Below, piece after piece: positions 1-64,000 of a stretch of DNA of 64,000 nucleotides. A model generated the notes under the pieces. The model was not told the origin of the DNA and did no database searches. It saw only the letters and a list, made by a program, of their open reading frames with translations. Numbering within the stretch: the stretch's first letter is position 1; each line of letters starts with the position of its first letter. A program made the position numbers and the translations under genes. The DNA is taken from the NCBI GenBank assembly GCA_963737655.1, contig CAVTTN010000002.1, forward strand, positions 2,464,001 to 2,528,000. Reading direction: 5' to 3'. The stretch is from an uncultured Planctomycetota bacterium (GTDB lineage: Bacteria > Planctomycetota > Planctomycetia > Isosphaerales > Isosphaeraceae).

Positions 1-316
1 TCAGCCCCTCGGGCATGTCCTTGTCCTTCGTGGCGACCTGGATCGACTTGAGGACATCGGCCAGCGGGGTCTCGTTGGCGAACTTCATCGGCACCTTCTG
101 CTGGAGCTTGATCCAGACCTTCGCCGCCTCCGCCGTGACCGGAGACTGGAAATACAGCCGGGGCGCGGGCGACGGGGCCACTTCCTGGCCTCCCCCCCCG
201 AACGCGCCCGGGGGCGGCGCCGCCACCAGGGACGGCCGGACCCAGGCCAGGGCCGACACCCCCGCCACCGCCGCGGTCGCCAGGACCACCGAAAGGCGCA
301 GCTTCAAACGCTTCAT
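1..316 (-). CDS. Secreted hypothetical protein, 3' end runs off the window
   Basis: Not in the ORF track. Read by hand from ATG at 316: MKRLKLRLSVVLATAAVAGVSALAW (signal-like) ... KLQQKVPMKFANETPLADVLKSIQVATK, open to position 1. Confidence 0.7.
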   Translation of the reverse strand, partial: MKRLKLRLSVVLATAAVAGVSALAWVRPSLVAAPPPGAFGGGGQEVAPSPAPRLYFQSPVTAEAAKVWIKLQQKVPMKFANETPLADVLKSIQVATKDKDMPEGL

Positions 317-473
317 CGGATCGTTCCTCCATCGCGAGAGACGGGTCGGGACCGGATTCCGTCGGGACGTGAGACGAGGCCGAAATGTGGAGGGGCGCCG
401 AAAAGCTTAATGGATCGCCAGCCGCCCCGCCAGCATCTCCCGCCGCGATTTGCAGTCGCGGGAGGGCCCGATC

Positions 474-1455
474 GTGACCCTTGAGCCGATCACCGTCGCC
501 GTCCCGACCTTCAACGGCACCCGCCACCTCCCGGAGGCCCTGCGGAGCATCCTCGCGCAGGACGACGGCGATTTCGATCTGGTGATCCACGACGACCGCT
601 CCGACGACGGCACCCCCGATCTCGCCCGAGAGGTCGCCGGGGACCGCGCGGGTCGAGGTGAACCCCGAGAGGCTCGGGCTGGCCGGGAACTGGAATCGCT
701 GCATCGAGGGCGCGAGAACGCCGCTCGTGGCGGTCTTCCATCAGGACGACGTGATGCATCCCGGCTTCCTCGCCCGCCACCGCCGGGCCTTCGCCGCCCC
801 CGAGAGGCCCGGGATGGTCGCCTCGGCCGCCCTGGTGATCGACTCGGACGGCCGCGACGTGCCCGAAACCATCGTCGGGAGGGGCGGGCTCGGCCCGGCC
901 GACCGGATGTACGCGGCCGGGGAGGTCGTCCGCGACCTGGCGACTTCGAATCCTTTCCGCTGTTCGGGCGTAAGCTTGCGTAAAGACGCCGCGCTGTCCG
1001 CGGGATTGTTCGATTTTACGTTCCGTTACGTCGTCGATTGGGACTTCTGGCTGCGGATGGGCCGGTCGTGGCCCGTGGCGTGGCTCGCCGAGCCGTCGGT
1101 GAGCATCCGCTGGCACCCGGCGAGCGAGACCCATCGGTTTCGAGGCGGGACGGCCGACCTGGACGAGACGACGAGGCTCCTCGACCGGATTTTCTCCCAA
1201 GAGGCCGCCGACTGGCCCGACCGCCGGGTGCTCCGCAAGAAGGCCGACCGTCGCCTGGCTCGGGCGTACCTGAACCGGGCCCACGACGCGGCCCGGGGGC
1301 ACGACCCGGCCCTGGTCCGCCTCTGCCTGGGCCGGGCCCTTGGGCTGAGCCCCGGGATCGCCGGCCGGATCGCCTCCGACCCCCGGCTCGCGGCGAGGCT
1401 GGCGTGGGGCCTCGTCGCCCCGAATCGGCTTGACCGATCCGGCGGGGGCCCGTAA
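474..1455 (+). CDS. Family 2 glycosyltransferase, frameshifted near 650
   Basis: VAVPTFNG...DDRSDDGT lies in the 450..983 frame and continues as LGLAGNWNRC...FHQDD...DWDFWLR in the 658..1455 frame. GGAGG precedes GTG 474. Confidence 0.85.
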
Positions 1456-1499
1456 GGTACGCGACGCTCGAACAGGCAGGCCCCTGAGGGACGGAGCCC

Positions 1500-2450
1500 G
1501 TGGGGATCGTCGATCGGTCATGCATCCTGGTGCTCAACTACAACGGCCTCGCCTTGCTGGAGGCGTGCCTGCCGTCGGTGGTCGCGGCGGCCGAGGCGTC
1601 CCCGCGGCCCTGCGCCGTCGCGGTCGTCGATAACGGCTCGACCGACGGCTCCCTCGAATTCCTCTCGGCACGATGGCCGGGCGTCGAGGTCATCCGCGAG
1701 CCGAACCGAGGGCTCGTCTCCTTCAATCACGTGCTCGCCCGACGCGATGAGCCGGTGGCCTTGCTCCTCAACAATGACGTGACCCTCGATCCCGGCGCGG
1801 TCCCTCCATTAATCGAGGCGATCGCGAGGAACGAGGATGCCCTGTTCGCCGCGCCGAAGTGCTGGGGCCGGGACGAAGCGCAGTACGAGGGGATGCGCAC
1901 CCGGGTCCGCTCGCGGTTCGGGCTGGTCCAGGGGATGAGCCGGGTCCCCGGGCATGAATCCCGGATCGATCAACCCGACCTGACGGCCGCCGCCGGGCCG
2001 GTTCTGGCCGTCGATCGGCGGAAGTTCCTCGACCTGGGCGGCTACGATCCCATGTACTTCCCCGGACGGATCGAGGACCTCGACCTGGGCTTCCGCGGCT
2101 GGATGGCCGGCTATCGCGGGTATTACGTCCCGGAGTCGGTCGCGCACCACGTCGGGTTCGGGTCGTTCGGCCCGGCGTTCGGGAAGGCGGGGTGCGACCT
2201 CCTGGCGGCGAGGAACACCCTGCTGTTCTCGTGGAAGAACCTGGCGGGCCGACGGCTTCTCTCGCATCTCGCCTGGCTGCCGCTCAGGCTCGCGCACTCG
2301 GCGGCGATCGGCCGAGGGGTGTTCCTCAAGGCGTTCGCCGGGGCGATGGCGAGGGTTGGCTCGGCCCTGTCAGGCCGGCGCTCGCAGGCCGTGGGCCGAG
2401 GCGGCTGGACGGCCCGGCAGGAAGCGTTCTTCCGCCGATTCAGTTGGTGA
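1500..2450 (+). CDS. Family 2 glycosyltransferase
   Basis: ILVLNYNG, VVDNGSTDGS, LLNND and EDLDLGFR motifs. Confidence 0.9.
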   Translation: MGIVDRSCILVLNYNGLALLEACLPSVVAAAEASPRPCAVAVVDNGSTDGSLEFLSARWPGVEVIREPNRGLVSFNHVLARRDEPVALLLNNDVTLDPGAVPPLIEAIARNEDALFAAPKCWGRDEAQYEGMRTRVRSRFGLVQGMSRVPGHESRIDQPDLTAAAGPVLAVDRRKFLDLGGYDPMYFPGRIEDLDLGFRGWMAGYRGYYVPESVAHHVGFGSFGPAFGKAGCDLLAARNTLLFSWKNLAGRRLLSHLAWLPLRLAHSAAIGRGVFLKAFAGAMARVGSALSGRRSQAVGRGGWTARQEAFFRRFSW

Positions 2451-3526
2451 TGGTGCGATCCTCGTCCCCCGGCGCACGGAGGCGCCCGATGCCGATGCCC
2501 GGCCCGTCGTCGCCGACCGTCGTGATCGATGCCCGCCCTCGGGGGCCTCGCGGCCCGATGGCCGGCGAGCGCGTCCTCGGTCGTCCGGTCCTGGCCCATC
2601 TGGTCGAGCTCGCCCGGGAGGTCGGCCCGGGGCCGGTCGCGGTCCATGCGAGGCTGGACGAGCACGAGGGGTTCCTCTCGCTCCTGGCCGACCCGTCGAG
2701 CGTGGCCCTGGCCACCGGGCCTCCTCCGGAAGACGCCGCGATCCTGAGGACCGACCGGCTGTACGACGCCCGGCGGTTGCGACGGGCCGTCAAGAGGGGT
2801 CGCGACCCCGAAACGGCCGTGGCCTGGAGGCTCGATCGCCCCTCGGGCCTCGCCTCGGCCGACGCCGAACTCGTCCGCAGGCGGACCTATCAGCCGATCG
2901 GCCGGTTCTGGGCCCTGGGACCGGCCCGGGCCCTGGCGAGAACGCTCGTCCCGACCCGAATCCGGCCCAACGCGGTGACGTTGGCCGCCGGTTCGCTGAT
3001 GATCGGGGCCTCGGCGGCCGTCGCCTTCGGGCCCTTGACGATCGGATGTCGGCTCGCCACCGCCGCGATGCTCGCCCTGGCCCTCGTCCTGGACACGGCC
3101 GACGGCCACCTGGCGAGGCTCCAGGGCACCGCCTCTTCGTTCGGCCGCCTGTTGGATGCCGTGCTCGACGAGGCGGCGGATTTCGCCCTTCATATCGCCG
3201 TGGCGTGGGCGATGTTCGCGAGGGGGGGCGGCCCGGGATGGCTCCTCGCGGCGCTCCTGTATGTTTCGAGCAAATACCTGTTCGTGATCGCCCAGGCGAC
3301 GGCCTCCGACCCTTCCGAAGCGTCGAGGGCGAAGCCGTCCGGGGCCGTTCGGGCGTCGCCTCTCGCCGCCGTCGTCCGCCTGGCCGGTCATGCGGACGTC
3401 CGCTGGCACCTGTGGATCGTCCTGGCCGCGATCGGGCGGCTGGACCTCGCATTGATCGCGTATTCGGCCTATTTCCCGGCCAGGACGCTGGCGCTCATGG
3501 CCCGGAGGGGGCTTCGTCATGACTGA
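2450..3526 (+). CDS. CDP-alcohol phosphatidyltransferase family protein with extra N-terminal domain
   Basis: Signature DTADGHLARLQGTASSFGRLLDAVLD, PNAVT and TM helices. Start is 2450 (overlaps the upstream TGA) or about 2489. Confidence 0.85.
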   Translation: MVRSSSPGARRRPMPMPGPSSPTVVIDARPRGPRGPMAGERVLGRPVLAHLVELAREVGPGPVAVHARLDEHEGFLSLLADPSSVALATGPPPEDAAILRTDRLYDARRLRRAVKRGRDPETAVAWRLDRPSGLASADAELVRRRTYQPIGRFWALGPARALARTLVPTRIRPNAVTLAAGSLMIGASAAVAFGPLTIGCRLATAAMLALALVLDTADGHLARLQGTASSFGRLLDAVLDEAADFALHIAVAWAMFARGGGPGWLLAALLYVSSKYLFVIAQATASDPSEASRAKPSGAVRASPLAAVVRLAGHADVRWHLWIVLAAIGRLDLALIAYSAYFPARTLALMARRGLRHD

Positions 3527-4277
3527 GCCCCGCCTTTCCGCGCTGGTGCTGGCCCGCGACGAGGCCGAGAACCTCCCCGGTTGCCTCGCCGCGCTGGACT
3601 GGGCCGACGAACGGGTCGTCGTGGTCGATCCGGCGAGCCGGGACCGGAGCGAGGCCATCGCCCGGAGGCTGGCCGACCTCGTGGTCGTCCGGCCGTTCGA
3701 CGATTTCGCCGGTCAGCGCAACGCCGGCCTCGACGCCGCCACCGGCGACTGGATCCTTGCCGTCGATGCCGACGAACGGCCCGCCCCGGGGCTCCCCGAG
3801 GCCGTCCGCCGGGCGATCGGCTCGGGCGATCACCCGGGATATCGCGTGCCGATCCGGAGCGTGGTCCTCGGCCGGGCGTTCCGGTTCTCGGGGACGCAGC
3901 ATGACCTGCCGTTGCGCCTGTTCCGCCGCGACTCGGGCCGGTGGGTCGGCGAGGTCCACGAGACGGTGGACCTCCACGGAACGGCCGGCACCCTGAGCGA
4001 GCCCCTCCGGCATCGCACGATCCCCGACATGAAGACGTTCCTGGCCAAGATCGATCGATACACGACCCTGGAAGCACGGCGGTTCGTCCGGGAGGGGAAG
4101 ACCCCGAGGCCGACCGACCTGGCGATCCGCCCGGCCTGGACGTTCCTGAAGCTCTACCTGGGAAAGCAAGGGTTCCGCGACGGCCCCGAGGGGCTGATGT
4201 TCTGCGCCCTGTCGGGGGTCTCCGTGGCGGTCCGGCACTGGAAGCACCGCGAGATGCTCCGAGAGGGGGCGGCATGA
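3519..4277 (+). CDS. Family 2 glycosyltransferase (WaaE/KdtX-like)
   Basis: LVLARDEA, FAGQRN, DADER, VHE and GFRDG motifs. Confidence 0.9.
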   Translation: MTEPRLSALVLARDEAENLPGCLAALDWADERVVVVDPASRDRSEAIARRLADLVVVRPFDDFAGQRNAGLDAATGDWILAVDADERPAPGLPEAVRRAIGSGDHPGYRVPIRSVVLGRAFRFSGTQHDLPLRLFRRDSGRWVGEVHETVDLHGTAGTLSEPLRHRTIPDMKTFLAKIDRYTTLEARRFVREGKTPRPTDLAIRPAWTFLKLYLGKQGFRDGPEGLMFCALSGVSVAVRHWKHREMLREGAA

Positions 4278-4981
4278 TCGCTCTCCACGAAGGGCACGTC
4301 GCCGGGCGGTTCGATGCCCTGGAAGGGCGGTTCAAGTCGTCAGTGGCGGCCGAGGATTTCCGCCTCTCCGCGATCGTGAAGACCCTGGGGCCGCTCGCCG
4401 GCCGGACGGTCCTGGACGTCGGCGCGGGCAAGGGCCGGTTCGCGCGCCGCCTGGTCGATCTGGGTGCGAAGGTGGTGGGCCTGGACCTGTCGAGCGGGAT
4501 GCTGGCGGGCGCCGGCGGGCTGGATCGCGTGCGAGGCTCGGCCTGTCGCCTGCCCTTCGCCCCCGGGACGTTCGACGCCGCGATCGCCGTCGAGGTCTTC
4601 GAGCATCTCTCGCCGATCGGCGTCGATCGCGCGATCGCCGAGGCCCGCCGCGTCCTCCGACCCGGGGGGACGCTCGCCGTGATCGACAAGAACGTCAGGG
4701 CGCTGGACTCGGCCCGCCCGTGGCTGCCGAAGGTGGTCGTCAAGAGGATCGACGAGGCGAGGGGACGGTGGATGTACTCGCGAGGCGGGCCGGTCCGCGA
4801 GCGGTGGTTCACCCCGGGAGGGCTGGCCCGGCGGCTGTCCCGGGACTTCGATCGCGTGACCGTCGAAGGTCTCCTCTCGCCCGACGAGGCGAGGCGGGCG
4901 GTGTTCCGAAACGTGCCCCGATTCCGGCTGATGACCCTCTGGACGGCCCGCGTCCCGGGCGGAAGGGGGGATCATGCTTAG
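4274..4981 (+). CDS. Class I SAM-dependent methyltransferase
   Basis: VLDVGAGKG, LPFAPGTFD and RVLRPGG motifs. ATGA overlap with the upstream stop. Confidence 0.9.
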   Translation: MIALHEGHVAGRFDALEGRFKSSVAAEDFRLSAIVKTLGPLAGRTVLDVGAGKGRFARRLVDLGAKVVGLDLSSGMLAGAGGLDRVRGSACRLPFAPGTFDAAIAVEVFEHLSPIGVDRAIAEARRVLRPGGTLAVIDKNVRALDSARPWLPKVVVKRIDEARGRWMYSRGGPVRERWFTPGGLARRLSRDFDRVTVEGLLSPDEARRAVFRNVPRFRLMTLWTARVPGGRGDHA

Positions 4982-6466
4982 GACGCCCCCGCTCGACCTC
5001 CCCGCCCTGCCCTTGCTCCTGTGGTCGGCCCCCGCGGGATTGGAGATGATCCTGGAGCAGGAGGGCGTGCCGTTCCTCCGGGTGGACGACCCCCACCCCC
5101 TGGCCTTCCGGGCCGGTCGGTTCGTCCTGTTCGACGGCCGGAAGGTGGCCCCGAAGACGGTTCGGGAGACGCTCTCGGCCGATCACGTGGCGATGGACGT
5201 GGACGTCCTCCGTCGCGAGGCCGGCCGAGACCCGTTCGCCGACCTCCTGGACGACCGCGCGGGCCGCACCTCCTGGACCCTCGACGGCATCGAGGTGTCG
5301 GAGAGGGTCGCCAGGGTCGATCGAGCCGCGATCCGGTCGCGAATCCTGGCGAGGATTCGGACCGCGATGACCCGAGCCGGGGGCGTCTGGGCGAGGCTCG
5401 GCGCGTACCCTCACCCCTACCGATCGGCGTTCCACTTCCGGGCCGACCTGGACGAGCCGTATCCCGAGGATTACGCCCGGTTCGCCTCCGCGAGGCGCCC
5501 CTGGACGATTGCTCGACGGCGTTCGTCAGCACGGCCGCCTATGGCGACCTGCCCGCCGTCCTCGCGGACGTCCGCCGGATCGACGCGCAGTCTCATGGAC
5601 ATCATCACGTCGTCTATCGGCGAGACGAGGACAATCGGCGGAACATCGAACGCGCCGGCGAGATCCTCGCCTCGGCCGGGATCGAGCCGGTCGGGTTCGC
5701 GGCGCCGGAGGGGCGATGGTCGCCCGGCCTGGATCGCGTCCTGGAACGCCTCGGATATGAATACGCCTCGGATTTCGGCATCGGCTGGGACGACCGGCCG
5801 TTCTTCCCCTGGCGAGACGGGCGGTTCTCGAAGGTCTTGCAGGTGCCCGTGCATCCGATCTGCGAGGGGCTGTTCCTCGACGCCGGGGCCTCCGAGCCGG
5901 CGCGTCGGGTGGCCGATCACCTGATCGCCACGGTCCTCCGCAAGGTCGCCGCGGGCGAGCCGGCGTTCGTCTACGGCCATCCGGAGCGAAGGCTCGGGCG
6001 GTTCCCCGAGGTCGTCTCGCGACTGGCCGAGGCGGTGGCGGGGCTGAGTCTCACGTGGCGGGTCTCGCTCTCGGAGTTCGCCCGGTGGTGGCGGTGGCGG
6101 TCGAAGCGGCGATGGTCGCTCGCCCCGAGGGCCGACGGCGGGTTCTCCGTCCAGTTCGAGGACTGGGACTCGCGGTATCCGCTGTCGATGGAGATCGCCC
6201 GGGGCGAGCACGTGGCGACTCTGGCGGTGAACGGCCCGTCGCAGAAACTCCGGCTCGATGCGCTCGCGTATGAGCGTCGAGAGGTCCGGCGAGACGCCCC
6301 CGAGGCTCGTCCCATCCGGCCCGGCCCCAGCCTCCGCCGGGCGATCCGCTCCGCCCTCGACTGGGAGACGGTCACCCCCCTGGACGACCTGCCCGACGCC
6401 ACGTTCCGCGACCGCCTGAAGAAGCGCCTGAGGCGAATCCGGGCGGCGGAGGGGGGATCGCGATGA
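4974..6466 (+). CDS. Polysaccharide deacetylase-like protein, frameshifted near 5498
   Basis: YRSAFHFRADLDE in the 4974 frame; QSHGHHH, GFAAPEG and YGHPE in the 5021..6466 frame. The switch falls in a C run. Confidence 0.8.
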
Positions 6467-7680
6467 CACGGGCTTCGACGAACGTGGTGACGAGTCGAGG
6501 TCGGGTGGCATGCTTACGTCTTCGTAAGCATGGCTTCGGTCACGCACCAACCGAAGACATGCCCACGAAGACGTGGGCATGCCACCCGGCCAGGGAAGAC
6601 GACTGGCTCGCCTCTCGGATCGAAGGTCCGATGCCCGAGGGGGCCGTCCTGGTCCATTCGCCGAGCTTCGCCCATCAGGCGCCGGGCGGCGGCGAGGTCC
6701 AGATGCTCCGCACCGCCCGGGGCCTCGAATCGTGGGGCGTCCGCGTCCGGCCGTTCGTCCCGTGGGTCGATCGGATCGAGAACGCGAGGCTCCTGCACCT
6801 GTTCGGGATGTCGCCCGAGGGGCTCGCGCTGGCCCGGGTGGCGAGGTCTCGGGGCGTCCCGGTGGTCCTGTCCTCGATTTGCTGGTACGACCCGCGATCG
6901 CTCGCAAGGCTGGCCCCGACCCACCTCCGCGCCTCGTTCGACGTCGCTAAATGGGCGGCGAGGCGGGCCGTCCCGACGCTCCCGGGCTGGCGTCGTGAGC
7001 TGCTCCTCTTGAGCGATGCGATCCTGCCGAACTCGATTGCCGAAGGGCGGCAGCTCGTCCGCCTGTTCGGGGCCGATCCGGCGAGGATTCGCGTCGTGCC
7101 CAACGGCGTCGATCCCGAAATCGCCGCGATCGGCCCGGCCCCGTTCCGCGAGGCGTTCCCCGACCTCGGCGAATTCGTCCTGTATGCCGGCCGGATCGAG
7201 CCGCGAAAGGGCGTCCTGGGGCTGGTTCGGGGTGCGAAGAGGGCGGGGTTGCCCCTGGTGGTCGTCGGCGAGACGGTCCCCGGTCACGAAGCGTATGCCA
7301 GCCTCTGCCGAGGCGAGGCCGGCCCCTCGGCGAGATGGCTCGGCCGGCTCGTCCCCGACGATCCCCGGCTCGCCTCGGCGTTCTCGGCGGCCCGCGTGTT
7401 CGCCCTGCCGAGCTTCTTCGAGACGCCGGGGCTGGCGGCTCTGGAGGCGGCCCTGGCCGGGTCGGCGGTCGTGATCACCCCGTTCGGCTCGACCCGCGAA
7501 TACTTCGGCGACCTCGTCGATTACGCCCGGCCCGATCGCCCGAGGGAGATCGCCCGATCGTTGAAAACGGCCTGGAACGAAGGCCGTCGCGCCGGCCTGG
7601 CCGAGACGATCCGGCGGCGGTTCCTGTGGTCCCATGCGGCCGAGGCCACGGTGGAGGCGTATGACACGGTCGCCGGCTGA
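6463..7680 (+). CDS. Family 4 glycosyltransferase; N-terminus includes an in-frame palindrome if the 6463 start is used
   Basis: GGGEVQ, VPNGVD, GRIEPRKG and ETPGLAALEA motifs. ATGA coupling and GGAGG at 6463; alternative ATG at 6631. Confidence 0.9.
   Translation: MTRASTNVVTSRGRVACLRLRKHGFGHAPTEDMPTKTWACHPAREDDWLASRIEGPMPEGAVLVHSPSFAHQAPGGGEVQMLRTARGLESWGVRVRPFVPWVDRIENARLLHLFGMSPEGLALARVARSRGVPVVLSSICWYDPRSLARLAPTHLRASFDVAKWAARRAVPTLPGWRRELLLLSDAILPNSIAEGRQLVRLFGADPARIRVVPNGVDPEIAAIGPAPFREAFPDLGEFVLYAGRIEPRKGVLGLVRGAKRAGLPLVVVGETVPGHEAYASLCRGEAGPSARWLGRLVPDDPRLASAFSAARVFALPSFFETPGLAALEAALAGSAVVITPFGSTREYFGDLVDYARPDRPREIARSLKTAWNEGRRAGLAETIRRRFLWSHAAEATVEAYDTVAG
6503..6587. repeat. REP family B doublet (GGGTGGCATGC...GCATGCCACCC), 85 bp
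   Basis: Inverted arms, each with an internal hairpin. The family recurs at 9019, 22069, 36558, 37068 and 50996. Confidence 0.9.
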
Positions 7681-9004
7681 ACCCAGGCCCGTCCCGGTCC
7701 GCCGCTACCGCTACAGCAAGCTGCGGTGGCGGGTGCTGGTCCACGCCCTCGACGCCGTGGGCCTCGTGGCGATGGCCCTCTGGCGGAAGCGCCGGCCGAA
7801 GCCCGTCGTGAGCGACCCCCGGCGCATCCTGGTCGTCCAGCTCGACCACCTGGGAGACGCCGTCCTGACCAGCCCGATCCTGCCGAGGCTCCGGGCCGCG
7901 TACCCCGAGGCAAGGCTCGACGTCCTGGCCTCGCCCAGCAACCGCGCCGTGTTCGAGGCCGACCCGAACGTCGATCGCGTCCTCCTGGCCGAGCGGAACT
8001 GGTTCGAGAGACGGCCGCCGATGAGGGCCCTGGGCTCGGCCGTCGTCGCCCTCGGGCGATCGCTGCGAAAAGAGCGGTATGACCTGGGGATCGACGTCCG
8101 GGGCGACGTGCTGACCGTGTTCGTCCTGGCCCTGGCGGGCATCCCTCGACGCCTGGGCTGGGCGATGGGCGGAGGCGGGTTCCTCCTGACCGATCAAGGG
8201 CGGTGGGAGCCGGGGCGGCACGAGGTCCAGTCGCGGATGGCCCTGCTGGACGCCCTCGGACTGGCCGACGACGAGCCGCCGAGGGTCGCCGTCGGGACCA
8301 CGGACGCCGACCGCGCCCGGGTCGGCGCGATGCTCCGCAAGGAATGGCCCGTGCGATCCCGGGGGCGACGCAAGGTCTCGGTCCGCTCGGCGGCAAGGGT
8401 CGCGACCGCGACCGCGACGGAACGACCCGAGGCGCGCCCGGTCCGCGACGACCCGGAGCGGCTCCACGCCGGCCGGTTCGGCGAGGAGGCGCCCCTCCTG
8501 GCCGTCCACCTCGGGGCCGGGACCGCGGCGAAACGGTGGCCCGCCCGGCACTGGGACGACCTCCTCGGCCGGTTCCTCGACGACGGCTGGCGGGTGGTGG
8601 CCGTCGGCGGCCCGGACGACTCGGAAATCGCCGCGGGCTTGACCCCTCGGCCCGGGTTCCGCGACTGGTCGGGCCGCCTGGAGGTGACCGAGACGGCCGC
8701 CTTGCTGGAGCGGGCCGACCTGTTCGTCGGCGCCGATTCCGGCCCGGCCCACCTGGCGGCGTGCTCGGGCGTGCCCTCGGTGATCCTCTTCAGCGGGACG
8801 AACCGCGCGAGGCAATGGCGGCCGTGGTCGCGCCGGGCGCTGGTCCTGAAGCACGACGTCCCCTGCCGCCCATGCCATCACAAGACGTGCCCGCTGGCCG
8901 ATCACCCGTGCATGACCGGCCTCTCGCCCGAGAGGGTCCATCGCGCCGCCCGCCGATGGTGGGCAAGGCTCCACCGCGAGGAAGCCCCCCATGCGCCGAT
9001 CTGA
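7661..9004 (+). CDS. Family 9 glycosyltransferase (heptosyltransferase-like)
   Basis: DHLGDAVL, HLGAGTAAKRWP, DSGPAHLAA and CRPC...CP...CM motifs. Confidence 0.9.
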   Translation: MTRSPAEPRPVPVRRYRYSKLRWRVLVHALDAVGLVAMALWRKRRPKPVVSDPRRILVVQLDHLGDAVLTSPILPRLRAAYPEARLDVLASPSNRAVFEADPNVDRVLLAERNWFERRPPMRALGSAVVALGRSLRKERYDLGIDVRGDVLTVFVLALAGIPRRLGWAMGGGGFLLTDQGRWEPGRHEVQSRMALLDALGLADDEPPRVAVGTTDADRARVGAMLRKEWPVRSRGRRKVSVRSAARVATATATERPEARPVRDDPERLHAGRFGEEAPLLAVHLGAGTAAKRWPARHWDDLLGRFLDDGWRVVAVGGPDDSEIAAGLTPRPGFRDWSGRLEVTETAALLERADLFVGADSGPAHLAACSGVPSVILFSGTNRARQWRPWSRRALVLKHDVPCRPCHHKTCPLADHPCMTGLSPERVHRAARRWWARLHREEAPHAPI

Positions 9005-9401
9005 TTCGGACCCATCCCGGGTGGCATGCTTACGAAGATGTAAGCATGGATTCGGTATAAGTGCACATGACCGGGTGGCATGCTTACTTCGTAGGGCAGG
9101 CCTTGGCCTGCCGAGTCAGGGCCAGGGACGGCAGGCCAAGGCCTGCCCTACAAAACGGGATCGGACGAACCACGACCGGGTGGCATGCTTACGTCTTCGT
9201 AAGCACGTCCTGGATTCAAGCTCACGCCGAAGCCATGCTTACGAAGACGTAAGCATGCCACCCGGGAAACGTCGGCTCGACCCGGCCGGCTGGCTGGCCC
9301 TGACGTGGGCCGTGATCTTCGGCCTCCTCTACGTCGAGATGGTCGTGCGGCTCCGGGCACCGGGTCTCCTCGCGGCGATCCGGCGAATCTTCGGCGGCTG
9401 A
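8991..9401 (+). CDS. Small membrane protein, about 60% encoded by in-frame REP palindromes
   Basis: GAGGA RBS and overlap with the GT9 end. C-terminal TM segment GWLALTWAVIFGLLYVEMVV. Confidence 0.55.
   Translation: MRRSDSDPSRVACLRRCKHGFGISAHDRVACLLRRAGLGLPSQGQGRQAKACPTKRDRTNHDRVACLRLRKHVLDSSSRRSHAYEDVSMPPGKRRLDPAGWLALTWAVIFGLLYVEMVVRLRAPGLLAAIRRIFGG
9016..9266. repeat. Nested REP cluster (family B arms plus a family C doublet GTAGGGCAGGCCTTGGCCTGCC)
   Basis: B arms at 9019, 9073 (interrupted) and 9178-9263; C doublet about 9091-9151. Confidence 0.9.
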
Positions 9402-9497
9402 GGGGTGACTCGCGCGGTCCGTTGCGGTCTATTGGGCGGATGCGCCGGAGTTCGACCCCTCCGCCGCCCCTCGGACCGAGACCAGGAGCCTCCGCGA

Positions 9498-10079
9498 ATG
9501 ACCGCTTTGCTCGCCTGCGTCGCCGCCCTGGCGATCGGGGCCGACGACCGGCCCAACAACACCCCGCCCCCCGGTTTCACCGCCCTGTTCAACGGCAAGG
9601 ACCTCTCCGGCTGGAAGGACGACGGCAAGGGCCACTGGACCGTCACCAAGGAAGGCGTCCTCCACTACGACGGCAAGGGGGACAGCCTGGTCACCGCGAA
9701 GGACTACGGCGACTTCGAGATGTTCGTCGATTGGAAGATCGGCCCGAAGGGGGACTCCGGCATCTATCTCCGAGGCAAGCCCCAGGTCCAGATCTGGGAC
9801 GACCCGGTCGGCTCCGGCGGCCTCTACAATAACAAGCAAGGCCCGAGCAAGCCCCTGGTCGTCGCCGACAAGCCCGTCGGCGAGTGGAACACGTTCCACA
9901 TCGTCATGAAAGGGGACAAGGTCACCGTCGACCTCAACGGCAAGCGCGTGGTGGACGACGTCCCCCTGGAGAACTGGCCCGACTACAAGGACCCCCTGCC
10001 CTCGTCCGGGACGATCGAGCTCCAGCACCACGGCAACCCCCTCGAATTTCGAAATATTTACATCAAAACGCCAAATTGA
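9498..10079 (+). CDS. DUF1080 / 3-keto-disaccharide hydrolase family secreted protein
   Basis: LFNGKDLSGW, GDSGIYLR, GEWN and LQHHG...FRNIYIK motifs. AGGAG RBS. Confidence 0.9.
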   Translation: MTALLACVAALAIGADDRPNNTPPPGFTALFNGKDLSGWKDDGKGHWTVTKEGVLHYDGKGDSLVTAKDYGDFEMFVDWKIGPKGDSGIYLRGKPQVQIWDDPVGSGGLYNNKQGPSKPLVVADKPVGEWNTFHIVMKGDKVTVDLNGKRVVDDVPLENWPDYKDPLPSSGTIELQHHGNPLEFRNIYIKTPN

Positions 10080-10083
10080 TTTC

Positions 10084-10328
10084 CTGGGGTGCATGAAATG
10101 CACCATCCCGGCATCGCTCGTGGATCGATCTTCGTAGGGTGCATGAAATGCACCATCCCGGCATCGCACGTGGATCGATCTTCGTAGGGTGCATGAAATG
10201 CACCATCCCGGCATCGCTCGTGGATCGATCTTCGTAGGGTGCATGAAATGCACCATCCCGGCATCGCACGTGGATCGATCTTCGTAGGGTGCATGAAATG
10301 CACCATCCCGGCATCGCTCGTGGATCGA
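10084..10328 (+). repeat. Tandem array of five 50-bp units, each starting with REP family A (GTAGGGTGCATGAAATGCACC)
   Basis: Units start at 10084, 10134, 10184, 10234 and 10284. The inter-REP sequence is identical except for one alternating T/A. Confidence 0.95.
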
Positions 10329-10342
10329 GACGAAGGGAAGTT

Positions 10343-10771
10343 GGTGCATTTCATGCACCCTACAAAGTCGCATCATCTCACGCAGGAGAGGGCCAATCGG
10401 CGGACGCGGCCGGCATCGACCCTCGCCCCGCGATCGCCGCCTCGTAGGGTGCATGAAATGCACCATCTTTGCATCTCTCGTCTATCGAGGCGAAGGCGGC
10501 CGAAGATGGTGCATTTCATGCACCCTACAAAATCTCATCATCTCACGCACGAGAGGACCAATCGGCGGACGCGGCCGGCATCGACCCTCGCCCCGCGATC
10601 ACCGCCTCGTAGGGTGCATGAAATGCACCATCTTTGCATCTCTCGTCTATCGAGGCGAAGGCGGCCGAAGATGGTGCATTTCATGCACCCTACAAAGTCG
10701 CATCATTTCACGCACGAGAGGGCCAATCGGCGGACGCGGCCGGCATCGACCCTCGCCCCGCGATCGCCGCC
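10343..10771. repeat. 165-bp-period REPIN array (inverted family A pairs) containing copies of the mfnB 3' end
   Basis: Reverse REPs at 10343, 10508 and 10673; forward REPs at 10444 and 10609. Confidence 0.95.
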
Positions 10772-11383
10772 GAGGCAGGCCGCCCCCCGGACGGCGAACA
10801 GGTCGGGCCCGAGCCGGCGGAGGCGCTCGATCGTCGCCTCGTCCAGCCCCCCGGCCAGGGCGACGAGGCCGCCGAAGGCGTTCACTCCTCGGAGGAGGTC
10901 AAGCCAGGAACAATCGCCCCAATTCGCCGGCACCTGTTTATTCCAGGTATCGACGAGGACGCCCGCGCAGCCCGCTTCCTCGGCCTCGGCGATGATGGCC
11001 GCCGGCTCGGGCGACCCGGCGGCCCGCCAGTCGGCATAGACGACCGCGACCCAGCCGGACGGGCCGCCCCAGGCGTCCCGGAGCGTCTTCCACTCGGAGG
11101 CCCAGCCCGGACCGGCGCCCGCCAGGCCGACCTTGCGGAAGGCGATCCCCGCGAACGCCTCCGGTGGCGGGGCCCTCCGGCCTCGCCACTCGACCAGCTC
11201 GCCCAAAGCCACGCTCACCGGGATTTCCGAGGGCACGGCCCGGCGGACGGCCCGCCACGTCGCCTCGTCGGCCCGTCCGAGAGGCCCCCGAGCTGGCTCC
11301 TTCACGTCGATGACCGCCGCCCCGCCCTCGACGGCCGCCTCGGCTTCCTCGGCCGACCGGACGCTCACCAGGAGCCCCGCCAT
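10703..11383 (-). CDS. mfnB: (5-formylfuran-3-yl)methyl phosphate synthase (DUF556)
   Basis: LLVSVRS, IDVKEPARGPLG, VSVALGE, DTWNK, ALAGGL and AVRGAAC motifs. Confidence 0.9.
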   Translation of the reverse strand: MAGLLVSVRSAEEAEAAVEGGAAVIDVKEPARGPLGRADEATWRAVRRAVPSEIPVSVALGELVEWRGRRAPPPEAFAGIAFRKVGLAGAGPGWASEWKTLRDAWGGPSGWVAVVYADWRAAGSPEPAAIIAEAEEAGCAGVLVDTWNKQVPANWGDCSWLDLLRGVNAFGGLVALAGGLDEATIERLRRLGPDLFAVRGAACLGGDRGARVDAGRVRRLALSCVK

Positions 11384-11395
11384 CCCGGGCGCCCC

Positions 11396-11959
11396 CTACT
11401 CGGCCGAGGGGGCCGCGACGACCCGTCGCCGGTTCACCCAACCGATCACCCGTCGGCCGAGGAAGTCGAGGGTGAAGAGCACGGTGATCCCGATCAGGTC
11501 GGCAATCGCCGAATTCTTGAGGAACGGCAAGCCCTCGAAATAGCAGAGGGCCAGGCCCTGGGCCGAGGGCGGATAGAGCGGGTGGCCGACCGAAGCGACC
11601 TGAGGAGACGCCCAGACGGCCAGGTTGGTCGTCAGGAAGAACACCAACGACGCCCCCAGGGCCAGGCCGCCGCGTCGCCACGGGTCGGAGGACTCGCGGA
11701 GGAATCGGCCGGCAAGGACGACTCCGGCGAACGTGGCATAGATCGTCACGCGGACCAGGCCGAAGACCGGCCGCCCGCTGCCCCAGTCGATCCAGACGTC
11801 GGAAACCAGCATCGCGGCCAGGGGGACGAGCAGCGCCCATCGCCGGGGAAGCCTCGCCCCGGCATAAAGGGCCAGCGCCCCCATCGCCACGCCGCCCGGC
11901 TCGTGAGGCGCCAGGCGGGCAAGCGTCCCCAGGACGATCAACAGAATGGCGGTCGTCAC
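11396..11959 (-). CDS. DUF6580-like putative transporter (ECF S-component-like membrane protein)
   Basis: RLAPH...ALALYAGA, SD, FFLTTNLAVW, YP..GL..CY..GLPF pattern; about 5 TM segments. Confidence 0.75.
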   Translation of the reverse strand: MTTAILLIVLGTLARLAPHEPGGVAMGALALYAGARLPRRWALLVPLAAMLVSDVWIDWGSGRPVFGLVRVTIYATFAGVVLAGRFLRESSDPWRRGGLALGASLVFFLTTNLAVWASPQVASVGHPLYPPSAQGLALCYFEGLPFLKNSAIADLIGITVLFTLDFLGRRVIGWVNRRRVVAAPSAE

Positions 11960-11983
11960 GGCGAGGGCCTTTCGGTGCGATTC

Positions 11984-12046
11984 GGGGGAGTCATCCCCCC
12001 AGAGTATCGCGGATCGGCCCCAACCCGCAACTCGTCCGGGAGTGAT
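11984..12046 (-). promoter_or_regulatory. Candidate structured 5' leader
   Basis: Long G-U-rich hairpin on the minus strand with a competing GGGGGA/TCCCCC hairpin, about 25 nt before the start codon. Confidence 0.35.
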
Positions 12047-12075
12047 CGGTGGATTGTTGTGTTTTTACATGTCTC

Positions 12076-12136
12076 GTAGGGCAGGCCTCCGCCTGCCGTC
12101 CCCGGGCCCGACCCGGCAGGCCGAGGCCCGCCCTCC
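12076..12136. repeat. REP family C doublet (degenerate)
   Basis: GTAGGGCAGGCCTCCGCCTGCC ... GGCAGGCCGAGGCCCGCCCTCC. Confidence 0.85.
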
Positions 12137-12164
12137 GAGGGACGAAGAGAACGAGGCCGGAGGC

Positions 12165-12461
12165 TTAGACTTCGCCTTCTCGGGTGAAATGACGCCGATC
12201 GAACGGCAACAGGCCGGCTTCGGACTTCAGGACGGTGAATTCTCCGAGAGGGAGCCGCTCCCTCTCGACCGCGATCGCGAAAGGCCCGAAGCGACGGTCG
12301 GAAACGACCAGGAGCAACCGACCCGGTTCGGGCATTTCCCATCGGCCGTCCAGGCACTCGCCAGGGGCCGTGACCCGGAGCCGGCCGTCGGCCGAGAAGT
12401 CCAGGATGGTGTCTCGGTCGCGATCGACCCGAGGGCCGAGGTCCGAGGCGCCCGGGATCAT
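12165..12461 (-). CDS. Hypothetical protein
   Basis: ORF directly after the CAP gene, GGAGG upstream, protein-like composition. Confidence 0.45.
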   Translation of the reverse strand: MIPGASDLGPRVDRDRDTILDFSADGRLRVTAPGECLDGRWEMPEPGRLLLVVSDRRFGPFAIAVERERLPLGEFTVLKSEAGLLPFDRRHFTREGEV

Positions 12462-12483
12462 CGCGATTCCTCCGAACCTCCGC

Positions 12484-13419
12484 TCACTCCTTCTCCGCCG
12501 GCTCGCCCAGGAGGACGACCCAGCAGGGGATGCCGTCCTTGGTCCTGGCGACTCCCACGCCGACGTCGCGAAATCCCTTCTTGAGCAGGACTTTTCGGCT
12601 CTGTTCGGAATCGAGCCAGGACTTGGCGACCTCCTCGGGCGAGGTCTGGCCCATCGCGTCGCTCTCGCCCAGTTGCGCCCGGGCGCTGTAGCCGGCCTTC
12701 CTGGCGCGATCGTGGAGGGTCAGGCCGTCGTCGTCCTTCTGGACGAACTTGCCGGCCTTCGCCACCGAGTCGGCGTGGGTCTGGGCGGAGGCGGTCAGGA
12801 CCTCGTTGGCTTTGAGAGGGGGCGTGTCGTCGGCGTCGGCCCTGGCCTTGTTCAGGAGGGCGATCAGGGCGTCGCCGGCCTTCTTGGGGTCGAGCTGGGG
12901 CCAGGGCCGGCCGAACTCGACGCACCAGAATGGGATGCCGTCGTCATCCCGGACCATCGAGGCGCCGATCTCGGTGAAGTCGCCGAGGATGTTCGCCTTG
13001 TGAGGGGGGCTGTTCATCCAGTCCTTCATGACCTCGGCGGAACTCTCCTGGCCCTCGGCCACGTTCTCGCCGGCCCGTTGGAAGTGATAGCCGGCCTTCT
13101 GGACCCTCTGGGCGGGCGTCGAGCCGTCGAAGCCTTCGTGCTGCATCTGGTGGTGGTTGGCCATGTCCTGGGCGTGGGCCTTCGCGGCGGCCTCGAGCTC
13201 GGCGTTGGCCTTCAGGGGCGGGAGCTTCTCCTTGGCCCGTTCCTTGTTGTGGAGGGCGATCAGGGTCGTCAGGTCGAATTTCGACTTCGCCTTGCCCTTG
13301 GGCCGGGCCCTGGCCTTGGGCGGGTCATCGCGAGCGGAGGCGGGCTCCTCGAAGCGCGCGAGGAGGGTCAGGCCGAGGGCCACGGAGGTCATCCAGGCGA
13401 CGCGAGCGAAGGTCTTCAT
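12484..13419 (-). CDS. Secreted protein with two CAP/SCP domains
   Basis: HNKER...AHAQDMA...GENVA...WMNSPPHKANIL, a second diverged repeat, and a signal peptide. Confidence 0.9.
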   Translation of the reverse strand: MKTFARVAWMTSVALGLTLLARFEEPASARDDPPKARARPKGKAKSKFDLTTLIALHNKERAKEKLPPLKANAELEAAAKAHAQDMANHHQMQHEGFDGSTPAQRVQKAGYHFQRAGENVAEGQESSAEVMKDWMNSPPHKANILGDFTEIGASMVRDDDGIPFWCVEFGRPWPQLDPKKAGDALIALLNKARADADDTPPLKANEVLTASAQTHADSVAKAGKFVQKDDDGLTLHDRARKAGYSARAQLGESDAMGQTSPEEVAKSWLDSEQSRKVLLKKGFRDVGVGVARTKDGIPCWVVLLGEPAEKE

Positions 13420-13527
13420 GCACCGATTCTCTTCGGGAGACGGTCGTCAATCAAGCCTCGGGATGACGAAACCGCGAGAGGGTCGGCCCGGGAGGCGATC
13501 GAACGCTCCGGGCCGCCCTCGGGAGGG

Positions 13528-14154
13528 TTACTTCTTCGCCTTATCGCCATCCTTGTTCTTATCCTTGTCCTTGTCGCGATCCTTCGAGCCCTGGTCCTCA
13601 TTGGGGAGGATGCGGATCTCGTTGGCGTCGCCCATGAAGGTGCGGTGCCGGCCGTGCTTCATCGCGGCCTTGTCGTTCGAGTTCGACCCCGACTTGTCGC
13701 GAGTGGTCATGACGACCTCGACCCGGTCGCCGATCTCCAGCTTATCCCACGAGCATTCCTTCGCCTCGGAGGACTTGCCCGATTCGTCGCAGCACTCGCA
13801 GACCTTCGTCTTGGGGGAGAGCCAGACGAGATAGACGTTGTGGCGGCGCCGAGGCGAGTCGGTCGAGGAAGCGTCCTTCCTGTCCTTGTCGTTGTCCTTC
13901 CCGTCCGAGCCGGCCCACTCGGGGTGGCCGACGACGGTCAGGTAGGCGGCCTCGGCGGTCACGGCCTTGTGGGTCTGGTTGTCGATGATCGTCTCGCCTT
14001 CGACGGTCACCCCGGAGACGATCCCCCGGATCGTCTGCTTGCCCTGCGTCTTATCGGCCTTGTCGGACGAGGTCTTGTCGTCCCCGGCACGGGCCCCGGG
14101 AACGAATGCCATCGCCAGGACCAGGACGGACGCGGACGCGATCCGAATCCTCAT
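13528..14154 (-). CDS. Secreted hypothetical protein
   Basis: Signal peptide ending ARA, GAGG RBS, CECC cluster, KD-rich tail. Confidence 0.75.
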   Translation of the reverse strand: MRIRIASASVLVLAMAFVPGARAGDDKTSSDKADKTQGKQTIRGIVSGVTVEGETIIDNQTHKAVTAEAAYLTVVGHPEWAGSDGKDNDKDRKDASSTDSPRRRHNVYLVWLSPKTKVCECCDESGKSSEAKECSWDKLEIGDRVEVVMTTRDKSGSNSNDKAAMKHGRHRTFMGDANEIRILPNEDQGSKDRDKDKDKNKDGDKAKK

Positions 14155-14279
14155 CGGAACCTCCTCGGGCTGCGGGATTGGGAGGGGTGCTCGGGGCACC
14201 CGGCCGCGAGACCGGCTCTCGCGGCACGATCCCCCAACGCGGCAATTCCGATACCGGCCCGGGGGGCTTCACGAGACGT

Positions 14280-15275
14280 TCATCGGACGCCGGTGACGTT
14301 CAGATCGGCCGGATCGAATTGGATGGTACACGTCGGGCCGTCGTCCTTCACGATCTTCTCGGCCACCACGCGGGTCATCGGCCCGAGGATGCTGAAGTGG
14401 TTCCCGCCCCGGACCGGCAGGGCATGGATCATCGGGTTCTTGGTCCTCTGGCCCATCGCCTGGAGCGCCAGCAGGTTGCCCGGCTGCTCGGTCCCCTCGA
14501 AGAGGAACGTCGGGCGATGGATCGACGACAGCCACAGGCCCGGGGAGCGGAGCTCCATCTCCTTGGGGTTGGCGAAGTCGAACGGCAGGTTCTCATCGCC
14601 GTAACCGGCGACGTTGTCCGCCGGCCCGAACGCGAACACGGCGCGGAACCGGCCGCTCATCTCGGAGGCGAGCAGGGCGAGCGTCCCCCCGGTGCTGTGC
14701 CCGCCGAGGTAGATCCTGGACGGATCGACATAGGGCTGAGCGGCGAGGAAGTCGGCGGCGGCGAGCAGGTCATCGACCTCGCCCAGGAACCCCTCCTGGA
14801 CCCCGGGGTTCCGATTCCCTCCGCGGAACGAGGGGTACATCGTGATGATCCCCCGGGCGCGGAAGGCGGTCGCGGATTGGTCGTCCCCCGGCTCTCCGGG
14901 GGTCCAGGCGGTGTCGCCGATGTCGTTGCCGAAGCCGCCGAAGACCCAGACGATCGCCGGATGCTTCGCGAAGTCGTTAGGGCGGGTCGAAAGATACGCG
15001 GCCATCGGCCCGGCGGGCGAGGTGTACTGGACGACCTCCAACACGCCCCCCGGCGGCGGGGCGACGGGCTGGCCCGGGGTCGATTGCCGGGTCAGCCGGG
15101 TCTGAAATCCCTGGCGGGCCTGGGCCAAAGTCGGCTCGCCCGGGTCCGGCGCCCACGACGAGGGCCGGGGCGGCGTCGCGCCCTTCGTCATCGCGGTGGG
15201 GGCCGGCGAGGGGAGCGATTCGATGCACCCGGCCAGGACGATCGGGGCGAGGACGAACAGGGAGATCGGCTTCAT
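14280..15275 (-). CDS. Alpha/beta hydrolase (S9-like) lipoprotein
   Basis: Lipobox LAGC; GGHSTGG nucleophile elbow; GGNHFS. Confidence 0.85.
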   Translation of the reverse strand: MKPISLFVLAPIVLAGCIESLPSPAPTAMTKGATPPRPSSWAPDPGEPTLAQARQGFQTRLTRQSTPGQPVAPPPGGVLEVVQYTSPAGPMAAYLSTRPNDFAKHPAIVWVFGGFGNDIGDTAWTPGEPGDDQSATAFRARGIITMYPSFRGGNRNPGVQEGFLGEVDDLLAAADFLAAQPYVDPSRIYLGGHSTGGTLALLASEMSGRFRAVFAFGPADNVAGYGDENLPFDFANPKEMELRSPGLWLSSIHRPTFLFEGTEQPGNLLALQAMGQRTKNPMIHALPVRGGNHFSILGPMTRVVAEKIVKDDGPTCTIQFDPADLNVTGVR

Positions 15276-15571
15276 GGAGAGGCTCGCGTCTCGGGGATCG
15301 GGGCGCGGGGGCAACGGCCAGAATGGGCCACTCGCGAGGATGCCACGTCCCGGGATCGCGGGCAAGCCGGTCGGTCCTTATTCTTTCAGAGAGGTCCATC
15401 GAGGCGAAACGGATTCGGATTGGCCTGGGTCGCGAATCGAGGGGTCCGAATTCCGGGTGGCCCCCTCATCGCCGAGGTCCCAGGCGCCGCCCTTGCCGGT
15501 TCGCCCCGATCCCTCCTACGATGATCGCGATTTCCCCCGATTCGCCGCGAGCCCGCCGAGGCCGACCCGCC

Positions 15572-16459
15572 ATGACCCGCCGCGACCGCCCGTTCACGCT
15601 CGGCCTCGTCCAGATGCGATGCTCGACCGACCCCGCCGCGAACCTGGCGAAAGCCTGTGACCTGCTCCGCCGGGCGAAATCCGAGGGGGCGACCGTGGCT
15701 TGCCTTCCCGAGCTCTTCCGCACCCAGTACTTCTGCCAGACCGAGGACCCCAGGACGTTCGACCTCGCCGAGCCGATCCCCGGGCCGTCGTCCCGGGCGC
15801 TGGCGGCCGTGGCGAGGGAGACGGGGATGGTCGTCCTCGGCTCGTTGTTCGAGAGGAGGGCGGCGGGCGTCTACCACAACACGCTCGTGGTCTTCGACGC
15901 GGACGGCTCGACCTCGGGCATGTATCGGAAAATGCACATCCCGGACGACCCGCTCTACTACGAGAAATACTACTTCACCCCCGGCGACCTCGGCTTCCAG
16001 GCCATCGAGACCTCGGCGGCGACCGTGGGGACGCTGGTTTGCTGGGACCAGTGGTATCCCGAGGCCGCCCGGCTCACGGCCCTCCGGGGGGCCGAGGTGA
16101 TCTTTTATCCGACCGCCATCGGCTGGCACCCGAAGGAAAAAGCCGAGTACGGCCCGGCCCAGCACGACGCCTGGAGGACCATGCAACGGGCCCACGCCAT
16201 CGCCAACGGCGTGTTCGTGGCGGCCGTCAACCGGATCGGCCACGAGGGCCCCGAAGACGGGGGGCTGGAATTCTGGGGAGGCTCGTTCGTCGCCGACCCC
16301 TTCGGCCGGATCCTGGCCGAGGCCGGGCCCGACGAGGAGACCGTCCTGATCGTCGAGTGCGACCCAAAACTCAGCGAGGAGACGCGCCGCCACTGGCCGT
16401 TCCTCCGGGACCGCCGGATCGACGCCTACGGCCCGATCGTCCAGAGGTTCCTCAAGTAA
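15572..16459 (+). CDS. aguB: Carbon-nitrogen hydrolase (N-carbamoylputrescine amidase-like)
   Basis: LPELF, YRKMHIPDDP, EKYYFTPGD, VCWDQWYPE and WPFLRDRR motifs. Confidence 0.85.
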   Translation: MTRRDRPFTLGLVQMRCSTDPAANLAKACDLLRRAKSEGATVACLPELFRTQYFCQTEDPRTFDLAEPIPGPSSRALAAVARETGMVVLGSLFERRAAGVYHNTLVVFDADGSTSGMYRKMHIPDDPLYYEKYYFTPGDLGFQAIETSAATVGTLVCWDQWYPEAARLTALRGAEVIFYPTAIGWHPKEKAEYGPAQHDAWRTMQRAHAIANGVFVAAVNRIGHEGPEDGGLEFWGGSFVADPFGRILAEAGPDEETVLIVECDPKLSEETRRHWPFLRDRRIDAYGPIVQRFLK

Positions 16460-16470
16460 GGATCGAGAGC

Positions 16471-16577
16471 TTCATCACGGAGGCACGAAGGGCACGGAGG
16501 AAGACACAAAGAGGTCCGGCCTTCCTTCCTGAGCTTCTTTGTGTCTTCCTCCGTGCCCTTCGTGCCTCCGTGGTGAA
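16471..16577. repeat. Long inverted repeat (CACGGAGGCACGAAGGGCACGGAGGAAGACAC family) between convergent genes
   Basis: Arms of about 40 bp. A half copy lies near 52686-52727. Confidence 0.85.
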
Positions 16578-16616
16578 TCCGGGTCAGCCCTTTCCGGGTC
16601 TTCGACCAGGGACGCG

Positions 16617-17201
16617 CTACAGAACGACCGGCACGGACCCGACGCGGAGGTTCACCACCACGACCCTCGCCAGGCTCCGCGATTCCTCCGGGAACGCCGG
16701 ATCGACCAGCCGGAGCCGGGCCAACTCGTCTCGCGAGGCGTCTGGCGGGGCATCCACGCTCTTGAGCAGCACAAGCTCCCCGGCCCCGAGGCGGACGGCC
16801 AGCCTCGCGGCGATGCTGTCGGTCGTCACGTCCCAGGATTTCGCGAGCGGCCGATCCGAATCGCGGTCGTCGTCGTCCAGCGGAAGTCGAGGCGCCAGAA
16901 CGGGGATGCGCCCGTTCGTGAAGAGCGGCTCGAGATCCTCGAACCGCTCGGCGACCTCCAGCCCCGGGACCATCTCCGCCACGACCCGGGCCGTCAGGTC
17001 GAGCGACCGGACCGCCAACGCGTGGGCCTTCACGGCCCCCAGGCCGAAGGTCCGGTCGAGCTGGCGAATCCAGTCCGCCGCCGGGCCTCCCCCGACGATC
17101 AAAACCGGCCGTTCCTGGCGGCGGGATTCGACGTAAGCCCGAAGCCTCGCAGGGAATTCGGGCCAGTCAAAAAGGCTGCCGCCGACTTTCACGACGATCA
17201 T
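16617..17201 (-). CDS. Amino-acid kinase family protein (MfnE/orf21-like)
   Basis: MIVVKVGGSL, GGGPAAD, SWDVTTDSIAA, LLKS and VDPAF motifs. Confidence 0.85.
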   Translation of the reverse strand: MIVVKVGGSLFDWPEFPARLRAYVESRRQERPVLIVGGGPAADWIRQLDRTFGLGAVKAHALAVRSLDLTARVVAEMVPGLEVAERFEDLEPLFTNGRIPVLAPRLPLDDDDRDSDRPLAKSWDVTTDSIAARLAVRLGAGELVLLKSVDAPPDASRDELARLRLVDPAFPEESRSLARVVVVNLRVGSVPVVL

Positions 17202-18238
17202 GGCTCGCCTTGATCCTCCGAGGCCAGCAACAGCAACGCCCAGGCGCATCCGGCGGCCGAGGCCACCGGCCCCCAGTCGTCGGCAAGGCTCAGAATCTCC
17301 CCGTCGAGGGCCATGACCCGCTCCGCCACCCTCCGACCGAGGAATTCCCCGGCACCGGCGAGTATGACCGAGCGAGGTTGCCCAAGTTCCGAGCCTTCGC
17401 AGGCCCTCCGGGCCGAGGCGACCAAACGATTGACGATCGCGAGGTCCGCCTCGGTGGCGAAGTCCTGGGCGTCGTCGGCCGAGAACCCCTGACGGTCGGC
17501 CCCGACCATCCGGGCCAGGCGGTCCCGCGATGCCTCGATCGTCGCGGGTCGGCCGTCGGCCGTAGCGACGTCGGCCGGGTCCTCGGGCAGGTCGCCCAGG
17601 GTCAGGTAGACGTCCAGGGTGGTCGCGAACAGCTCGGCGGCCAGGCCGATCGGTCCCCCTCGCCACCGGAGCTCGGTCGCCAGCGAGCAGACCGGCGTCC
17701 GCCTTGACCCCACGTACACCAGCTCGCCGGATCGGAGCCGCTCGGTGTCGGTCCGGCCTCGGGGGATGGGCAATCCGTCTCGCAGGGGGATCAAATCGGT
17801 CGTCGTCGATCCCACGTCGATCAAAAGGGCCGGTCCCTCGGGGACCAGCCGTCCCGCCGCGTGGGCCAGGGCCAGCCAGTTCGCCGCCGCCGCGATCCAG
17901 GGGACTTCGAGGACGTCCTCGACCGAATGAAATCGCCCATCCGTTCCCCAGACCCGGACCGGAATCTCGGCGAAAACCTCCCTGGCGGCCCGGAGGACGT
18001 GGCGGACCCCTTCGGCCTTGGTCTCGAAGCAGTCGCAAAGCTCGGCCGTGGTCGTCAGCGCGACCCGATCGGCCGGAGGCAACGTCGCCACGAGCCTCCC
18101 GAGGACGTCGGCGAGGTCCTCGGGTCGCTTCCAGAGCGCGAACGGGACGCTCCGGGCGGCTCCCGAGGCGTGGGCCGCCTTGAGGTTCGCGCCGCCGATG
18201 TCCAGGGCGATCAGGGGACCTGGAGAAGTCTCGATCAT
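17198..18238 (-). CDS. Hydantoinase A family, H4MPT/methanofuran-linked (MfnF/orf9-like)
   Basis: DIGGANLK, TAELCDCF, AAANW, DVGSTTTD and TADGRP motifs. Confidence 0.9.
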   Translation of the reverse strand: MIETSPGPLIALDIGGANLKAAHASGAARSVPFALWKRPEDLADVLGRLVATLPPADRVALTTTAELCDCFETKAEGVRHVLRAAREVFAEIPVRVWGTDGRFHSVEDVLEVPWIAAAANWLALAHAAGRLVPEGPALLIDVGSTTTDLIPLRDGLPIPRGRTDTERLRSGELVYVGSRRTPVCSLATELRWRGGPIGLAAELFATTLDVYLTLGDLPEDPADVATADGRPATIEASRDRLARMVGADRQGFSADDAQDFATEADLAIVNRLVASARRACEGSELGQPRSVILAGAGEFLGRRVAERVMALDGEILSLADDWGPVASAAGCAWALLLLASEDQGEP

Positions 18239-18256
18239 GGGGGGAACCTCATCGCA

Positions 18257-19324
18257 TCACGAGGCCGGGAGAGAGCCGTCGGCGAGGAAGGCGATCGGAG
18301 GGCCGGGCAAGCGGCGAAGTTCGCCCGACTCGTCCTTCGCCCGAGTTGGAAAGGCCGATCCGATCGGACCGTCCGGGTCGATCGAGGCCAGCCAGAGAGC
18401 ACCGAGCGTTCCCGGAGGAAATCGACGCCTCAAACCCACGAACGAGGTCGTCGGCCTCGGGTTGATCTCCAGGACCGTGGATCGGCCGGTCCGAGGATTC
18501 CAGATCGCATCCACTCCGACAAGTCCCAGGAGGCCGGGGACTGCCAGGATCGCCCGCCGAGGCTCGTCGAGCGAACCATCTTCGGGCCCAACCACTTCCT
18601 CGCCGCCGAGATAGGAGAATCGGCCCTCGGTGCAGGCGATCCTCTGGCGGGTCTGGCCGATCGGCGTCGGGCCATCCGCCCCGACGATCCACGCCGACCC
18701 GCGAGGCTCGCCGGCCTCGAACGGCTGAAACAGGGCTTCGGGGAGGGCCAGGGCTTCGGGAGGCAGGTCGTCGGGGCCTTCGAGGAAGAACGTATCGATC
18801 GATCCGGCGCCGTCGATCGGCTTCAGGACCGCCGGATAGGCCGCATCGGCGGGCAAACCGAGGGCCGGGACGACCCGCAAACTCGGAGGGGTCGCAATCC
18901 CTCGCGATCGGAAATGCTCACAGAGCCGAAGCTTGTGGCCGGTCAGGGCGATGGCCTCGACGGTCGACCCGAGCGACCACCCGCCGACCGATTCGATCGT
19001 CTCGGCCCGATCGCGGAGGACGCCTCCGGTCTCGGGGGCGATGCAGAGGGTAAAATCCAGCTCGCGGGCCAGCCGGGCGAACGCCTCGGGCTCGCCTCCG
19101 GAACCGATTCGGACGGTTTGCCACGGTCCGGGTTCGGACGCAAGCCGTTCATCCAGCGTCATTTGGACCGACGCCCCCGGGAGGCTCGCGAACTCCTCAA
19201 CCAGCGCTCGCCTCATGGCCGAACCCTCGGCGGCGAGCGATTTCGGCAGGGGCGAGCCGGCGAATCCTCCCCCGGTCACGAATTCGTGGATCAATACCGA
19301 GAAAGGGCGGACGCGACCCCCCAT
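18257..19324 (-). CDS. ATP-grasp protein (MfnD / tyramine-glutamate ligase-like)
   Basis: HEFVTGGG, EGSAM, IAPET, KPIDGAGS and EINPRPTTS motifs. Start uncertain. Confidence 0.85.
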   Translation of the reverse strand: MGGRVRPFSVLIHEFVTGGGFAGSPLPKSLAAEGSAMRRALVEEFASLPGASVQMTLDERLASEPGPWQTVRIGSGGEPEAFARLARELDFTLCIAPETGGVLRDRAETIESVGGWSLGSTVEAIALTGHKLRLCEHFRSRGIATPPSLRVVPALGLPADAAYPAVLKPIDGAGSIDTFFLEGPDDLPPEALALPEALFQPFEAGEPRGSAWIVGADGPTPIGQTRQRIACTEGRFSYLGGEEVVGPEDGSLDEPRRAILAVPGLLGLVGVDAIWNPRTGRSTVLEINPRPTTSFVGLRRRFPPGTLGALWLASIDPDGPIGSAFPTRAKDESGELRRLPGPPIAFLADGSLPAS

Positions 19325-20114
19325 GAGGATCATCCCCGTGATCGACGTGATGGAAGGACGGGCCGTCCGGGCCGTCCGGGGCGACCGCGCCCATTATCGG
19401 CCGGTCCGCTCGGTCTTGCACGAGGGTTCCGACCCCCTCGGCCTGGCCCGTGCCCTTCGTGATCGCCTCGGATCAACCGAGCTCTACCTGGCCGACCTGG
19501 ACGCCATCCTCGGCAAACCGCCTGCGTTGCCCTTGCTCGGCGAATTCTCCAAATTGCCCATTCGCGTCTGGGTCGATCCCGGGATTCGGGTTTCGGCCGA
19601 CGTGGCTCCCATTCTCCAGGCCGGGGCTGCGGTCGTGGTCCTCGGGCTGGAAACGCTGAGAGGGCCGGCGGTTCTGGCCGAAATCGTGGAAACACACGGC
19701 CCGGATCGGATCGCCTTCAGCCTGGACCTCCGCGACGGCCGCCCGCTGGTTCCGACCGAATCCGCCTGGGGCACCGCCGATCCTCTCCAGCTTGCCGAGA
19801 TCGCCATCGAGGCCGGAATCCGTCGGATGATCGTGCTCGACCTCGCCCGGGTGGGCACCGGCGCCGGGACGGGCACCGAACCACTGATCGCCGGGCTTCG
19901 AACGAGTCATCCGGCGCTCGAAATCGTGGCCGGCGGAGGAATTGCGGGCCGGGACGACCTGGCAAGGCTCGAATCAGCCGGCGCATCGGCCGCCCTCGTC
20001 GGATCGGCGCTTCACGACGGCCGCTTGTTCGATGGGAGCGACCCTCTTTCTGATTCGACACGGATTCGAAGAGGGCCTTCGGCATCCGCAGGTTACGCAG
20101 ATCACGCAGATTAA
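19323..20114 (+). CDS. HisA/HisF-like TIM barrel, C1-transfer linked (orf17-like)
   Basis: MRIIPVIDV..G.AVRA, LYLADLDAI, VLDLARVG, AGGG and GSALHDG motifs. Confidence 0.9.
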   Translation: MRIIPVIDVMEGRAVRAVRGDRAHYRPVRSVLHEGSDPLGLARALRDRLGSTELYLADLDAILGKPPALPLLGEFSKLPIRVWVDPGIRVSADVAPILQAGAAVVVLGLETLRGPAVLAEIVETHGPDRIAFSLDLRDGRPLVPTESAWGTADPLQLAEIAIEAGIRRMIVLDLARVGTGAGTGTEPLIAGLRTSHPALEIVAGGGIAGRDDLARLESAGASAALVGSALHDGRLFDGSDPLSDSTRIRRGPSASAGYADHAD

Positions 20115-20189
20115 AATTCAAGGAGATGAATTTCATCCTTTTTATCTGCGTAATTTGCGTAATCTGCGGATGCCGAAGGCCCTCTTCGA
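20066..20189. repeat. Palindromic element with ATTACGCAG-type 9-bp subrepeats (family E)
   Basis: Arms of about 50 bp around an AT-rich loop. It contains the HisA-like stop codon. Second copy at 60601-60705. Confidence 0.9.
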
Positions 20190-20224
20190 TTCCCTGGTCG
20201 GCCTCGAACGGCACCGTTCCGAAC

Positions 20225-21286
20225 CTATCGAGGCCGGTGGATCAGGGAGAAGATTTTGCCCTCGATACCCAGGATTTCCAGGGACCGCTTTCCGCCGATG
20301 GTGCCCACGCCTCCGGCCCAGTGGAGGGCCAGGCCGTCGGGGCTGAACTTCACGCGGATCACCGATTCGGGGCCGTCGATCTCTCGGAGGATTTTCAGGT
20401 CGCGAGGGTCCCAGAGCGTGATCTTCGCCTTGCTGCCCGAGGTGGCGAGCAGGGAGCCGTCGGGCGACCAGTCGAGGGCATAGAGTTCCTCGGCGTTCGT
20501 CTTGCTTTCGAGGAGGAGACGGCCGTCCGTGGCGTCCCAGATCGCCACCGAGCCATCGACGTAAACCACGGCCAGCAAACGACCTTTGGGGTCGAATTCC
20601 AGCTCCTGGGAGGACGTTTTCGGCAGCTCGAACCTTCGGGCACCGGAGGTTACGTCGAAGAGGATCGTGGTCCCGTTGCGGTTGCCGACGGCCAAGGTCC
20701 GGCCATCGGGGCTGAAGGTCGGGGTCATCCCCCCTTCGACCGGCCCGGCATCGAACGTGCGGATGAGGCGGCCGTCCGACACCCGGAAGAGGGGGACGGT
20801 CGTGCCGTAACCCCCGGTGGCGACAAGGGAACCGTCGGGGGTGAAGACCGGCTTCGCCTGCGAATCCTTCGTGTCGAGCTCGATCGTTCGGCCGGTCTTG
20901 CGGTCGAGGATCACCGGCGGCTTGAAGTTCTCGGTGTAGGCGACGACATCCGACGTGGGGCCGAAGGCGAAGTGGATGATCTTCTTGCCCTCGCCGATGG
21001 TCTCGATCAGGCGGAGGCTCACGGCGTCGCGGACCTCGACCGGCTTCTCCCAGCCGATCACGGCCATCCGGTCGCGATCGGGGCTCCAGGCGATCTCCCA
21101 GACGTCGTCCTTCTCCAGCCGGGCCACCGTCTTGAGCCCGGCCAGGGTCCGGGGCGTGATCGCGGTCCGCCGGTACTGGAAGCCGAGGACCACCCCGACG
21201 ACGGCGACGATCGCCATCCACACGCGGAGGCTCAGCCGCAATCGGGATCGCCGCCTCGGGGCGTGCGCGGTGTCCGGGTGTTCCAT
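20225..21286 (-). CDS. Membrane-anchored WD40 repeat protein
   Basis: RLSLRVWMAIVAVVGV anchor; repeated WSPD/FSPDG...WD units. Confidence 0.85.
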   Translation of the reverse strand: MEHPDTAHAPRRRSRLRLSLRVWMAIVAVVGVVLGFQYRRTAITPRTLAGLKTVARLEKDDVWEIAWSPDRDRMAVIGWEKPVEVRDAVSLRLIETIGEGKKIIHFAFGPTSDVVAYTENFKPPVILDRKTGRTIELDTKDSQAKPVFTPDGSLVATGGYGTTVPLFRVSDGRLIRTFDAGPVEGGMTPTFSPDGRTLAVGNRNGTTILFDVTSGARRFELPKTSSQELEFDPKGRLLAVVYVDGSVAIWDATDGRLLLESKTNAEELYALDWSPDGSLLATSGSKAKITLWDPRDLKILREIDGPESVIRVKFSPDGLALHWAGGVGTIGGKRSLEILGIEGKIFSLIHRPR

Positions 21287-21876
21287 CGGGATCGGCCCTC
21301 GTCTCGGATGGTTCGACACGCTCCCCCAGGATAACGGGCAAGCCGGCCCGATGTCCGATCCCAAATCCGGCACGGCGCCGGACGGTTATTCCGGATCATC
21401 GCGACCAAGGCCCCCGGCGATCGCCGAATCCGTGGCTCGCGGATCTCTTAATGGCGAATTCCGCACAGGATCATGTGATATCGGGTGAAATTCTGGATGA
21501 CTCGCGGCCGCCCCGAAGTGTCCGGGAATTGGGGGCCATCCGGGCCGATCGGGCCTCGCGGCGACTCGATGCATCTCTCTGGGGGAGATCGGCTTGCGAT
21601 TTTAATGACAAAACATGCCGGCGCAAGAGAAACCCCGTGCGCACAACCCGTTGCGCACGCGAATCCAGCCTGATTTCCGGCCTTTTCGCGATTTTCCGAC
21701 GGAAAGCGCTGTCAACTTCTTGGAAATTTAAAAGTGCCGACCTTTGATCAATCCAAGATTTGACGAGACTCCGACACGAGAGTGCGTCAGCTCCCAAGCT
21801 CAAAATCAACGCAGGCCGCCCATCCTGCCCGATCGGGTAGAACGGTTCACGACCGGATGGCGCACGACCGGTCATC

Positions 21877-21935
21877 GTAGGGCAGGCCTCGGCCTGCCGG
21901 CTTCGCGGGTCTCGGCAGGCCGAGGCCTGCCCTAC
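21877..21935. repeat. REP family C doublet
   Basis: GTAGGGCAGGCCTCGGCCTGCC and its perfect inverse. Confidence 0.9.
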
Positions 21936-22068
21936 GGGTGCGCCATCCGACCGAGTACCGCTCTAGAATGCTGTCGTCCACGTCGGCAGGGATTCGGATC
22001 GCGCCTGACCGGAGACAGGCTAACCGGCCTCGTAGCCGTCGCACGACGCGGTCGTGGTTTTCGGCATT

Positions 22069-22153
22069 GGGCGGCATGCTGACGTCTTCGTAAGCATGGC
22101 TTCGGCCAGGCATGAACCGAAGCCATGCTTACGAAGACGTCAGCATGCCACCC
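22069..22153. repeat. REP family B doublet, 85 bp
   Basis: Near-perfect palindrome. Confidence 0.9.
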
Positions 22154-22340
22154 GGCCGAGGGGCTTCGGAGGAGCGACGCTCCGGTCGAGTCGCCTTGAC
22201 CGTCCCCTGGGATTCGGCCATAACGTCGGTCCCCTTTGGGGGGAAGCCGCCCAGGGAAGGGCGGTCGGCCTCTTCGCGAGTCGAGTCGCGATCGCGGTTG
22301 AGGCTCGCCCCGCCAGCTCCGCACGGATGAGGAGTCCCGC

Positions 22341-23904
22341 ATGGGCACCGAATCGTCGAGGACGGACGCCCTCCGCGCCGGCCTCCTGCCCCACCGATGG
22401 GAGCGGGTCGAATCCCCCGGCGAGCCTCGGGTCGTCGCCTCGTACGAGACGGTGATCGCCGGGGCCGGTCCCGCCGGGCTCACGGCCGCTTATGAGTTGA
22501 CCCGTCATGGCCATCCCTGCGTGGTCCTGGAAGCCGACGCGCAGCTCGTCGGCGGGATCAGCCGGACCGACCAGTACAAGGGCTACCGCTTCGACATCGG
22601 CGGCCACCGGTTCTTCTCCAAGAGCGAGGAGGTCAACCGGATCTGGAAGGAGATCCTCGGCGACGAGTTCATCACCCGGGACCGGCTGAGCCGGATCTAC
22701 TACGACCGCAAGTTCTTCCACTACCCGCTGAAGCCCGCCAACGCGCTGGCGAACCTGGGATTGCTCACGTCGTCGCGCGTGGTTCTGAGCTACGTGAAGG
22801 CCCGGCTCCGGCCGATCCAGCCGGAGAGGAGCCTGGAGGACTGGGTGGTCAACCGCTTCGGCCGGCTCCTGTTCGAGATCTTCTTCAAGACGTACACGGA
22901 GAAGGTGTGGGGGATGCCCTGCTCGGAGATCTCGGCCGACTGGGCCGCGCAGAGGATCAAGGGGCTGCAGCCTCGTCGGCGCGGTCGTCAACGCGCTGAT
23001 GCCGGGCAAGGGCAAGGGGAAGGGCGAGGTCATCAAGACGCTGATCGACCGCTTCCAGTACCCGCGGCTCGGGCCCGGCCAGATGTGGGAAGCGGCGCGG
23101 GACCTGGTGAATCGCGGCGGGGGGGCCGTCCACATGGACCGCCGCGTGGAGCGGATCGAGCACGACGGCTCGGCGGTCTCGGCGTTCGTGGCGAGGGACG
23201 CCTCGGGCCAGGAGACCCGCTACCTCGGCCGGAATTTCCTCTCCACGCTGCCGATCCGCAACCTGATCCGGGCCATGAGCCCGGCGGCCCCGGAAAGCGT
23301 CCTGAAGGCGGCGAATTCGCTGAATTACCGCGACTTCCTCACCGTCGTTTTGATCGTCGAAGGGGCCGAGACGTTCCCGGATACGTGGATCTACATCCAC
23401 GAGCCCGACGTGAAGCTCGGGCGCGTGCAAAACTTCAAGAACTGGTCGCCGAGCCTCGTGCCCGACCCGTCCAAGACCAGCCTCGGCCTCGAATACTTCT
23501 GCTTCGAGGGGGACGCGCTCTGGGCCCTGCCCGACGCCGAGCTGATCGCCCTGGGCCGTCGCGAGATCGACGCCATCGGCCTGGTGAAGGCCGATCGCGT
23601 GATCGACGGCTGCGTGGTCCGCATGCCCAAGGCGTACCCGGTCTACGACGACTCGTACCGCGACCACCTCGCCGTGATCCGCGAGTGGCTGGCCCGGTTC
23701 TCCAACCTGGAGCTCGCCGGCCGCAACGGGATGCACAAGTACAACAATCAAGACCACTCGATGATGACGGCCGTCCTCGCGGCCAGGAACATCCTCGGCC
23801 TCGGCCAGTTCGACACCTGGAAGGTCAACACCGACGCCGAGTACCACGAGGAGGAGACCGAAGGCGCCGGCCGGGCCGTCCCGGGCCGATTGACGGAGGC
23901 GTGA
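22341..23904 (+). CDS. FAD-dependent oxidoreductase (protoporphyrinogen oxidase / UGM-like), frameshifted near 22968
   Basis: [15 protein letters not shown] and WAAQRIKGL, then [12 protein letters not shown]...[14 protein letters not shown] in the second frame. Confidence 0.9.
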
Positions 23905-24006
23905 TCGGACGGATCGGGCCTCTCGGAGCCTCGGGATTCTGGTAAGCTCGGGGCCGAAGCCCGCCGAACGGCCATCGGGTTCGGTCCCCTTCCGAGCGAG
24001 CCTCTC

Positions 24007-24231
24007 ATGGACATGAAAACCGTCCTGGACGCCGTCCACTCCTGGCCAGCCGAGGATCGCCTCCGCCTGATCGAGGAGGTCTGGGACGGCCTTTCCGACG
24101 AAGATCGCGACCCGGAACTCACCGACGACGTCAAGGCCCTCCTCGATCGGCGCCTCGCGGCCCTCGACGCGGACCCGGCGAACGTCCTGACCTGGGAGCA
24201 GATCCGGCAATCCGCGCGGCGTCCCCGATGA
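24007..24231 (+). CDS. Putative addiction-module antitoxin (TIGR02574-like)
   Basis: EDRLRLIEEVWDGL...LDRRLA...LTWEQI pattern, 74 aa. Confidence 0.8.
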   Translation: MDMKTVLDAVHSWPAEDRLRLIEEVWDGLSDEDRDPELTDDVKALLDRRLAALDADPANVLTWEQIRQSARRPR

Positions 24232-24260
24232 GCCTGCCCTCCTCGCAAGACCTCCCATGA
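24228..24260 (+). pseudogene. Possible vestige of the cognate toxin (10-codon ORF MSLPSSQDLP)
   Basis: ATGA overlaps at both ends; occupies the usual toxin position. Confidence 0.35.
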
Positions 24261-25417
24261 GCGAGTATCAATACTACGAGTTCCGCACCGTCGATCGCCC
24301 GCTGACCTCGGGGCAGATGGACGAGCTTCGCGAGATCTCGTCCCGGGCCGAGATCACGCCGACGGGCCTCACGAATGAATACTCCTGGGGGAACTTCAAG
24401 GGCGATCCCGACGACCTGATGGATCGCTACTTCGACGCCTTCGTGTACGTCGCCAACTGGGGGACGCACCGGCTGATGTTCCGCGTCCCCCGAGGGCTGC
24501 TGGACGTCCGGGCGGCGGAGGCGTTTTGCGAGGACGAATTCCTGACGGTCCGGGCCGAGGCGACGCACGTCGTCCTCGAATTCGTGTCGGAAGACGAGGA
24601 AGGCGAGGGCTGGATCGAGGGCGACGAGTGGATGCCCTCGCTGATCTCGCTCCGAGCCGAGTTGATCCGGGGCGACCTGCGGGCGCTCTACCTCGGGTGG
24701 CTGGCCTCGGTGCCGATCCGGGACGGGGAGGAGGACGGCGAATCGCTCGAACCGCCGGTGCCCCCGGGGCTGGCGAAGCCGTCGGCCGCGTTGAAGGCGC
24801 TGGCGGAGTTCCTGCGGATCGATGACGAATGGATCGCGGTCGCGGCGGAGGGGAACCCGGCGGGGCCTCCGCCGGAGCCGTCACGGGCCGACCTGGCCCG
24901 GTGGATCGCGGGGCTTCCGGCCGCCGAGAAGGACGGCTATCTCGTCCGCTTCCTCGCCGATGAGGCCGACCTGGCCGTTCGCGCCGAGATGTCCCGGAAG
25001 TTCCGCGCCGCGACCGCGCCGAAGGGCAAGAAGGCCGCCCCGGAACCCCATCGCCGGACGGTCGCCGAGCTCCGTGCCGCGTTCGAGGCCCGGATCGCGG
25101 AGAAGACGAAAAAGGCCGAGGCGAAGGCCGCGAAGGAACGGGCCGAGCGCGATCGGACGAAGGCCGAGGAGCGTGCGAGGCGCCTCGACGCCCTCTCTCG
25201 CCGGGAGGCCGAAGCGTGGCGGGACGTGGAGCGGAAGATCGCCTCGACGCAGCAAACGCAGTATGACGAGGCCGTCGAGTTGCTGGTGGACCTCCGAGAC
25301 CTCGCCGCCAGGTCGGGCCGGCAGGCCGAGGCGCTCGCGAAGATCCAGGAGATCCGCCTCCGGCACAGGCGGAAGTCCAGCTTCGTCCATAAGCTCGACG
25401 CCAAGGGGCTTCGATGA
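24257..25417 (+). CDS. Conserved hypothetical protein (MSEYQYYEF family)
   Basis: MSEYQYYEF..DRPL...SSRAEIT...YFDA..Y.ANWG, GDLR.LYL.WL, helical tail. Confidence 0.85.
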   Translation: MSEYQYYEFRTVDRPLTSGQMDELREISSRAEITPTGLTNEYSWGNFKGDPDDLMDRYFDAFVYVANWGTHRLMFRVPRGLLDVRAAEAFCEDEFLTVRAEATHVVLEFVSEDEEGEGWIEGDEWMPSLISLRAELIRGDLRALYLGWLASVPIRDGEEDGESLEPPVPPGLAKPSAALKALAEFLRIDDEWIAVAAEGNPAGPPPEPSRADLARWIAGLPAAEKDGYLVRFLADEADLAVRAEMSRKFRAATAPKGKKAAPEPHRRTVAELRAAFEARIAEKTKKAEAKAAKERAERDRTKAEERARRLDALSRREAEAWRDVERKIASTQQTQYDEAVELLVDLRDLAARSGRQAEALAKIQEIRLRHRRKSSFVHKLDAKGLR

Positions 25418-25454
25418 CGAGGAGTTTGTTGCGGGCTTCGCCCGGCTTGCGATT

Positions 25455-25501
25455 GGTGCATTTCATGCACCGGACATGACGGTGCATTTCATGCACCCTA
25501 C
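25455..25501 (-). repeat. Two REP family A copies
   Basis: GGTGCATTTCATGCACC twice. The second supplies the stop codon at 25498. Confidence 0.9.
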
Positions 25502-26439
25502 GTTGTGATTGATGAATCCGGCGTGTTTGTCAACTCTTTCACCTGCCTGGCGTTTAAGAGGTAAAAAATCGCGCCGATCGTGGCGCCGACGATGGTGAAG
25601 AGGCGGAAGGCGAGCATGGCGATGGCGCCTCCCCGGTAGTTCAGGAGCCCGAAGAGGCCGGAGCTGGCCTGCTCGGAGATGCCGATCGCTCCGAAGGGGA
25701 TCGGGACGGCCGTGGTGAAGAGGACCAGGGGGACGATCAGGAAGTGGTCGACGAGGTCGGGCACTCCGCTCCCCAGGACGGCCAGGCCGGCGTCGCGGAA
25801 GGCCAGGACGTTCAGCGAGTGCGTGCCCATCCCCAGGACCACCGCGCCGAGGACCAGGCCGGCGTGCCCTCGATACGCGGAGAGGTCCACTTTCTTCCGC
25901 CTCCGCCCCCGGAACGAGGCGATCAGGGCCGCCGCCGTGGCGATCGAGGCGAGGCCGGCGAACGCGCCGAGCGTCCAGAGCTTCGGGTTCAGCCGCGTGG
26001 CCGCGATCGACCCGGCCGCCGAGGCGATCAGGAACAGGCCGAGCAGCCCGCAGAAGAAATCGACGACCACCGAGGCGATCGCCGTCGGCCTGCGCTCGGG
26101 GTGCTCCCGGGCCAGGAACGCGGCCTTCACCACGTTGCCAAAAATCGCGCCCGGGATCACGAAGTTGAAGAACGCGGCGATGAACCCGAGGCGGACGGCG
26201 TCGCGATAGCGGATCGGCAGGCCCACGGCCCGGACCAGCAAAAACCAGCGGAAATACGAGAGCATGAGGCCGGCGAGGTAGCTCGCGCCGCCCAGGACCA
26301 GGGCCGAGACGTCCGGCCGGCGGTCGAGGACGTCGCGGATCTGGTCCCGATTCATGCGGAGGACCAGGCCGAGCAGCCCGAGGCCGATCGCGGCGCGGAG
26401 GGCCAGGCCGAGGGCCTTCTTGCGGGCCTTCGGGGTCAT
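25498..26439 (-). CDS. Lysylphosphatidylglycerol synthase TM / flippase-like protein
   Basis: RWFLL, FFNFVIPG, VPIPFGAIGISE, multiple TM segments. Confidence 0.85.
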   Translation of the reverse strand: MTPKARKKALGLALRAAIGLGLLGLVLRMNRDQIRDVLDRRPDVSALVLGGASYLAGLMLSYFRWFLLVRAVGLPIRYRDAVRLGFIAAFFNFVIPGAIFGNVVKAAFLAREHPERRPTAIASVVVDFFCGLLGLFLIASAAGSIAATRLNPKLWTLGAFAGLASIATAAALIASFRGRRRKKVDLSAYRGHAGLVLGAVVLGMGTHSLNVLAFRDAGLAVLGSGVPDLVDHFLIVPLVLFTTAVPIPFGAIGISEQASSGLFGLLNYRGGAIAMLAFRLFTIVGATIGAIFYLLNARQVKELTNTPDSSITT

Positions 26440-29400
26440 CGCGGAGGGCCCCGCACGGGTCGCCGACGACCTGGACGAACAGCGAGCGGGTCCGGGCCGT
26501 CATCCTCGCGATGTCCGAGCGGAACAGGGCCTCGGCGACGCCGTCGCCGTCGTCCTCGTAGCCGAGCCGGCGGGCGAGTCTCGCAAGCTCGGCCGGGTCG
26601 TCGGGCAGGCCCACGTCGGTCCGGTTGTGGACGATCCGCAGGCGGCCCTCGACGGTCCTCAAGAAGTCGTAGGAATCGCGCAAGGCCGCATGATCGGCCG
26701 GGGAGAGCGGGCCGTGGCGGCGGAGGGCGTCGAGCGCCTCCCAGACGTTCGCCCGGAGGACGTCGGGCTCGTCGCAGGCGTGCTTGAGCATCAGGTATTG
26801 CACGAGGAACTCGATGTCCACGAGCCCGCCGACCCCGCGCTTCAGGTCGTTCGGGCCTCGCGAGGCGCCCAGCCTCCGCCTCATCGCCAGGGCCTCGGCG
26901 GCGAGGCGTTCGCAGTCGTTCGAGGCGGTCAGGACCCGGCGGACGGCGGCCGTCACGTCCCGGTTGAAGGTGCCGGTCGAGAACAGGGGGCGGGCGCGGG
27001 TCAGGGCCATCCGCTCCCACGTCGCGGCGTGGCCGAGGAAGTAGGCGAGGAAGGCGTCGAGCGACACGGCCAGGGGGCCCGAGCCGCCATGCGGCCTCAG
27101 GCGGGTATCGACCTTGTACAGCGCCCCGGACGGCCCCGAGCCGCCGAGGTCGCGGATCACCTTCTGCGCCAGGTCGGCGAAGAACTCGGCGTTGGAGAGG
27201 GTCGCGGGGCCGCCCTGGGTCTGGCCGTCCTCGTCGAAGAGGAAGACGAGGTCGAGGTCGCTGTGATAGTTCATCTCCCGGCCGCCGAGCTTGCCGAGGC
27301 CGAGGATCGCCCACCTCGCCCGTCGGCCGTCGGACGACCGCCTCGGGGCGCCGAACTTCTCGACGGCCTTCGCCCAGCGGTCCCTCGCCACCTGGCCGAC
27401 GATCGCCTCGGCCACGTCGGCGAGCTCGCGGGTCACGTCGCGGATCGGGTCCCGGCCGAGGATGTCCCTCACGCCGATCCGCACCCATTCCTTGTTGCGG
27501 AAGCTCAGCAGGATCGGCCCGAGGTCCTCCGCCCCCCGGCAGAGCTCCGCCAGCTCCCCCTTGATCGCCGTGGCCCCCTGCGGCCGATCGACCACCAGCG
27601 AATCGATCAGGTCATCAATCATCCCGGGATTGTTGATGAGCACTTCCGAGAGGAACTGGCTCGTCGCGCATAAATCGACGTACAGTTTCAGGCTCGGGGG
27701 ATTGAAGCTGAAGAGCTCCCAGAGGACCGCCTTGGCCCCGAGCGACGCCGAGACCTTCTCGAGGTTCGTCAGGGCCATGTCGGGGTCGGGCGCCCGGGCC
27801 ACGCTCTCCAGGAGCCTGGGCGCGATCGCCGCGAGGAAGTGGCGGCAGCGCGCCTCGGAGAGGAACGGGATGTCCTCTCTCGAGAGCGCCATCAGGTTGC
27901 GGTACGCCCCGGTCACGTCGCGGAAGGCGAACCGGCCGAGGGCCGAGGCGATCATCTCGGGCGAGGGTTCCGGGTCGAGCACGAGGTCCACCACGGGGTC
28001 GGCCTTGGAGTCGTCGGTGAAGGCGTCGTGGAGGAGGTGGTTGAGGATCTTCCGGTTCAGGTCGGTCTTGGCGCGATAGTCCGCGTTGAACCGCTGGGCG
28101 GGGCCGACGCGGTCTTCCCACGCCGAGGCCGGCGGATAGCCCATGCGGATCGCCAGGGTCCGCAGCCCCTCGGGATCGACGGGCATCTGATGCGTCTGGC
28201 GGTCGAACATCGTCTGCAGGCGGTGCTCGACCCGCCTCAAAAATCGATACGTGTCTTCCATGATCCCCCGTTCCTCGGGCGAGAGGCAGCCGATGGCCTC
28301 CAGTCGCGAGAGGGCCATCAGCGTGTTGGGGTGGCGGACGGTCGGCTCCCCCCCTCCGTGGAGGAGCTGGAGGAACTGGACGACGAATTCCACGTCGCGG
28401 ATCCCGCCTCGGCCGGTCTTGACCTCGCTGGCGTCGGCCCCGGAGGCGCGGGTGCGGGCCTCGATCCGCCGCTTCATGGCCTTGATCTCGCCGATCTCCG
28501 CCGCCCCGAGGTATTTCCGATAAACAAACGGCGCGATGGCGGCGAGGAAGTCGCGCCCCAGGGAGAGGTCCCCGGCGATGGCCCGGCACTTGATCAGGGC
28601 TTGCCGCTCCCAGGTCCGGCCGGTCGTCTCGTAATAGCCCAGGGTCGCCCGCAAGGACCGGGCCAGCGGCCCCTGATCCCCCTCGGGCCGGAGCCTCATG
28701 TCGACCCGGTACGCCTGGCCCATCGCCGAGTGGTCGGAGAGGAGGCGGACGATCTCCGCCCCCATCCTCGCGAAGAACTCGGCGTTCGAGACGCTCCGCG
28801 TGCCGCTGGTCTGGCCTTCGGAGTCGTAAAGGAAGATCAAATCAATGTCCGAAGAATAATTCAACTCCTCGCCGCCGAGCTTCCCCAGGGCCAGGACGAC
28901 GAACCGGGAGGGCCGCCCGTCTTCGCCGATCGGCTCGCCGAGGCGGGCGACGGCGTGGCCCCGGGCGAGCCGATACGCCCCCTCGACGCACGCATCGGCC
29001 AGGCCGGAGAGGTCCAGCGTGGTGAGCTCCAGCGGGAGCCCCCGGACGATGTCGTTGTAGCCGATCCGCAGGGTCTCGCGATGGCGGAGGCGGCGGATCG
29101 CCAGCCGCTGGGCCTGGTCGTCCTCGGCCGATCGGAGCTGGTCCCACAGGAACTCGACGAGGGCGTCGCGGTCGCGCCTCTCGGCCCCGGCGCGGAGCCA
29201 GTCCAGGACCCCGGGGTCCCGGATCAGCAGCTCGCTGAAATACTGGCTCGTGCTGAAGAGCTGGATCAGGATATCGGTCGTCCTCGGGTTCGCCCCGAGC
29301 CCCGCCAGCGCCGCGCTGCCGGCCGGGGAGGAGGCCGCGAACCGCTCCAGGTTCGTCAGGGCCATCCCCGGCTCGGGGCACTGCGGGAGCAAGACGTCGA

Positions 29401-29596
29401 GCTGGTCCAGGAGCGCGGAGAACGCCTCGGCCCGGAGCCCGGAGGCGGCCAGGTCGCGGAGGTCGCGAATCCCCCGAGACGTGTCGCGAACCCCCAGACC
29501 GGCGAGCCACAAGGCCAGCGCCGTCGAGTCGGTCAGCAGCCCGGACGGCGGCCGACCGCCGCCTCGCGGTTCGCCCGGCTCCATCGCTCGGCTCAA
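26436..29596 (-). CDS. glnE: Glutamine synthetase adenylyltransferase; natural stop apparently lost through a 1-nt indel near 26450
   Basis: Two GKLGGxE(L/M)NYxSD(I/L)DL domains, VDMRLRPEG and KxGxGGxxDxEF motifs. The ORF reads through to 25463 as given, but a TGA at 26436 is one frame off. Confidence 0.9.
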
Positions 29597-30144
29597 GCGA
29601 ACACCTCATCGACGGCGACCCGCCAGCCGGGGACGGCCGGCTCGGCATCGGCGATGGCGCCCGGCCCGAAGACCTCGGCCGATCCGGGCCGGTGGCAGCG
29701 GATCACCCGCGAATCGGGGTCCACGTCCCAGACCACGAGCGTCCCCGCCTCGAGATAATCGGCGCGCCTGGCCGCCATCTCCCGCTCGGCGGCCGGGCCG
29801 GAGTGGCCTTCGCGGCGGACCTCCACCGCGAACGTCGGCGGGCCTTGCAGGAAGCGCATCGGGCGGTCCGGGAAGGGACCGAGGAAGTACGAGGCGTCGG
29901 GCGAGAACGATTCGCGGCCCGACGGGAGTTCCGGGACGACGAAGCCGACGTTGTCGGTGTATGCCTCGCCGGCGCCCAGCCTCGGCTCGTGACGGCGGAG
30001 GCTCACATAAATATTGCCGGCGATCCGGTTGGGGCGTCGGCCGGTGGGCATCAGGGGGACGATCCTCCCGTCGATCAGCTCGGCCTTGTCCTGGAGCCGG
30101 GAGAGGTCGTCCACCGAGGCCCGGGGCCTCTCGACGGTCGCCAT
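29593..30144 (-). CDS. Uma2 family endonuclease
   Basis: ELIDG, SPDASY, FAVEV, Y..AG..VVWDVDP and VPGW motifs. Confidence 0.9.
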   Translation of the reverse strand: MATVERPRASVDDLSRLQDKAELIDGRIVPLMPTGRRPNRIAGNIYVSLRRHEPRLGAGEAYTDNVGFVVPELPSGRESFSPDASYFLGPFPDRPMRFLQGPPTFAVEVRREGHSGPAAEREMAARRADYLEAGTLVVWDVDPDSRVIRCHRPGSAEVFGPGAIADAEPAVPGWRVAVDEVFA

Positions 30145-30170
30145 GACGCCACCTCCTTCCGTCGGACGAA

Positions 30171-30205
30171 TCGGATCGGATCGGGTCGGATCGGGTCGGA
30201 CCGGA
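30171..30205. repeat. Pentanucleotide microsatellite, about seven TCGGR units
   Basis: tcgga tcgga tcggg tcgga tcggg tcgga ccgga. Confidence 0.8.
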
Positions 30206-30946
30206 TCAGGGGCCCATCGCGTGCTGGAGGTGGCGGAAGATCGCCTCGACGTCGCCCCGGGTGATCCCCAGCGAGGAGGCGATCGAGCGGTCGTCGGCCC
30301 CTCCGGTCATCAGCGGCTTGACCGTCGGGGCCAGCGGCCTCAGGCGGTCGGGCAGGGCGGGCGTGGGGACCCGTCGGCGATGCTCGACCCAGGGGTCGCC
30401 CATCGGCGCGAAGTCGGGGTCGAACCAGAACTCGCGGCCCCCTTCGGCCAGCAAGCGGACGAACCAGGCGGAGAAGCTCGGCGCGATCAGTCGGGAGGGG
30501 CTGCCGCTCTGGTCGTCGCCGGAGGTGAAGATCGGGCAATCGCCGCCGGGCCAGCGGTATCCCAGGTCGATGCAGATCGTCTCCCGGCCCGGGTTGCCGA
30601 GCTCGAACCAGCTCTCGGGCTGGACGAGCATCTCGGGGACCCGGGCGAACGGGATCATCGGCCCGATGGCCGTGAGCGGGTGGATCAGGGGGCCGTCCTT
30701 GTACAGGCCGTCGGAGAGCCGGAGCCAGCTGCGGAGCGAGTGGGGCAGGTCGAAGCCGTACCTCCGCTCCCAGTCCCGGACCTGCCGGGCCGAGGCGGGC
30801 GGTCGGCACGGGTCCGGGCCCTCGGCGTCGGCGAACGAGCCGGGCCAGCCGGGGGCCTGGATCGCGTCCGGGAGCCGGACCCCGGACGCCGCGGCCCAGA
30901 GCGCCGCCCGTTCCCGCAATCCCTCGCCAATCGGGCCGTGGATCAT
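30206..30946 (-). CDS. SMI1/KNR4 (SUKH) family protein with C-terminal HTH-like segment
   Basis: PAS..QV..WE...G..LP.SLR.WL..SDG and IAPSFSAWF motifs. ATGA overlap with the miaB stop. Confidence 0.8.
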   Translation of the reverse strand: MIHGPIGEGLRERAALWAAASGVRLPDAIQAPGWPGSFADAEGPDPCRPPASARQVRDWERRYGFDLPHSLRSWLRLSDGLYKDGPLIHPLTAIGPMIPFARVPEMLVQPESWFELGNPGRETICIDLGYRWPGGDCPIFTSGDDQSGSPSRLIAPSFSAWFVRLLAEGGREFWFDPDFAPMGDPWVEHRRRVPTPALPDRLRPLAPTVKPLMTGGADDRSIASSLGITRGDVEAIFRHLQHAMGP

Positions 30947-32385
30947 CCGCTGATCCCCACGAGGTCCATCGTCACCACCTCGCCGAAGAGCGTCATCGGC
31001 GAGCATTCGGAGATCGCCACCGGCAGGAGCCGGCCCGCCTGCCTCGCGTTCCCCTCGAACACCACGATCCGATCGCAGGCCGTCCGGCCGGTCATCTGGA
31101 TCGGCCCGGAGAGGTCGCCCTCCTCGCGGGCCGCCGCCTTGCTCGGCCCCTCGACCAGCACTTCCACCGTCCGGCCGACGAACGCCCGGTTGTCCTCGCC
31201 GCAGATGGCCGTCTGGACCGCCAGAAGGTCGTTGTTGCGACGTTTCTTGACGTCCTCGGGCACGTCGTCGGCGAACAGGGAGAACGCCTTGGTGCCCTCG
31301 CGAGGGCTGTATTTGAAGATGAAGCTGTTCTTGAACCGCGAGCGCTCGACCAGGCGGACGGACTTCTCGAACGACGCCTCGGTCTCCCCGCAGAAGCCGA
31401 CGATGAAGTCGCTGGAGACGCTGGCCTCGGGGACGGTCTCGTGGATTCGGTGCATCATCTCGTCGTAGAGCGCGACGGTGTAGAGCCGCTTCATCCGCCT
31501 CAGCACGTCGTCGCAGCCGCTCTGGGCCGGGACGTGGAGGTATCGCGAGACCTTGGGCAGGTCGCGGACGGCCTGCAACAGGTCGTCGGTCATGTCGTTG
31601 GGGAAATTGGTGATGAATTTCAGGCGGACCGGGCCGGCGACGTCGTGGAGGCGGGCGAGGAGGTCCGAGAGGCGGGTGGTCCGGCCGTCGGGCGAGGCAT
31701 ACTTGTAGCTGTTGACGGTCTGGCCGATCAGGGTGATTTCCTTCACGCCCTGGTCGGCGAGCTGGCGGGCCTCCTCCAGGATCGCCTCGGGAGGCCGGGA
31801 CTGCTCCGGCCCGCGGACGGCCGGGACCACGCAGTAGGTGCAGAACTTGTCGCACCCCATCATGATCCGCAGGAACGCCTGATGGGGCGAGGGCCTCATC
31901 GCGGGCTCGCGGAGGGGGTCATACTCGGCGAAGCTCTCGGTCACCAGCGATTTCGAGCCGGCCGACCGCGCGAGGCTCACGGCCATCTGCGGCGCCTTCT
32001 CGGCCTTCGCCTTGGCCAGGAGCTCGGGGACGCGGCCGAGCTGGCCGGGGCCGATCACCACATCGACGTGAGGCGCCCGGCGGAGGACCTGCCCCTGGTC
32101 CTTCTGCGCCATGCAGCCGAGGACGCCGATCGCCACGTCCGGCCGGGTTTCCTTGATCCGTTTGATCCGGCCCAGGGCCGAATAGATCTTGTCCTCGGCG
32201 TGCTGGCGGACCGAGCAGGTGTTGTACAGGATGGTGTCGGCCTGGCCGATGTCGTCGGTCAGGACGTATCCCTCGTCGCGCAGCTTCGCCACCACGAGCT
32301 CGCTATCCAGGACGTTCATCTGGCAGCCGACCGTCTCGATGTACAGCTTCTTCGACCGAGACGGGACGGCCTGGGGATCGGCCAT
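30943..32385 (-). CDS. miaB: tRNA methylthiotransferase MiaB
   Basis: GCQMNVLDSE, NTCSVR, GCDKFCTYC, SDFIVGF and YSPREGT motifs; TRAM domain. Confidence 0.95.
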   Translation of the reverse strand: MADPQAVPSRSKKLYIETVGCQMNVLDSELVVAKLRDEGYVLTDDIGQADTILYNTCSVRQHAEDKIYSALGRIKRIKETRPDVAIGVLGCMAQKDQGQVLRRAPHVDVVIGPGQLGRVPELLAKAKAEKAPQMAVSLARSAGSKSLVTESFAEYDPLREPAMRPSPHQAFLRIMMGCDKFCTYCVVPAVRGPEQSRPPEAILEEARQLADQGVKEITLIGQTVNSYKYASPDGRTTRLSDLLARLHDVAGPVRLKFITNFPNDMTDDLLQAVRDLPKVSRYLHVPAQSGCDDVLRRMKRLYTVALYDEMMHRIHETVPEASVSSDFIVGFCGETEASFEKSVRLVERSRFKNSFIFKYSPREGTKAFSLFADDVPEDVKKRRNNDLLAVQTAICGEDNRAFVGRTVEVLVEGPSKAAAREEGDLSGPIQMTGRTACDRIVVFEGNARQAGRLLPVAISECSPMTLFGEVVTMDLVGISG

Positions 32386-32592
32386 CGCCGAGGATCTCCG
32401 GGGGCTGGCATGCATGCGTGGCCGCGAGGGGATCGCGCAAGGCGATCGACGGGCCTGGGGGGTATTCTATCGTCCCCGATCGGCGAAGGGAACGGCGGGT
32501 GACCGCCGATCGCCGACCGCCCTGGCGGAATGCCGCCCGGTTCCGGTAGTTTGGGCCGCACCGCTGCGGAACGGACCTTTCGGGATGATCCC

Positions 32593-33387
32593 ATGCCAAC
32601 TGTCCGGGTCGATGGCCGGTCATTTTATTATGAGGAGATCGGCTCGGGCGACCCGATCGTGTTCGTGTCGGGCCTGGGCGGCGATGGCCGGGCGTTCAGC
32701 ATCGCGTTGCGGCATTTCGGCGCGAGATCGCGGGCCCTGGCGTTCGACAATCGCGACGTGGGCCGCTCCGATCGGGCGACGGCCCCCTATTCGACGGCCG
32801 ACATGGCCGAGGACCTCGCCTCGCTCCTGGGGACGGTCCACGCCTCTCCCGCGCACGTCGTCGGGCATTCGCTCGGCGGCCTGATCGCCCAGGAGCTGGC
32901 CTTGCGTCATCCCGAGATGGTCCGCTCGCTCGTCCTGGCCTCGACCCACGCCGGGGCCGACCCGTGGCGCCGGGCGATCCTCGAATCGTGGATCGTGATG
33001 AGGCATCGGTTCTCTCCGGGAGAGTTCACCCGGCTGACCCTGCCCTGGCTCGTCGGGGCGCCGTTCTATCGCCAGAGCACCAGCATCGAGGGCCTGATCC
33101 GGTTCGCCGAGAACAACGAATTCCCCCAGCCTCCCGAAGCGTTCGAGCGCCAGGCGAGAGCGGCGATCGCCCACGAGACGCGCGATCGGCTCGCGGCCCT
33201 GCGGGTGCCGTCTCTGGTGCTCGTGGGGGAGCTCGACGCGGTGAACCCTCCGAGGGTCGCGAAGGAGCTGGCCGAGCTGATCCCCGATGCCCGGATGGCG
33301 GTCCTGCCCGGCCTCGGGCACCTGCCCCACGTCGAAGACGGCCGGGCCTTCCGCGAGGCCGTGGCGGCGTTCGTGGATTCCGTGTAG
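32593..33387 (+). CDS. Alpha/beta hydrolase
   Basis: [14 protein letters not shown] and GHLPHVE motifs. Confidence 0.9.
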
Positions 33388-33404
33388 GGTGCAGGAAATG
33401 CACC
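33384..33404 (+). repeat. REP family A overlapping the stop codon
   Basis: GTAGGGTGCAGGAAATGCACC. Confidence 0.85.
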
Positions 33405-33445
33405 ATCTTCGCCCTCGATTTGGAGCGCCTGCGCAAGGAGCGGTC

Positions 33446-33676
33446 ATGGCCACCGAAGAGGACCTCAAGAAAGCCCTCAAAGCCTTCAAGAAGCGGCTGA
33501 AGCTCGCGAAGCTCGACGAGGAATCCGGGCTCAGCCGAGGGGGCGGCAAGAAATCGACGATCGCCGGGATCACCCCGCCGGGCGGCCATCCCGCCGAGGT
33601 CTGGGAGGACCTGGTCAAGCAAGGGAAGCTCAAACGAGAGATGGCCGGCACCTATTCGCTGGTGCCGGGGGCATGA
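33446..33676 (+). CDS. Small basic hypothetical protein (76 aa)
   Basis: AAGGAG RBS; LKKALKAFKKRLKL..LDEES; ATGA coupling to the next gene. Confidence 0.8.
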   Translation: MATEEDLKKALKAFKKRLKLAKLDEESGLSRGGGKKSTIAGITPPGGHPAEVWEDLVKQGKLKREMAGTYSLVPGA

Positions 33677-34881
33677 TCGCGACCGACGAGGGGCGATTCC
33701 GAGCCGTCCTCGGGCTCTCGACGGCCCTCATGATCGGGCTCTCGTACCCCCTCTGGATCGACCTGCCGGGCTCGACGTTCCCGAGAGTCCCGTTCGTCGC
33801 CCGGATGCCGATGGCGCCTTCGTGGCTGACGTTTGCGAGGTTCTCGGCAACCCTGTTGGCTCTGATTTCGGCCTCGGTCGGCTACCGGACTCGGTGGTCC
33901 CTTGGCGTGGCGTTGACGATGTTGGCGTGGAGCGTCGCGGAAGACCAGTTCCGGCTCCAGCCGTGGGTCTACCAGTTCCTGTTGATGGGGTTCGTCCTGG
34001 CGAACGCCCCTTCGGAGCGGGCCTTGGGCCTGTGCCGGGTCGTGATCGTCGCCCTTTACTTCCATTCGGGGCTGTCGAAGCTGGATCGTTCGTTCGAGGA
34101 GGAATCCGGGAGGCAATTCCTGGGATCGGCGGTGTCTCTGCTCGGCGGAGACCTCCGGAGATGGTCCGGTTCGATCGTTTCCCCGGCGGTCCGGCTGATG
34201 CCGGCCTGGGAGATCTCGGTGGCGGTCGGCCTGGTCTTCCGAACGACCCGGAGGCTCGCCCTGGTCGGCGCGGTCCTTCAGCATCTGGCGTTGATCGCGA
34301 TCCTCGGCCCGTGGGGGCTGCGTCATAGCACGATCGTCCTGGTGTGGAACGCGGCCATGATCGCCGAGGTCGTCGTGCTGTTCCGCTCGCCGGTGTTCCT
34401 ACCTCCGGGCGATCGGCCGTCTCGGCTCGCGGGGCTGGTGGTGGCCCTGGCGGTGCTCCTGCCGTCGTTCGAGCGGTTCGGTCTGTGGGACACCTGGCCG
34501 TCGTTCGGGCTGTATGCGAGCCACAACGAACGGGCGAGCGTTTACGTGGACGTGCCCGAGGCCCTGGAGGGCGCCCCGCCGTTCTCGGAGATCGCCGCCT
34601 ATCTTGGCCCTCCGACGGAGTGGGGCACTCGTCGATGGCTCGACCTGGCGAGGTGGAGCCTGACCGAGCGAGGCGTCCCGCTTTATCCCCAGGGTCGCGC
34701 CCTGAACGGGGTGGCCGAAGTGGTGGCCTCGCGATATGAAGGGATCGGGCCGGTCCTCCTCCGCCAGATCCGCCGCGCCGATCCCCGGACCGGACGGCGT
34801 CGCGAGGTCGATCTCGTCGGCCTGGACGCCATCCGCCGCCACGGCGACTCCTACTGGCTGAACGCCCATCCCGCCCGGTGA
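33673..34881 (+). CDS. Multi-pass membrane protein (HTTM/DoxX-like)
   Basis: DQFRLQPWVYQ, YFHSGLSKL and WPSFGLY motifs. Confidence 0.75.
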   Translation: MIATDEGRFRAVLGLSTALMIGLSYPLWIDLPGSTFPRVPFVARMPMAPSWLTFARFSATLLALISASVGYRTRWSLGVALTMLAWSVAEDQFRLQPWVYQFLLMGFVLANAPSERALGLCRVVIVALYFHSGLSKLDRSFEEESGRQFLGSAVSLLGGDLRRWSGSIVSPAVRLMPAWEISVAVGLVFRTTRRLALVGAVLQHLALIAILGPWGLRHSTIVLVWNAAMIAEVVVLFRSPVFLPPGDRPSRLAGLVVALAVLLPSFERFGLWDTWPSFGLYASHNERASVYVDVPEALEGAPPFSEIAAYLGPPTEWGTRRWLDLARWSLTERGVPLYPQGRALNGVAEVVASRYEGIGPVLLRQIRRADPRTGRRREVDLVGLDAIRRHGDSYWLNAHPAR

Positions 34882-34946
34882 GGCACGGATTGGCACGGAG
34901 ACTGCGGTTGCGAACGTCCCCCGACCTCCTGGGAGAGTCCCCGTCC

Positions 34947-36539
34947 ATGAGGCATCCTCGCGGCAGCGGCGTCTTGCTCCATCCCACGTCCCTGCCCGGC
35001 CGGTTCGGGATCGGCGACCTCGGCCCCGAGGCGCATCGGTTCGTGGCCGACCTGGTCGAGGCGGGCCAGACCTGGTGGCAGATGCTCCCCCTGGGTCCCA
35101 CGGGGTTCGGCAACTCGCCGTATCAATCGCCGTCGTCGTTCGCCGGCAACCCCCTGTTGATCAGCCCCGAGGCGATGGTCCGCGACGGCTGGCTCGACGA
35201 GGCCGACCTGGCCGATTATCCCGAGTTGCCCGCCGGGCACGTCGATTTCGACGCGGTCCGCCTGGCCAAGACGGCCCTGTTTCACAAGGCCCACGAACGG
35301 GCCGGACCCGACGGACCCCCCGAGTTCCGCGCGTTCCTCGAATCGGCGAAGGACTGGCTCGACGACTTCGCCCTGTTCGTCGCGCTGAAGGACGCCCACG
35401 ACGGCAAGCCCTGGAACGAGTGGGAGCCCGACATCGCCGCCCGGAAACCCGAGGCGATGGCTCTCTGGAGGGATCGGCTGGCGAAGGAGGTCCACCATCA
35501 GAAGCTCATCCAGTTCGTCTTCCATCAGCAATGGGAGGAGCTCCGGGCGGCCTGCCGGTCCAAGGGGATCAAGATCATCGGCGATTTGCCCATCTTCGTG
35601 AGCGGGGACAGCGCGGACGTCTGGGCCCGGCCCGACCTCTTCGAGCTGGACGACCACGGACGGCCGACGGCCGTGGCGGGCGTGCCTCCCGACTTCTTCA
35701 GCGAGACCGGGCAGCTCTGGGGCAACCCGGTCTATCGCTGGGAGGCCCACGAAGCGGACGGATTCGCCTGGTGGATCGCCCGGCTTCGGGGGACGACCGA
35801 CCGCGTGGACATCCTCCGGCTCGACCATTTCCGGGGGTTCGCGGCGTTCTGGGCGGTCCCGGGCGATGCGCCGACGGCCGCCTCGGGCGAGTGGCGGCCG
35901 TCCCCGGGCCATGCGCTTCTGGAAGCGGTCCGGGACGCCTTCGGCGGTCTCCCGCTGATCGCCGAGGATCTCGGCTTGATCACTCCGGACGTCGTGGCCC
36001 TCCGAGACGACTTCCACCTGCCCGGGATGAGGGTCTTGCAGTTCGCCTTCGGCGATGACCCGCTGGCCGATATTTATCTCCCGTACCGGCACATCCCGCA
36101 TTGCATCGTCTACACCGGCACCCACGACAATGACACGACCAGGGGCTGGTTCACGACGACCGAGACGAACACGACGCAATCGGCGGCGCTGATCGCGGCG
36201 GAGAGGGCGTTCGTCCTGAGGTTCGTGGGGACCGACGGCTCGGAGATCCACTGGGATTTGATCCGGGTGGCGTCGTCCTCGGTGGCCGACACGGTGGTCT
36301 TCCCGATGCAGGACGTTTTGGGCCTCGGGCACGAGGCCCGGATGAACCTGCCGGGCCGGGCCACCGGCAACTGGGCGTGGCGTTACGGCCCGGACGAGTT
36401 CCCCCAGGCGGCCCGGGACCGCCTGGCCGACATCACGGCCGTGTACGACCGCTGGAACGGGGAAGTCCCGGCCAAATGGCGGTCGCCCCGGAGGCCGAAG
36501 TCGGGCGAGGCGGCGGTGTCGATCGAGGCGGAGGAATGA
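34947..36539 (+). CDS. malQ: 4-alpha-glucanotransferase (GH77)
   Basis: GVLLHPTSLPG, GVPPDFFS..GQLWGNP, RLDHFRG, AEDLG and THDN motifs. Confidence 0.95.
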   Translation: MRHPRGSGVLLHPTSLPGRFGIGDLGPEAHRFVADLVEAGQTWWQMLPLGPTGFGNSPYQSPSSFAGNPLLISPEAMVRDGWLDEADLADYPELPAGHVDFDAVRLAKTALFHKAHERAGPDGPPEFRAFLESAKDWLDDFALFVALKDAHDGKPWNEWEPDIAARKPEAMALWRDRLAKEVHHQKLIQFVFHQQWEELRAACRSKGIKIIGDLPIFVSGDSADVWARPDLFELDDHGRPTAVAGVPPDFFSETGQLWGNPVYRWEAHEADGFAWWIARLRGTTDRVDILRLDHFRGFAAFWAVPGDAPTAASGEWRPSPGHALLEAVRDAFGGLPLIAEDLGLITPDVVALRDDFHLPGMRVLQFAFGDDPLADIYLPYRHIPHCIVYTGTHDNDTTRGWFTTTETNTTQSAALIAAERAFVLRFVGTDGSEIHWDLIRVASSSVADTVVFPMQDVLGLGHEARMNLPGRATGNWAWRYGPDEFPQAARDRLADITAVYDRWNGEVPAKWRSPRRPKSGEAAVSIEAEE

Positions 36540-36557
36540 GAGATCGCATCTCATCGG

Positions 36558-36622
36558 TTGGGTGGCATGCTTACAAAGACGTAAGCATGCCACCCAATCA
36601 CGGGCGGAAGGATGGCCCGCAA
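36558..36622. repeat. Collapsed family B palindrome plus left copy of a 43-bp direct repeat
   Basis: 36580-36622 matches 37137-37179 with one mismatch. Confidence 0.85.
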
Positions 36623-36675
36623 TCGCCGGGCCATCCCGAGGAAACTGGTCGAGTACGACCAGTGGCACCCGAGAG

Positions 36676-36954
36676 TCAACCGCCACATCCGATCGAAAAC
36701 CGCTCGAGTCGAGTCCGGCCTCCATGGGCCGTCGCGAACGCCTCGGCGGCGGCCTCCGGCAGGTCGACCGGGACGAAGCACTCCTCGGGATAGAGGTAAT
36801 CCTCCCCGGATTCATCGACGACGCGGACGAAACCGCGCGTTTCTGCCGAGGCGTCCGGCAGGACTCGATAGACCTTCCGGACCTCCAGGGAGGCCGGGTA
36901 TTCGTCGTTGTGGATGCACAGGACGAACTGCCGAGATTGGCTGATCTGTGACAT
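36676..36954 (-). CDS. Small conserved hypothetical protein (SLE.RK.Y...DESGEDYLYP type)
   Basis: FVLCIHNDEYPASLEVRKVY...RVVDESGEDYLYP. Confidence 0.8.
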   Translation of the reverse strand: MSQISQSRQFVLCIHNDEYPASLEVRKVYRVLPDASAETRGFVRVVDESGEDYLYPEECFVPVDLPEAAAEAFATAHGGRTRLERFSIGCGG

Positions 36955-36955
36955 G

Positions 36956-37065
36956 TTAATCATCCAGAAAGGTCTTGATCTTGAACTCGACCCGCCCGAT
37001 CCCGTTCGCCTCATATCATACCAGTGGAGTTCGACCTGGCAGACCTCGGCCTTCCGTCTTCGCGG
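36956..37065 (-). pseudogene. C-terminal remnant of the usual upstream partner gene
   Basis: Reads VELHWY-EANGIGRVEFKIKTFLDD* once the TATGA duplication (37011-37020) is removed. The 5' part is missing where a REP doublet sits. Confidence 0.65.
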
Positions 37066-37067
37066 TG

Positions 37068-37192
37068 GGGTGGCATGCTTACGTCTTCGTAAGCATGGCT
37101 TCGGTCAGTCTCGAACCGAAGCCATGCTTACGTCTTCGTAAGCATGCCACCCAATCACGGGCGGAAGGATGGTCCGCAAGGGCGGACCCTAC
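37068..37192. repeat. REP family B doublet (85 bp) followed by a family D REP
   Basis: B at 37068-37152; GGTCCGCAAGGGCGGACCCTAC at 37171-37192. Confidence 0.9.
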
Positions 37193-37219
37193 GAAACACG
37201 CCGTTTTCGCGGGGTGGGA

Positions 37220-39232
37220 CTACGAGTCCCCCGGGCCCGGCAGGTGGACGAAGAACGTGGCGCCCTGGCCGAGGGTGCTCTCGACTCGGATCGTCCCTCC
37301 GTGGGCCCGGGCGATCTTCTGGCAGATGGCCAGGCCGGCCCCGTTGCCTTCGTATTCGCCCTGGGCGTGGAGCCGCCGGAAGATCTGGAAGATCCGCTCG
37401 TGATGCTTCGGGTCGATGCCGATGCCGTTGTCGCGGACCGAGATCGTGACCGCCCCGCCCTCCTCGGCCCAGGCGGCGAGCTCGACCGTCGGCCGGCCCT
37501 GGCCCCCGTGATATTTCAGGCCGTTGGAGACGAGGTTGGTGAGGAGCTGGGCGATCCGCCCGCGATCGCCCCAGGCCGTCGGCAACGGCTGGCGGACGAC
37601 CAGATCGCCCCCCTTCGCCGCGATCAGGGCGGCGAGGTCGGCGCGGACGCGGGCGGCGACCTCGTCGAGGTTCACCGGCGCGAATTCGCGGGTCGCCCGC
37701 CCCGCCCGGGAGAGTTCCAGGAGGTCGCGGATCAGGCCCCTCATCCGATCGGCGGCATCGACGATGCGGGCCACGCTCTCCAGGCCCTCGGCGCCGAGGC
37801 GGTCCCCCTGGTCCTTCTGGAGCTGGCCGGAGAAGAAGCCCATCGTCCTCAACGGCTCGAACAGGTCGTGGGAGACGACGTGGGAGAACTCGTCGAGCTC
37901 CTGGTTCTTCCGCTCCAGGACCTCGTTGGCCCGGGCGAGGCTGGCGTTGCGGTCCTGGAGCTGCGCCTCCAGGGCCTTCCTCGCCGTCACGTCCTGCGCG
38001 ACGCTCCGGGACCGGAGGATCGCGCCGTTGGCGTCGCGGATGGCCGTCCCGGTCACGAAGACGTCGATCATCTCGCCGTCGGCCTTGACCCATCGGCTCT
38101 CCACGGCGATCGTCCCGGTCTGGAGGAATTTCTCGAAGTTCGGCACGAACGCCGCGCGCCGCCACTCGGGGAGGATCTCGAGGTAGGGGCGGCCGATCAG
38201 CCGCTCGCGGGGGTAGCCCAGGGCCTTCAACAGGGTGTTGTTGACCTCGACGATCGCGCCGGTCGGGTCCAGGCTGAAGTACATGGCCGGGGCGTTCTGG
38301 TAGAGGTCCCCGTAGAGGTCCTTCATCTCCTGGAGCTCGCGGTTGGCCTTCATCAGCGCGCGATTGGCGACGAGGAGGGCCTTGGTCCGGCGCCGGAGGT
38401 CGCGGTCGGCGCGGAGGCGTCCGGTCACGTCGGTGATGTGGCATCGGAGGTGATCGACGGTCGCGTCCTGGGCGTAGCGGACGCCGACGTTGATCTCGAC
38501 GGCCTTGGTCTCTCCCGAGGCGGTGCGGACCCGGTAGATCAGGCCGTGGGCCTCGCCCCGGGGGACCGACGCGCGCAATTCCTCGCCGGCGAGCTCGCGG
38601 TCGTCGGGGTGGACGACGTCCAGGTACGACATCCGCCGGAGCTGGTTCAGCGACCGGCCGAGGAACGCCTGCTCGGCCGGGCTGGAGTCGATCCAGCGGA
38701 GCGTCTCGGGCTCGAGCCGGGCGATCATGTCGAGCTTGGCGAAGACGTCCAGGACGGAGGAGAACTCGCGGGAGGCCATCGGGTCCGACGGGTCATCCCC
38801 CTTGCTCACCGGGTCGAACAGGGCGCTTCGCGTGAGCGCCGGGACGGTCAGGGGCCGGGATCGCGAGGGGCCTTGCGAGTCGAGCAAGGCCGAATCCTCG
38901 GCCCGGGACGGCGCGAAGCGGTCGCGGAGCCTGGAGGCGGCCGAGACCAGTCCCTCGGCGGCCAGGGCCAGGGCCGGGTCGGTGCATCCGAGGGGCCCGT
39001 CGGCCAGCGCCTCGGCGTCTTCCCTCATGGCGAAGACGGCCCAGATCGGCTGGGCCGTGCGGAGCGCCCCGAGCAGGGCGACGGCCGAGGCCGCCAGCCC
39101 GAGCAGGGCGACGGCGATGGTCCCCGGGCCGAGGCCCTCGTCCGAGGCGACCCAGGCCGAGGCCGTCGCGGTGCCGAGCAGGAACATCGTGGCGGTGCCG
39201 AGGTCTCGGCGGGCGGAAGGGGTCGTCCTCAT
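37220..39232 (-). CDS. PAS-domain sensor histidine kinase
   Basis: N-terminal TM segments, two PAS/PAC domains, SHDLFEPLR, NLVSNGLKY, DNGIGI and GAGLAI motifs. Confidence 0.92.
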   Translation of the reverse strand: MRTTPSARRDLGTATMFLLGTATASAWVASDEGLGPGTIAVALLGLAASAVALLGALRTAQPIWAVFAMREDAEALADGPLGCTDPALALAAEGLVSAASRLRDRFAPSRAEDSALLDSQGPSRSRPLTVPALTRSALFDPVSKGDDPSDPMASREFSSVLDVFAKLDMIARLEPETLRWIDSSPAEQAFLGRSLNQLRRMSYLDVVHPDDRELAGEELRASVPRGEAHGLIYRVRTASGETKAVEINVGVRYAQDATVDHLRCHITDVTGRLRADRDLRRRTKALLVANRALMKANRELQEMKDLYGDLYQNAPAMYFSLDPTGAIVEVNNTLLKALGYPRERLIGRPYLEILPEWRRAAFVPNFEKFLQTGTIAVESRWVKADGEMIDVFVTGTAIRDANGAILRSRSVAQDVTARKALEAQLQDRNASLARANEVLERKNQELDEFSHVVSHDLFEPLRTMGFFSGQLQKDQGDRLGAEGLESVARIVDAADRMRGLIRDLLELSRAGRATREFAPVNLDEVAARVRADLAALIAAKGGDLVVRQPLPTAWGDRGRIAQLLTNLVSNGLKYHGGQGRPTVELAAWAEEGGAVTISVRDNGIGIDPKHHERIFQIFRRLHAQGEYEGNGAGLAICQKIARAHGGTIRVESTLGQGATFFVHLPGPGDS

Positions 39233-39325
39233 CGTCTCTCGTCTACGGAACGGGCGGGGGGGCATTCGGGGGAAGGAATGGGGTGCAACGCGACGGTCGA
39301 GGCGTCAAAACCCGTCCGCCTCAAC

Positions 39326-40420
39326 TCAACCCGGCACCGGCACGGCGGCGGCCGGCAGCCAGAGGGTGAACCGGGCGCCTCCGTCGTCGCCGTTGCGGGC
39401 GGTGAGCTTCCCGCCGTGCTCGCGGAGGATCTCGCTGGCGAGGTACAGGCCGTAGCCGCTGCCGGTGGGCTTGGTGGTGTAGAACGGCTCGAAGATCCGG
39501 GGCAGGTGCGCCTCGGGGATGCCGGGGCCGTCGTCGGCGACCTCCACGGTCACCCAGTCCCCGCCGTCGTCGTGGTCGAACTCGGTCCGCACCTCGATCG
39601 TCCCCTCGCGCTGCTCCGAGGTGATCGCCTCGTGGGCGTTGCCCAGGAGGTTCAGCAAGACCTGGATCACCCGGCCGGCGTCGGCGCGGACCGGGGGCAG
39701 GTTGGCGGCGTTCTGGGTGACCACGGAGACGCGCCTTCCCCTCGGGTCGGTGCCCTTGAGGAACAGGTCGGCGGCCTCGCGGACCAGGGGGGAGAGGTCC
39801 TGGGCCATCAGGGTCGCCGGGCCGCCCCGGACGGCCGCCATCAGGTGCTCCAGTCGAAGCTGCAAGAGCTGGCAGCCGCGGACGATCGGATCGATCCGGA
39901 TGCCCGCCTCGGGGTGCTCGGCCATCTGGATCTTGAGGATCTCGGCGTTCCCCCGGATCACCGACAGAGGGCCGCGGATCTCGTGGACGATCCCGGCCAG
40001 GAGCCGGCCGACCTGAGCCATCCCCTCGTTCAGGGCGGTCACGGTGGACATCTGACGATAGCGGACCAGGCGGCGGACCCGGGCCAGGAGGATCTCGGGG
40101 GGGGCGTCCTTGGCCACGTAGTCGTCGGCCCCGGCCTCCAGGCCGGCGATCACGTCGGACTCGCGGTCCTGGACCGTCAGCATCAGGATCGGCACCCCGG
40201 CGAACTGCGGGTCGTCGCGGAACGCCCGGCAGACGGAGTGGCCGTCGGTGTCGGGCAGGTTCACGTCGAGGACGATGATATGGGGCAGGACCTCGCGGGC
40301 CTGGACCAGGGCATCCCGGCCGTAGGCCGACTCATGGACGGCGAACCCGGCCCGGCCGAGGATGGCGCGGAGCATGGCGCGGTCGTGCGGGCTATCATCG
40401 ACGATCAGGACGGCGCTCAT
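39326..40420 (-). CDS. Hybrid receiver-histidine kinase
   Basis: VLIVDD...LDVNLP receiver; HEIRGPL, NLLGNA, DDGPGI and FYTTK..GSGYGL motifs. Confidence 0.92.
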   Translation of the reverse strand: MSAVLIVDDSPHDRAMLRAILGRAGFAVHESAYGRDALVQAREVLPHIIVLDVNLPDTDGHSVCRAFRDDPQFAGVPILMLTVQDRESDVIAGLEAGADDYVAKDAPPEILLARVRRLVRYRQMSTVTALNEGMAQVGRLLAGIVHEIRGPLSVIRGNAEILKIQMAEHPEAGIRIDPIVRGCQLLQLRLEHLMAAVRGGPATLMAQDLSPLVREAADLFLKGTDPRGRRVSVVTQNAANLPPVRADAGRVIQVLLNLLGNAHEAITSEQREGTIEVRTEFDHDDGGDWVTVEVADDGPGIPEAHLPRIFEPFYTTKPTGSGYGLYLASEILREHGGKLTARNGDDGGARFTLWLPAAAVPVPG

Positions 40421-40501
40421 TCGGGTCCCTCCTGCGACGGCCTCCCCGGTCGCGGCTCCGCGTCTGGGACGGGCCCGTTCCCGCCCTCCGGCGGTCTTCT
40501 C

Positions 40502-40507
40502 TATAAT
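40502..40507 (+). promoter_or_regulatory. Putative -10 element for nadA
   Basis: Perfect TATAAT in a GC-rich divergent intergenic region. Confidence 0.45.
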
Positions 40508-40582
40508 AAGAGCGACGTGGGCGGACGGAATAGACCGGCGGGCCGAAGATCCGCGCCCCCGCCGCCCCAATGGGACACGATC

Positions 40583-41698
40583 ATGCCCTCGGCTCCCTCC
40601 GCGCCCCCGGGACTCGCCCCCCTGCCCTTCGCTCCGTTCCGGGACCTCCCGCCGGACGAGCTGGCCGATCGCATCCTCGCCGTGAAGGCCGAGATGGGCG
40701 ATCAACTCCTGATCCTCGGCCACCACTACCAGCAGGACGAGGTCATCCGGTTCGCCGACCTCCGCGGCGACAGCTACAAGCTCGCACGGATGGCCGCCGA
40801 CAGCACATCCTGCCGCTGGATCGCCTTTTGCGGCGTCCACTTCATGGCCGAGACCGCCGACGTCCTGACCGGGCCGGGGGTGGACGTGATCCTCCCGGAC
40901 CTGGCCGCCGGGTGCAGCATGGCCGACATGGCCGACCTCGACGCGGTGGAGGCCGCCTGGTCCGACATGGCCGAGGTCCTCGACGTGGGCGACGTGATGC
41001 CCGTCACCTACATCAACTCGGCCGCCGACCTCAAGGCGTTCTGCGGGCGGCACGGGGGGATCGTCTGCACGAGCTCCAACGCCCGGGCCGTTTTGGAATG
41101 GTCGTTCGCCCGGAGGAGGCGCGTCCTGTTCTTCCCCGACCAGCACCTCGGCCGCAACACGGCCCGGACGATGGGCATCCCCCTGGAGCAGATGCCGTCC
41201 TGGGCCCCCCATCAGCCGATGGGAGGGAACGCCGAGGCCGCGATCCGCGACAGCCGGGTGATCCTCTGGCGAGGCCATTGCTCGGTCCACCAGATGTTCC
41301 GCCCGTCCCACGTGGACGACTTCCGCCGCAAGTACCCGGACATCACGATCCTGGTCCACCCCGAATGCCAGATGGCGGTGGTGGACAAGGCGGACCTCGT
41401 CGGCTCGACCGAGTTCATCCTCAAGACGGTGGCCGAGGCGCCCGCCGGATCGACCTGGGCCGTGGGCACGGAGCTCCACCTGGTCAATCGGCTGGCCCAG
41501 GAGCATCCGGACAAGAAGGTGATGTTCCTGTCGCCGATGGTCTGCATGTGCGCCACGATGTACCGGATCGACCCGCCCCACCTGGCGTGGGCCCTGGAGA
41601 ACCTGTCCCGGGGCACCCCGGTGAACGTGGTGAAGGTGCCCGAGGAGACGGCGACCTGGGCCCGGGTGGCCCTGGAGCGGATGCTGGAGGTGCATTGA
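40583..41698 (+). CDS. nadA: Quinolinate synthase
   Basis: GHHYQ, CGVHFMAE, AGCSMA, YINS, CTSSNA, HPEC and CATM motifs. Confidence 0.95.
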   Translation: MPSAPSAPPGLAPLPFAPFRDLPPDELADRILAVKAEMGDQLLILGHHYQQDEVIRFADLRGDSYKLARMAADSTSCRWIAFCGVHFMAETADVLTGPGVDVILPDLAAGCSMADMADLDAVEAAWSDMAEVLDVGDVMPVTYINSAADLKAFCGRHGGIVCTSSNARAVLEWSFARRRRVLFFPDQHLGRNTARTMGIPLEQMPSWAPHQPMGGNAEAAIRDSRVILWRGHCSVHQMFRPSHVDDFRRKYPDITILVHPECQMAVVDKADLVGSTEFILKTVAEAPAGSTWAVGTELHLVNRLAQEHPDKKVMFLSPMVCMCATMYRIDPPHLAWALENLSRGTPVNVVKVPEETATWARVALERMLEVH

Positions 41699-41731
41699 CC
41701 GACCGGCGGCGAGCGTCCCGAACCCGGCCCC

Positions 41732-42877
41732 GTGGCGAGGATCGGCTTGAGCGATTCACTCTGGGAATGTCCCCGATGCCGGACGCCCAACCCCTGGGCC
41801 TCGTACATCCGGGTCTGCATGGCGTGCGGAGAGCCCCGTCCTCCCGAGGACGCACGGGCCGCGTTCGCGCCGAAGCCCGAACCGCCGCCGACGAAGCCGC
41901 CTCGGCCCCTCCTGGCGGTCGCCTCGTGGGCGTATCTGGCCGCCTCTCTGATCGTCCTGGCCCTGGAGAAAGGGCTGGGTGACCGCTGGTGGCCGGCGAC
42001 GGTCTTGATGTTCGCCCCTCGGTGGATCGGGCTCGCCCCGTGGCCGATCCTGGTCGTCCCGGCGGTCCGGCGGAAGCGGTGGCGGCTGGCGGTCGTCCCG
42101 ATGGTCGCGGCGGCCGTCGTCGCCGGGCCCCTGATGGGCCTTCGCCTGCCGGTCGCCTCCCTGTTCGCCCGGGCGCCGAAGGGGGATTCGATCCGCGTCC
42201 TGACCCTCAACCGGGGCGGGGAACCCCTGGACTCCGCCCGCCTCGTCGCGTTCCTGGTCGACCAGGAGATCGACGTGATCTGCTTCCAGGAGGGCCGGCG
42301 CGATGCCTTGCTCGACGACTTCCTCTCCTCCTGGGCGAGCGATCCGGCCGGCAAGGTCTTCAGCCGATTGCCGATGGTCCAGTCGCTGGCCCCGGTCGAC
42401 GTCGATTTCGAGACCTACGGCGAGTGGGGCGTGCGGGTCACGAGGATGGCGGTGAAGGCCCCCTCCGGCCGGGTGATCCTGGTGGCCAGCGCCCACATGC
42501 CGACGATGAGCCAGGGGTTCCCCTACCTGCTTCGCGGCCAGTTCTCCGCGTTCCGCCGCTACCGGGACTGGCGGAGCCGGCAGGTGGAGGAGCTCAAGGG
42601 GGTCCTCCGCCAGTCCCCGGGCTTGCCCGTCCTCCTGTCGGGCGACTTCAACATGCCGCCGGACAGCCCGATGATGAAGGCCCTCCGGCGTGACTACGCC
42701 TCGGGCTTCGAGGCCGTCGGCTGGGGCTACGGCTACACCCGGCCCGCCACCGTCCCCTGGATCGGGATCGACCGCATCCTCGCCGGCCCGGAGTTCCGGT
42801 TCGTCTCCTGCCGGGTCGGCCCCTCGTTCGGCTCGGACCACCGCTCGATGATCGCCGAAGTGGTCTTGACTCGATGA
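41732..42877 (+). CDS. Endonuclease/exonuclease/phosphatase family membrane protein with N-terminal zinc ribbon
   Basis: WECPRC..N..CMAC, three TM segments, LTLN, FQE, GDFN, IDRI and GSDH motifs. Confidence 0.85.
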   Translation: MARIGLSDSLWECPRCRTPNPWASYIRVCMACGEPRPPEDARAAFAPKPEPPPTKPPRPLLAVASWAYLAASLIVLALEKGLGDRWWPATVLMFAPRWIGLAPWPILVVPAVRRKRWRLAVVPMVAAAVVAGPLMGLRLPVASLFARAPKGDSIRVLTLNRGGEPLDSARLVAFLVDQEIDVICFQEGRRDALLDDFLSSWASDPAGKVFSRLPMVQSLAPVDVDFETYGEWGVRVTRMAVKAPSGRVILVASAHMPTMSQGFPYLLRGQFSAFRRYRDWRSRQVEELKGVLRQSPGLPVLLSGDFNMPPDSPMMKALRRDYASGFEAVGWGYGYTRPATVPWIGIDRILAGPEFRFVSCRVGPSFGSDHRSMIAEVVLTR

Positions 42878-42895
42878 GATGGGGCCTCCTCGACC

Positions 42896-42960
42896 GTAGG
42901 GTGCATGAAAGGCACCATCTTCGATGGTCTCCGGAAGATGGTGCCTTTCCTGCACCCGAC
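42896..42960. repeat. REP family A doublet
   Basis: GTAGGGTGCATGAAAGGCACC ... GGTGCCTTTCCTGCACCCGAC. Confidence 0.9.
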
Positions 42961-43079
42961 AAGGCGCGCCCTCCGAGGCACACCCCTTGCACGGCCGGTC
43001 TGCTATAGTGGCCACGAAACGGACACCGACGCCCCAGCGACGGCTCGCCCGGCCCCCTGATGATGGAAACGAGACGATC

Positions 43080-45330
43080 ATGCCCACCCGAACCGCCCCC
43101 GAGGCGTCTCCTCCCCTCGTCTCGCCCCAGGACCTGGACCTGATCATCCACTCCGCCCACTGGGACGCCTTCTCGATCCTCGGCCCTCACGAGATGGGCA
43201 CCGATGGCGCGAAGGGCCTGGTCATCCGCGCGTTCATCCCCGAGGCCGCCCGCGCCTGGGTCGTGGACCTCTCCTCGGGAGAGCCGGGTCGGAAGGTCGA
43301 GATGCAGAGGCTCCATCCCGACGGCTTCCTCGTCGCCACGTTCCCCGGCAAGTCCCCCGGGATGCCCTACCGCCTGGCCGTCGAGAACCACGAGGGCCAC
43401 GCCTGGGAATTCGTCGATCCTTACCAGTTCGGGCCCGTCCTCACGGACTTCGACCTCCACCTCCTCGCCGAAGGCACCCACTACGACAGCTACGAGAAGC
43501 TCGGCGCCCACGTCCGCGAGCATCAGGGCGTCCGAGGGGTCCATTTCGCCGTCTGGGCCCCGAACGCGCAGAGGGTCAGCGTCGTCGGCGACTTCAACCA
43601 CTGGGACGGCCGCCGCCACCCGCTGCGCAATTGCGGCACCGGCGGCCTCTGGGAAGTCTTCATCCCCGGGCTCGGCCAGGGCGAGGTCTACAAGTTCGAG
43701 ATCAAGAGCCGGCACCACGGCTACCTCGTCGCCAAGGCCGACCCCTACGGCTTCTTCGCCGAGCACCGGCCCAAGACCGCCTCGATCGTCTGGGACATCA
43801 CCCGGTTCGCCTGGAATGACTCCCGATGGATGGAGCAGCGCGCCGGCCGGCAGGGCCTGGACGCGCCGATCTCGATCTACGAATGCCACCTCGGCTCCTG
43901 GAAACGCAAGGTCGAGGAGGGGAACCGGTTCCTGACCTATCGCGAGCTGGCCGACGAGCTGGTCGTCTATCTGAAGGGGCTGAACTACACCCACGTCGAG
44001 CTCCTGCCGATCAACGAGCACCCGTTCGACGGCAGTTGGGGCTATCAGCCCGTCGGCTACTTCGCCCCGACCGCCCGGTTCGGCACGCCCGATGACTTCG
44101 CGTACTTCGTCGACACCTTGCACCGCCACGACCTCGGCGTGATCCTCGACTGGGTGCCTGCCCACTTCCCCCGGGACGTCCACGGCCTGGGCTACTTCGA
44201 CGGCACGCACCTCTACGAGCACGAGGACCCCCGGCTGGGCGAGCATCGCGACTGGGGCACCAAGATCTTCAACTACGGCCGCGCCGAGGTCCGCAACTTC
44301 CTGTTCGGCAACGCGCTTTTCTGGCTGGAGCGCTACCACATCGACGGCCTCCGCGTGGATGCCGTGGCGTCGATGCTCTACCTCGACTATTCGCGGAAGC
44401 CCGGCGAGTGGGTCCCGAACCAGTTCGGCGGCAACGAGAACCTCGACGCCATCGACTTCCTCAAGAGGCTCAACGAGGTCTGCCACGCCCGCCACCCCGG
44501 CATCATCACGGCCGCCGAGGAATCGACGAGCTGGTCGGGCGTGTCGCGGCCCACGTACCTCGGCGGCCTCGGCTTCAGCCTGAAGTGGAACATGGGCTGG
44601 ATGAACGATACGCTCGTCTACATGTCCAAGGACCCCGTGTATCGCAAGTACGAGCACGGGGCGCTCACGTTCAGCCTGATCTACGCCTTCACCGAGAACT
44701 TCCTGCTGCCGCTGTCCCACGACGAGGTCGTCCACGGCAAGGGGTCGCTCCTGGACAAGATGCCGGGGGACGTCTGGCAGAAGTTCGCGAATTTGCGGCT
44801 CCTGTACGGCTACATGTGGGGCCACCCGGGCAAGAAGCTTTTGTTCATGGGCTGCGAGATCGGCCAGTGGCGCGAGTGGAAGCACGACGAGAGCCTGGAC
44901 TGGCACCTCCTGCAATGGCCCGACCACCAGGGGCTCAAGGCGGCTCGTCGGCGACCTCAACGCCCTCTACCGGAACGAGCCGGCGCTCCACCAGGTCGAT
45001 TTCGAGTGGACCGGGTTCGAGTGGCTGGAGCTCCACGACTGGGAGAACAGCGTCCTGGCGTTCCTCCGACGCGGCCGGATGCCCGGCGAGGAGATCGTGG
45101 TCGTCTGCAACTTCACGCCCGTGGTGAGGTACGGCTATCGGATCGGCGTCCCCTCCGGCGGGTTCTATCGCGAGCTGATGAACACGGACTCGCATTGCTA
45201 CGGGGGCTCCAACGCCGGGAACTCCGGGGGGACCTGGGCGCGGCCCGAGGCCCACTCCGGCCGGCCGTTCCACCTCGAATTGACCCTGCCCCCGCTGGCG
45301 GTCCTGTTCCTGAAGGCCCAAAATTCGTAG
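43080..45330 (+). CDS. glgB: 1,4-alpha-glucan branching enzyme, frameshifted near 44940
   Basis: [27 protein letters not shown] and [10 protein letters not shown] motifs. After GLK the frame shifts to [17 protein letters not shown]...CNFTP...LTLPPL. Confidence 0.95.
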
Positions 45331-45476
45331 GGTGCATGAAATGCACCAATCCGAGGCGGGCGACGCCCGCCCACCTCGGCTTGCTCCTTACTCCGTGAGG
45401 ATTCGAAGCGGATTCAGGGCGGGTAGGGTGGGCGGCCTTCGGCCGCCGCGTGTCTGGTGCATTTCATGCACCCTAC
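45327..45476. repeat. REP family A doublet enclosing another GTAG palindrome
   Basis: A arms at 45327 and 45456; GTAGGGTGGGCGGCCTTCGGCCGCC at 45423. Confidence 0.85.
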
Positions 45477-45528
45477 AGATCGCGCCGTTCACGTACCTTC
45501 CAGGGACATTCGAGCGAGACCGGGCCCG

Positions 45529-46308
45529 ATGATCGAGCTTTCCGGCGTGACCCAGCATTACGGGGTCCGCCCCGTCCTCCGAACGATCGATCTCCAGGTC
45601 CGCAAGGGGGAGCTCGTCGTCGTCCTCGGACCCAACGGGATGGGCAAGAGCACCCTCCTCGGCGCGATGGGGGGCGTGCTCGCGCCCGAGCAGGGCACCG
45701 TCTCGATCGGCGGGATCGTCCGCCGGGGCTCGGTGGATGACGAGCTCAAGATCCGCCGGATGGCCGTGTACCTGCCCGATCGCCCGTGGCTCCCGGGCAA
45801 TCGCACCGGCCGGGAATTCCTGCTCGGCGTGGGCCGGCTCTACGAGATCCCGGACGCCCGGTTGATCGAGCACGTCCCCCGGCTCCTCGAACTCTTCGAG
45901 CTTGCCGCGAAGGCCGATTCGCCGATCCGGGGGTATTCCGCCGGCCAGCAGAAGAAGACCGCGTTGTGCTCGGCGCTGGTGGCCGAGACGCCCGTGATGA
46001 TCCTGGACGAGCCGTTCTCCGGCGGGCTCGACCCCTCCGGCCTGCTCGCCCTGAAGCGGGTATTGCGGCACCTCGTCGAGAAACGGGGCGTGACCGTGGT
46101 GCTCTCCAGCCCGGTCCCGGAGCTCGTCGAGGAGATCGCCGACCGCATCCTGATCCTCCAGGAAGGCCAGGTGCTCGCCTTCGACTCGCTCGACGGCCTC
46201 CAGCGAGCCACCGGCACCCGGGGCAATCTCGGCCAGGTCCTCGAACGGCTGATCTTCCCCGAGACCACGAGGAACCTGGAGCATTACTTCGAGGACTACA
46301 CCTCATGA
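45529..46308 (+). CDS. ABC transporter ATP-binding protein
   Basis: GPNGMGKST, YSAGQ and ILDEP motifs. Confidence 0.92.
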   Translation: MIELSGVTQHYGVRPVLRTIDLQVRKGELVVVLGPNGMGKSTLLGAMGGVLAPEQGTVSIGGIVRRGSVDDELKIRRMAVYLPDRPWLPGNRTGREFLLGVGRLYEIPDARLIEHVPRLLELFELAAKADSPIRGYSAGQQKKTALCSALVAETPVMILDEPFSGGLDPSGLLALKRVLRHLVEKRGVTVVLSSPVPELVEEIADRILILQEGQVLAFDSLDGLQRATGTRGNLGQVLERLIFPETTRNLEHYFEDYTS

Positions 46309-47465
46309 TGGGCCGATTCCGGTCCCTCCTGCCGCCGGCCTCGGCCCTCGTGGCGTTCGCCGCGTCCATGATCCTCGCCGAGCTCCCGATGCTGGCCTTC
46401 GTTCGCAGGCCGTTCTGGGTCCCTCCGCCGGAATTGCTCTATCCGGCGTTGATGGTCCACGTCCTGGCCGCGCTGGCCTACGGGGCCTACCGCTGCGCGG
46501 GGTTCCACCCGTTCTATCGGGCGAGCTATCGGGCCTGGCTGGAGACGACGCCCTGGACCTGGCGGCTCCCCCTGCCCGCCGGCCCGGTCCGCCTGGTCTG
46601 GGAGGACGCGGTGATCGTCTCGGCGGGGGGCCTGCCCGTCTGGTTGCATGGCGGCATCTCGCCGCTGGCGACGATGAGCCTGGTCCTCGGCTCGTACCTG
46701 TTCCTCCTGAGCTTCACGTTCGGGGCCACCGGGGCCTGGGGATTCGGCTATCTCGTCCAGGTCGCCGTGGCGCTGGCGCTGAGGCTCCGCGAGGTCTCGC
46801 CGATCGACTACTCCGGGGCGATCCTCGTCGGATACCTCGTGGGGATGATCGGGCTGTCGCGATCGCTCCGGTCCTGGCCGTGGTCGGGCCTGCCCGTCCC
46901 GGACCTCCAGAAGCTGGCCCAGACCGGCACCCCCGCGACCCCCGAGAACGCCCTGGGTTGGCCCTTCGATCGCCTCGGGCCGCGCGTGGAGCCGCCCCGA
47001 CCGGGGAGGAAACCGATCGACCCGCTGCTGACCAGCCTGGTGATTGGCTGGTGGATCTACGCCGGGCAATATCTGATCCCCACTCCCCAGAACCGCTGGA
47101 TCGTCCTCCGAATGCTCCTGGGCTACGGCAGCTTCGGCGGCGCACTCGCCCGGCTTGGGATCTTCACCACCGGCTATTCGTCTCCCATCAGCCTGGTGGC
47201 GCGAATCGTCCGGCTCCGCCCGCTCGTGCCGAGTTATGACCAGGTCTTCGCGGCCCCTCTCGTGGCATTCCTGACCGGCACCGTCGGGCCTCCGATCCTC
47301 GACCGCCTCGGCGTGCCGACCGATTTCGTCGTCCCGATCGCGGCGAGCCTCGTCCTGATCGCCCTGACGATGGGAGGGCCGGACCGCAAGCGATGGCAGT
47401 TGACCGCCCGGCATCGCGCCGTCCCGGCCGTCAACGCCAGGGGCGGATTCGTCCAGGTGGGCTGA
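46305..47465 (+). CDS. Multi-pass membrane protein (likely ABC permease partner)
   Basis: ATGA coupling; about 10 hydrophobic segments. Confidence 0.75.
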   Translation: MMGRFRSLLPPASALVAFAASMILAELPMLAFVRRPFWVPPPELLYPALMVHVLAALAYGAYRCAGFHPFYRASYRAWLETTPWTWRLPLPAGPVRLVWEDAVIVSAGGLPVWLHGGISPLATMSLVLGSYLFLLSFTFGATGAWGFGYLVQVAVALALRLREVSPIDYSGAILVGYLVGMIGLSRSLRSWPWSGLPVPDLQKLAQTGTPATPENALGWPFDRLGPRVEPPRPGRKPIDPLLTSLVIGWWIYAGQYLIPTPQNRWIVLRMLLGYGSFGGALARLGIFTTGYSSPISLVARIVRLRPLVPSYDQVFAAPLVAFLTGTVGPPILDRLGVPTDFVVPIAASLVLIALTMGGPDRKRWQLTARHRAVPAVNARGGFVQVG

Positions 47466-47619
47466 GGCGAGGAGACGATCCGGGACGTTTCCTCCTCGCC
47501 TCGCCGTGGCACGTGGGTGGGGGCGAGGGGGACGGGCACCGGCGACGACACCGGAGCCCGTCCCCGTTTCCCTGGCGGGAGGCCGACGCCCCCTCCGCCG
47601 TGCGGCTGGACTCGGTTTC

Positions 47620-48699
<1,080 letters not shown>

Positions 48700-48746
48700 G
48701 ATCGCGCCTCCCTCGGAAGGGTCTCGTTCCTGTACGTTAGCTCACT

Positions 48747-48776
48747 ATTCTAACCACGGGATCGGCATCGAGTCAA
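48747..48776 (-). promoter_or_regulatory. Sigma70-type promoter of recA
   Basis: TTGACT-N18-TAGAAT on the minus strand. Confidence 0.6.
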
Positions 48777-48815
48777 TCGGAGATGAGCCGTAATTCGAGG
48801 TCGGTCGTCGGTCCG

Positions 48816-49421
48816 TCACAAATCCTTGCTGTCCAGGGATTTTCGATCCCGGAGCGGGCAGCGATTCAGGGCGAGATAGGCGGAGCCCTCGGGGGTTGGC
48901 GCGGAGGCGAACGTGACGACCTCCCCGGCCGAGAAGGCCCCGGCCGACCAGCGCTCGTAGTGGCGGAGCAAGGCCCCGACATCGGGCGACGGGCCGCGAC
49001 CGGGCTTCATCCGGCCGAGGGTCACGTGAGGGGAGAAGCGGTCGTCCTCGGGCGGATAGCCGACCGACGCGGCGGCCCCGGCCACGGCGTCGCGAAGCGC
49101 CTTCAACGCCTCCGAACCCGGGCCGCTCAGGCCGACCCAGACGACCCGGGGCCGTTCCGCGTTCGGGAACACGCCCAGGCCCGCCGCGATCAGAGGGAGG
49201 GGAGGGAACGGACTCGCGGCCTCGGCCACGGCGAGGCACAGCGCGTTCAGGTCGCCCACCGGGATATCGCCGAGGAACGCCAGGGTCACGTGAAAGTCTC
49301 TCGGGGCGGTCCAGCGGCATCCGGGGAGGCTCGGCGCGATCAGGCCCTGGAGCCGGGCGAGCTTCTCGGCCTTCTCCTCGGGGATCGTCAGGGCGATGAA
49401 CGTCCGGGTGGGGCGGCTCAT
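48816..49421 (-). CDS. thpR: RNA 2',3'-cyclic phosphodiesterase (2H family)
   Basis: RTFIAL, HVTLAFLG, PRVVWVG and FSPHVTLGR motifs. Confidence 0.92.
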   Translation of the reverse strand: MSRPTRTFIALTIPEEKAEKLARLQGLIAPSLPGCRWTAPRDFHVTLAFLGDIPVGDLNALCLAVAEAASPFPPLPLIAAGLGVFPNAERPRVVWVGLSGPGSEALKALRDAVAGAAASVGYPPEDDRFSPHVTLGRMKPGRGPSPDVGALLRHYERWSAGAFSAGEVVTFASAPTPEGSAYLALNRCPLRDRKSLDSKDL

Positions 49422-50890
49422 GGGCGTTCGCCCTCCTCGTCGGGGATCTGCTGGAACACGTCGTCGGGGAGCTCGGGCAAGGGCGGGGGCTGGCGGCGCT
49501 GCTCTACCTTCCAGAGCCGAGAGCCGATGTCGTACCCGGGGTCGCGTTCGGAGAGCCGGCCGAAGGTGCCGCCGTCGTCGATGCCGTCGCGACCGACCGA
49601 GTAGACCGAGACCCCGTCCTCGAACGCTCGGAGCTTGATCGGCCGGCCGTCGAACGGGTCGATCGGCCGTCGGGGGAGGAATTTCGGGTCGATGGCCTCG
49701 ATCGTCCCGGGCAAATCGCCGTGGGCCTGGCGATGCCTCTCCGCGGCCACGAGGACGACGCCGCTCCTCAACTGCCCCGTGATCCGGAACGTGGCGCGGC
49801 CGGCGGGGACGATCGAGGCCATCGTCGCATGGGCGATGAAGCCGAGCGAAGGGCTCCCGGCATCCTTCGGGGGCTCGACGGACTTCGTCCACTCGGCCCA
49901 GCCCGAGGGCTGCTCCGGAGGGGGCCGCCTGGCGATCTCGACGGCCTGGTTGAGCATCGAGAGCATCAGGGCGTGCGTCGCCCGGAAGTAGAACGGCCGG
50001 GCCGGGGCGAACCAGAAGGGGCCGTCCGAATTCGCCTGGCCGGAGGACTGCGAGACGGTCATCTCGCCCGAGGTCCACCGCGAGCAAACGTCGTGGGCGT
50101 TGGCCCGCTCGCCCCGGAGGCCCCAGAGGAGCCGAGGCTCGTCGGCCTCGTCTTCCAGGGCCGCCTGGATCGAGGCGAGGGCGGATTCCGAAGGCTCGCC
50201 CTGGGCCAACACCGTCTGGACGGCCTCCAATGCCGTGCCGTCGATCGCGATCCGCACCAACTGCGAGATCATCAGCGGCTCATCGCCGATCGCCCGGGCG
50301 GTGTTGAGCAGGGCCCGGCAGGATTCCAGGGCGCCGTCGAGGTCGCCGTCGTGGGCCCGGAGCTTGACGTCGAGGCTCAGCAGGGCGGCGACCTGGCGGG
50401 CGTCCTGGAGATGCTCCAGAGAGCTTGTGGCGAACGTCACGCCTTCTTTCAGGGGAAACCGCCCGAGAGGAGCATCGGCCAGACGGCGGGCGTTGCGGAG
50501 GGCCCCGGCCTGCTCTTTCAGGACTGACCGGACGGTCGCGGCCTGAGGATCGGTCAGCCTCTGGTTCGGCGGGCGAGTCCCCCGGCGATCGAAGATCTCC
50601 TCCAGTCCCGGGTTCGACCAGTTCGACGGAAGGAGGGATCGGGCTTTTGCCACGATCTCGGCCGAATTGTTCCCGGGAGGGACGGTCTTCCGGCTCTTGA
50701 GGAGGTCGGGCAGCCGCCATCCCGGGTCGAGCCGATCCGCCTCGCTCACGGCCCGGACCACGGCGCGATCGAGGCTCCTCAGCGAGGCCCACCACGTCAC
50801 CCCGGCCACGCCAGAGACGACCAGGGCGATCATCAGGACGATCGTGCGGCGACGGAACCGGCGTTTCGGCGGTGGAGGGGTCGCGGTCAT
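49418..50890 (-). CDS. Membrane-anchored hypothetical protein, paralog 1
   Basis: TM segment, DP.WRL, IGDEP..ISQLVR, DPFDG and YSVG.DG.DDGG motifs. Confidence 0.85.
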   Translation of the reverse strand: MTATPPPPKRRFRRRTIVLMIALVVSGVAGVTWWASLRSLDRAVVRAVSEADRLDPGWRLPDLLKSRKTVPPGNNSAEIVAKARSLLPSNWSNPGLEEIFDRRGTRPPNQRLTDPQAATVRSVLKEQAGALRNARRLADAPLGRFPLKEGVTFATSSLEHLQDARQVAALLSLDVKLRAHDGDLDGALESCRALLNTARAIGDEPLMISQLVRIAIDGTALEAVQTVLAQGEPSESALASIQAALEDEADEPRLLWGLRGERANAHDVCSRWTSGEMTVSQSSGQANSDGPFWFAPARPFYFRATHALMLSMLNQAVEIARRPPPEQPSGWAEWTKSVEPPKDAGSPSLGFIAHATMASIVPAGRATFRITGQLRSGVVLVAAERHRQAHGDLPGTIEAIDPKFLPRRPIDPFDGRPIKLRAFEDGVSVYSVGRDGIDDGGTFGRLSERDPGYDIGSRLWKVEQRRQPPPLPELPDDVFQQIPDEEGERP

Positions 50891-50995
50891 GACGAAGGGG
50901 TCCGGTCCCGGGTGCGGGATGAGGCGAACCCTCAGTCTCGCCGGACGTTCGCCGGGGATCAAGCGTCTCGACCGGTCCGTCATCGCGAGAGAGTC

Positions 50996-51080
50996 GGGTG
51001 GCATGCCTACGTCTTCGTCAGCATGTCTTCGAGTGGAGCTTGACCGCAGGCATGCTGACGCAGACGTAGGCATGCCACCC
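50996..51080. repeat. REP family B doublet, 85 bp
   Basis: GGGTGGCATGCCTACGTC ... GACGTAGGCATGCCACCC. Confidence 0.9.
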
Positions 51081-51103
51081 AAGAAGAGAGGATGGGCAGT
51101 CCG

Positions 51104-52588
51104 TCACCTCGCGAACACGTCCTCGGGCAGTTCTTCGCGAGGCGTCCTGGCTCGGAAGGGGACGTCCCAGAGCGTCCAGCCCAGGTCCGTCCCGGCCCTC
51201 ATCCTCATCCTCGGGTCGAACTTGCCGCCGTCGTCGAGGCCGTCGGGGCCGACGGTGTACACGCTCAGCGATCCGTCCTTCCATCGCGATTTCATCGCGA
51301 GGCCGTCGAACGGGTCGATCGGGATCGCGTCGAGGAGTCGAGGGTCGATCTCGGCGAGCGATCGGGGCATCGCGCCATGGGCGATCCGGTGCCGCTCCGC
51401 CGCGACGATCGCCGCCGAGGCCCGGAGGTTGCTGCTGACCCTCGGCTGCATCGAGAGCACGGCCCCGAACGCCGGGTAGAGCGAGTACGCGAGCGACCCG
51501 GAAAGCTTCTCCAGGCCCGAATCGGACGGCCTGAGCTCGGCCTCGAACTCCTTCCACAGCCGGAGCTGATCGACGGCCGAAGACCGGGCGATCGCGATCG
51601 ATCGATTCAAGAGGCTCAACATTAATGCGTGATTATGAACATAAAATGCCGGGCCGTAGGCGAGGAACTCGGGAGGCCCCCCGCCGTTCATGGCGTTGAT
51701 CTGGCCGAGGGTGATCTCCCCGGCGCCGATCTTCTCCATGAGGACGTTCATGGTCGCCCGTTCCCCGCGGAGGCCCGCCAGGAGCCAGGAATTGCGGGAC
51801 TCGTCCAGGAGCGCCTCTTGGAGCCGGGCCAGGGCGGCGTCCGAGGGGCGCCCCTGGGCCAGGACCCTCTGGACGGTCGCCATCGCCACCTCGTCGAGAG
51901 TCATCCGGACGAGCTGGGAGATCAGGAACGGCTCGTCGCCGATCCCCCGGGCGGTGCCGAGGATGTCCCGGCAGGCGTCGAGGGCGCCGTCGGGGTCGCC
52001 GTCCTGGGCCCGGCGGAACGCCTCGGCCTGGAGGAGTCGGGAGACGTGCCGGTCGGCCTCGATGTGTCCCAGGACCGTCATGATCGGGTTGGGCGCGATG
52101 ACCAGGGGGAAGCGGCCCCGAGGGAGGTCGCGGAGCCGCGCGGCCAGGGCCAGGGCGGCCGATTCCTTCGCCAGAACGTCCCGGAGCTCGGCGGCCAAAG
52201 GCTCGGTCAGCCGCTCGTCGGGCGTCGGGGCGAGGAGCCGGACGGTCATGTCATCCGGGATCGGCTTGCCGAACGGCCCGGGAGTCCCGCCCACGGGCGG
52301 AGGGAACGGCCCGGTCATGAGCCCCCGGACGTTCGCCGCCACGATCGCCGCGTTCTGGTCGTCGGGGATCAACTCCCGGGCCGCCTCCAGGTCGGCCAGC
52401 CGCCATTTCGGGTCGGTCCGGTCGGCCTCGGCGATCGCCTCGGCCAGCTTCCTCCCCTCCCGGAATTCGAGGAAGAACCAGCCGCCGGCCGCCAGGGCGA
52501 TCAGGGCGACGACGGCCCCGAGGGCCACGGTCCGAAACCGAGGGAGGAGCCGTCGCGAGGGCCGTCGGGGCGGAGATTCCGTGCTCAT
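51104..52588 (-). CDS. Membrane-anchored hypothetical protein, paralog 2
   Basis: Same motif order as 49418..50890. Confidence 0.85.
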   Translation of the reverse strand: MSTESPPRRPSRRLLPRFRTVALGAVVALIALAAGGWFFLEFREGRKLAEAIAEADRTDPKWRLADLEAARELIPDDQNAAIVAANVRGLMTGPFPPPVGGTPGPFGKPIPDDMTVRLLAPTPDERLTEPLAAELRDVLAKESAALALAARLRDLPRGRFPLVIAPNPIMTVLGHIEADRHVSRLLQAEAFRRAQDGDPDGALDACRDILGTARGIGDEPFLISQLVRMTLDEVAMATVQRVLAQGRPSDAALARLQEALLDESRNSWLLAGLRGERATMNVLMEKIGAGEITLGQINAMNGGGPPEFLAYGPAFYVHNHALMLSLLNRSIAIARSSAVDQLRLWKEFEAELRPSDSGLEKLSGSLAYSLYPAFGAVLSMQPRVSSNLRASAAIVAAERHRIAHGAMPRSLAEIDPRLLDAIPIDPFDGLAMKSRWKDGSLSVYTVGPDGLDDGGKFDPRMRMRAGTDLGWTLWDVPFRARTPREELPEDVFAR

Positions 52589-52844
52589 GGCGGGAAGGGC
52601 CCGGGGATGGATGGGGGAGGCGTCGGTCTCTCCAGTCTGACCTCGGACAGTCGTCCGATCAAGGGGCTTGCTCGTGGGGCTGGATTCACCACAACGCCAC
52701 AAAGAGCACGGAGGAAGACACGAAGATGAGCCGATGGGCGGAGTCGGCCGGGTTGGTCGTCGGGGACTGGCGGCGGTCCCGGGGGCTCCCGGCTGGCTCG
52801 GAAGATGCGATCATCGGCGGCCCTGATCCGATTGGAGCCCGATC

Positions 52845-54452
52845 GTGAGCGACCCGCCCCGGAACCGGCCGACGCGAGGGGTGGCCCTTTTGCTCATGGC
52901 CGAGGCCCTCGCGCTGGACCTTTATCGATGGGCCGAGGCGGTCCGGTTCGACTGGTTCGCCTTCTTCGACCCCGGGGCCGACCTCGCCGAACATGCCCTG
53001 ATGGCCCGGGGGCTCCGGCCGACGATCGATTTCGGCTACCTCTATGGCCTGTTGCCCCTGGCCGTGGGGGAGCTCGCCTATGGGCTGGCGGGGCTGAGGC
53101 CGGTCGTGTTCGTGGCCCTGTGCGTGAGTTTCGGGATGGTCACGGCCTGGGGGATCGGCCGGGCGCTGGAGGCGCTTCGGGTCGGCCCGGTCGGCGTGGC
53201 GTGGGTCGTGGCGATGATGCCCCTGGACCTGGTCCAGCCGGCCTATCCCTCGCTGGCCCATGCGATCGAGCCGGCCCTGCTCGCCCAGGCCCTGGCCGAC
53301 CTGGCCGGGGGACGGCGGAGGCGGGCCCTGGCCCTGGCGACGGCCTGCGTCTTCGTGAAGCCGTCGATGGGCTACGTCTGCGGGGCCGTGGTCCTGGGCG
53401 CGATCGCCTTCCGCGACCGGCCCGGGACGTGGCGAGACTGGCTGGCGAGGATGGCCCCGGCGGCGGCGGTCGGCTCGGTGCTTTCGCTCGCCCTGGCGGG
53501 GATGTTCGGGGTCGAACCCCTGCTCCGAACCGTCCTGCCGATGGCGGGGCGGGCGGTGTATCGGGCCAACCGATTTGGGTTCTTCTTCGGGACTGGCCGG
53601 GCGTTCTGGCTGTCGCGACGGCCGAGATGGGGCGACTATTTCGGGACGCTCGTCGGGGTCTGGCTCTCGGCGACCCTGGTCCTGATCGCGGCGGCCGTGG
53701 CCTCGATGTCCAGGAAGCGTCGCGAGGCCGCCGAGCGTCGAGGGGCGGCGCCCGCCGGGGTCGATGTCCTGGCGGCCTGCGCGGTGATGCACGGCGCGTT
53801 CGTGCTGTTCTTCTTCGGCAATCGGTGGTCGTGGTTCTATTACGGCTTCGTGCTGGTCCTGGGCGTGGCGACGGTGGAGGGGCGAAGCCGGGCGGGCCGG
53901 GCGATCGTGGCGGGGCTGACCCTCCTGGCCCTCCCGGCGGCCGTCTCGGCGCTGAAGGGGCCGTGGGAGGCCTGGTCCGGGCGGTCGGCCCCGGCGGAGA
54001 CCTTCGGCCTCTGGGCGTCGCCCGAGGTCGTCGAGGAATGGCGGACGGTCCGCCGGCTGACCCGGGGCTCTCGGCCGGTCCTCCTGGCCACGACCGACGG
54101 CCTGGCGGTGATCGACCCGGAGTTCGCCCGTCCCGAGGTGTCGTTCCTGGTCCGGGGCCACGATCGGCCCGGGGAACTGGCGAGGAAGGCCGCCCAGGTG
54201 GAGGCGGCCGAGATGGTCGTGGTCGCGAGGGCCGAGCCCGGCGGCGCGTGGTTCGACGAGTGGCCGGAGTTCTCCCGGGCCCTGAGAGGCCACCGGCTGG
54301 CCTGGTCGTGCGACCGGCTCCGGCTTTACCAGCGGTCCGGCGCCCGTCGAGGAAGTCGAGGTGATCGGGTCGGAGCCCACCCTCCCTCGGCCCGTCGGGG
54401 CCCGGAGGTTGGCGGCCGGCGGCTTGACCACCCCGGTCCCGGGCCGTTATGA
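52845..54452 (+). CDS. Multi-pass membrane protein (possible GT-C fold)
   Basis: D.G...G.RPTIDFGY.YG loop, many TM segments, soluble C-terminus. Confidence 0.7.
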   Translation: MSDPPRNRPTRGVALLLMAEALALDLYRWAEAVRFDWFAFFDPGADLAEHALMARGLRPTIDFGYLYGLLPLAVGELAYGLAGLRPVVFVALCVSFGMVTAWGIGRALEALRVGPVGVAWVVAMMPLDLVQPAYPSLAHAIEPALLAQALADLAGGRRRRALALATACVFVKPSMGYVCGAVVLGAIAFRDRPGTWRDWLARMAPAAAVGSVLSLALAGMFGVEPLLRTVLPMAGRAVYRANRFGFFFGTGRAFWLSRRPRWGDYFGTLVGVWLSATLVLIAAAVASMSRKRREAAERRGAAPAGVDVLAACAVMHGAFVLFFFGNRWSWFYYGFVLVLGVATVEGRSRAGRAIVAGLTLLALPAAVSALKGPWEAWSGRSAPAETFGLWASPEVVEEWRTVRRLTRGSRPVLLATTDGLAVIDPEFARPEVSFLVRGHDRPGELARKAAQVEAAEMVVVARAEPGGAWFDEWPEFSRALRGHRLAWSCDRLRLYQRSGARRGSRGDRVGAHPPSARRGPEVGGRRLDHPGPGPL

Positions 54453-54453
54453 T
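54424..54453 (+). promoter_or_regulatory. Putative sigma70 promoter
   Basis: TTGACC-N18-TATGAT. Confidence 0.5.
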
Positions 54454-54538
54454 TCCCAGACGCCTCGGCAACGCAGGGCGGGACTTCCCGATGGATCGGT
54501 CCGGCCTGTCGACGGGCCTGGATCATGCGAGTGGATCG

Positions 54539-55453
54539 ATGAAACACGAGCCCGCCCCCCGGACCCATGGCGACGACGAAGCCCCTCCGGTGGTGATCCA
54601 CCACGAGGAGGAGCCCACCCTCCTCGCCCGATGGCTGTTCAAGGCCATGGACAAGGGTTCGGCGTTCTGGACGATGGTCGTGGGGACCGTGGCGGTCGTC
54701 GCGGTCGTCGGCTACCTCGTGGCCGGCCTGGTCTCGGGCGAGAGCGAGACTTCCAAGGCCTGGGGCGAGCTCATGCTCGCCAACTCGCCGGAGGACTTCC
54801 GGCGCGTCGCCTCGACCTACGAGACCTCCGAGGCCGCCGGCTGGGCGCTGCTGTCGGCCGCCTCCGAGAGCTATCAGGAAGCCCTGACCCGCCTGCCGGC
54901 CGACCGAGAGGCCGCCGCCCCCCTGCTCAGCCAGGCCCTGGACACCTACCGGGAGGCCGGCGAGAAGGCCCACGACGACCCCGTCCTCAAGCGCCTGGCC
55001 GAGCTGGGCATCGCCCGGACCTACGAGGCCCGCAACGAGCTGGCCGACGCCATCGCCCAGTATGAGAAGGTCGCCAAGGACTGGCCCGGCACCGACGACG
55101 CCAAGGCCGCCACCGAGCGGGCCAAGCTCCTCCGCGATCCCGAGACCGTCGCCTTCTACGAGAAGTTCGCCGCCTACAAGCCGCCGACCACCCCGACCTT
55201 GCCCCCTCGCGGGACCTCGCGGTTCGACCTCCCGCTGGGCCACCCGGCGCTGGACAGCCTGAAGCTCGGCCCGATCCCGACCAAGGCCGAGGAGATCAAG
55301 CCGGGCGAGCTGCCGAAGGACGTCTTCCAGGCCCCGACCCCGAAGCCCGGGAGCGAGGCCGTTCCGCCCGGACCCCCTCTCCGCGACCCGGACATCCCCG
55401 ACGTCTTCCCCAGGGAGACGAAGGACGAGCCGGCCAAGGCCCCCAAGCCGTGA
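54539..55453 (+). CDS. Single-TM TPR-like protein (YfgM-like) with Pro-rich tail
   Basis: TM segment followed by helical repeats (LGIARTYE...AIAQYEKV..WPGT). Confidence 0.75.
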   Translation: MKHEPAPRTHGDDEAPPVVIHHEEEPTLLARWLFKAMDKGSAFWTMVVGTVAVVAVVGYLVAGLVSGESETSKAWGELMLANSPEDFRRVASTYETSEAAGWALLSAASESYQEALTRLPADREAAAPLLSQALDTYREAGEKAHDDPVLKRLAELGIARTYEARNELADAIAQYEKVAKDWPGTDDAKAATERAKLLRDPETVAFYEKFAAYKPPTTPTLPPRGTSRFDLPLGHPALDSLKLGPIPTKAEEIKPGELPKDVFQAPTPKPGSEAVPPGPPLRDPDIPDVFPRETKDEPAKAPKP

Positions 55454-56481
55454 CCTGGAGCGAGCTCCTCGCGCTCGACCCGGCCTCGCCGATGCCCCCC
55501 GAACTCTCCAGCACCCCGGTCGAGTTCCGCGTCAAGGGCCGGATGGTCGGCAAGCGGATCGACGCGTACCTCGCCGGCCGCTACCCCGACTATTCGCGGA
55601 GCGTCGTCCAGAAGGTCATCGACGCCGGCGCCGTCCGCATCAACGGGGGCCCGATCAAGGCGTCCTACCGAGTCCGCGCCGACGACCTCGTGACGGTCTG
55701 GCTCCCGGAGCTCGCCGACGACGCGCCGGTCCCCGAGGACATCCCGATCCCCGTGATCTTCGAGGACGATTCGTTCGTCGTCGTGAACAAGCCCCCGGGG
55801 ATGGTCACCCACCCGGCCAAGGGGAACTGGTCGGGCACCCTGGTCAACGCCCTCCAGTTCCACTTCGACCGGCTCTCCACCGAGGCCGGCGAGAATCGCC
55901 CGGGGATCGTCCACCGGCTCGACCGCGACACCTCGGGCCTCCTGATCGTGGCCAAGGACGACCGGGCCCACAAGGGGCTCGCCGCCCAGTTCGAGGGGCG
56001 GACGATCCGCAAGGAGTACCTGGCGATGGTCCGGGGCGAGCCGTCGCGAGACAGCGATTACGTCGAAAAACCGATCGGCTTCCACCCCACCGACCGCGAG
56101 AAGATGGCCATCCGCCTGCCCGAGGACGGGGGCAAGCCCGCGAGCACCTATTACGAAGTGCTCGAACGCAAGCGCGGCCACGCGCTGGTGAGATGTCTGC
56201 CGAAGACCGGGCGGACCCACCAGATCCGCATCCACCTGACCCACGCCGGCCACCCGATCCTCGCCGACAAGATGTACTCGGGCCGATCGCGCTGGACCGT
56301 CGGAGACGTCCTCGGCCACGACGCCCCGGACGCCGACCGGGCCCTCCTGGAGCGCCAGGCGTTGCACGCCCACCGGCTCGACTTCGACCACCCCTTGACC
56401 GGCCGGAGGCTGGAGCTCGTCGCCCCGTTGCCCGAGGACATGGCCGCCGCCCTGGAATTCCTCCGCTCGGCCCCTCGCTAG
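55450..56481 (+). CDS. rluD: RluA/RluD family pseudouridine synthase
   Basis: S4 domain; NKPPGM, HRLDRDTSG, TGRTHQIR and QALHA motifs. Confidence 0.9.
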   Translation: MTWSELLALDPASPMPPELSSTPVEFRVKGRMVGKRIDAYLAGRYPDYSRSVVQKVIDAGAVRINGGPIKASYRVRADDLVTVWLPELADDAPVPEDIPIPVIFEDDSFVVVNKPPGMVTHPAKGNWSGTLVNALQFHFDRLSTEAGENRPGIVHRLDRDTSGLLIVAKDDRAHKGLAAQFEGRTIRKEYLAMVRGEPSRDSDYVEKPIGFHPTDREKMAIRLPEDGGKPASTYYEVLERKRGHALVRCLPKTGRTHQIRIHLTHAGHPILADKMYSGRSRWTVGDVLGHDAPDADRALLERQALHAHRLDFDHPLTGRRLELVAPLPEDMAAALEFLRSAPR

Positions 56482-56542
56482 GATCAACTCTCCCGAGGCC
56501 GGCGCCGCCCGGCCCCTCGTTCCCGAAGAAGGGACGCGCCTG

Positions 56543-57544
56543 ATGGATGGACCCTCGCTCTCGGTCGTTGTCCCCTGCTTCAACGAGGAGGAGGTCCTGG
56601 CCGAGCTCCACCGCCGGCTCTCCGCGGCCTGCCGGGACCTCGGCGCCTCCTACGAGATCGTCCTGGTCAACGACGGCTCGAAGGACCGGACCTGGCCTCT
56701 GATGGCCGAGCTCGCGGCGACCGATCCCCACGTCGTCGCCGTGAACCTGTCGAGGAATCACGGCCACCAGCTCGCCCTGACGGCCGGGCTGACGGTCTGC
56801 CGAGGGGCCCGCGTCCTGATCATCGACGCCGACTTGCAGGACCCTCCCGAGCTCCTCCCCAGCATGATGGCCGCGATGGACGCCGGGGCCGACGTCGTGT
56901 ACGGCCGCCGCCGCCAGCGCGAGGGCGAGACCGCCACGAAGAAGCTCACCGCCGCCCTGTTCTACCGCCTGATCGCCCGGCTGACCGACGTGCCGATCCC
57001 CGAGGACACCGGCGATTTCCGCCTGATGAGCCGCCGGGCCCTGAACGTCTTGCTCGCCATGCCCGAACGGCATCGCTTCATCCGGGGGATGGTCTCCTGG
57101 ATCGGCTTCCGCCAGGAGCCGATCGTCTACGACCGCCACGCCCGGTTCGCCGGGGTCACCAAGTACCCGCTGAGCAAGATGATCCGGTTCGCCCTGGACG
57201 CGATCACGGCGTTCTCGGTCAAGCCGCTCGCGCTGGCCAGCTACGTCGGGCTGCTCTCGGGCCTGTTCGCCCTGGGGCTGCTGATCTACTCGCTCGGCTC
57301 CTGGATCGGCCTGTTCGGCCCGTCGGCCGTGAGGGGCTGGACGAGCCTGATGTCGGTCATGGCGCTGCTGGGGAGCGTCCAGCTCCTCGTCCTGGGGATC
57401 ATCGGCGAATACCTCGGCCGGATGTATGAACAGGTCAAGGGCCGCCCCCTGTTCATCATCGAGAGCGTGGTCACCAGCCGAAACGCCGCGACCGAGCCAT
57501 CGACGGAGGAACCGGCGGCCGTCGTCGACGGCTCGGCGCCTTGA
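56543..57544 (+). CDS. GtrB/ArnC-like polyprenol-phosphate glycosyltransferase
   Basis: VVPCFNEE, DADLQDPPE, GDFRLM, two C-terminal TM segments, GEYLGR. Confidence 0.92.
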   Translation: MDGPSLSVVVPCFNEEEVLAELHRRLSAACRDLGASYEIVLVNDGSKDRTWPLMAELAATDPHVVAVNLSRNHGHQLALTAGLTVCRGARVLIIDADLQDPPELLPSMMAAMDAGADVVYGRRRQREGETATKKLTAALFYRLIARLTDVPIPEDTGDFRLMSRRALNVLLAMPERHRFIRGMVSWIGFRQEPIVYDRHARFAGVTKYPLSKMIRFALDAITAFSVKPLALASYVGLLSGLFALGLLIYSLGSWIGLFGPSAVRGWTSLMSVMALLGSVQLLVLGIIGEYLGRMYEQVKGRPLFIIESVVTSRNAATEPSTEEPAAVVDGSAP

Positions 57545-57563
57545 GCCGAAGAGATTCGTATTC

Positions 57564-57623
57564 GTAGGGCAGGCCTCGGCCTGCCGGGGTGGGGCTGACT
57601 CGGCAGGCCGAGGCCTGCCCTAC
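57564..57623. repeat. REP family C doublet
   Basis: Perfect inverted arms. The right arm supplies the stop codon at 57620. Confidence 0.9.
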
Positions 57624-58009
57624 CGAGCGTGACCCGATGCTCCGGTCTCCGGCGGTCCGCCCGGGTCGGGGGCGCGACGGCCCTTCGTCCTCCCTGGGCC
57701 GTGAAGGATCGTCCCGACGAGGAGCGCCAGGACGGTCAACCCGACGCTCAACCCCACCGGGACCCAGCGCTTGCGGAAATCGTCGGCCGAGGGCGGCCGG
57801 ACCCGGACCGGCGAGGTCGTTCGTCCCAGGGGCTTCGCCCAGACGCTCCCGTCCGAATAGAAGAGGAATTCCTGGCCGTCCTTCCCCATCGACCCGATCC
57901 ACTGCGGCCGGGCCATCACGGCGGGCCAGAGCGTCCCGAGGTTCACGGCGGTCAGCACCGCCGCCATGAGCCAGGGACCGGCCGAGAACCGGGGGCGGGG
58001 CCATCTCAC
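57620..58009 (-). CDS. Small two-TM hypothetical protein
   Basis: GTG 58009 with AGGAG RBS; two hydrophobic segments. Confidence 0.6.
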   Translation of the reverse strand: MRWPRPRFSAGPWLMAAVLTAVNLGTLWPAVMARPQWIGSMGKDGQEFLFYSDGSVWAKPLGRTTSPVRVRPPSADDFRKRWVPVGLSVGLTVLALLVGTILHGPGRTKGRRAPDPGGPPETGASGHAR

Positions 58010-58029
58010 CGCGGTCTCCTCCCCTCGGC

Positions 58030-58830
58030 TCAGCGGAAGCTCTCGGCCTCTCCCGGGAACCGCCCGGCCTGGACGTCGGCGGCGTACTCCGAGGCGGCCT
58101 TGCGGATCTCCGAGGCGAGGTCGGCGTACTTGCGGACGAACCTCGGGCGGAATTCCTCGAACAGGCCGAGCAGATCGGGCGTGACGAGCACCTGGCCGTC
58201 GCATCCCGGCCCGGCGCCGATGCCGATCGTGGGGATGGCGAGCTCCTTGGTGACCCTCTGGGCCACGTCCGCCGGCATCGCCTCCAGGACGATCGAGAAG
58301 GCGCCGGCCTCGGCCACGGCCAGGGCGTCGGCGAGGATCGCGTCGCCGTCCCTCTGGATCTTGAAGCCGCCCAGGGCCTTGACCGACTGCGGCTTCAGGC
58401 CGACGTGCCCCATCACGGGGATTCCCGCCTCGACCATGGCCCGGATCGTCGCGGCCATCGTCCGCCCGCCTTCCAACTTCACGGCGCCGCACCGCGTCTC
58501 CTTCATCATCCGGCCCGCCGACCGGATCGCGTCCTCGATCGACACCTGATACGACAGGAACGGCAGATCGCCGATCACGAACGCCCGCCGGGCCGCTCGG
58601 GCGACCATCTCGGCGTGATAGATCATCTGATCGAGCGTGACGGGCAAGGTCGTCTCGTGCCCCTGGACGACCATGCCGAGGGTGTCGCCGACGAGGAGGG
58701 CGTCGATCCCGGAGTCGTCCAGGAGGCGGGCGGTCGGGAAGTCGTAGGCGGTGAGGACGCCGATCTTCCGGCCCTCGGACTTCCATCGGGCGAAGTCGGG
58801 CAGGGTCACCGGCGGGGGGCGTTTCGCCAT
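58030..58830 (-). CDS. panB: 3-methyl-2-oxobutanoate hydroxymethyltransferase
   Basis: LTAYD, LVGDTLG, VKLEGG and IGIGAG..CDGQVLV motifs. Confidence 0.95.
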   Translation of the reverse strand: MAKRPPPVTLPDFARWKSEGRKIGVLTAYDFPTARLLDDSGIDALLVGDTLGMVVQGHETTLPVTLDQMIYHAEMVARAARRAFVIGDLPFLSYQVSIEDAIRSAGRMMKETRCGAVKLEGGRTMAATIRAMVEAGIPVMGHVGLKPQSVKALGGFKIQRDGDAILADALAVAEAGAFSIVLEAMPADVAQRVTKELAIPTIGIGAGPGCDGQVLVTPDLLGLFEEFRPRFVRKYADLASEIRKAASEYAADVQAGRFPGEAESFR

Positions 58831-60488
58831 GAGGTCGCTCGTCGGGCGGCGGTCGGCTCGTCCAGATCGGCGAGGATCACGCCCTCGCGGTCGATCTTCA
58901 CGTTGTATCGCCCCCGGATCGCCTCGTGCAAGAGACGCCGACGCGGGTCGTCGCCCATCGGCCAGAGATCGGCGAACGTCCGGGCGCCGCGATCGCGGTA
59001 ATACTCGACCAGGGCGAGGGGATCGGCCGCGTCGATCGTCCCGCCCCACTCGCCCGCCGCGCGGGCCTCGGAACGCTCGCCAACCTCCAGCCGGCATCCG
59101 CGACGATCGGCCAGGAACAGCAGGGCCTCGGGGGCGACGACGAGGTCGTCCGGGCCGGTCAACCGGTCGAGGAAGGCCGCGGCCCTCGGGCCGGCGGACC
59201 ATTGGGGGGGCGTCTGACCTCGAAGCGAGTCGCGAGACTGGACGAGGGCCAGCGCGACGAGCGCGACGAGCGGGAGGGCCTTCGTCAAGGAGCGAGGCGA
59301 GGCTCCTGGAACCCTCGCCACCGAAGCGGGGTTCGTGTTTGGCGTGGTCGAATCGAGGTTCTGGTAGGGTCCGCTATTGCGGACCTCTTCGCGACGAAGG
59401 AAATGGAAGAGGTCCGCAATAGCGGACCCTACAAAGACCGCCCTCGACCACGCGAAACGGGTACGAGCGTGGGAAAGTGGGGCGGCACGACCGATTGCCC
59501 AACCCGAGGCCACCCCCGCCGCGATCGGAGGAGCCAGCATCAACCAGTAATACTCGTGATGGATCTTCCCCGGCATCAGCAAGAACGCCCCGGCCCCCGA
59601 GATCAGCCACCATCGCCAGAGCCGATCGCCCCTCGACCGCCCGAACAGGTTGCCGACCGCCAGGATCAGGCCCAGGGGCGTGAAGGCCCGCCAGAACGCG
59701 ATTTTCGCGACCGTCGCCAGGGTTCCCGGCCTCAGCCACGCCATCGGCGAGACGGCCGAGGCCCAGAGGCCCGCGTTGTCGGCCGAGGCCCGCGAGCCTT
59801 TCCCCGAACGAAGCTCGATCGCGGCGAATCCGTACCAGAGCAGCGCCGGAATCAACGTCGCAAGGACGATCGCAAGCTTCCCCGGCCGTTTCGATCGCAC
59901 GATCGCCGCGAGGAGAGGCACGAGCACGAAGGCCGCCACCACCTTCACCGCCAGCCCCAGGGCCAGGAGCGACCAGGCCAGCGCGAGCCGCCATCGTCCG
60001 CCTTCGGCCTCGTGATCGTCCCACACTCGCAATCCCGCCACCACGAGGCCCATCATCAGCGGGTCGGGCTGGCAGGATCGGCCGTATTTCAGGGTCACCG
60101 GCAGCAGGGCGAACACGGCGACGGCGACGATCGCGAACCCCGGAGATCCTCGACGACGCGCCAGGCCGAACAGTCCCCAGGCGGCCAGGGCGATCGAAGC
60201 CGCCGAGAGCAGCCGCCCGCATCGGCCGATCGGCCAGCCGGTCCGGCTCCGAATCGACGCGATCCCCGCGGCATCGATCGGCGGCTCGACGAGGAACAGG
60301 TTCGGGAACGGCCCGGTGTCGAGCCGGGGACGGAGAAACCCCGAGCCCCGTTCGAGGTTCCGGGCCACCATCGCCGTCGGGACCTGCCGGCCGACGTAAC
60401 CGTCAACGATCGGCTGATCGGGCCACCTCGCCCCGATCGCGAAGACGCCGACGAACACCAGGGCGCCGATCCATCGCTCAGAAGGCAT
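58806..60488 (-). CDS. ArnT/GT39-like membrane glycosyltransferase with internal in-frame palindrome
   Basis: RQ..TAMVARN, EPP, QPD, HEYY, many TM segments. Confidence 0.8.
   Translation of the reverse strand: MPSERWIGALVFVGVFAIGARWPDQPIVDGYVGRQVPTAMVARNLERGSGFLRPRLDTGPFPNLFLVEPPIDAAGIASIRSRTGWPIGRCGRLLSAASIALAAWGLFGLARRRGSPGFAIVAVAVFALLPVTLKYGRSCQPDPLMMGLVVAGLRVWDDHEAEGGRWRLALAWSLLALGLAVKVVAAFVLVPLLAAIVRSKRPGKLAIVLATLIPALLWYGFAAIELRSGKGSRASADNAGLWASAVSPMAWLRPGTLATVAKIAFWRAFTPLGLILAVGNLFGRSRGDRLWRWWLISGAGAFLLMPGKIHHEYYWLMLAPPIAAGVASGWAIGRAAPLSHARTRFAWSRAVFVGSAIADLFHFLRREEVRNSGPYQNLDSTTPNTNPASVARVPGASPRSLTKALPLVALVALALVQSRDSLRGQTPPQWSAGPRAAAFLDRLTGPDDLVVAPEALLFLADRRGCRLEVGERSEARAAGEWGGTIDAADPLALVEYYRDRGARTFADLWPMGDDPRRRLLHEAIRGRYNVKIDREGVILADLDEPTAARRATSWRNAPRR
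59364..59432. repeat. Intragenic REP family D doublet, 69 bp
   Basis: GTAGGGTCCGCTATTGCGGACCTCTTC and its perfect inverse. Confidence 0.95.
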
Positions 60489-60582
60489 CCGTCCGCGATC
60501 CTCCGGGACGCTCGATCGCGGCGGATTATCGCCCGGGGCTGCGGCTTCGGTCAACGAGCCTCTCGATTCCCACAGCAAGAAA

Positions 60583-60705
60583 CACCGAAACGCAGATTAC
60601 GACAAGGACCGAAACGCAGATTACGCAGATGAAATCAAGAATCATTGATATGATTTTATTTATTTAATCTGCGTAATCTGCGTAATCTGCGTTTCGGTCC
60701 TTGTC
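60583..60705. repeat. Family E palindrome (CGCAGATTA subrepeats)
   Basis: Arms at 60601-60630 and 60676-60705, AT-rich loop, partial extra arm at about 60583. Confidence 0.9.
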
Positions 60706-61489
60706 ATTGCGGGGCCCCGGGCGGTTGGCCTCGGAATTTGGCCCGGAAGCGGGCGTAGCGGTCGCTCATGGAGCCGGGGCCCTGGAGGATCGTGGTGAAA
60801 CGGTCGGCGGCCTGGGCGGTGACGTCGAGCTTCAGGGCGTCGAGCTCGGCGGTGAGGTGGGCTTCCCACGTCGGGATGACGGTTCGGGCCTCGGATTTCT
60901 CGACCCACGTCGGCTCGCCGAACCGGACGAACGCCTCGGGCCGCTCGTCCTGCCAGAATTCGAAGCGGAGGGCGGCGGTGACGATCCGGAGCCGCCCGGC
61001 CCTCTTCAGCAACGCCCGGAGGCCGGGCTGGAATCCCAGGGGGCGGACGTCGTTGCCCACCATCCGGCCCTGGGGGAAGATCCAGACGCCGGACCTCGGC
61101 GCCGAGAGCAGCTCCGAGGCGTAGTCCAGAGATTGCCGGACCGCCGCCGGGTCGGTCCGGTCCACCGAGAAGGCGCCGATCCGGCGGAAGAAGCCGAATC
61201 GGAGCATGTTGAAGTGCTCCATCATCCCGTAGCCATCGACGGGCACCGTCTCGTTCAGGAAATGGGCCAGGAACAGGTCCCACCAGCAGGAATGGTTGGC
61301 CAGGAACAGGACGCCCCCGGCTTCGGCGTCCAGGGCCGCCCTCAGCCGTTCGAGCCCCTGGGCCCGGACGCGGAAGAACCCGCCCCGGAGCTTGCCGACG
61401 ATCATCCGGTGGACGGCCACCCGCGGCCAGCCGTGCTTGTAGGCGGTCACGATCCGGGGGCTCGATCGGCGATCGGATTTTGATGACAT
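60704..61489 (-). CDS. Lysophospholipid/PlsC-type acyltransferase
   Basis: NHSCWWD, GAFSVDR and IFPQG motifs. Confidence 0.9.
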   Translation of the reverse strand: MSSKSDRRSSPRIVTAYKHGWPRVAVHRMIVGKLRGGFFRVRAQGLERLRAALDAEAGGVLFLANHSCWWDLFLAHFLNETVPVDGYGMMEHFNMLRFGFFRRIGAFSVDRTDPAAVRQSLDYASELLSAPRSGVWIFPQGRMVGNDVRPLGFQPGLRALLKRAGRLRIVTAALRFEFWQDERPEAFVRFGEPTWVEKSEARTVIPTWEAHLTAELDALKLDVTAQAADRFTTILQGPGSMSDRYARFRAKFRGQPPGAPQ

Positions 61490-61604
61490 GACGCCTCGGG
61501 ACAAGTAGTCTGGAGGACGATCCGGGGGCTCGGGGCGCCGACCGCCATGCCGACCCATCCTACCCGGGTCGCGAATTCCCAGGGACGCCTCCCGGAGCCG
61601 GTCG

Positions 61605-62090
61605 ATGTCGGATCATTTCCCCACGTTCAAGAGGATCGGCGACGTGACGCGGATTACCAGCGACGGCCGGGCCTGGTGGCTGCCTAGGTCGGAGCGCGGG
61701 TACTTGCGGCTCCTTCTGTACATGGCCTTGTTCCATGCGCTGGCATGCCACGTCGTCTTGCTATTCGCCGAGATGTCCGGTGGCTACGTCACGTATTTTG
61801 GTCAGCCGGGAAGGTTCGTGGAACCCTCGGGGGCGGCGTTCTACGCCCGGATCGTGTTCCTCGCCTACGGGCAACCTCCCTACCCGGGCTTCGTGGCGGT
61901 CGTTTGCCTGATCGCCCTGGTGTTCTCCAGCCGGTCGGCGGCCCGGTCGGCGAGGAGATCGCCCGGATCGGACCCCGCCACGACCGGACCGGCCCATGCA
62001 ACAGCCGTCCCCGAGGCCCCGGCCCGGCACCCCCTGGACCCGGACCCCGACGACCCGCCGATCCCGTCGTGGAACAAGCGTTCCTCGTAA
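61605..62090 (+). CDS. Hypothetical membrane protein
   Basis: GGAG RBS, two TM segments, HPLDPDP tail. Confidence 0.6.
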   Translation: MSDHFPTFKRIGDVTRITSDGRAWWLPRSERGYLRLLLYMALFHALACHVVLLFAEMSGGYVTYFGQPGRFVEPSGAAFYARIVFLAYGQPPYPGFVAVVCLIALVFSSRSAARSARRSPGSDPATTGPAHATAVPEAPARHPLDPDPDDPPIPSWNKRSS

Positions 62091-62209
62091 GTCGTCGCAA
62101 GAAACGCCGACGCCCGCGACCCTGGGGAGGGTCGCGGGCGGTCGGCGTCGCGATGAGGGACGATGACGAGCGGGTCATCGACCGGGGTGGTTCAGGTTCA
62201 GGCTCAGGT

Positions 62210-63736
62210 TCAGGCGGTGGCGGCGGAGTCCCAGGTCTCCCACTGGAAGCCGTCCACGGCGTCCAGAGGGTTGGCCGGGTCGAGCGTTGGTGAGGCCGAC
62301 AGCGAGCTGGGATTGGAAGCGGTCAAGAGAGTCCCCTGGAGAGAGCCGACCTTCGAGGCGTCCTGATCCTCGGTCCTGGCTCCCCCCGAGGAGTTATCTC
62401 CCATCGCCGAGGCCGTGGTGGCGATCGCGTCCGAGGTCTCCGTGACCACGGTGGCGGCGGGAGGATCGGCCGGGGTCGGAGGGGTCGGATTGGGCGTCGG
62501 CGTCGGCGTCGGGTCGGGCGGGGTGACGACCACCGGGGCCGGCGTGGGCGGAGCGACCATCACCGGGGCGGGCGGCGGAGGAGTCACCACGACCGGGGCC
62601 GGCGGGGGCGTCGGCGGAGTGACCACGACCACGACCGGGGCCGGGGTCGGCGTCGGCGGAGTGACCACGACCGGGACCGGCGGCGGGGTCGCCACGGCCG
62701 CGGCAACCGGGGCCGGCGGCGGGGTGACCACGACCGGGGCGGGGGTCGGGGTCGGCATCGGGGTGACCACGACCGGGGTCGAGGCCGGCGGGGCCACGGG
62801 CGTCCCGCCGTTGGGGTCGAGCGGGCCGGTCAGGACGAAGTCGGCCTCGACGTTCTGGCCGCCGATCGTGACGCTCTGCGGGTTGTACAGCCGGCCGTTC
62901 TGCAGGATGGCGACCGTGTAATGGCCCGGGGCCAGGGCGACCTGGTAGCCCCCGGCGTCCCAGGTCCGCACGTCCTGGACCTTGCCGGAGTCGTCGGTGA
63001 TCCGCAGGGTCAGGTTGCCGACCCCTTCGCCGTCGTGATAGAGGCCGTCCCCGGCGTTGTCGTTGAAGACCACGCCCACCAGCATCGGCTTGTCGTCGGT
63101 GCTGGAGCCGAAGACCTGGGTGACGATCTCGGGGCCGAGCGGCTTGGTGTTGGTCGGGGTGATCGAGAGGCCCAGGTCGTGGAAGGCCGGGTCATAGATG
63201 TTGTCCAGGTGCCCGTGGGTGTTCGGGTCGGGCTGGCCCCAGTCGTAGAGGAACGCCTCCATCGCGTTCTTCACGCCGGTGGCGTAGGCGAAGATGTTTT
63301 CACGAGTCTTGGTCGGGTGGGTGAAGCCCGGGGACTCGCTGGCGACCCTCTGGTCGAGGGTCTGGTGCATCTTGCCGCTGGCGTCGGGCGTGCTCGGGCC
63401 GTCGTGGGTCTGCTGGCCGATGCTGGAGAGGTAATTGCCCTGCCACGCCGCGGCGTTGGAGAGGTCCGAGCTGAAGCTCAACGGGGCCACGGCCGGCTCG
63501 TTCGAGACGCGATCGCCGGCCGCGGTGCGATCCATGCTGTCATTCTGGAGGGTCTTGGCCAGGACCGGGTCGGTGTCGGAGGTGATGATCTGGGCCGCCT
63601 TGGCCGGGTTGGTCCGGGCGAGGTTGGTCCAGGCCCAGAGTTCGGTCACCGCGCCGGAAGGCCCGGCCGTCATCACCTCGCGGGATTCGAGTCGTTCAAT
63701 CCTCAGGTTCGTCCGCAGGGTTGGCCGCCGGGCCAT
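62210..63736 (-). CDS. Extracellular CAP-domain protein with SdrD-B-like domain and Pro/Thr/Val-rich stalk
   Basis: LRIERLESREVM N-terminus; NLAR..P, ENI, GHLDNI, GVVFND..GDG.Y..GEG; VVVTPP repeats. Confidence 0.85.
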   Translation of the reverse strand: MARRPTLRTNLRIERLESREVMTAGPSGAVTELWAWTNLARTNPAKAAQIITSDTDPVLAKTLQNDSMDRTAAGDRVSNEPAVAPLSFSSDLSNAAAWQGNYLSSIGQQTHDGPSTPDASGKMHQTLDQRVASESPGFTHPTKTRENIFAYATGVKNAMEAFLYDWGQPDPNTHGHLDNIYDPAFHDLGLSITPTNTKPLGPEIVTQVFGSSTDDKPMLVGVVFNDNAGDGLYHDGEGVGNLTLRITDDSGKVQDVRTWDAGGYQVALAPGHYTVAILQNGRLYNPQSVTIGGQNVEADFVLTGPLDPNGGTPVAPPASTPVVVTPMPTPTPAPVVVTPPPAPVAAAVATPPPVPVVVTPPTPTPAPVVVVVTPPTPPPAPVVVTPPPPAPVMVAPPTPAPVVVTPPDPTPTPTPNPTPPTPADPPAATVVTETSDAIATTASAMGDNSSGGARTEDQDASKVGSLQGTLLTASNPSSLSASPTLDPANPLDAVDGFQWETWDSAATA

Positions 63737-64000
63737 AGGAACCTCCCTGTGTATCGCGACGATCGCCGGGGGGAGCATGGCGATCGGCTCGGTTCGAGTG
63801 GGGTCGAGGCGACCGGCCGGCTTCGGCCGGGGCGCCATCTTGGGTAGGGGCGGCATGCCGAGGGGCGGTGGAGCGTCGTGCAGCAGGTTCGTTCGGCGTG
63901 ACGGGCCGAGGAAAAAGCAACGGGCGTGCCGCGATTTCCCCTCTCCGCGAAATGATCTGCCCACGAGGCGCAAGTCGATGCGCCGCCCCCTCTAGAATTT

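Follow-up and report, generated by a model that had tools for sequence, protein, structure and literature searches.

How a REP doublet comes to lie in frame in the middle of a membrane enzyme gene, and which piece of DNA was inserted there, is the question raised by a locus in the window, that is, the whole stretch of 64,000 nucleotides of an uncultured Isosphaeraceae genome analysed here. The initial annotation had placed a GTAG-type inverted doublet of exactly 69 bp inside the open reading frame (ORF) of a membrane glycosyltransferase, and had taken these 69 bp as the inserted unit, codon-aligned and adding 23 residues. The doublet and its place in the ORF were borne out by this work, whereas the inserted unit has to be redrawn, in that the mobile piece is a 134-bp element with IS66-type ends around the doublet (Table 1).

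Table 1. Features of the glycosyltransferase locus in window coordinates, and places of hairpin-forming inserts in orthologous proteins
Feature	Position	Strand	Remarks
GT-C (ArnT/PMT_2-like) membrane glycosyltransferase gene	58806..60488	-	ORF, 560 aa, reading frame intact
panB (ketopantoate hydroxymethyltransferase)	58030..58830	-	Pfam PF02548, E 1e-110; directly downstream of the glycosyltransferase
134-bp miniature element (MITE), IS66-type ends	59331..59464	.	Residues 342-386; arm + doublet + arm
Left terminal inverted repeat	59331..59344	+	Worn copy of GTACGTGTTTAGCG
Right terminal inverted repeat	59451..59464	-	Worn copy
REP doublet (REPIN) core	59364..59432	.	69 bp, 27-bp perfect stem; residues 353-375
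REP copy 1	59364..59385	+	GTAG end outward
REP copy 2	59411..59432	-	GTAG end outward
Left flank	59312..59330	.	Similar to one half of a different palindromic repeat family; a possible, worn duplication has one side in the last 7 bases
Right flank	59465..59481	.	Similar to one half of a different palindromic repeat family; that possible duplication has its second side in the first 7 bases
Single intergenic REP, same family	37171..37192	-	2 mismatches; between two convergent genes
Orthologs L038, L075			Insert in the same loop as in the window's gene
Orthologs L100, L105, L111			Insert near residues 191-214
Ortholog L089			Insert near residues 280-291

The doublet itself is an ordinary member of a repeat family. 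Read in frame in the minus-strand ORF it gives the 23 residues VGSAIADLFHFLRREEVRNSGPY, and as nucleic acid it folds into a 27-bp stem (z -11.6) that none of 200 shuffles equalled. A scan for the 22-mer of the REP, which the initial annotation had suggested, returned 99 matches with no more than 4 mismatches, distributed over 52 loci in the own genome, only one of the 52 loci being intragenic and frame-preserving; across the bacterial family the 22-mer was found in 22 of the 121 genomes searched, and the reversed control gave no match. The family thus shows a terminal-GTAG palindrome in many copies and inverted doublets of fixed spacing that fold as hairpins and lie mostly outside genes, as is required of GTAG REPs and REPINs. 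The doublet measures 70 bp at 21 of the 52 loci and 69 bp at 6 (27/52 at 69-70 bp), so that 69 bp is not a family trait. The related single REP that had been noted at 37171 is indeed intergenic, and it adjoins a doublet of another repeat family.

Additionally, the REP of the doublet flanks NF047646 RAYT genes at three loci in other genomes (L213, L214 and L217; genomes G008, G043 and G065), and judged from these sequences the core belongs to a genuine RAYT-associated REP family. The own genome, which is 88% complete, yielded no cognate RAYT among the 7 Pfam Y1_Tnp and 2 further RAYT matches inspected, all of them flanked by other REP families or by none. One RAYT gene with an early stop stands inside long tandem arrays of the same REP (L213:800-2300, G065). 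Two other REP families of the genome also occur in the window: at least nine clustered copies of the most abundant one lie at 10134-10690 (its RAYT is at C2:5224571-5225104), and a doublet of a third family lies at 57564-57625 between a GT2 gene and the next gene (its RAYT is at C2:5608338-5608856).

The repeat similarity around the doublet extends by BLAST from about 59312 to about 59481, and within it the doublet is enclosed in a short element without a transposase, bounded by 14-bp terminal inverted repeats with the consensus GTACGTGTTTAGCG. At least one terminal arm is present at 22 of the 52 REP loci and both arms at 13, where 0.4% would be expected per random 28-mer, and 10 of the 13 both-ended copies in the own genome measure exactly 134 bp. 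The usual build is 32+70+32, and the copy in the glycosyltransferase is built 33+69+32. An 8-bp target duplication is perfect (8/8) at three of the 13 both-ended copies and 7/8 at one more, the chance of 7 or more being 0.001, and a clear duplication is absent at the other 9/13. At the glycosyltransferase copy it matches at 4/8 positions, or at 5/7, and the empty site rebuilt there forms no significant hairpin (z +0.9). The ends of the element fall inside codons, at residues 342.3 and 386.7, and the protein has about 62 extra residues rather than 23; the codon alignment of the 69-mer is therefore an incidental by-product, and from the earlier description the in-frame reading of 23 residues stands but its boundaries do not. 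The reading frame used by the insert is free of stops in all 4 copies examined.

The same 14-bp ends bound single-ORF elements of 1.43-1.49 kb in relatives (L234, L239, L251 and L280), with perfect 8/8 duplications in three of the four, and their protein matches PF03050 (DDE_Tnp_IS66) above the cut-off. The own genome carries a 79% identical transposase with the right end present (L279); no left end was detected, and the start is interrupted by another repeat-cored element, so that this copy is, judged from its sequence, probably inactive now. The interrupting miniature element (G000:C2:4306990-4307190) has different ends, starting GAGGCTATCCGG, and is built around the doublet of a second REP family, which makes it a second type of repeat-cored MITE. 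In a separate observation, a 1177-bp element of another genome (L254:338-1514, G002) carries the same IS66-type ends around one ORF, which from its motifs we take to resemble an IS630-type transposase.

The ends are not confined to one core. Genome G016 has 228 matches to the IS66 end sequence, and 18 of the 20 sites sampled there (C1, L298-L317) are elements of 154-157 bp in which the same ends enclose another GTAG doublet, perfect 8/8 duplications being present at 10 of the 18; this has the look of a large and recent burst. Neither G016 (72% complete) nor G135 (61% complete) yielded an autonomous element of close similarity. When the empty sites were rebuilt, 6 of 11 in G016 and 4 of 5 for the other copies of the own genome folded at z ≤ -2, versus 15% of 60 intergenic controls. 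The available part of the literature on IS66 describes an ISBst12 group, e.g. ISDge4, with a single ORF of about 450-480 aa, 14-bp ends starting with GT and an 8-bp direct repeat (PMC12898284), and the full-length partner fits this group by its single ORF and 8-bp repeat.

The host gene encodes a membrane glycosyltransferase, as had been proposed from the sequence. The protein matches Pfam PMT_2 (PF13231, E 3e-6) above cut-off, and its structure model (pLDDT 87, pTM 0.86) has ArnT (5f15) as the best Foldseek match, with an E of 1.6e-8, a TM of 0.51 and 14% identity; profile and predicted structure together describe a polytopic membrane domain of GT-C fold followed by a C-terminal soluble domain. 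An NCBIfam search gave no match, and an identity as ArnT itself is supported by none of these tests (Pfam, NCBIfam, or Foldseek at 14% identity). The nearest relatives of the protein are from Isosphaeraceae / Planctomycetota. Downstream, the glycosyltransferase ORF overlaps the first 25 bases of panB, and a panB-like ORF is present in 80 of the 81 loci compared.

As had also been proposed, the doublet lies in a loop between two hydrophobic segments, which are predicted membrane helices at residues 312-335 and 398-417. Orthologs align from residue 1 to about 330 and again from about 400 to 550, HHEYY and TPxEW stand 116 residues apart compared with 48-55 in 15 of 18 orthologs, and the loop exceeds the median of the 68 intact proteins by about 62 residues. 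The expected alignment gap thus does span this loop, but it is larger than 23 residues. None of the 67 other intact orthologs (13 of the 81 loci, with split or cut genes, were omitted from this count) has the inserted segment, which agrees with the proposal that repeat DNA added a peptide segment here. The model assigns pLDDT 37-61 to residues 331-400 and above 80 to most other blocks, and the loop is predicted to be tolerated, floppy and without a function of its own. The active site of ArnT is periplasmic. From the helix count, the basic residues and this position of the active site, the three loops that carry inserts in this enzyme family would be cytoplasmic.

Different palindromes have entered this gene time and again. 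In-frame inserts that form hairpins (z -2.8 to -6.9) and add 34-107 residues occur, in three loops, in 6 of the 67 other intact orthologs (Table 1), one of which, L100, is a record of Tautonia; two further inserts are found in L017 and in the frameshifted L086, the latter of which would lie on the opposite side of the membrane from the three presumably cytoplasmic loops. The inserts in the orthologs differ in sequence and length and are scattered over a quick tree, and 12 of 19 loop expansions, short (11-23 residues) and with weak or no hairpins, were omitted from the count. A pairwise pipeline recovered 6 hairpin inserts in 85 matches to the glycosyltransferase gene and none in 305 matches to neighbouring genes; under a stricter identity filter, 60 arbitrary stretches taken from three genomes with inserts gave 346 gene pairs and no hairpin insert. 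These controls of 305 and 346 are mostly conserved soluble enzymes, so the excess is one over such enzymes rather than over all membrane proteins, and a Fisher p of ~1e-4 is given no weight, being overstated through the non-independence of kin.

Within the own genome, in-gene copies are rare survivors, unlike in Opitutus terrae, for the REP family lies mid-gene at only 1 of its 52 loci under a self-trained coding model. None of the four commonest repeat seeds, with 201, 100, 97 and 79 loci, has a mid-gene copy. The broader proposal that REPINs of this lineage insert into genes therefore holds to the extent that different palindromes have repeatedly entered one gene, and not as a habit of the repeats. 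Two apparent in-gene REPs were discarded: at C2:5784469 the ORF runs through past a frameshift in the upstream gene, and at C2:5325687 the REP precedes the likely start. Most mid-gene matches of the 16-mer seeds, with one mismatch allowed, resemble chance hits within normal coding DNA and have been left out. In 295 gene comparisons, 46 frameshifts were apparent, a figure that counts errors in the relatives' sequences as well and so is an upper bound; with an assembly this prone to indels, the in-gene counts may be low.

A search for non-coding dips inside the ORFs of the own genome reduced 492 dips to 12 candidates, and besides the glycosyltransferase three of them are backed by ortholog gaps, each with a palindromic in-frame insert: an Lhr helicase (G000:C2:5644786-5649297), an acyltransferase-3 (about 56 residues; G000:C2:5494999-5496264) and an O-antigen-ligase-like protein (about 40 residues; G000:C2:2190330-2192789). 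A PNPOx candidate was rejected, its orthologs matching residues 207-356 only. In another candidate a palindromic repeat lies between the tetrapyrrole methylase part and the CbiC part of one ORF (G000:C2:4856485-4858293), which may be a linker insert or a fusion of genes, and the remaining candidates are low-complexity or frameshifted stretches. A further observation belongs here: an acyltransferase-3 homolog in G015 (L260) has a loop 44 residues longer at the same place as the insert in the own genome, the loop being short in 10 of 11 homologs.

Based on these findings, we propose that a 134-bp, REP-cored and IS66-ended element was likely inserted by an IS66 transposase of the ISBst12 group, that it was likely kept only because the net gain preserved the reading frame, and that it is predicted to persist as a tolerated, functionless cytoplasmic loop, a reading we hold with good though not full confidence. 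First, a RAYT-type REPIN would once have been captured between IS66 ends and would now be carried as cargo. Second, the copy may have landed in the remnant of an older palindrome already present in the loop, as these elements often land in hairpins. The 134 bp together with a 7-bp duplication, or one of 8 bp less one base, would make 141 bp or 47 codons, and the remaining 15 or so extra residues would derive from the older remnant. Both the landing in an older palindrome and the 141-bp arithmetic draw on the sister copies, since the copy's own duplication is poor and its own empty site has no significant hairpin. Third, the loop would face the cytoplasm, away from the catalytic side, and the insert is most likely a neutral passenger. 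A frameshift could also have been polar on panB, whose start the glycosyltransferase ORF overlaps, and the same frame filter would account for the survival of unrelated palindromes in these few loops of relatives.

The arrival could instead have involved no transposition at this site: recombination or gene conversion among copies of the repeats would have placed the composite in an older palindrome of the gene. Each flank matches a different repeat family, the duplication is as poor as 4/8 and the left arm seems homogenised with the right arm, all of which would suit such an event; however, the homology in the flanks is shorter than 20 bp, clean 8-bp duplications are found at sister copies, and a worn duplication is what an old copy is expected to have. 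We regard this route as improbable.

Little probability, likewise, is left to the reading that the insertion broke the gene, which would be dead or dying or would owe its open frame to an error of assembly, so that the protein is not produced. Several features of the gene would be in keeping with decay: its end branch in a quick tree is 0.69 compared with a median of 0.36, it retains 114 of 126 conserved columns (12th lowest among the 68 proteins), and the 12 changed ones include E to D and N to G in the first conserved motif, from which selection on the gene may be relaxed. The protein is recorded from a single contig, and the one-base shortfall of the doublet core sits in a G run of an indel-prone assembly. 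Against this, no stop or frameshift interrupts the 560 codons, so that the split gene named beforehand as a refutation was not seen; GC3 is 0.86, in the upper half of the 68; and both halves of the protein around the loop fold with high confidence in the model. At no more than 0.13 frameshifts per kb, the chance of any indel error within 190 bp is about 2.5% at most, and the 69-bp doublet is also present at five other loci.

A RAYT may also have inserted the REP doublet alone, on codon boundaries, into a pre-existing shell or loop, and this would suit a core that belongs to a RAYT-associated family and is better preserved than its arms. A terminal arm is absent at 30 of the 52 loci, and a short shell-like hairpin without REPs does exist at C2:3602041. 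Yet the spacing between shell and core is identical at the 10 copies of 134 bp, none of the 9 Y1 transposase loci inspected in the own genome, itself 88% complete, has a RAYT flanked by the doublet's REP, and the predominant doublet is the 70-bp one (21/52); we consider insertion of the doublet alone very unlikely. That the insert has been recruited, as an amphipathic inner-face helix tuning the enzyme or as an mRNA hairpin tuning the downstream panB, is highly doubtful too, for although the model places a helix at residues 354-371, the stem has stayed perfect next to decayed arms, and panB overlaps the end of the glycosyltransferase gene, the pLDDT of that helix is near 50, the inserts of relatives at these loops are unrelated in sequence and length, and perfect stems are the rule in intergenic copies as well.

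Returning to insertion by an IS66 transposase, a wider version of it can be put forward tentatively, as a possibility we would not favour at present: that the IS66 transposases of the Isosphaeraceae took over the spread of REPINs, through swappable captured cores and the targeting of hairpins, wherein a palindrome in a tolerant loop attracts more of them. The cytoplasmic loops of polytopic envelope-glycan enzymes (GT-C, acyltransferase-3 and O-antigen-ligase-like, all in the same genome) might thereby have become recurrent sinks, gaining 40-100 de novo residues at a rate well above that of other genes.

The basic phenomenon is already in print, and a specialist's surprise should therefore be moderate. 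The initial annotation held the Rickettsia palindromic elements (RPEs) to be the best-known in-frame case, but the available part of Di Nocera, De Gregorio and Rocco 2013 (PMC3733652) already describes intragenic GTAG REPs and head-to-head dimers, some of them in frame and adding 20-30 residues, within a class that is mostly intergenic and RAYT-associated. Its supplement, in the portion consulted, has at least 70 rows of in-gene GTAG REPs for Opitutus terrae (PVC), the most of any, and at least 8 for Rhodopirellula baltica, and its section 7 notes GTAG dimers inside longer palindromes. The family described here resembles these REPs, as far as that source portrays them, in its GTAG-tagged dimer, its mostly intergenic position, its association with RAYTs and the in-frame copies, and differs from them in that the outer palindrome is tied to IS66 ends with 8-bp duplications, that in-gene copies are rare (1/52), and that the host, a membrane glycan enzyme, has received inserts repeatedly across a bacterial family.

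A second precedent is QMITE2 of Coxiella burnetii, according to excerpts of its description a MITE of 150-190 bp that has terminal inverted repeats and direct repeats of 7-11 nt, harbours a GTAG REP, occurs in full-size and REP-only versions and lies sometimes in frame in the middle of hypothetical ORFs (PMC5896051). There the REP is targeted by IS1111 and the text seen names no IS66 partner, whereas the present element has the ends of a single-ORF IS66, a doublet core with a cognate RAYT, and a host gene of recognisable conserved fold. The RPEs, in the accounts available to us, are palindromes of about 150 bp in frame in unrelated genes and compatible with the fold, nearly half of them in ORFs and encoding a conserved peptide (PMC10969869, PMC3733652). 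The REP family has neither a large share in frame in ORFs (1/52) nor a conserved peptide, and the inserts in orthologs are mutually unrelated; the element works like an RPE at the glycosyltransferase locus but is no member of the RPEs.

Miniature elements that share only their ends with a full-length partner are described, in the part available, as type II MITEs (PMC10969869). Compared with these and with the ISBst12 group, the present elements are distinct in carrying REP doublets of two families in two genomes as cores and in often landing in hairpins. REPs as targets of IS are likewise on record in the text at hand (PMC3184786). In the REPIN-RAYT system, as outlined in the portion seen of Bertels and Rainey 2011 (PMC3116915), a hairpin is formed by two REPs in inverted orientation at a constant distance, and REPs flank the RAYT gene; here, by contrast, IS66-type arms are present at about 40% of the loci and the own genome yielded no cognate RAYT. 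In a search of the accessible literature, no paper was found that links REP cores to IS66 ends or reports IS66 MITEs with REP cores, and none on in-gene repeats of the Isosphaeraceae or on recurrence in this gene. In-frame intragenic GTAG REPs and REP-bearing MITEs are thus known, within what these two sources make available (PMC3733652, PMC5896051), and what is unusual here is the nested build.

The locus corrects the mechanism to be assumed for such cases, in that an in-frame REP doublet need not have been placed by a RAYT and can ride in the miniature element of an unrelated DDE transposase. It also offers a countable natural experiment, with at least nine insertions of different palindromes (the window copy included) in one membrane enzyme family and mostly in three loops, mapping where the GT-C fold tolerates 25-100 foreign residues. 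The neutrality of repeat-derived peptides thereby becomes testable in cultured relatives (L100, Tautonia).

Some minor features of the neighbourhood may be added. A second long hydrophobic ORF at window positions 52845-54452 has no Pfam family above cut-off and is possibly another membrane glycosyltransferase. The AT-rich gap just upstream of the glycosyltransferase gene (60585-60705) holds a hairpin of short tandem units of the ACGCAGATT type; a pair resembling it lies near 20095-20160, and its seed has 37 loci in the genome.
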